Source of the DNA: Bugula neritina
Taxonomy: Eukaryota > Animalia > Bryozoa
Assembly: GCA_964035545.1 (NCBI GenBank)
Contig: CAXIUT010000121.1
Location: 1 to 12,144, forward strand
Reading direction: 5' to 3'
Length of the DNA: 12,144 nt
The notes below the pieces were generated by a model that saw only the letters and a list, made by a program, of their open reading frames with translations, searched no databases and was not told the DNA's origin. Each line of letters begins with the position of its first letter. The first letter of the stretch is position 1. This document shows, one piece after another, positions 1 through 12,144 of this stretch. The translations under genes were made by a program, and so were the position numbers.

Positions 1-93
1 CCCAACCCCAACCCCAACCCCAACCCCAACCCCAACCCCAACCCCAACCCCAACCCCAACCCCAACCCCAACCCCAACCCCAACCCCAACCCC
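1..93. repeat. Left telomere, (CCCCAA)n (C4A2)
   Basis: Perfect CCCCAA tandem repeats from base 1 to 93, then unique AT-rich sequence; this is the Tetrahymena-type ciliate telomeric unit. Confidence 0.99.
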
Positions 94-276
94 ATGTCAT
101 CATATTATTCTATTTACATTTAAAGATTAATATAAAATCCTAAAGATATAAAATATTTAATTTAGTCAATATACTCGTATCTGTCATCACTTATGATTGA
201 TATTCTTAGAAATATCTACCCAATTCTTAATGAATAAATATAGTAAAAAAATAATCATAATTTACATAGACAGAGA

Positions 277-963
277 TCAATCAGACTATTAAGTCGACTA
301 ACTGTCTATATATCCGGGATGGATCCATCTCTGAAATACTCCATGGTTCCACAACCCGTTTCTCCCATACCCGCAGATGTCAATCATCAATCCCTCTCCA
401 TGTTGTTTGTTGTTGACCCATTTGCCGTAAATTTTGCTTCCATCAAGATGAGTTTCAATTCCCCTCCCATGGCAAGTATCACACCAAAATTCACCTTCAT
501 ACTTTCTTCCGTCTGGCAGACTGTAAGCCCCCTACCCGTGCCTCATGTTGTTCCAATACTAGCCATAATATCGATGTCCGTTAGGCCAAATATGCTCTCC
601 AAGCCCTTATTTCCTATCATTGATCCAATCTCCTTAGTAGTAAGAATTATCTTAGTAATAGTTCTTTCCTGAACCATGCCTCTCATTTGCCTTGAACGAA
701 CCTACGTAGCACTATCCACTGTCCCATACTTTTATTCCCTCTCCCTGCTCTTTGTCATTAAACCACTCTCCATCGTACTTAGCTCCATATTTGTAGAGAC
801 AAATCCCTTTTCCCCATCTTTTACCTTCGCTCCAATAGCCTTTGTATACATCTCCATTCGGATAAAAATTGAGTCCATATCCTTTGGGTTATTTACTGAC
901 TTTCACCTCTTCTTCGCCTTCATAACTCATCTAAGAAGCAGACCCTTTATCGTAAGAACTCAT
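277..963 (-). CDS. MORN-repeat protein, 228 aa (TAR=Glu)
   Basis: ATG at 963, TGA at 279-277, with no internal TGA. Translation gives serial MORN units: YPNGDVYKGYWSEGKRWGKG, YKYGAKYDGEWFNDKEQGEG, YYEDNSYYEGDWINDRKEGLG, WPNGHRYYGEYWNNMRHGEG, LPDGRKYEGEFWCDTCHGRG. The listed + ORFs 319-672 and 676-966 are its antisense shadow. Confidence 0.95.
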
Positions 964-1775
964 TAAATGATTATATTGAATATTAATAGGATTATTTTAC
1001 TTCTAATTAACTCATAAGGTAGTAATAACTATAAAGAGCTGATCATAATAAATTAAAAAATACAATACAAAGTGATTCAAAATGATAATTACTTTCTCCT
1101 GAACAGTTAAAAATTAATTTCCTGTCTAACATTTGATTATTTCTTGGATAAAATCATCAATTACATCAAAAAAAACTAGAATATTACCTCAAATTAAATT
1201 AATTTATTTATTTTATTTCAAAATAACAATGAGAATCATATAGTTTTTAATCAGAAAAACTTCTATAGTTTAAATATCCATTTAGTTTCTCTTTATTTAT
1301 TTAAATTTCATCATTGAAAATATGAACATTAACGATGACTATTGAAACCAGTAAGTCAAAAAAGCATATCAATAAGTATTTATATCAATATAAATAAAGT
1401 ATTTAAGACAAAAAAAGACTTTTAATCTGTTTAATTGCAATATTAAGTCTTGTTTAAGATATTGTTTTCAATGTTCTAGTCATTAATGATCTCTACATTG
1501 TACATCATTTGATTTATATTGCTTAAATCATCAAATATTATTTCTTTTTTAAATCATAGAAGTCATCTAACTAAAATTAAGTACGATATTTGAAGACAGC
1601 AAAATGAGAATTTAAAATTAACATGAAAATAGATAGATTTGTTAGATATGGTATAGTTTGGAGAGTATTTATTCAAAAAATCAAATATTAAGCTATGTTT
1701 TCTTTAACAATGATAACCAACTTTAACTCCTATTGATAATGCAACATATAATATTTAAAATTATAAAGAAGAATT

Positions 1776-2162
1776 ATGAACTTTTCATAACCTTTATATT
1801 ATTGTAATACAGTTCGAACCCCTATTCTTCACTACTAAACCTACTGTCTTCATCAGATGGCTCAACTAGCTGCATAGCTAACAACTTTAAAAGAATAGAA
1901 TCAAAAATTGAAGGAAAAAGTGGTTATTGTTTAAAAGCAGAAGCAAATAAGATAGAAAGAGAATTAGAAGTTAAAAGAAACTCTAGAAAGGAAATACCAT
2001 CAAATAAAAAGAAAATATAAGAAAAGAAGAATAACTAATGACACTAAAGTATTTCTATGCAAAGAGTAAAGATGTTAGAAGAGGTACTCATCAAAGATAG
2101 CTTTGAATGCGCACTTTAGAAAGAAACATTCAGTCGGAGACTATTAAAGAAGTGATTTATGA
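1776..2162 (+). CDS. Small coiled-coil protein with a single C-terminal C2H2 zinc finger, 128 aa
   Basis: ATG at 1776 (first after an in-frame TGA at 1734), TGA at 2160-2162. It has a heptad-like segment (ELTTLKEENQKLKEKVVIVEKQKQIREKENEKLKETLE), a basic run (IKRKYKKRR), then FLCKEERCEKRYSSKIALNAHFRKKH = C-x4-C-x12-H-x4-H. Confidence 0.85.
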
Positions 2163-2626
2163 ACGATAAATGTCGATTTTGTATCAATTTAAATTTATTA
2201 GATTTGACAAAAAAGTATACAAAAGTTGACTAAAATACACTTAAATAGGAAGTTATATCGTTAAATCGCTTAATAATCGTTAAAAGCTATTAATTTAGAC
2301 AACAAAATTTGAATTATATTGTTAGAATATCATATTGTGATTTAAATAAATTTGAATTTTATTCATAGAGCTTTATAAAAGGAGGTGTTCACCTTTATTC
2401 GATATAAGTTTATGAAGTTAAAAAAATATCATTGATTTTAGTTGTTATGTTTAAGAATTAAATCATTGATTTCAAATGCGTTATTGATATTGTCAAAATA
2501 TTAAGCCAATTCTAGCTATAAATAAAGAAATGTGATATCAAAAAAACCTCTTCTAACCAATATTTAAAATCTAATTAATAAAATTGTTCTATAAATCATG
2601 ACTTAGAATGTTCTTATTTTGATTGA
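2159..2626 (+). CDS. Hypothetical ORF, 155 aa, overlapping the upstream stop (ATGA)
   Basis: Open from ATG at 2159 to TGA at 2624-2626 (MNDKCRFCINLNLLDLTKKY...HDLECSYFD). No recognisable domain; with a single stop codon, ORFs this long arise by chance fairly often. Confidence 0.3.
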
Positions 2627-2818
2627 ATAATATCATCTTATGTAATCAGAATATCAAATTAATAGTTCATTTATCTCATACAATGTATTTATATTAAGGA
2701 CTAAAAGGTATGTCTTCAACAAAAACATCAAATATTTCTTTAAAGAAACTATCTTGCTTGATGATTATAATAAATAATTAGTGATTTGATAGATAGTTCA
2801 TAATCATTTCATATTTAA

Positions 2819-3686
2819 ATGAACCAAGATAACAACCAACAAAACTAATAAAGTCAAATGCCCAACTGCTCAGAAATCATTGGAAAAATACCTTTCTTCA
2901 CAAGATTCATCTACTTCTCCCTAGCTATCATCTGGTTTTTAGACCTGATCACTAGCTTTCCATCTTCCTTAATCGCTAGTAGTGTAGAAATGACTTTCTA
3001 AAATAAGAGACTATGGACTCTATTCATTGCATCCTTTTATGTAGATAGACTGTTCTTTGTGATTCTTATTATCTATAACTTCAACTCCTTCTTGCCAAAA
3101 CTAGTATTCCATCTCTTATATTTAGGAATAACGTCTTTCGACTTCAGTGCTTATGATAAAATTCATCATTAATGGATCAATCATTCAACTATTAATCCTT
3201 TTAGTTCAAAGTTTGATAGGATCTAATGATATCAATGGAGTGGGAGGTATATGGTTCAGCATGATTTTCAAGTATTGTTACTATAACAGTGACAGTTTGA
3301 TCAAATTTTGCTGTTTCAACTGGAAATTCAAAAGAGGATTTTACCCATTTGTCTTGCTTCTTGTTTGTACTATCCTTACTTTCGGAATACGTTTAGATAT
3401 GATAATAGGTCTACTCTATGGATTTTTTCAAGTCATGATGTAAAAATTGACAACAGCTCCCAGCTTTTGTCTTACTAAAGTAGCAAAATTACTTCGGGTA
3501 ACTTCTATTCAAAGTTGGAAGAATAATGATGGAGAAACAAATGATTATTCTGATAAGGCAGCTTATTAGAATTTGGATAGTTTTAAATCTTAATAGATGC
3601 CTTCAAAAAGATTAGAAGACAACTCTCTTGCACATCATTCTGATCCATTTGCTAATCAGCAAGGAGTTCGTCTTGGAGATTATTGA
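2819..3686 (+). CDS. Derlin/rhomboid-like membrane protein, 281 aa; exons 2819-3103 and 3126-3686
   Basis: N-terminal IPFFTRFI followed by multiple hydrophobic helices, a RLWTLF loop motif, FYPFVLL and a C-terminal FANQQGVRLG resembling the p97-binding SHP box. A 22-nt GT-AG intron restores the frame. Ends TGA TGA. Confidence 0.75.
3104..3125 (+). other. Spliceosomal intron, 22 nt
   Basis: gtattccatctcttatatttag; removal joins LPKL to EERLSTS in the frame of the downstream transmembrane segments. Confidence 0.85.
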
Positions 3687-3740
3687 TGAGTTAAAATTGA
3701 TTGTAATTATATTGATTTGAATATATTAATTTTAAACCAA

Positions 3741-4768
3741 ATGTATGAAAATATTAATGAAAGTAGAAATAATTCTTCTTCCGAATTAAAAATACTACAA
3801 GCATCTTACCTTAGTCAACATTTTCACATGATTTGTAAGGTCCTCTCCAAAAATTATCGCCAAGCTTTCCACTAACTCATCATTAATAACTAGGAGTACC
3901 CTTCTTCAGTCAAAAATCAAACAAAATAATTAGTTTAAAAGCTTGAACAAGTGATTTTTAGAAAGAAAAAGACAATATTTGACAAAATGGTTCGATTTAT
4001 TGATTCGAAAGATAATCATAAAAACCTTTCATGCATAAAAATATCAAGTTTATTTGTAATAATATAGGTACTTTGACAATCAGAATCACACCTCTTCTCG
4101 TAAAACCACTAAATAGACTCAAATAGATGAAAAATAGGAGACAAACCTTATCCAAAGATAAGCATTTATTTCTTCTCATCTGTCTTTCCAACTTATAAAA
4201 ACTAGTCAATATTGCTAAAATTGATGCTTTCGAAAGTATAAGATCCCAAGCAGCCCATCAAACACAAGTTGGTAGTCCTCTTTCCATACAGATAAAAAAA
4301 TAAATACTTTAAATTTAATCGAAATTATCAATAATCAGAGAAGATCTAATCTGAGATTTGCTTTTAGTTAACTTTATCTATTCTAAGGAAACTTAGAATC
4401 TCAAAAATAAATAGTATTTGAGGAAGAATAAGCAAATATATAAGATTAATAATAAAACGATGAATAAATGCTTTTGAATTGCTATAAAAATATGGTAAAT
4501 ATGGTAATATATAGGCTTCTAACTTAATAAAATCAAGACCAAAACCTAAAAATATCCAAAACTATCTTAAATAATCAAAATAACTAGCAGTTATATCAAT
4601 AGTTCAACAACTATAATTATTGCATTTAAAGCAAATGGGAAATAGATTTATGGATATATATAAATCTCATATCAATTATACCAACTAATAAACTCTTTAC
4701 ATGCTCAATAGATAAATAGTAATTTTTCTTTTATCAAGGCTATTCTTGAAAAATAATATTTATCTTGA
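3741..4768 (+). CDS. Uncharacterised helical protein, 315 aa; exons 3741-4047, 4068-4271, 4292-4494, 4515-4718, 4739-4768
   Basis: ATG at 3741; removing four 20-nt GT-AG introns gives a 948-nt open frame ending TGA at 4766-4768. Contains the acidic tract FEEEEANIEDEEENDEEML (TAA=Glu). No family recognised. Confidence 0.7.
4048..4067 (+). other. Intron, 20 nt
   Basis: gtttatttgtaataatatag; retention hits an in-frame TGA shortly after. Confidence 0.8.
4272..4291 (+). other. Intron, 20 nt
   Basis: gtagtcctctttccatacag; pyrimidine-rich; retention leads to an in-frame TGA near 4352. Confidence 0.8.
4495..4514 (+). other. Intron, 20 nt
   Basis: gtaaatatggtaatatatag; same length and GTA...TAG form as its neighbours, but not forced by an immediate stop. 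Confidence 0.65.
4719..4738 (+). other. Intron, 20 nt
   Basis: gtaatttttcttttatcaag; removal yields AILEKEYLS-stop, ending just before the convergent TTLL gene. Confidence 0.65.
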
Positions 4769-4816
4769 CAATTTGAATATTTATGATTAATTTATTGTTT
4801 ATTTACATTGTAAAAA

Positions 4817-7729
4817 TCATATTAATTTGTCGATGTCAATCAACTCTCCATCATTCTAAAATATTGGCTCTTAATCTTGCTAGCTAACAACTATCTAATT
4901 TATCATCTTTTGATATAATTAGTTATTTTACTCATATATCTTTCTTATTTGTGGTCCATCTCTTTACTACTAAAAAATCAATTAGAATTGGAACTTTTCT
5001 AGACTACAATCAGGAGCCATGTAGCGTGTGTTATTTGTGTAATGCAAAGTAGGAGGAAATAAAGGATCCAGAGAAACTCTTAAAGTTTGTTCAAGCATAG
5101 AAGGAATAACTCTTTTAACTACACTACTACTCAACTATAAACAAGGATTCGTGTTAACTTAAATCAAATTGACCTACAGATTTTAATCTACCATAAAATC
5201 AAGACCAAATACTTCAAAGTTATGCAATTTCCTTTGAGGATCTAGAGTTATATAGGTTGAAAAAATTGCATCTTTTGCGAGATCTCTCATTTTGATATAT
5301 ATTGCAGACATATCGAACTCTTTTTAAGGAAAGTTTTTCGTAAAGTATCTCTGAAGATCATTATAAGACACCTTGTTGCCTTCTTCATAGCGACTATAGC
5401 TTTCAGCTGATTGCTGAACTGCATCATTTGTGAGATGAATAGTTTAATCTTTGATGTCAGTTAGATCAAAAAATTATGATGATGTTCTGACATATCCTTC
5501 CTCAAAGAAATAAACTCTTAGTCTACCATATAGTGATGTTATAACCATGAAATGTCTAATATCGAATTTTCTTCCTTTAAAAAGTAAAGGCTTTTCTATA
5601 TATTTTTGAAGAATATAAGTCTTATCATCTCCATTTTCATGTTTTCCCTTTTTATTTAGTTTTCTTCTTATCTAATGAAGATCTTTAAGCACAACAATTC
5701 CTGCTCCTTGATTACTGTTTTAACCAGGCTTTAGTATCCATATATTAGCCTGTCCATGGTCTTTTCCATATTTTTTATAAGCTAAAAGAAATTCTTTAAA
5801 GCTAGGATCACTTTATCCTTGTCTAATATGAAAAGTTTAAGGAAAAGCTTTGTTTAATGACTGGTTAGTAAGTTGATAATAGAGTCTGAGATGATGAAGA
5901 AGAGCTTTTTTGTTTCCCAAACTATGATTATACTCAATATGATTATGCACATGAATTTATTATTGAGTACGTCTCGTGAGATATCCGTTGGGTATATATT
6001 TAAGACGTACCTCTAAATCATCAGGATTAAAAATATGTTTATCTGATATTGAATTCAAGTAAATTTAAGAATCATTTGCAGTTAATATTTTTTGTTATTA
6101 TTTGACTGAAATAGGAGCTTTAAACATAACTCCTTTAGGAAGTAGATGTTCAAGTGGTTTTTTAGATTCCTGTCCAGTTTTACTGCATAGATGAACAGCT
6201 GATATATTACTTAAAGATAGATACTTTTTATTATTTCTATTTGTCAGTTTTACCTCTTCATTCTCTTGTTTTAACTGCTAACTTTTCTTTTATTTAATTA
6301 CTTTTTGAGAATAATCAAGTACATTTTTAGTACAAGATGGTTCTTGTTAAAAGATGCTTTTGTTTTTTAGTTGTGTCCAAATAAAATGAGCTTCATTTAT
6401 ATTTTTAGTTTAATGCCACCATATTTTTCTTTTCATTATACTTCTGATCAACATAGAGTTGTTTCCAGGACCAACAAAATAAAAACATTTACTGATAGAT
6501 TGCTTTTCAGCTTTGGACATTGACATTGTTTCAACTATGTTTAGTGAATCATATATTCGATGAGCTAGATTTATCATAAAAAGAAACTATCTATATTTTG
6601 ACATTTTTTGCTAATAAACGCCTTTTTATTCATTGTTATTATTTAAAATAAAAGTAAAGTTTTTTTTGTTTTTTTATTTTAAATTTCTAGTTGTCTTTTA
6701 AGGACTAAACACTTTCTTTTACTTTAATTAACTGGCATATTCTTTGATGGAGTTCTTTTTTTAAAGTTTTTTTAAAGAAGGTTTCAAAATCTTACTTTTA
6801 TCAAGAGTTTATTAATTCTGAATCTCATTAATTACCAACTATAAATTCTTTTTCCTTTTTTGCTTCTTACATTTAGTCAGAATATTTTCAACCAAAACTT
6901 CTTTTTTTGACTCAATTACAAGTTTTTTTTCTTTCTAATGTTAAGCTCTTTTCGAAAGTATATAGTGATGAAGAGTAGAATACTTGGGTTCTTATTCAAT
7001 TTTATCAATAATTTTTTTTTGTTTATACTTTCTTGAAGGATGTAAGGCAGGAATAACACTATATTTCTTTTAATTAGTTCCATTATCTTATTGATAGTCT
7101 TCTTTTTCATATTGTAAATTTTAATCTTGAAATTAACTAGAATTAAAATTCGTTGTAGACATATTTTTAGCATCATTATTGCTTAGTTCAGGAACTTTTA
7201 TTAAGTTAAACAAATTTCCATTATGTTTTTAATTGATATTATTTCCTTTCAAAGGAATTTAGTATAATTTTCCTTTAGTTATTCTAAAATATTGATCTCT
7301 TTCTTAGCTATTATCAAGTGAACTCACAACCTTTCTTTTCACACTACATTATTGCCTTTTGGAAGTCTATTCTTCATGAAGTTACTTTTTGATATCAAAA
7401 TGATCTATTTTCATTTATAGTGCAGTTCTATCTCGATTCAAAGCTAAAAATTATTAATTTAAACACTTTTTATAACTTCCTTTTTTATCTTTAATCTTTT
7501 TTTTATTCGTAGCTGGTGCAAATTCATTAGTATTACTATTTAGAACACTATTCATAAAACTAAATGAACTCAGGAGGGAGCCACTCTCTTGAATAGAGTA
7601 AGGAGTTAAGTCATAGTGACCACATTTAGGTAAAAACGATGAGCGAGGTTATTATTTCTTTAAATCATGACTTGTTTTTTTAAGAAAATAGATCAATTTT
7701 TTATCTTTAGGTTTTACTTATTGATTCAT
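4817..7729 (-). CDS. Tubulin-tyrosine-ligase-like (TTLL) tubulin glycylase/glutamylase family protein, 970 aa, intronless
   Basis: A single TGA-free frame from ATG at 7729 to TGA at 4819-4817. Motifs: YFVGPGNNSMLIRSIMKRKIWW, HFIWTQ, HNHIEYNHSLGNKKAL, FPETFHI, WILKPGENSNQGAGI, YILQKYIEKPLLFKGRKFDIRH, EGYVRTSS, IHLTNDAVQ, YEEGNKVSY, FEVFGLDFMVD, LIEVNTNPCLE. Long low-complexity K/N/E-rich N-terminus; the start is the most upstream ATG I identified. Confidence 0.95.
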
Positions 7730-8716
7730 TAATATAAAATTATTAATAGCAAACTATGAAAAACAATATGAACAAATGATTCATTAAATAAAGTAGCAAA
7801 AGTAATCACTTTTTGTATTATATTCTCCAAATATTAGATAAATATCTAGGTTGATAAAAATGACTAATATTAAAGAGAAGAACCCATTCAGGTACATTCT
7901 AACATAAAGATATTTCCTAAAAAACTGATTGAAAATGTAATAATTAATTTTATTTGATCTTTAGACTTCAAAAAATGACATTCTCATCAATAACAACCTT
8001 TTAAATAGCTACACCTATTGAAAATATGACAATCAAATAGCAAAGAAAAGTTTTTAAGCTGTCAAATAAGTAAGTGGTAAAAATACTAATCATTAATATT
8101 GTTTGAAATATAAAATACAGTTTCCTAGGATAACAAAGAAAAATATTTTTATTCATTTTAAAATTAAATTGAAATGAAATTGATCCCATCACTATGTTAC
8201 TAAATATATTGTTTAAATGATCAATATATATATATATTAGCACCTTAGAAATCAAGGTCATTTATTTATTCACTCTATAATGATCAATATATAATCAAGT
8301 AAGAAAATAGATAAATATCAAAAGTTGAATATTCTTATTTTCAAGTCAATTTTTTTATTAAAAAAAAATAGTTTATTTTATTATTATTAAGATCATTTTT
8401 TACTGCTTTGTTTGCTTTAAATAGATTTAAATATTATTTTGTTTGATTTTTAAATCATATTTTTACCGTTTCAACTCAATAAAATAAATAGTTCATTTTT
8501 ATGAAGATTTATTAGTTTGTTAGAATTGCAACTTATTTTTGATGCTTTAATTAATATATAGTCTTATTTTTATTGTTTTTTCCTAGAATTCAATTTTTTC
8601 TTGATTCAGTTGCAAAAATAAAATAAAAAAAGAAAGAGATCGAGTACCTAAAACTACTTAAATCAAGATAATGACTTAGATCTTTCCTTATTTAATCGAT
8701 AAATACTAAAATATCT

Positions 8717-10039
8717 ATGATCAGTAGATATTAACACTTCAATAGGTTATAAACTCTGAATAAAAATTAGATTGTTATAATAATTGAAATCGAAAGGTCA
8801 ATGAATAAAGCATCTTCACCAATGGGCAAATCAAATATCGGATAAAACAAAAGAAAAGCTATTTTCAATAAAATACGTCAGTCTTTAACGGGTTTCTAAC
8901 TAATTCGAAAAAATCAAAGTATTGTAAAGAAGCGGCTTGAAGAAGAAGTGAAAAGTGTTTCAAACTCAGACAGCGATTAAAATGTTAATTAACTCAAGAA
9001 TTAAGTTTGTAACGCCTAACTTTTCACTTAAAAATACTAAATTCTTGAGAAACTAGGAGAAGGAAGCAATGGAGTTGTGTACAAAGTCATCAAGAAATAA
9101 ACTAAAGAGCACTATGCAGTAAAATAATTTATTTTTGAAGAAGAAAATTTGCCAGGAATCAAATCTAACTTTCTGAGTATCAAAAGTTTAAGGCATCCAA
9201 ATATCATCAACTACTAAGCTCTCTATATTGATATAAAAAAAAGAACAGCATGGCTAGTGATGGAATTCATCAGTTCACCTTCATTAGCATCATTATTTCC
9301 CTTTCTACAAGTAGAAAAATAAGTCAAAAATATTATGTTCCAACTCTTCAGTTGCCTCACTTACCTCCACAAGCATGACTTAGTTCATAGGGACATCAAA
9401 CCTGAGAACATTCTTTATGACCAAAAGAAAAAAACTATAAAAATCATAGATTTCGGGATTGCAAAGAGATGCAAAAGGAGAGGAGTTGTTTTTGATATGT
9501 GGACTAATACTGGAACCCTATTATATAAGGCTCCTTAGATGTTTTTTGGAAGTTACAGAGAAGGGATAGACATATGGGCAGCTGGAATCATGCTATACTG
9601 GCTAGTAGCTGGTAGAACTCCTTTTGAGTCTGAATATCATAACTAAACTATCAAAAATATCCGATAGGCAGAACTAGTTTTTCCTTCAGAATTTAATAGT
9701 TGCAATTTAGACATTAAAAACCTACTTAGTTGTATGATAAACAGAAACATCTAAGAAAGGTTTACTGCATAACAGTGTACAAAACACAGATGGTTTAGAT
9801 CTATTTTAGAATCATCAACTACTCTTCATAAAAAAGAGGTTTAATCTACAAATAAAACCGTGAAAGTTCAAGAAGTTAAGAACAAGCTAAAGGTTTTGCA
9901 TACTTTTACTTTAAGAGATAATTTAGAGGATAGCAACATCCTTGACATATCAAAATCAAGTTTAAAATCATCGAGACCCTATGTTAAGATAATAGGAGGA
10001 GAGTAGTATCATTATATTGATTCTAATTGGAAAGAATGA
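8717..10039 (+). CDS. Ser/Thr protein kinase (CAMK-like), ~440 aa; start uncertain
   Basis: [47 protein letters not shown] (E = TAG at 9536-9538), [25 protein letters not shown]; TGA at 10037-10039. Alternative starts are ATG 8801, or ATG 8671 via a possible 22-nt intron at 8724-8745. Confidence 0.95.
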
Positions 10040-10287
10040 AAGTTATCATTGATTATTTTATAATTTTTGATATCCTCATAATATCTAAACATCATCATTT
10101 CCATTTGATTTCAAAAGTTTAATTAGTTAATCGAGTGATTTGAGAAATTAATTAGTTGTAAATTACAAATATATTATCTTTGACAATTGAGTTCTTGGAT
10201 CAAACACTTTAGTTAATCCTGTTCTATTAGTTTTCATTTACTATATAATATAGTTTTTAAATAAAATCAATCATATTCTTAAGAAAA

Positions 10288-10894
10288 ATGGTAAACTTAA
10301 AAGAAATACGATACACATTAACTGCTTTTAGAACAAAAAAAACATATCTTTTCTTCCTAGCAGCCCAGCTACTTCTAGTCCTACTTATTATCCCCATCGC
10401 ATTCGCCTCTCCCACACATTTTAAAACTCCAATAGTAATAATCCTAGAGTTCTTCCTCTTTCTTATGATTACCTTCGACCTGTACCTCTCTCTAACTCAG
10501 ATTAGGAATTCGACTTGCCTCAGAATAACAATTTTGGAAAAGCAAAGCAAATATATTTGACCTCTGTTTACTTTTCATTTTCGCTGCAACTCTTGTCTTC
10601 TTAGTATTTTATGGATAAGGATAAGGCAAAGACTACAGGAGACTGCTATAGACTGATGATGTGGTTATTTTGATAATTGTTCTAACTCGATATGTAATGC
10701 AGGTTACTCGTCTTTTTTGTGCTTTTCGAATGGCTAGAAAAAACAGAGGAATTCACTCATAAATAAAAAAGATAGATCTGAATAACATTGAACTAGCTAA
10801 TAATCAAAGTTTTAATTTCAACGAAGAACACAAAGCTGATCAGATATTAAGATAAAAAATGAACAAGAAACATGAGTTGATTGAAGAAAACTGA
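10288..10894 (+). CDS. Four-TM voltage-sensor-like domain protein with no pore, 195 aa; exons 10288-10481 and 10501-10894
   Basis: S1-like YLFFLAAQLLLVLLIIPI; S2-like IVIILEFFLFLMITFDLLGIRL; S2-S3 FWKSKANIFDL (compare the channel consensus FF...WNxFD); S4-like LTRYVMQVTRLFCAFRMARKNR; then a short polar tail and TGA at 10892-10894. Confidence 0.7.
10482..10500 (+). other. Intron, 19 nt
   Basis: gtacctctctctaactcag; retention stops at TGA 10558-10560, while removal restores the S2-S3-S4 frame. Confidence 0.85.
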
Positions 10895-11003
10895 GTGAAT
10901 GATTAGATCATAGCTGATCTTATTACAATTCTTGATAAATAATTTAACTATCTTGTGAAGTATTCTTGAAAAATACAATAGAAGAGATTATGTAAACGAA
11001 TCA

Positions 11004-11708
11004 TCAGCAATGTTTTTTCTTAGAATCATCTTGTTTCTTGTTTGAGTCATTAAGTTTAGCAAATTTAAAGAACTCTCCTTTCAATTTTTTAAAGGTCTAA
11101 ACTTCCTGCTTATGTGAATGCAAGCTACTTCTCTTTTATTCAGTTAGCCCTTTATCTTCTTCAAAGACTTTATGTTATTTTTCTTTCTGATAGTTAATTT
11201 CAAGTTTATTGGCTTCAACATCGCATTTTAATTCTTTTTCTTACACTTAAAGCTAATTATCGCTGGTAGAAATTTATTTGTACCTTTTTAGAGTATCACC
11301 TTACTCATTTTGTTTATCTTTATTTAAGAAAATTGATCTGATATCAACAATTGAGTTGTCTCTGAAGTAGAAAAACTCAATTAAGAGTTTGGCATGCTTA
11401 TCTGGTGATTTATTTAATTTACAAATACATTTATGTAAAAAATTAGGGGTTGGGGTTGGGGTTGGGGTTGGGGTTGGGGTTGGGGTTGGGGTTGGGGTTG
11501 GGTCTTAAACTATTACTTTAATGTTGAAGTTAGTGGAGTAAGGGTCTAGGTAGAATTCAGTGGTTGAATGTTGGTTACCAAATCCATTTTGAATTTAGTA
11601 GTTAGAAGCAAGGGTGATAGTTTCCTTATTTTTGTGAATCTTTAAATGAGCTTTGCATTGTTTGAGTCTGAGGGAAAGCTGTTTAATAGTGAATATGACC
11701 TTCAACAT
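11004..11708 (-). CDS. Putative N-terminal C2 (NT-C2/EEIG1-like) domain protein, 234 aa as assembled, interrupted in frame by a telomere tract
   Basis: ATG at 11708: MLKVIFTIKQLSLRLKQCKAHLKIHKNKETITLASNYEIQNG...FNIKVIVED-(PT)9P-NFLHKCICKLNKSPDKHAKLLIEFFY...KKHC, then TGA TGA (11006-11001). The alternating beta-strand pattern and the L-x-K-S-P-D-K-x-A-x-L ending resemble ciliate NT-C2 proteins; the family call is from recollection only. Confidence 0.65.
11446..11502 (+). repeat. Internal telomeric tract, (GGGGTT)9 GGG
   Basis: 57 bp of perfect repeat in the same orientation as the right telomere, 513 bp inside it. Confidence 0.98.
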
Positions 11709-12015
11709 GCAGAATTCTAGAATTATTAGCTTTAAAGTGATATAATTATACCCTGCTTATTTGATAAAACCTTAAGAATAGCCAATATGATAAAGGAAAT
11801 GATTTCGATTATTTATAACTATATAAAATAGGCATTGAATCAATACATCTTCCCTTCATTCAGACAAATAAAGAAGCAATATTGGAAAAAAATGTTTAAA
11901 ATATATAATTCTAGGTACAAATAAAGACAAAATGTTTCAAAAAAATTATCAAATAAATATTTTAGTTAATATTTGATACTGATTTTAATTTCAATTAAAA
12001 TATAAAATGTATATA

Positions 12016-12144
12016 GGGGTTGGGGTTGGGGTTGGGGTTGGGGTTGGGGTTGGGGTTGGGGTTGGGGTTGGGGTTGGGGTTGGGGTTGGGGTTGGGGGTT
12101 GGGGTTGGGGTTGGGGGGGTTTGGGGGTTGGGGTTGGGGTTGGG
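12016..12144. repeat. Right telomere, (GGGGTT)n
   Basis: GGGGTT repeats to the end of the sequence, with a few homopolymer-length variants in the last ~50 nt. Confidence 0.99.

Follow-up and report, generated by a model that had tools for sequence, protein, structure and literature searches.

Sequence evidence for UAA and UAG as glutamate codons on a putative ciliate mini-chromosome within a bryozoan genome assembly

The 12,144-nt stretch of DNA analysed here, henceforth referred to as the window, was taken from a bryozoan genome assembly and carries genes containing in-frame TAA and TAG codons. This raises the question of what the two triplets specify and to which organism the DNA belongs. 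A preliminary description had proposed that both encode glutamate, as in the peritrich code (NCBI translation table 30). Direct reading of the sequence identified unstranded telomeric repeats at both ends of this 12-kb piece, namely (CCCCAA)n at 1–94 and (GGGGTT)n at 12016–12144, and an interstitial (GGGGTT)9 tract, likewise unstranded, is located at 11446–11499. The window is interpreted as an entire macronuclear mini-chromosome of a ciliate that is present as a passenger in the bryozoan assembly. In-frame TAA/TAG codons numbered 3–20 per ciliate kinase domain and were absent from the kinase domains on big host contigs. An Rfam search of the window gave no match, and ARAGORN identified no tRNA in it.

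Pfam searches were conducted with stop-free pieces only, and in-frame TAA/TAG codons were masked as X in our own scripts. Under these conditions, stop-free pieces of three window genes matched the Pfam families Pkinase, TTL and MORN. The Ser/Thr protein kinase gene (8801–10039, + strand; stop TGA at 10037–10039) probably starts at ATG 8801 or ATG 8717 and contains a kinase domain at 9035–9796 (PF00069, Pkinase, 185 bits) with 2 TAG and 8 TAA codons inside it; pieces of this gene also match Pkinase. The tubulin-tyrosine-ligase-like (TTLL) gene (4817–6586, − strand; stop TGA at 4819–4817) has a TTL domain at 5066–5953 (PF03133, 174 bits) that includes 3 TAG and 8 TAA codons, and its stop-free piece at 5477–5671 matched TTL at 3e-18. 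The start of this gene is uncertain, as the frame is without TGA up to 7780. A MORN-repeat protein gene occupies 277–963 (− strand; stop TGA at 279–277), with Pfam MORN matches in the stop-free pieces 715–888 and 301–531. The in-frame TAA/TAG codons of this gene at YjGDW, YYGbYW and RHGbG are present as previously described, but they occupy variable repeat positions and each is weak evidence singly. Similarly, the acidic run at 4420–4467 (+ strand) does contain TAA interleaved with GAG, GAA and GAT (GAG GAA GAA TAA GCA AAT ATA TAA GAT TAA TAA TAA AAC GAT GAA TAA), but the ORF in which it lies (4225–4746, + strand) returned no family match and is at most a candidate coding sequence.

The individual codons on which the preliminary description had relied were all located, and alignment columns were used to weigh each of them. 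The TAG at 9536–9538 (+ strand) falls on the glutamate of the APE motif in the activation segment of the kinase, where 49/55 other sequences and 12/12 host sequences have E. Another 31 ciliate paralogues have TAA or TAG in this column (GAA 31, TAA 22, TAG 10 and GAG 6 among the ciliate codons). The TAA at 5161–5159 (− strand) falls on the invariant glutamate of the LIEVN motif, a column that is E in 10/10 sense-codon sequences, two of them from the host, and TAA/TAG in 12 other ciliate TTLLs. These two assignments were upheld. The TAA at 5722–5720 (− strand), within KPGxN, had been described as a metal-binding glutamate (KPGEN); this was incorrect, since the column is variable (E3, A3, S3, G2, V2; host A, D, A) and is neither a conserved nor a metal-binding Glu. 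The TAG following NPCL at 5137–5135 (− strand) is present as a candidate Glu site, but its column is just moderately Glu-like (T4, E3, S2, with 11 other TAA/TAG). Conserved glutamines are written with standard codons as had been noted, ILQKY using CAA and DAVQQ using CAG/CAA.

Genome-wide codon inference had been proposed as a check, and a Codetta-style column test was conducted here on kinase and TTL domains. For the kinase alignment, 76 domains of ciliate origin were drawn from 60 contigs of this assembly; they contain 557 TAA, 262 TAG and a single TGA among 19,124 codons. By leave-one-out column log-odds, glutamate was inferred for TAA with +620 bits (517 sites) and for TAG with +324 bits (239 sites), and all testable sense codons with n ≥ 20 (60/60) were correctly inferred as standard. 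When the reference was restricted to standard-code host kinases, Glu was still obtained for TAA (+288) and TAG (+202). The unrelated TTL family, represented by 23 TTL domains, gave the same assignment (TAA to E, +156 bits, 167 sites; TAG to E, +127 bits, 100 sites), again with 54/54 sense codons (n ≥ 20) inferred as standard; the two families together sample 69 contigs. All codons other than UAA and UAG thus keep their standard meaning in both sets. The 20 in-frame TAA/TAG codons in the kinase and TTL domains of the window alone favored E at +29.6 bits, with S at −6.2, K at −6.9 and Q at −15.4. TAA and TAG supply about half (~50–60%) of the Glu codons in the sampled domains. These results decisively support a reading in which TAA and TAG both encode Glu and TGA is the sole stop, and the original proposal was borne out in two families by very large margins.

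Glutamine is the meaning that UAA and UAG have in Tetrahymena and Paramecium (table 6). It is the most frequent ciliate reassignment, the C4A2 telomeres of the window are Tetrahymena-like, and Q ranked second for TAG (+56 bits), as it did for GAA itself. For TAA, however, Q scored −57 bits. Mean Glu frequency in the columns carrying TAA/TAG was 0.22–0.26, equal to that at GAA/GAG and ~2.4 times that at CAA/CAG, and GAA/GAG were mixed with TAA/TAG in the APE and alpha-C Glu columns. A Gln-dominated kinase column, in contrast, contained 48 CAA/CAG and 4 TAA. Because the column profile of TAA/TAG equals that of GAA/GAG and not that of CAA/CAG, glutamine is excluded as the meaning of these codons, and we regard its chance of being correct as minimal.

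The split code of Oligohymenophorea sp. PL0344, with UAA as Lys and UAG as Glu, has a precedent in an oligohymenophorean (PMC10553269), and CUA tRNAs were found here but no UUA tRNAs. It nevertheless predicts lysine at TAA, and K was not among the top three residues for this codon. Three invariant or near-invariant kinase Lys columns contained AAA/AAG only, with 0 TAA among ~75 ciliate sequences each, whereas TAA occurs at the invariant LIEVN glutamate and 22 times at the APE glutamate. UAA = Lys is excluded because invariant Lys columns never carry TAA, and it would be most surprising if this code applied. The argument against it made from the LIEVN codon in the preliminary description holds.

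CDK orthologues on four metagenome contigs (70–79% identity) showed exchanges between TAA/TAG and GAA/GAG at GEGTYG, PSTAVRE, THE and APE, and glutamates of APE, alpha-C and PSTAVRE were among the sites carrying TAG. Sense residues in the 24 CDK columns with TAA/TAG were E 37, N 9, D 5, S 2, K 1, H 1 and Q 0, the last count speaking further against glutamine. These exchanges also bear on whether the in-frame triplets are translated at all, as they would not be in pseudogenes, unspliced tiny introns or assembly errors. One 20-nt intron was indeed seen in RPS11. Against this, 819 TAA/TAG codons lie in 76 full-length, frame-intact kinase domains and are concentrated in Glu columns, they are exchanged for GAA/GAG between orthologues, and these same domains exclude TGA. 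An untranslated origin of these codons is accordingly given virtually no credence.

TGA terminated 10/10 ORFs checked at the homologous C-terminus (the three window genes, eRF1, RPS11 and five CDK orthologues) and was nearly absent within domains, at 1/19,124 codons. Judged from these 10 ORFs and the 76 kinase domains examined, UGA appears to be the only stop codon. Precedents such as Condylostoma and the UAA of Blastocrithidia (PMC4967479, PMC12153298) exist for a context-dependent code, in which UAA/UAG would be Glu within genes yet act as stops for some genes near the 3′ end, and the true 3′ ends examined here are those of a handful of genes. A dual role of this kind is very improbable given that every ORF examined continues to TGA where its homologues end, that TGA is so rare inside domains, and that eRF1 has a change typical of UGA-only factors.

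The preliminary description had implied such a UGA-only eRF1, and the ciliate eRF1 sequence is of the predicted type. It retains GGQ and aligns to residues 116–136 and 140–195 of human eRF1. A 24-residue piece containing the NIKS motif was aligned to the host eRF1 exon from the same assembly, and the N domain differs from host to ciliate by TASNIKS to RASQIKD and YLCDNKF to YNCDSRF, so that the NIKS serine is replaced by aspartate (QIKD, xIKD type). The KATNIKD motif of Tetrahymena and the SIKD motif of Paramecium have been tied to UGA-only specificity (PMC3632111). By analogy, the QIKD/YNCDSRF factor would no longer recognize UAA or UAG.

Suppressor tRNA-Glu genes had also been implied, and candidates for part of this set were identified. 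Two tRNA(CUA) genes with ARAGORN cloverleafs were identified on ciliate contigs (C10:16787–16858 and C256 at about 3981–4054), and BLAST with the C10 tRNA returned the C256 copy as the only match. The C10 tRNA has a UCC/GGA acceptor stem of Glu type, with 10/14 identity to host tRNA-Glu vs 4/14 to tRNA-Gln, and its T-arm matches at 15/17 and 11/17 positions, respectively. Its anticodon arm is nearer to that of host tRNA-Gln, and this resemblance of the tRNA(CUA) copies would favor the glutamine meaning. Overall similarity of the C10 copy (59–64% to Glu vs 58% to Gln) does not separate the two, and the affinity of the C256 copy is ambiguous; a Glu identity for the tRNA(CUA) copies is only suggestive. 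Three pattern scans and a Glu/Gln-type covariance model, a search that an intron-bearing tRNA would escape, gave no tRNA(UUA) on the assembled ciliate contigs. Six tRNA(UUA) pattern candidates on small contigs were rejected as tRNAs by ARAGORN. The same program gave no tRNA in 68 metagenome loci that were screened for a UAA-reading tRNA next to the CDK gene. The assembled part of the ciliate genome is apparently just a fraction of the whole. We infer that a tRNA(UUA) encoded in the unassembled part reads UAA, and UAG by wobble, and that GluRS would charge the UAR-reading tRNAs.

Rather than being an anticodon-mutated tRNA-Glu, the UAG decoder may have retained an anticodon arm of Gln type, with the acceptor stem and T-arm having turned Glu-like. 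It is unlikely, though worth stating, that either this decoder descends from an ancestral oligohymenophorean Gln suppressor tRNA or the organism is not a peritrich. The former would mean that UAR switched from Gln to Glu through a change of tRNA identity and not by new codon capture; in the latter case, UAR = Glu would have arisen a second time within the ciliates. The candidate tRNA(CUA) and eRF1 sequences are now at hand for study of the reassignment mechanism.

The ciliate is presumably a peritrich. Membership of Peritrichia is no more than compatible with its telomere type, 20-nt introns and life as an epibiont, and C4A2 telomeres together with tiny introns and an eRF1 of xIKD type fit an oligohymenophorean. 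The best matches of RPS11 were metagenome proteins (81–85% identity), followed by named ciliates at 68–73%, with no named peritrich among the homologues. Taken together, the sequence comparisons give a probability of about 0.96 that the window is a whole ciliate macronuclear mini-chromosome carried in the bryozoan assembly, in which UAA and UAG are ordinary Glu codons (approximately half of all Glu codons) and UGA is the sole terminator, as in NCBI translation table 30. The main value of this result is practical, namely the correct annotation of ciliate contigs. Some 300 small contigs of the bryozoan assembly are ciliate, and translation with the standard code or table 6 shreds or mistranslates their genes; these contigs should be split off from those of the host, and table 30 should be used for their annotation. 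The window also provides a telomere-to-telomere genomic example of a UAR = Glu code.

Several known codes share features with the one described here. Table 6 ciliates (Tetrahymena, Paramecium, Oxytricha) likewise have both UAR codons reassigned together, UGA as sole stop and an aspartate in place of the NIKS serine of eRF1 (NIKD/SIKD type), but read UAR as Gln. In the nonstop code of the trypanosomatid Blastocrithidia (PMC12153298), UAR is also Glu, whereas UGA is Trp and UAA doubles as a stop; TGA is here a plain stop absent from coding domains. In PL0344 (PMC10553269), UAG is likewise Glu, the tRNA(CUA) genes that decode it are relatives of tRNA-Glu, and UGA is the sole stop; the difference is that UAA is Lys there and Glu here, where invariant Lys columns are without TAA. 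The closest agreement is with the peritrich code of Vorticella, Opisthonecta, Campanella and Carchesium (table 30), for which UAR = Glu has been described (PMC11687900, PMC10553269): UAA and UAG are Glu, UGA is the sole stop and the remainder is standard. No figure comparable to the UAR share of Glu codons reported above was found in the cited peritrich-code literature. The present case differs from those organisms in being a passenger of a marine bryozoan assembly, and its peritrich placement is presumptive. The code itself is translation table 30, rare and already described, and it leaves the view of genetic-code evolution unchanged.

Both TAA and TAG encode glutamate in the ciliate whose small contigs accompany those of the bryozoan host in the assembly. 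This reading, put forward in the preliminary description, proved correct in column tests on kinases, TTL domains and CDK orthologues. Codon meaning was inferred beyond the window with a Codetta-like procedure applied to 76 ciliate kinase domains (60 contigs) and 15 host kinase exons. In-frame TAA, TAG and TGA were masked as X, all sequences were aligned to one HMM, and each codon was scored by the log-odds per amino acid summed over its aligned columns with the tested sequence left out. The 19,124 codons of the ciliate domains included 557 TAA, 262 TAG and a single TGA. TAA was assigned to Glu at +620 bits (Gln, -57) and TAG to Glu at +324 bits (Gln, +56), while all 60 control sense codons with n ≥ 20 were inferred correctly. 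Glu was again obtained when the reference was restricted to standard-code host sequences (+288 bits for TAA, +202 bits for TAG).

The mean Glu frequency of kinase columns holding TAA/TAG (0.22/0.26) was close to that under GAA/GAG (0.23/0.27) and far from that under CAA/CAG (~0.10) or AAA/AAG (~0.055). At the APE glutamate the ciliate kinases use GAA 31, TAA 22, TAG 10 and GAG 6 times, and at the alpha-C glutamate GAA 24, TAG 18, GAG 16 and TAA 12 times. The invariant lysines are encoded exclusively by AAA/AAG, and a Gln-dominated column contains CAA/CAG 48 times and TAA 4 times. Identical assignments were obtained in a second family of 23 ciliate TTL domains (17 contigs), with TAA as Glu at +156 bits, TAG as Glu at +127 bits and 54 of 54 control codons correct. 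UAR (UAA and UAG) supplies 50% of the Glu codons in the kinases and 62% in the TTLs.

In a CDK gene on contig C256, the Glu codons of GEGTYG, PSTAVRE, THE and APE are TAA/TAG, and the orthologue of this gene is present on four metagenome contigs at 70-79% identity. The same Glu columns show TAA/TAG exchanged with GAA/GAG among the orthologues, and all copies share an end position with TGA, which indicates that the code is common to a clade of environmental relatives. Across the 24 columns in which TAA/TAG occurs one or more times, the sense residues were E 37, N 9, D 5, S 2, K 1, H 1 and Q 0.

Within the window, stop-free pieces of the three genes at 277-963 (minus), 4817-6586 (minus) and 8801-10039 (plus) matched Pfam MORN, TTL and Pkinase, respectively, with full domains for TTL (5066-5953, 174 bits) and Pkinase (9035-9796, 185 bits). 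All three genes terminate with TGA. Taken by itself, the window yielded Glu at +29.6 bits over 20 sites (next residue, -6.2). Every codon cited in the preliminary description was present at its position. The best single site for Glu is that of LIEVN (TAA, 5161-5159), which is E in every sense-codon sequence and TAA/TAG in 12 other ciliate TTLLs. The KPGxN site (5722-5720), described as a metal-binding Glu, instead falls in a variable column with host residues A, D and A. The PCLx and MORN sites agree with Glu, although each is weak evidence when taken singly, and the acidic run at 4420-4467 has the codons described, but no sign was found that its ORF is a gene.

Of the predicted suppressor tRNAs, tRNA(CUA) was identified by ARAGORN at two ciliate loci (C10:16787-16858 and C256 ~3981-4054; 70-80% identity to each other), but tRNA(UUA) was not found on the ciliate contigs of the assembly. 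A C34 anticodon is unable to read UAA, so a tRNA(UUA) is expected to exist, and the failure to find one is most likely due to the incomplete ciliate assembly. Judged by its sequence, the C10 gene (L020 188-259) appears to be a mosaic: its UCC/GGA acceptor stem and T-arm are as in eukaryotic tRNA-Glu, and its anticodon arm is nearer host tRNA-Gln, the anticodon stem-loop being one base off the host tRNA-Gln(CUG) loop. The C256 copy gives no clear signal either way, and overall identity of the tRNA(CUA) copies does not tell Glu from Gln. An ordinary ciliate tRNA-Glu(UUC) lies on C54. A host standard-code chromosome (C5:1314247-1314321; L153 68-142, plus strand) also bears an ARAGORN-clean tRNA gene whose anticodon is UUA and whose D-loop is Asp/Glu-like; two readings fit this gene, pseudogene or natural ochre suppressor.

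The ciliate eRF1 (C314 ~17036-18373, minus) aligns to human eRF1 and retains GGQ. Compared with its host counterpart in this assembly, it has RASQIKD in place of TASNIKS and YNCDSRF in place of YLCDNKF; UGA-only specificity in Tetrahymena and Paramecium has been linked to NIKD/SIKD-type motifs (PMC3632111). At 5 of 8 alignable sites, TAA/TAG in the ciliate eRF1 gene faces a host Glu.

The assembly (216 Mb, 321 contigs) comprises a few chromosome-sized contigs and ~300 small ones. In a Pfam kinase search, domains on large contigs had no internal stops and those on small contigs had 3-20 in-frame TAA/TAG each, with TGA almost never present. The 12,144-bp window contig carries telomeric (CCCCAA)n at 1-94 and (GGGGTT)n at 12016-12144, and is therefore a complete ciliate macronuclear mini-chromosome. 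An interstitial (GGGGTT)9 at 11446-11499, 516 bp inward of the terminal telomere, could be an alternative telomere-addition site, a fragmentation site or an assembly join. Internal telomere repeats flank N runs in C66 (L117 ~916-1363) and C10 (L135), indicating that each of these two larger "ciliate" contigs is a scaffold in which several mini-chromosomes are strung together end to end. The 65-kb contig C214 contains 13 clustered tRNA genes and NADH-dehydrogenase-like ORFs (L012, 36000-45999), which mark it as an organelle genome, probably mitochondrial; organelle-type tRNAs also occur on C73. Two kinase domains without in-frame stops lie in an 803-aa open frame on the small contig C212 (4096-5733), which probably does not belong to this ciliate.

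UAR = Glu has already been described and is not a new phenomenon. The value of the present case lies in annotation and decontamination, and in a clean genomic example where about half of the glutamate codons are supplied by UAR. None of the 153 codons of the ciliate RPS11 gene (C173; L010 819-1340, minus) is TAA or TAG. The gene's nearest homologues are metagenome proteins, and the one intron seen, after codon 5, is 20 nt long (GTA...TAG). Peritrichs are reported to have tiny introns of narrow length range (PMC13685798), and the tiny intron, C4A2 telomeres and a habitat on a sessile marine animal are consistent with a peritrich identity; phyllopharyngeans, in contrast, have C4A3 repeats (PMC11687900). 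Table 6 (UAR = Gln) and the PL0344 split code (UAA = Lys, UAG = Glu) were each rejected on one defining feature that the ciliate lacks. In the domains and genes examined, the ciliate shows the complete set of four features that define table 30. UAR = Glu is the peritrich code (PMC11687900, PMC10553269), and is inferred to derive from UAR = Gln with a single origin inside Oligohymenophorea.

What the first reader, a model, noticed from the sequence alone, without database searches (positions are those of the whole stretch)
11446..11502. Telomere tract sits exactly in frame inside a protein-coding gene: alternative telomere-addition site or a coding (Pro-Thr)9 insert
Seen: the 57-bp tract (19 codons) lies after codon 68 of the minus-strand gene 11708-11004. 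The frame is the same on both sides, and the tract reads D-PTPTPTPTPTPTPTPTPTP-NFLH. There is no opposing CCCCAA block, so this is not a head-to-head fusion. Inference A (favoured): many copies of the chromosome end at 11445, and their telomere reads overwrote about 57 bp of real sequence in the consensus. The domain seems to lack a strand here, which fits replacement. That shorter isoform would lose the promoter and first 68 codons, so alternative fragmentation would set the dosage of this gene. Inference B: telomerase healing followed by re-ligation produced a real in-frame insert.
Basis: partly seen in the sequence, partly recalled or inferred. Interest (0 to 1): 0.85.

Follow-up and report, generated by a model that had tools for sequence, protein, structure and literature searches.

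The report
Telomere repeats overwrite 19 gene codons
A 57-base run of telomere repeats sits inside a gene near the end of a small ciliate chromosome, but it replaces exactly 19 codons of a conserved protein domain without changing the length, so it is most likely an assembly footprint of shorter, telomere-capped copies of the chromosome rather than a real coding insert.

Summary
Perfect (GGGGTT)9.5 lies at 11446-11502, in the same orientation as the terminal telomere at 12016-12144. Under the ciliate code it reads (Pro-Thr)9 in frame in the minus-strand ORF 11708..11004.

Relatives settle two points. Both flanks belong to one gene, an uncharacterised ciliate family with an N-terminal C2-like beta-sandwich and a charged tail. 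The tract is a length-neutral replacement, not an insertion. Window codon number equals homologue residue number over 135 positions, and the family has no indels there. Codons 70-88 fall where every relative has a conserved block that forms one beta strand and a turn of the sandwich.

A random break, healing and rejoining would rarely lose exactly as many bases as it gained. An in-place overwrite during read correction, layout or consensus does so naturally. My best reading (0.6) is a consensus artefact left by molecules that carry a telomere added at 11445, 570 bp inside the usual end.

The abundance of a short isoform and any dosage role are untested without reads. A physically real patch remains possible (about 0.15). 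Interest is low to moderate.

The parts
1..94 (-). Left terminal telomere, CCCCAA repeats (G-strand on the minus strand)
   Evidence: TRF gives period 6, 15.7 copies, 100% matches. The junction read on the G-strand is ...GACAT|GGGGTT.
11004..11708 (-). Gene for a 234-codon protein (ciliate code): N-terminal C2-like beta-sandwich (codons 1 to about 120) followed by a Lys/Glu/Gln-rich tail. The stop is TGA at 11004-11006.
   Evidence: Code-6 translation. Homologues share the same start, M(L/F/Y)KVV...RLKEC, and the SPDKQ motif. The homologue model is an 8-strand sandwich that matches C2 domains. The helical nature of the tail is inferred.
11503..11708 (-). Native 5' part of the gene: codons 1-68 and part of codon 69 (strands 1-5 of the domain)
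   Evidence: The pieces for codons 1-37 and 39-67 align to homologue columns 1-37 and 39-67.
11446..11502 (+). Internal (GGGGTT)9.5 tract occupying codons 70-87 and parts of codons 69 and 88. It stands in place of the conserved block G-x-x-(R/K)-K-(L/M)-G-G-x-x-x-L-x-(I/L)-x-x-(Y/W)-E-(P/S).
   Evidence: This block is strand E72-82 plus a turn in the model.
11304..11445 (-). Native part of the gene directly after the tract (codons 89-135, last strands of the domain). Position 11445 is the last non-telomeric base of the putative secondary telomere addition site.
   Evidence: The 47-aa piece hits homologues and aligns to columns 89-135. Codon 88 (CCT, plus-strand AGG at 11445-11447) matches the conserved Pro. 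The GG at 11446-11447 may therefore be native, which is inferred.
11709..12015 (.). AT-rich 5' flank of the gene and subtelomeric spacer of the full-length chromosome
   Evidence: Direct reading. No homologous coding sequence was found there.
12016..12144 (+). Right terminal telomere, GGGGTT repeats, with homopolymer-type errors in the last 50 bases
   Evidence: TRF gives 21.5 copies, 92% matches, 6% indels. The junction is ...TATATA|GGGGTT.

Best explanation
The window is a complete 12-kb macronuclear chromosome of a Tetrahymena-type ciliate. It has G4T2 telomeres, uses TAA/TAG for Gln, and has about 27% G+C. The internal tract is not a coding insert and most likely is not physically continuous with the DNA to its right. 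Some copies of the chromosome carry a telomere added de novo after base 11445, inside the C2-like gene and 570 bp short of the usual end. During read correction, overlap layout or consensus calling, the telomeric tail of such reads was written in place over 57 bases of the full-length sequence. The assembly then continued in register with full-length reads. This explains why the length and the reading frame are unchanged.

Shown:
- The tract is there.
- Both flanks are one gene.
- The net length change is zero against an indel-free family.
- One beta strand and a turn are lost.
- The junction is of the same type (A/T followed directly by GGGGTT) as at the two true ends.

Inferred:
- Telomere-capped shorter molecules exist.
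- The overwriting step happened.
- The short form arose by somatic healing of a break rather than programmed breakage.
For: - The three stop-free pieces of the window gene align independently to homologue P0007 at columns 1-37, 39-67 and 89-135. These are their own codon numbers.
- In a 26-row alignment the family has no indel over columns 1-135. No member has a Pro-Thr run.
- With the tract masked as X, the global alignment to P0007, P0008 and P0009 is ungapped. With the tract deleted, the alignment to P0007 needs exactly a 19-residue gap.
- Code-6 ORFs from four independent metagenome loci show the same spacing.
- The AlphaFold model of P0007 (pLDDT 80) places residues 72-82 in a core strand. 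The fold is C2-like. A (PT)9 segment there cannot be a functional variant.
- All three telomere junctions begin with GGGGTT directly after A/T.
- The tract has the orientation expected for a right-hand end.
- Literature: multi-telomere contigs are read as alternative fragmentation or as internal telomere-like repeats (PMC3558436). Corrected long reads with embedded telomeres are filtered as chimeras (PMC6937825). Somatic neotelomeres form inside genes in Paramecium (PMC13076228).
Against: No reads are available, so neither the short isoform nor the overwriting is observed. Common aligners soft-clip a mismatching telomere tail, so not every pipeline would produce this. With noisy reads, a layout artefact would preserve length only approximately, yet the match here is exact. 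In Tetrahymena thermophila programmed telomere addition lies within about 5-25 bp of a Cbs (PMC5182062), so a second site 570 bp away is not the norm for that genus. The tract is error-free, which would also fit a real sequence.
Confidence: 0.6

Rival explanations
1. This is a pipeline artefact with no biological short isoform behind it. A single aberrant or chimeric read, a correction error, or an in-place substitution during processing wrote telomere repeats over 57 bases.
For: A length-neutral overwrite is what any in-place substitution gives. Embedded telomeric sequence in corrected long reads is a recognised artefact class (PMC6937825). The right telomere shows long-read-type errors, so the contig comes from error-prone data.
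Against: The proximal junction has the same form as the two genuine ends, and the tract is in the correct orientation for this end. Both are expected for a genuine addition site and not for a random chimera. A random chimera would not resume in register in the same gene.
Confidence: 0.2
2. The tract is physically real on some or all copies. A break in the gene was healed by telomerase at 11445. The short new telomere was then rejoined to, or primed synthesis on, an intact sister copy. The result is a damaged allele encoding (PT)9 in place of strand 6.
For: The tract is perfect and both flanks are native right up to its edges. The macronucleus is polyploid (established knowledge of ciliates), so a damaged copy could persist beside intact ones. 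Telomerase healing of internal breaks is known in ciliates (PMC13076228).
Against: The event would have to delete exactly as many bases as it added. That is roughly a 1-in-50 to 1-in-100 coincidence, given variable telomere length and an indel-free family. The product lacks a core strand. No relative carries anything similar.
Confidence: 0.15
3. The contig is a chimera. The segment 11503-12144 comes from another chromosome and the frame match is chance.
For: An open frame alone is weak evidence, since 25% of 68-codon frames lack TGA.
Against: Codons 1-67 to the right of the tract align to the N-terminal 67 residues of the same family whose later part lies to the left of the tract. The register is exact and the start motif is the same.
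Confidence: 0.02
4. This is a genuine, selected Pro-Thr linker insert in the protein.
For: It is in frame, and PT-rich linkers exist in other proteins (general knowledge).
Against: It replaces conserved core residues instead of adding to a loop. Its DNA is identical to the telomere repeat in telomere orientation. It is absent from all relatives.
Confidence: 0.01

Closest known systems
Alternative telomere addition sites and chromosome isoforms of Oxytricha (AF-TAS; PMC3558436, PMC6937825)
   Same: A shorter, telomere-capped version of a longer macronuclear chromosome. Assemblies then show extra telomeric repeats or multi-telomere contigs.
   Different: In Oxytricha the sites are programmed, frequent (about a quarter of chromosomes) and mostly lie between genes, with G4T4 telomeres. 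Here there is a single site inside a coding domain of a G4T2 ciliate, and read support is unknown.
Somatic neotelomeres from telomere healing in the Paramecium macronucleus (Subtle-seq, PMC13076228)
   Same: De novo telomere addition at breaks inside chromosomes, with little avoidance of genes. It produces truncated copies among many intact ones.
   Different: It was shown with telomere-enriched reads and not as a tract embedded in a consensus. Paramecium telomeres mix G4T2 and G3T3 (my own knowledge), whereas all repeats here are G4T2.
Cbs-directed chromosome breakage of Tetrahymena (PMC5182062)
   Same: The same telomere repeat, and the same style of junction at chromosome ends.
   Different: Addition there is within about 5-25 bp of a Cbs that is removed from the macronucleus. 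A second site 570 bp away inside a gene does not fit one Cbs. No Cbs-like 15-mer is present in the window.
Interstitial telomeric sequences inserted at repaired breaks in vertebrate genomes (my own knowledge, not checked here)
   Same: A short run of telomere repeats lying between unique sequences.
   Different: Those are net insertions between contiguous flanks. Here 57 bases of native sequence are missing and the length is unchanged.
C2 domains (for example cPLA2 1rlw, Trichomonas C2 proteins 9zk1)
   Same: The homologue model is an 8-strand beta-sandwich with TM-score 0.64-0.69 to C2 structures.
   Different: There is no Pfam C2 match at E up to 10. Sequence identity to the structural matches is 6-19%. 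Calcium-binding loops were not examined.

Membership tests
Tetrahymena-type telomere (terminal G4T2 array) | Tandem GGGGTT units with the G-strand running 5'->3' towards the chromosome end | tested here: met
   9.5 perfect units on the plus strand, in the same orientation as the right-end array.
Tetrahymena-type telomere (terminal G4T2 array) | Lies at the physical end of the molecule | tested here: not met
   It is followed in the consensus by 513 non-telomeric bases and a second array.
Alternative telomere addition site / truncated chromosome isoform | The sequence beyond the site is the natural continuation of the same locus | tested here: met
   Codons on both sides align in exact register to one protein family.
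Alternative telomere addition site / truncated chromosome isoform | Independent telomere-bearing reads or molecules that end at the site | not testable with these tools
   No reads are available. The window's ORFs are not on record in the public collections. A flank-gap-flank DNA pattern gave no hit.
Interstitial telomeric insertion at a repaired break | Net insertion between flanks that are otherwise contiguous | tested here: not met
   The net length change is zero. Deleting the tract forces a 19-residue gap against the homologue P0007.
Head-to-head telomere fusion | G-rich array abutting a C-rich array | tested here: not met
   No CCCCAA run occurs outside 1-94.
Cbs-directed programmed breakage | 15-bp Cbs within about 30 bp of the addition site in the germline | not testable with these tools
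   The Cbs is germline-only, and no micronuclear sequence is available. No Cbs-like site with up to 3 mismatches occurs in the window, which is expected either way.
Coding Pro-Thr linker | Present in relatives, or located in a variable loop or linker | tested here: not met
   It is absent from all rows of A3. It occupies a conserved core strand.
C2 domain | Eight-strand beta-sandwich fold | tested here: met
   Model of homologue P0007 has pLDDT 80 and 8 strands. Foldseek top hits are C2 domains, E about 2e-6, TM-score 0.64-0.69. This was tested on the homologue and not on the window protein itself.
C2 domain | Match to the Pfam C2 sequence profiles | tested here: not met
   No Pfam family at E up to 10 for the window pieces or for P0007, P0001 and P0006.

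The most novel reading that the evidence does not exclude
The tract is physically real. A macronuclear copy broken inside the gene was healed by telomerase at 11445. The short new telomere end then paired in register with an intact sister copy and primed synthesis across a symmetric 57-nt bubble. This left a length-neutral telomere patch inside the gene. It would be a recombinational rescue of a healed end in an amitotic polyploid nucleus, a route not described for ciliates as far as my searches show.
Probability: 0.1. Interest if true: 0.7.

Novelty: not a real feature. Interest (0 to 1): 0.25.

Why it matters
If the reading is right, the (Pro-Thr)9 segment should not be annotated as protein. 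The gene model should be repaired from reads, because 57 native bases are missing from the record. The useful residue is a candidate secondary telomere addition site inside a gene in a G4T2 ciliate. In the best-known member of that group, Tetrahymena thermophila, chromosome ends are held to be precise (within about 5-25 bp of a Cbs). If reads confirm a sizeable truncated class, this would be a case of Paramecium-like somatic healing or end heterogeneity in that group. It would also be a warning that ciliate assemblies can embed telomere tails in place. In passing, the work defines an unannotated, indel-free ciliate family with a C2-like fold.

Tried and rejected
- Pfam on the five stop-free pieces of the gene and on homologues P0007, P0001 and P0006 gave nothing.
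- My first Pfam call used out-of-frame coordinates and failed.
- A PDB sequence search of P0007 gave only a weak Bem1 PX hit, E 0.017, taken as chance.
- The search for related loci on metagenome contigs with alignment A1 matched 600 pattern stretches, none confirmed.
- Exact look-ups of three window ORFs, aimed at an independent assembly of the same organism, found nothing on record.
- A left-flank / gap of 48-66 / right-flank DNA pattern gave 0 hits in metagenome contigs.
- A Cbs search with up to 3 mismatches gave 0 hits.
- Telomere repeats were not found in the homologue loci L001-L013, so there is no evidence that the gene is subtelomeric elsewhere.
- The species could not be named. The length limit of the word-indexed search and the in-frame TAA/TAG codons prevented full-length queries by reference.
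- Rejected readings: chimera of unrelated genes, head-to-head fusion, functional PT linker, net insertion.

Full report
**What the window is.** The 12,144-base window has CCCCAA repeats at 1-94 and GGGGTT repeats at 12016-12144. Its G+C is mostly 19-33% in 500-base windows, and 39% over 1-1000. Long reading frames appear only when TAA and TAG are read as glutamine. It is therefore a complete small macronuclear chromosome of a ciliate with Tetrahymena-type G4T2 telomeres. I could not name the species. The other genes are:
- a MORN-repeat protein at 280-1011, minus strand;
- a tubulin-tyrosine-ligase-like protein in the 987-codon frame 4820-7780, minus strand;
- a protein kinase at about 8675-10036, plus strand;
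- membrane-protein-like frames without Pfam matches.

It is not human, viral or toxin-related, so none of the operators' restrictions came into play.

**Checking the observation.**
- An 18-base stretch of the repeat is never produced by 200 shuffles of the window.
- No isolated GGGGTT hexamer exists outside the three arrays.
- The orientation is that of the right-hand telomere, and no C-rich array abuts it.
- In code 6 the minus-strand frame from ATG 11708 to TGA 11004 has 234 codons and reads ...VIVQD-(PT)9-P-NFLHK....

The open frame by itself proves little. Two of the three minus frames run open through the tract, and a quarter of all 68-codon frames in this window lack TGA.

**Are the two flanks one gene?** By reference the tools translate with the bacterial code, so I searched the stop-free pieces.
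- The 47-residue piece just after the tract (codons 89-135) found P0001-P0003 in the 1.84-billion-protein library.
- P0001 led to P0007, a 147-residue protein without internal stops.
- A profile search added about twenty more fragments.
- Code-6 translation of the contigs carrying these proteins (L001, L002, L010, L012) gives full open frames. They start M(L/F/Y)KVV...RLKEC, contain NG(F/L)...T(T/S)(E/Q)FY and SPDKQ, and continue into a charged tail, as the window gene does.
- The contigs range from 33 to 52% G+C, and many fragments end at in-frame TAA/TAG. This fits a family spread among uncultured ciliates. No member carries a functional name, and none has a Pfam domain on record.

**Replacement, not insertion.** The three window pieces were given to the aligner as separate sequences. 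They fall on homologue columns 1-37, 39-67 and 89-135, which are their own codon numbers.
- In the 26-row alignment no sequence has a gap anywhere in columns 1-135.
- With the tract masked as X, the window protein aligns to P0007, P0008 and P0009 without any gap. With the tract removed, the alignment to P0007 needs a gap of exactly 19 residues.
- The tract therefore stands in place of a block that is conserved in every relative, in P0007 LGNDRKLGGEANLKILDYEP.
- The flanks are native right up to the edges. Codon 88 (CCT, made of base 11445 plus the first two G of the tract) matches the conserved Pro of the E-P-N motif, so those two G may be native. Codon 69 is a plausible Asp where relatives have Leu, Gln or Glu.

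**What is lost.** An AlphaFold model of P0007, built with the family alignment, has mean pLDDT 80 and pTM 0.71 and forms an eight-strand beta-sandwich. Residues 72-82 form the sixth strand and 83-85 a short turn, with local pLDDT about 90. Foldseek against the PDB returns C2 domains (Trichomonas C2 proteins, cPLA2, extended synaptotagmin, CEP120) at E about 2e-6 and TM-score 0.64-0.69. Pfam's C2 profiles do not match. A (Pro-Thr)9 segment in place of a core strand cannot be a working variant.

**Most likely origin.** A break healed by telomerase and then rejoined has no reason to lose exactly as many bases as it gained. Any step that writes one read's tail over another read's coordinates keeps the length automatically. 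Such steps include read correction, overlap layout with a tolerated overhang, and column-wise consensus. I know of these behaviours from general experience with assemblers and could not test them here.

The proximal junction (TTA then GGGGTT) has the same form as the two genuine ends (CAT then GGGGTT, ATA then GGGGTT), and the orientation suits this chromosome end. This points to real molecules capped after 11445 rather than a random chimera. Such a molecule would lack the promoter and codons 1-88 and so would be null for this gene. It would be 570 bp shorter than the full form.

The literature supports each element.
- Oxytricha contigs with extra telomeres are read as alternative fragmentation or as internal telomere-like repeats (PMC3558436).
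- Corrected long reads with embedded telomeres are discarded as chimeras (PMC6937825).
- In Paramecium, somatic healing creates neotelomeres inside genes with little selectivity (PMC13076228).
- In Tetrahymena thermophila programmed addition lies within about 5-25 bp of a Cbs (PMC5182062). If this organism behaves likewise, a site 570 bp away is better explained by somatic healing than by programmed breakage.
- No Cbs-like 15-mer is in the window. That is expected either way, because the Cbs is germline-only.

**Rivals.**
- An artefact with no real short isoform behind it (0.2) fits the in-place overwrite. It explains the telomere-like junction and orientation less well.
- A physically real patch (0.15) fits the perfect repeats and native flanks. 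It needs a coincidence of lengths and yields a broken domain.
- A chimera with another chromosome (0.02) and a selected Pro-Thr linker (0.01) are contradicted by the homologue alignment.

**What I could not do.** No reads or independent assembly of the organism could be reached. Exact look-ups of three window ORFs found nothing on record. The metagenome scans found nothing. The existence and abundance of the short isoform, and any effect on gene dosage, therefore remain untested. The window protein itself could not be folded or searched whole, because of its in-frame TAA/TAG codons. The structural statements rest on the homologue P0007, which is 38-43% identical to the window pieces.

**Verdict.** The tract is best treated as a non-physical, length-neutral overwrite that marks a probable secondary telomere addition site at 11445.

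Noticed in passing
window 280-1011 (minus strand); composition 1-1000: The leftmost kilobase has 39% G+C and a strong negative GC skew, against about 19-33% G+C elsewhere. It holds a MORN-repeat gene whose 3' end lies about 190 bp from the left telomere. The reason for the composition jump is unknown; it could be codon bias of a highly expressed gene, or recent origin.
   Followed up: partly
window 12094-12127: The distal part of the right telomere has homopolymer-type errors (GGGGGTT, GGGGGGGTTTGGGGG). The left telomere and the internal tract are perfect. This suggests error-prone long-read data at that end.
   Followed up: no
window 11446 and 12016: The internal and terminal arrays start exactly 570 bp apart, which is 95 hexamers, so they are in the same repeat phase. 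That is a 1-in-6 coincidence, or a hint about how the tail was placed.
   Followed up: no
P0007, P0008, P0009 and loci L001, L002, L010, L012: The gene belongs to an unannotated family found only in metagenome and SRA contigs that use TAA/TAG as sense codons. Members have an N-terminal C2-like sandwich that starts at the first Met, an invariant SPDK motif, no indels over 135 residues, and a charged tail. There is no Pfam domain and no functional name.
   Followed up: partly
window 4820-7780 (minus strand): A 987-codon open frame carries a tubulin-tyrosine-ligase-like domain (Pfam TTL, E 3e-18 on a 65-aa piece). It takes up a quarter of this small chromosome.
   Followed up: partly
window 10144-10891 (plus strand) and 11004-11708 (minus strand): The C2-like gene and its membrane-protein-like neighbour are convergent, with their 3' ends about 110 bp apart. 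A chromosome ending at 11445 would leave the neighbour intact, about 550 bp from the new telomere.
   Followed up: no
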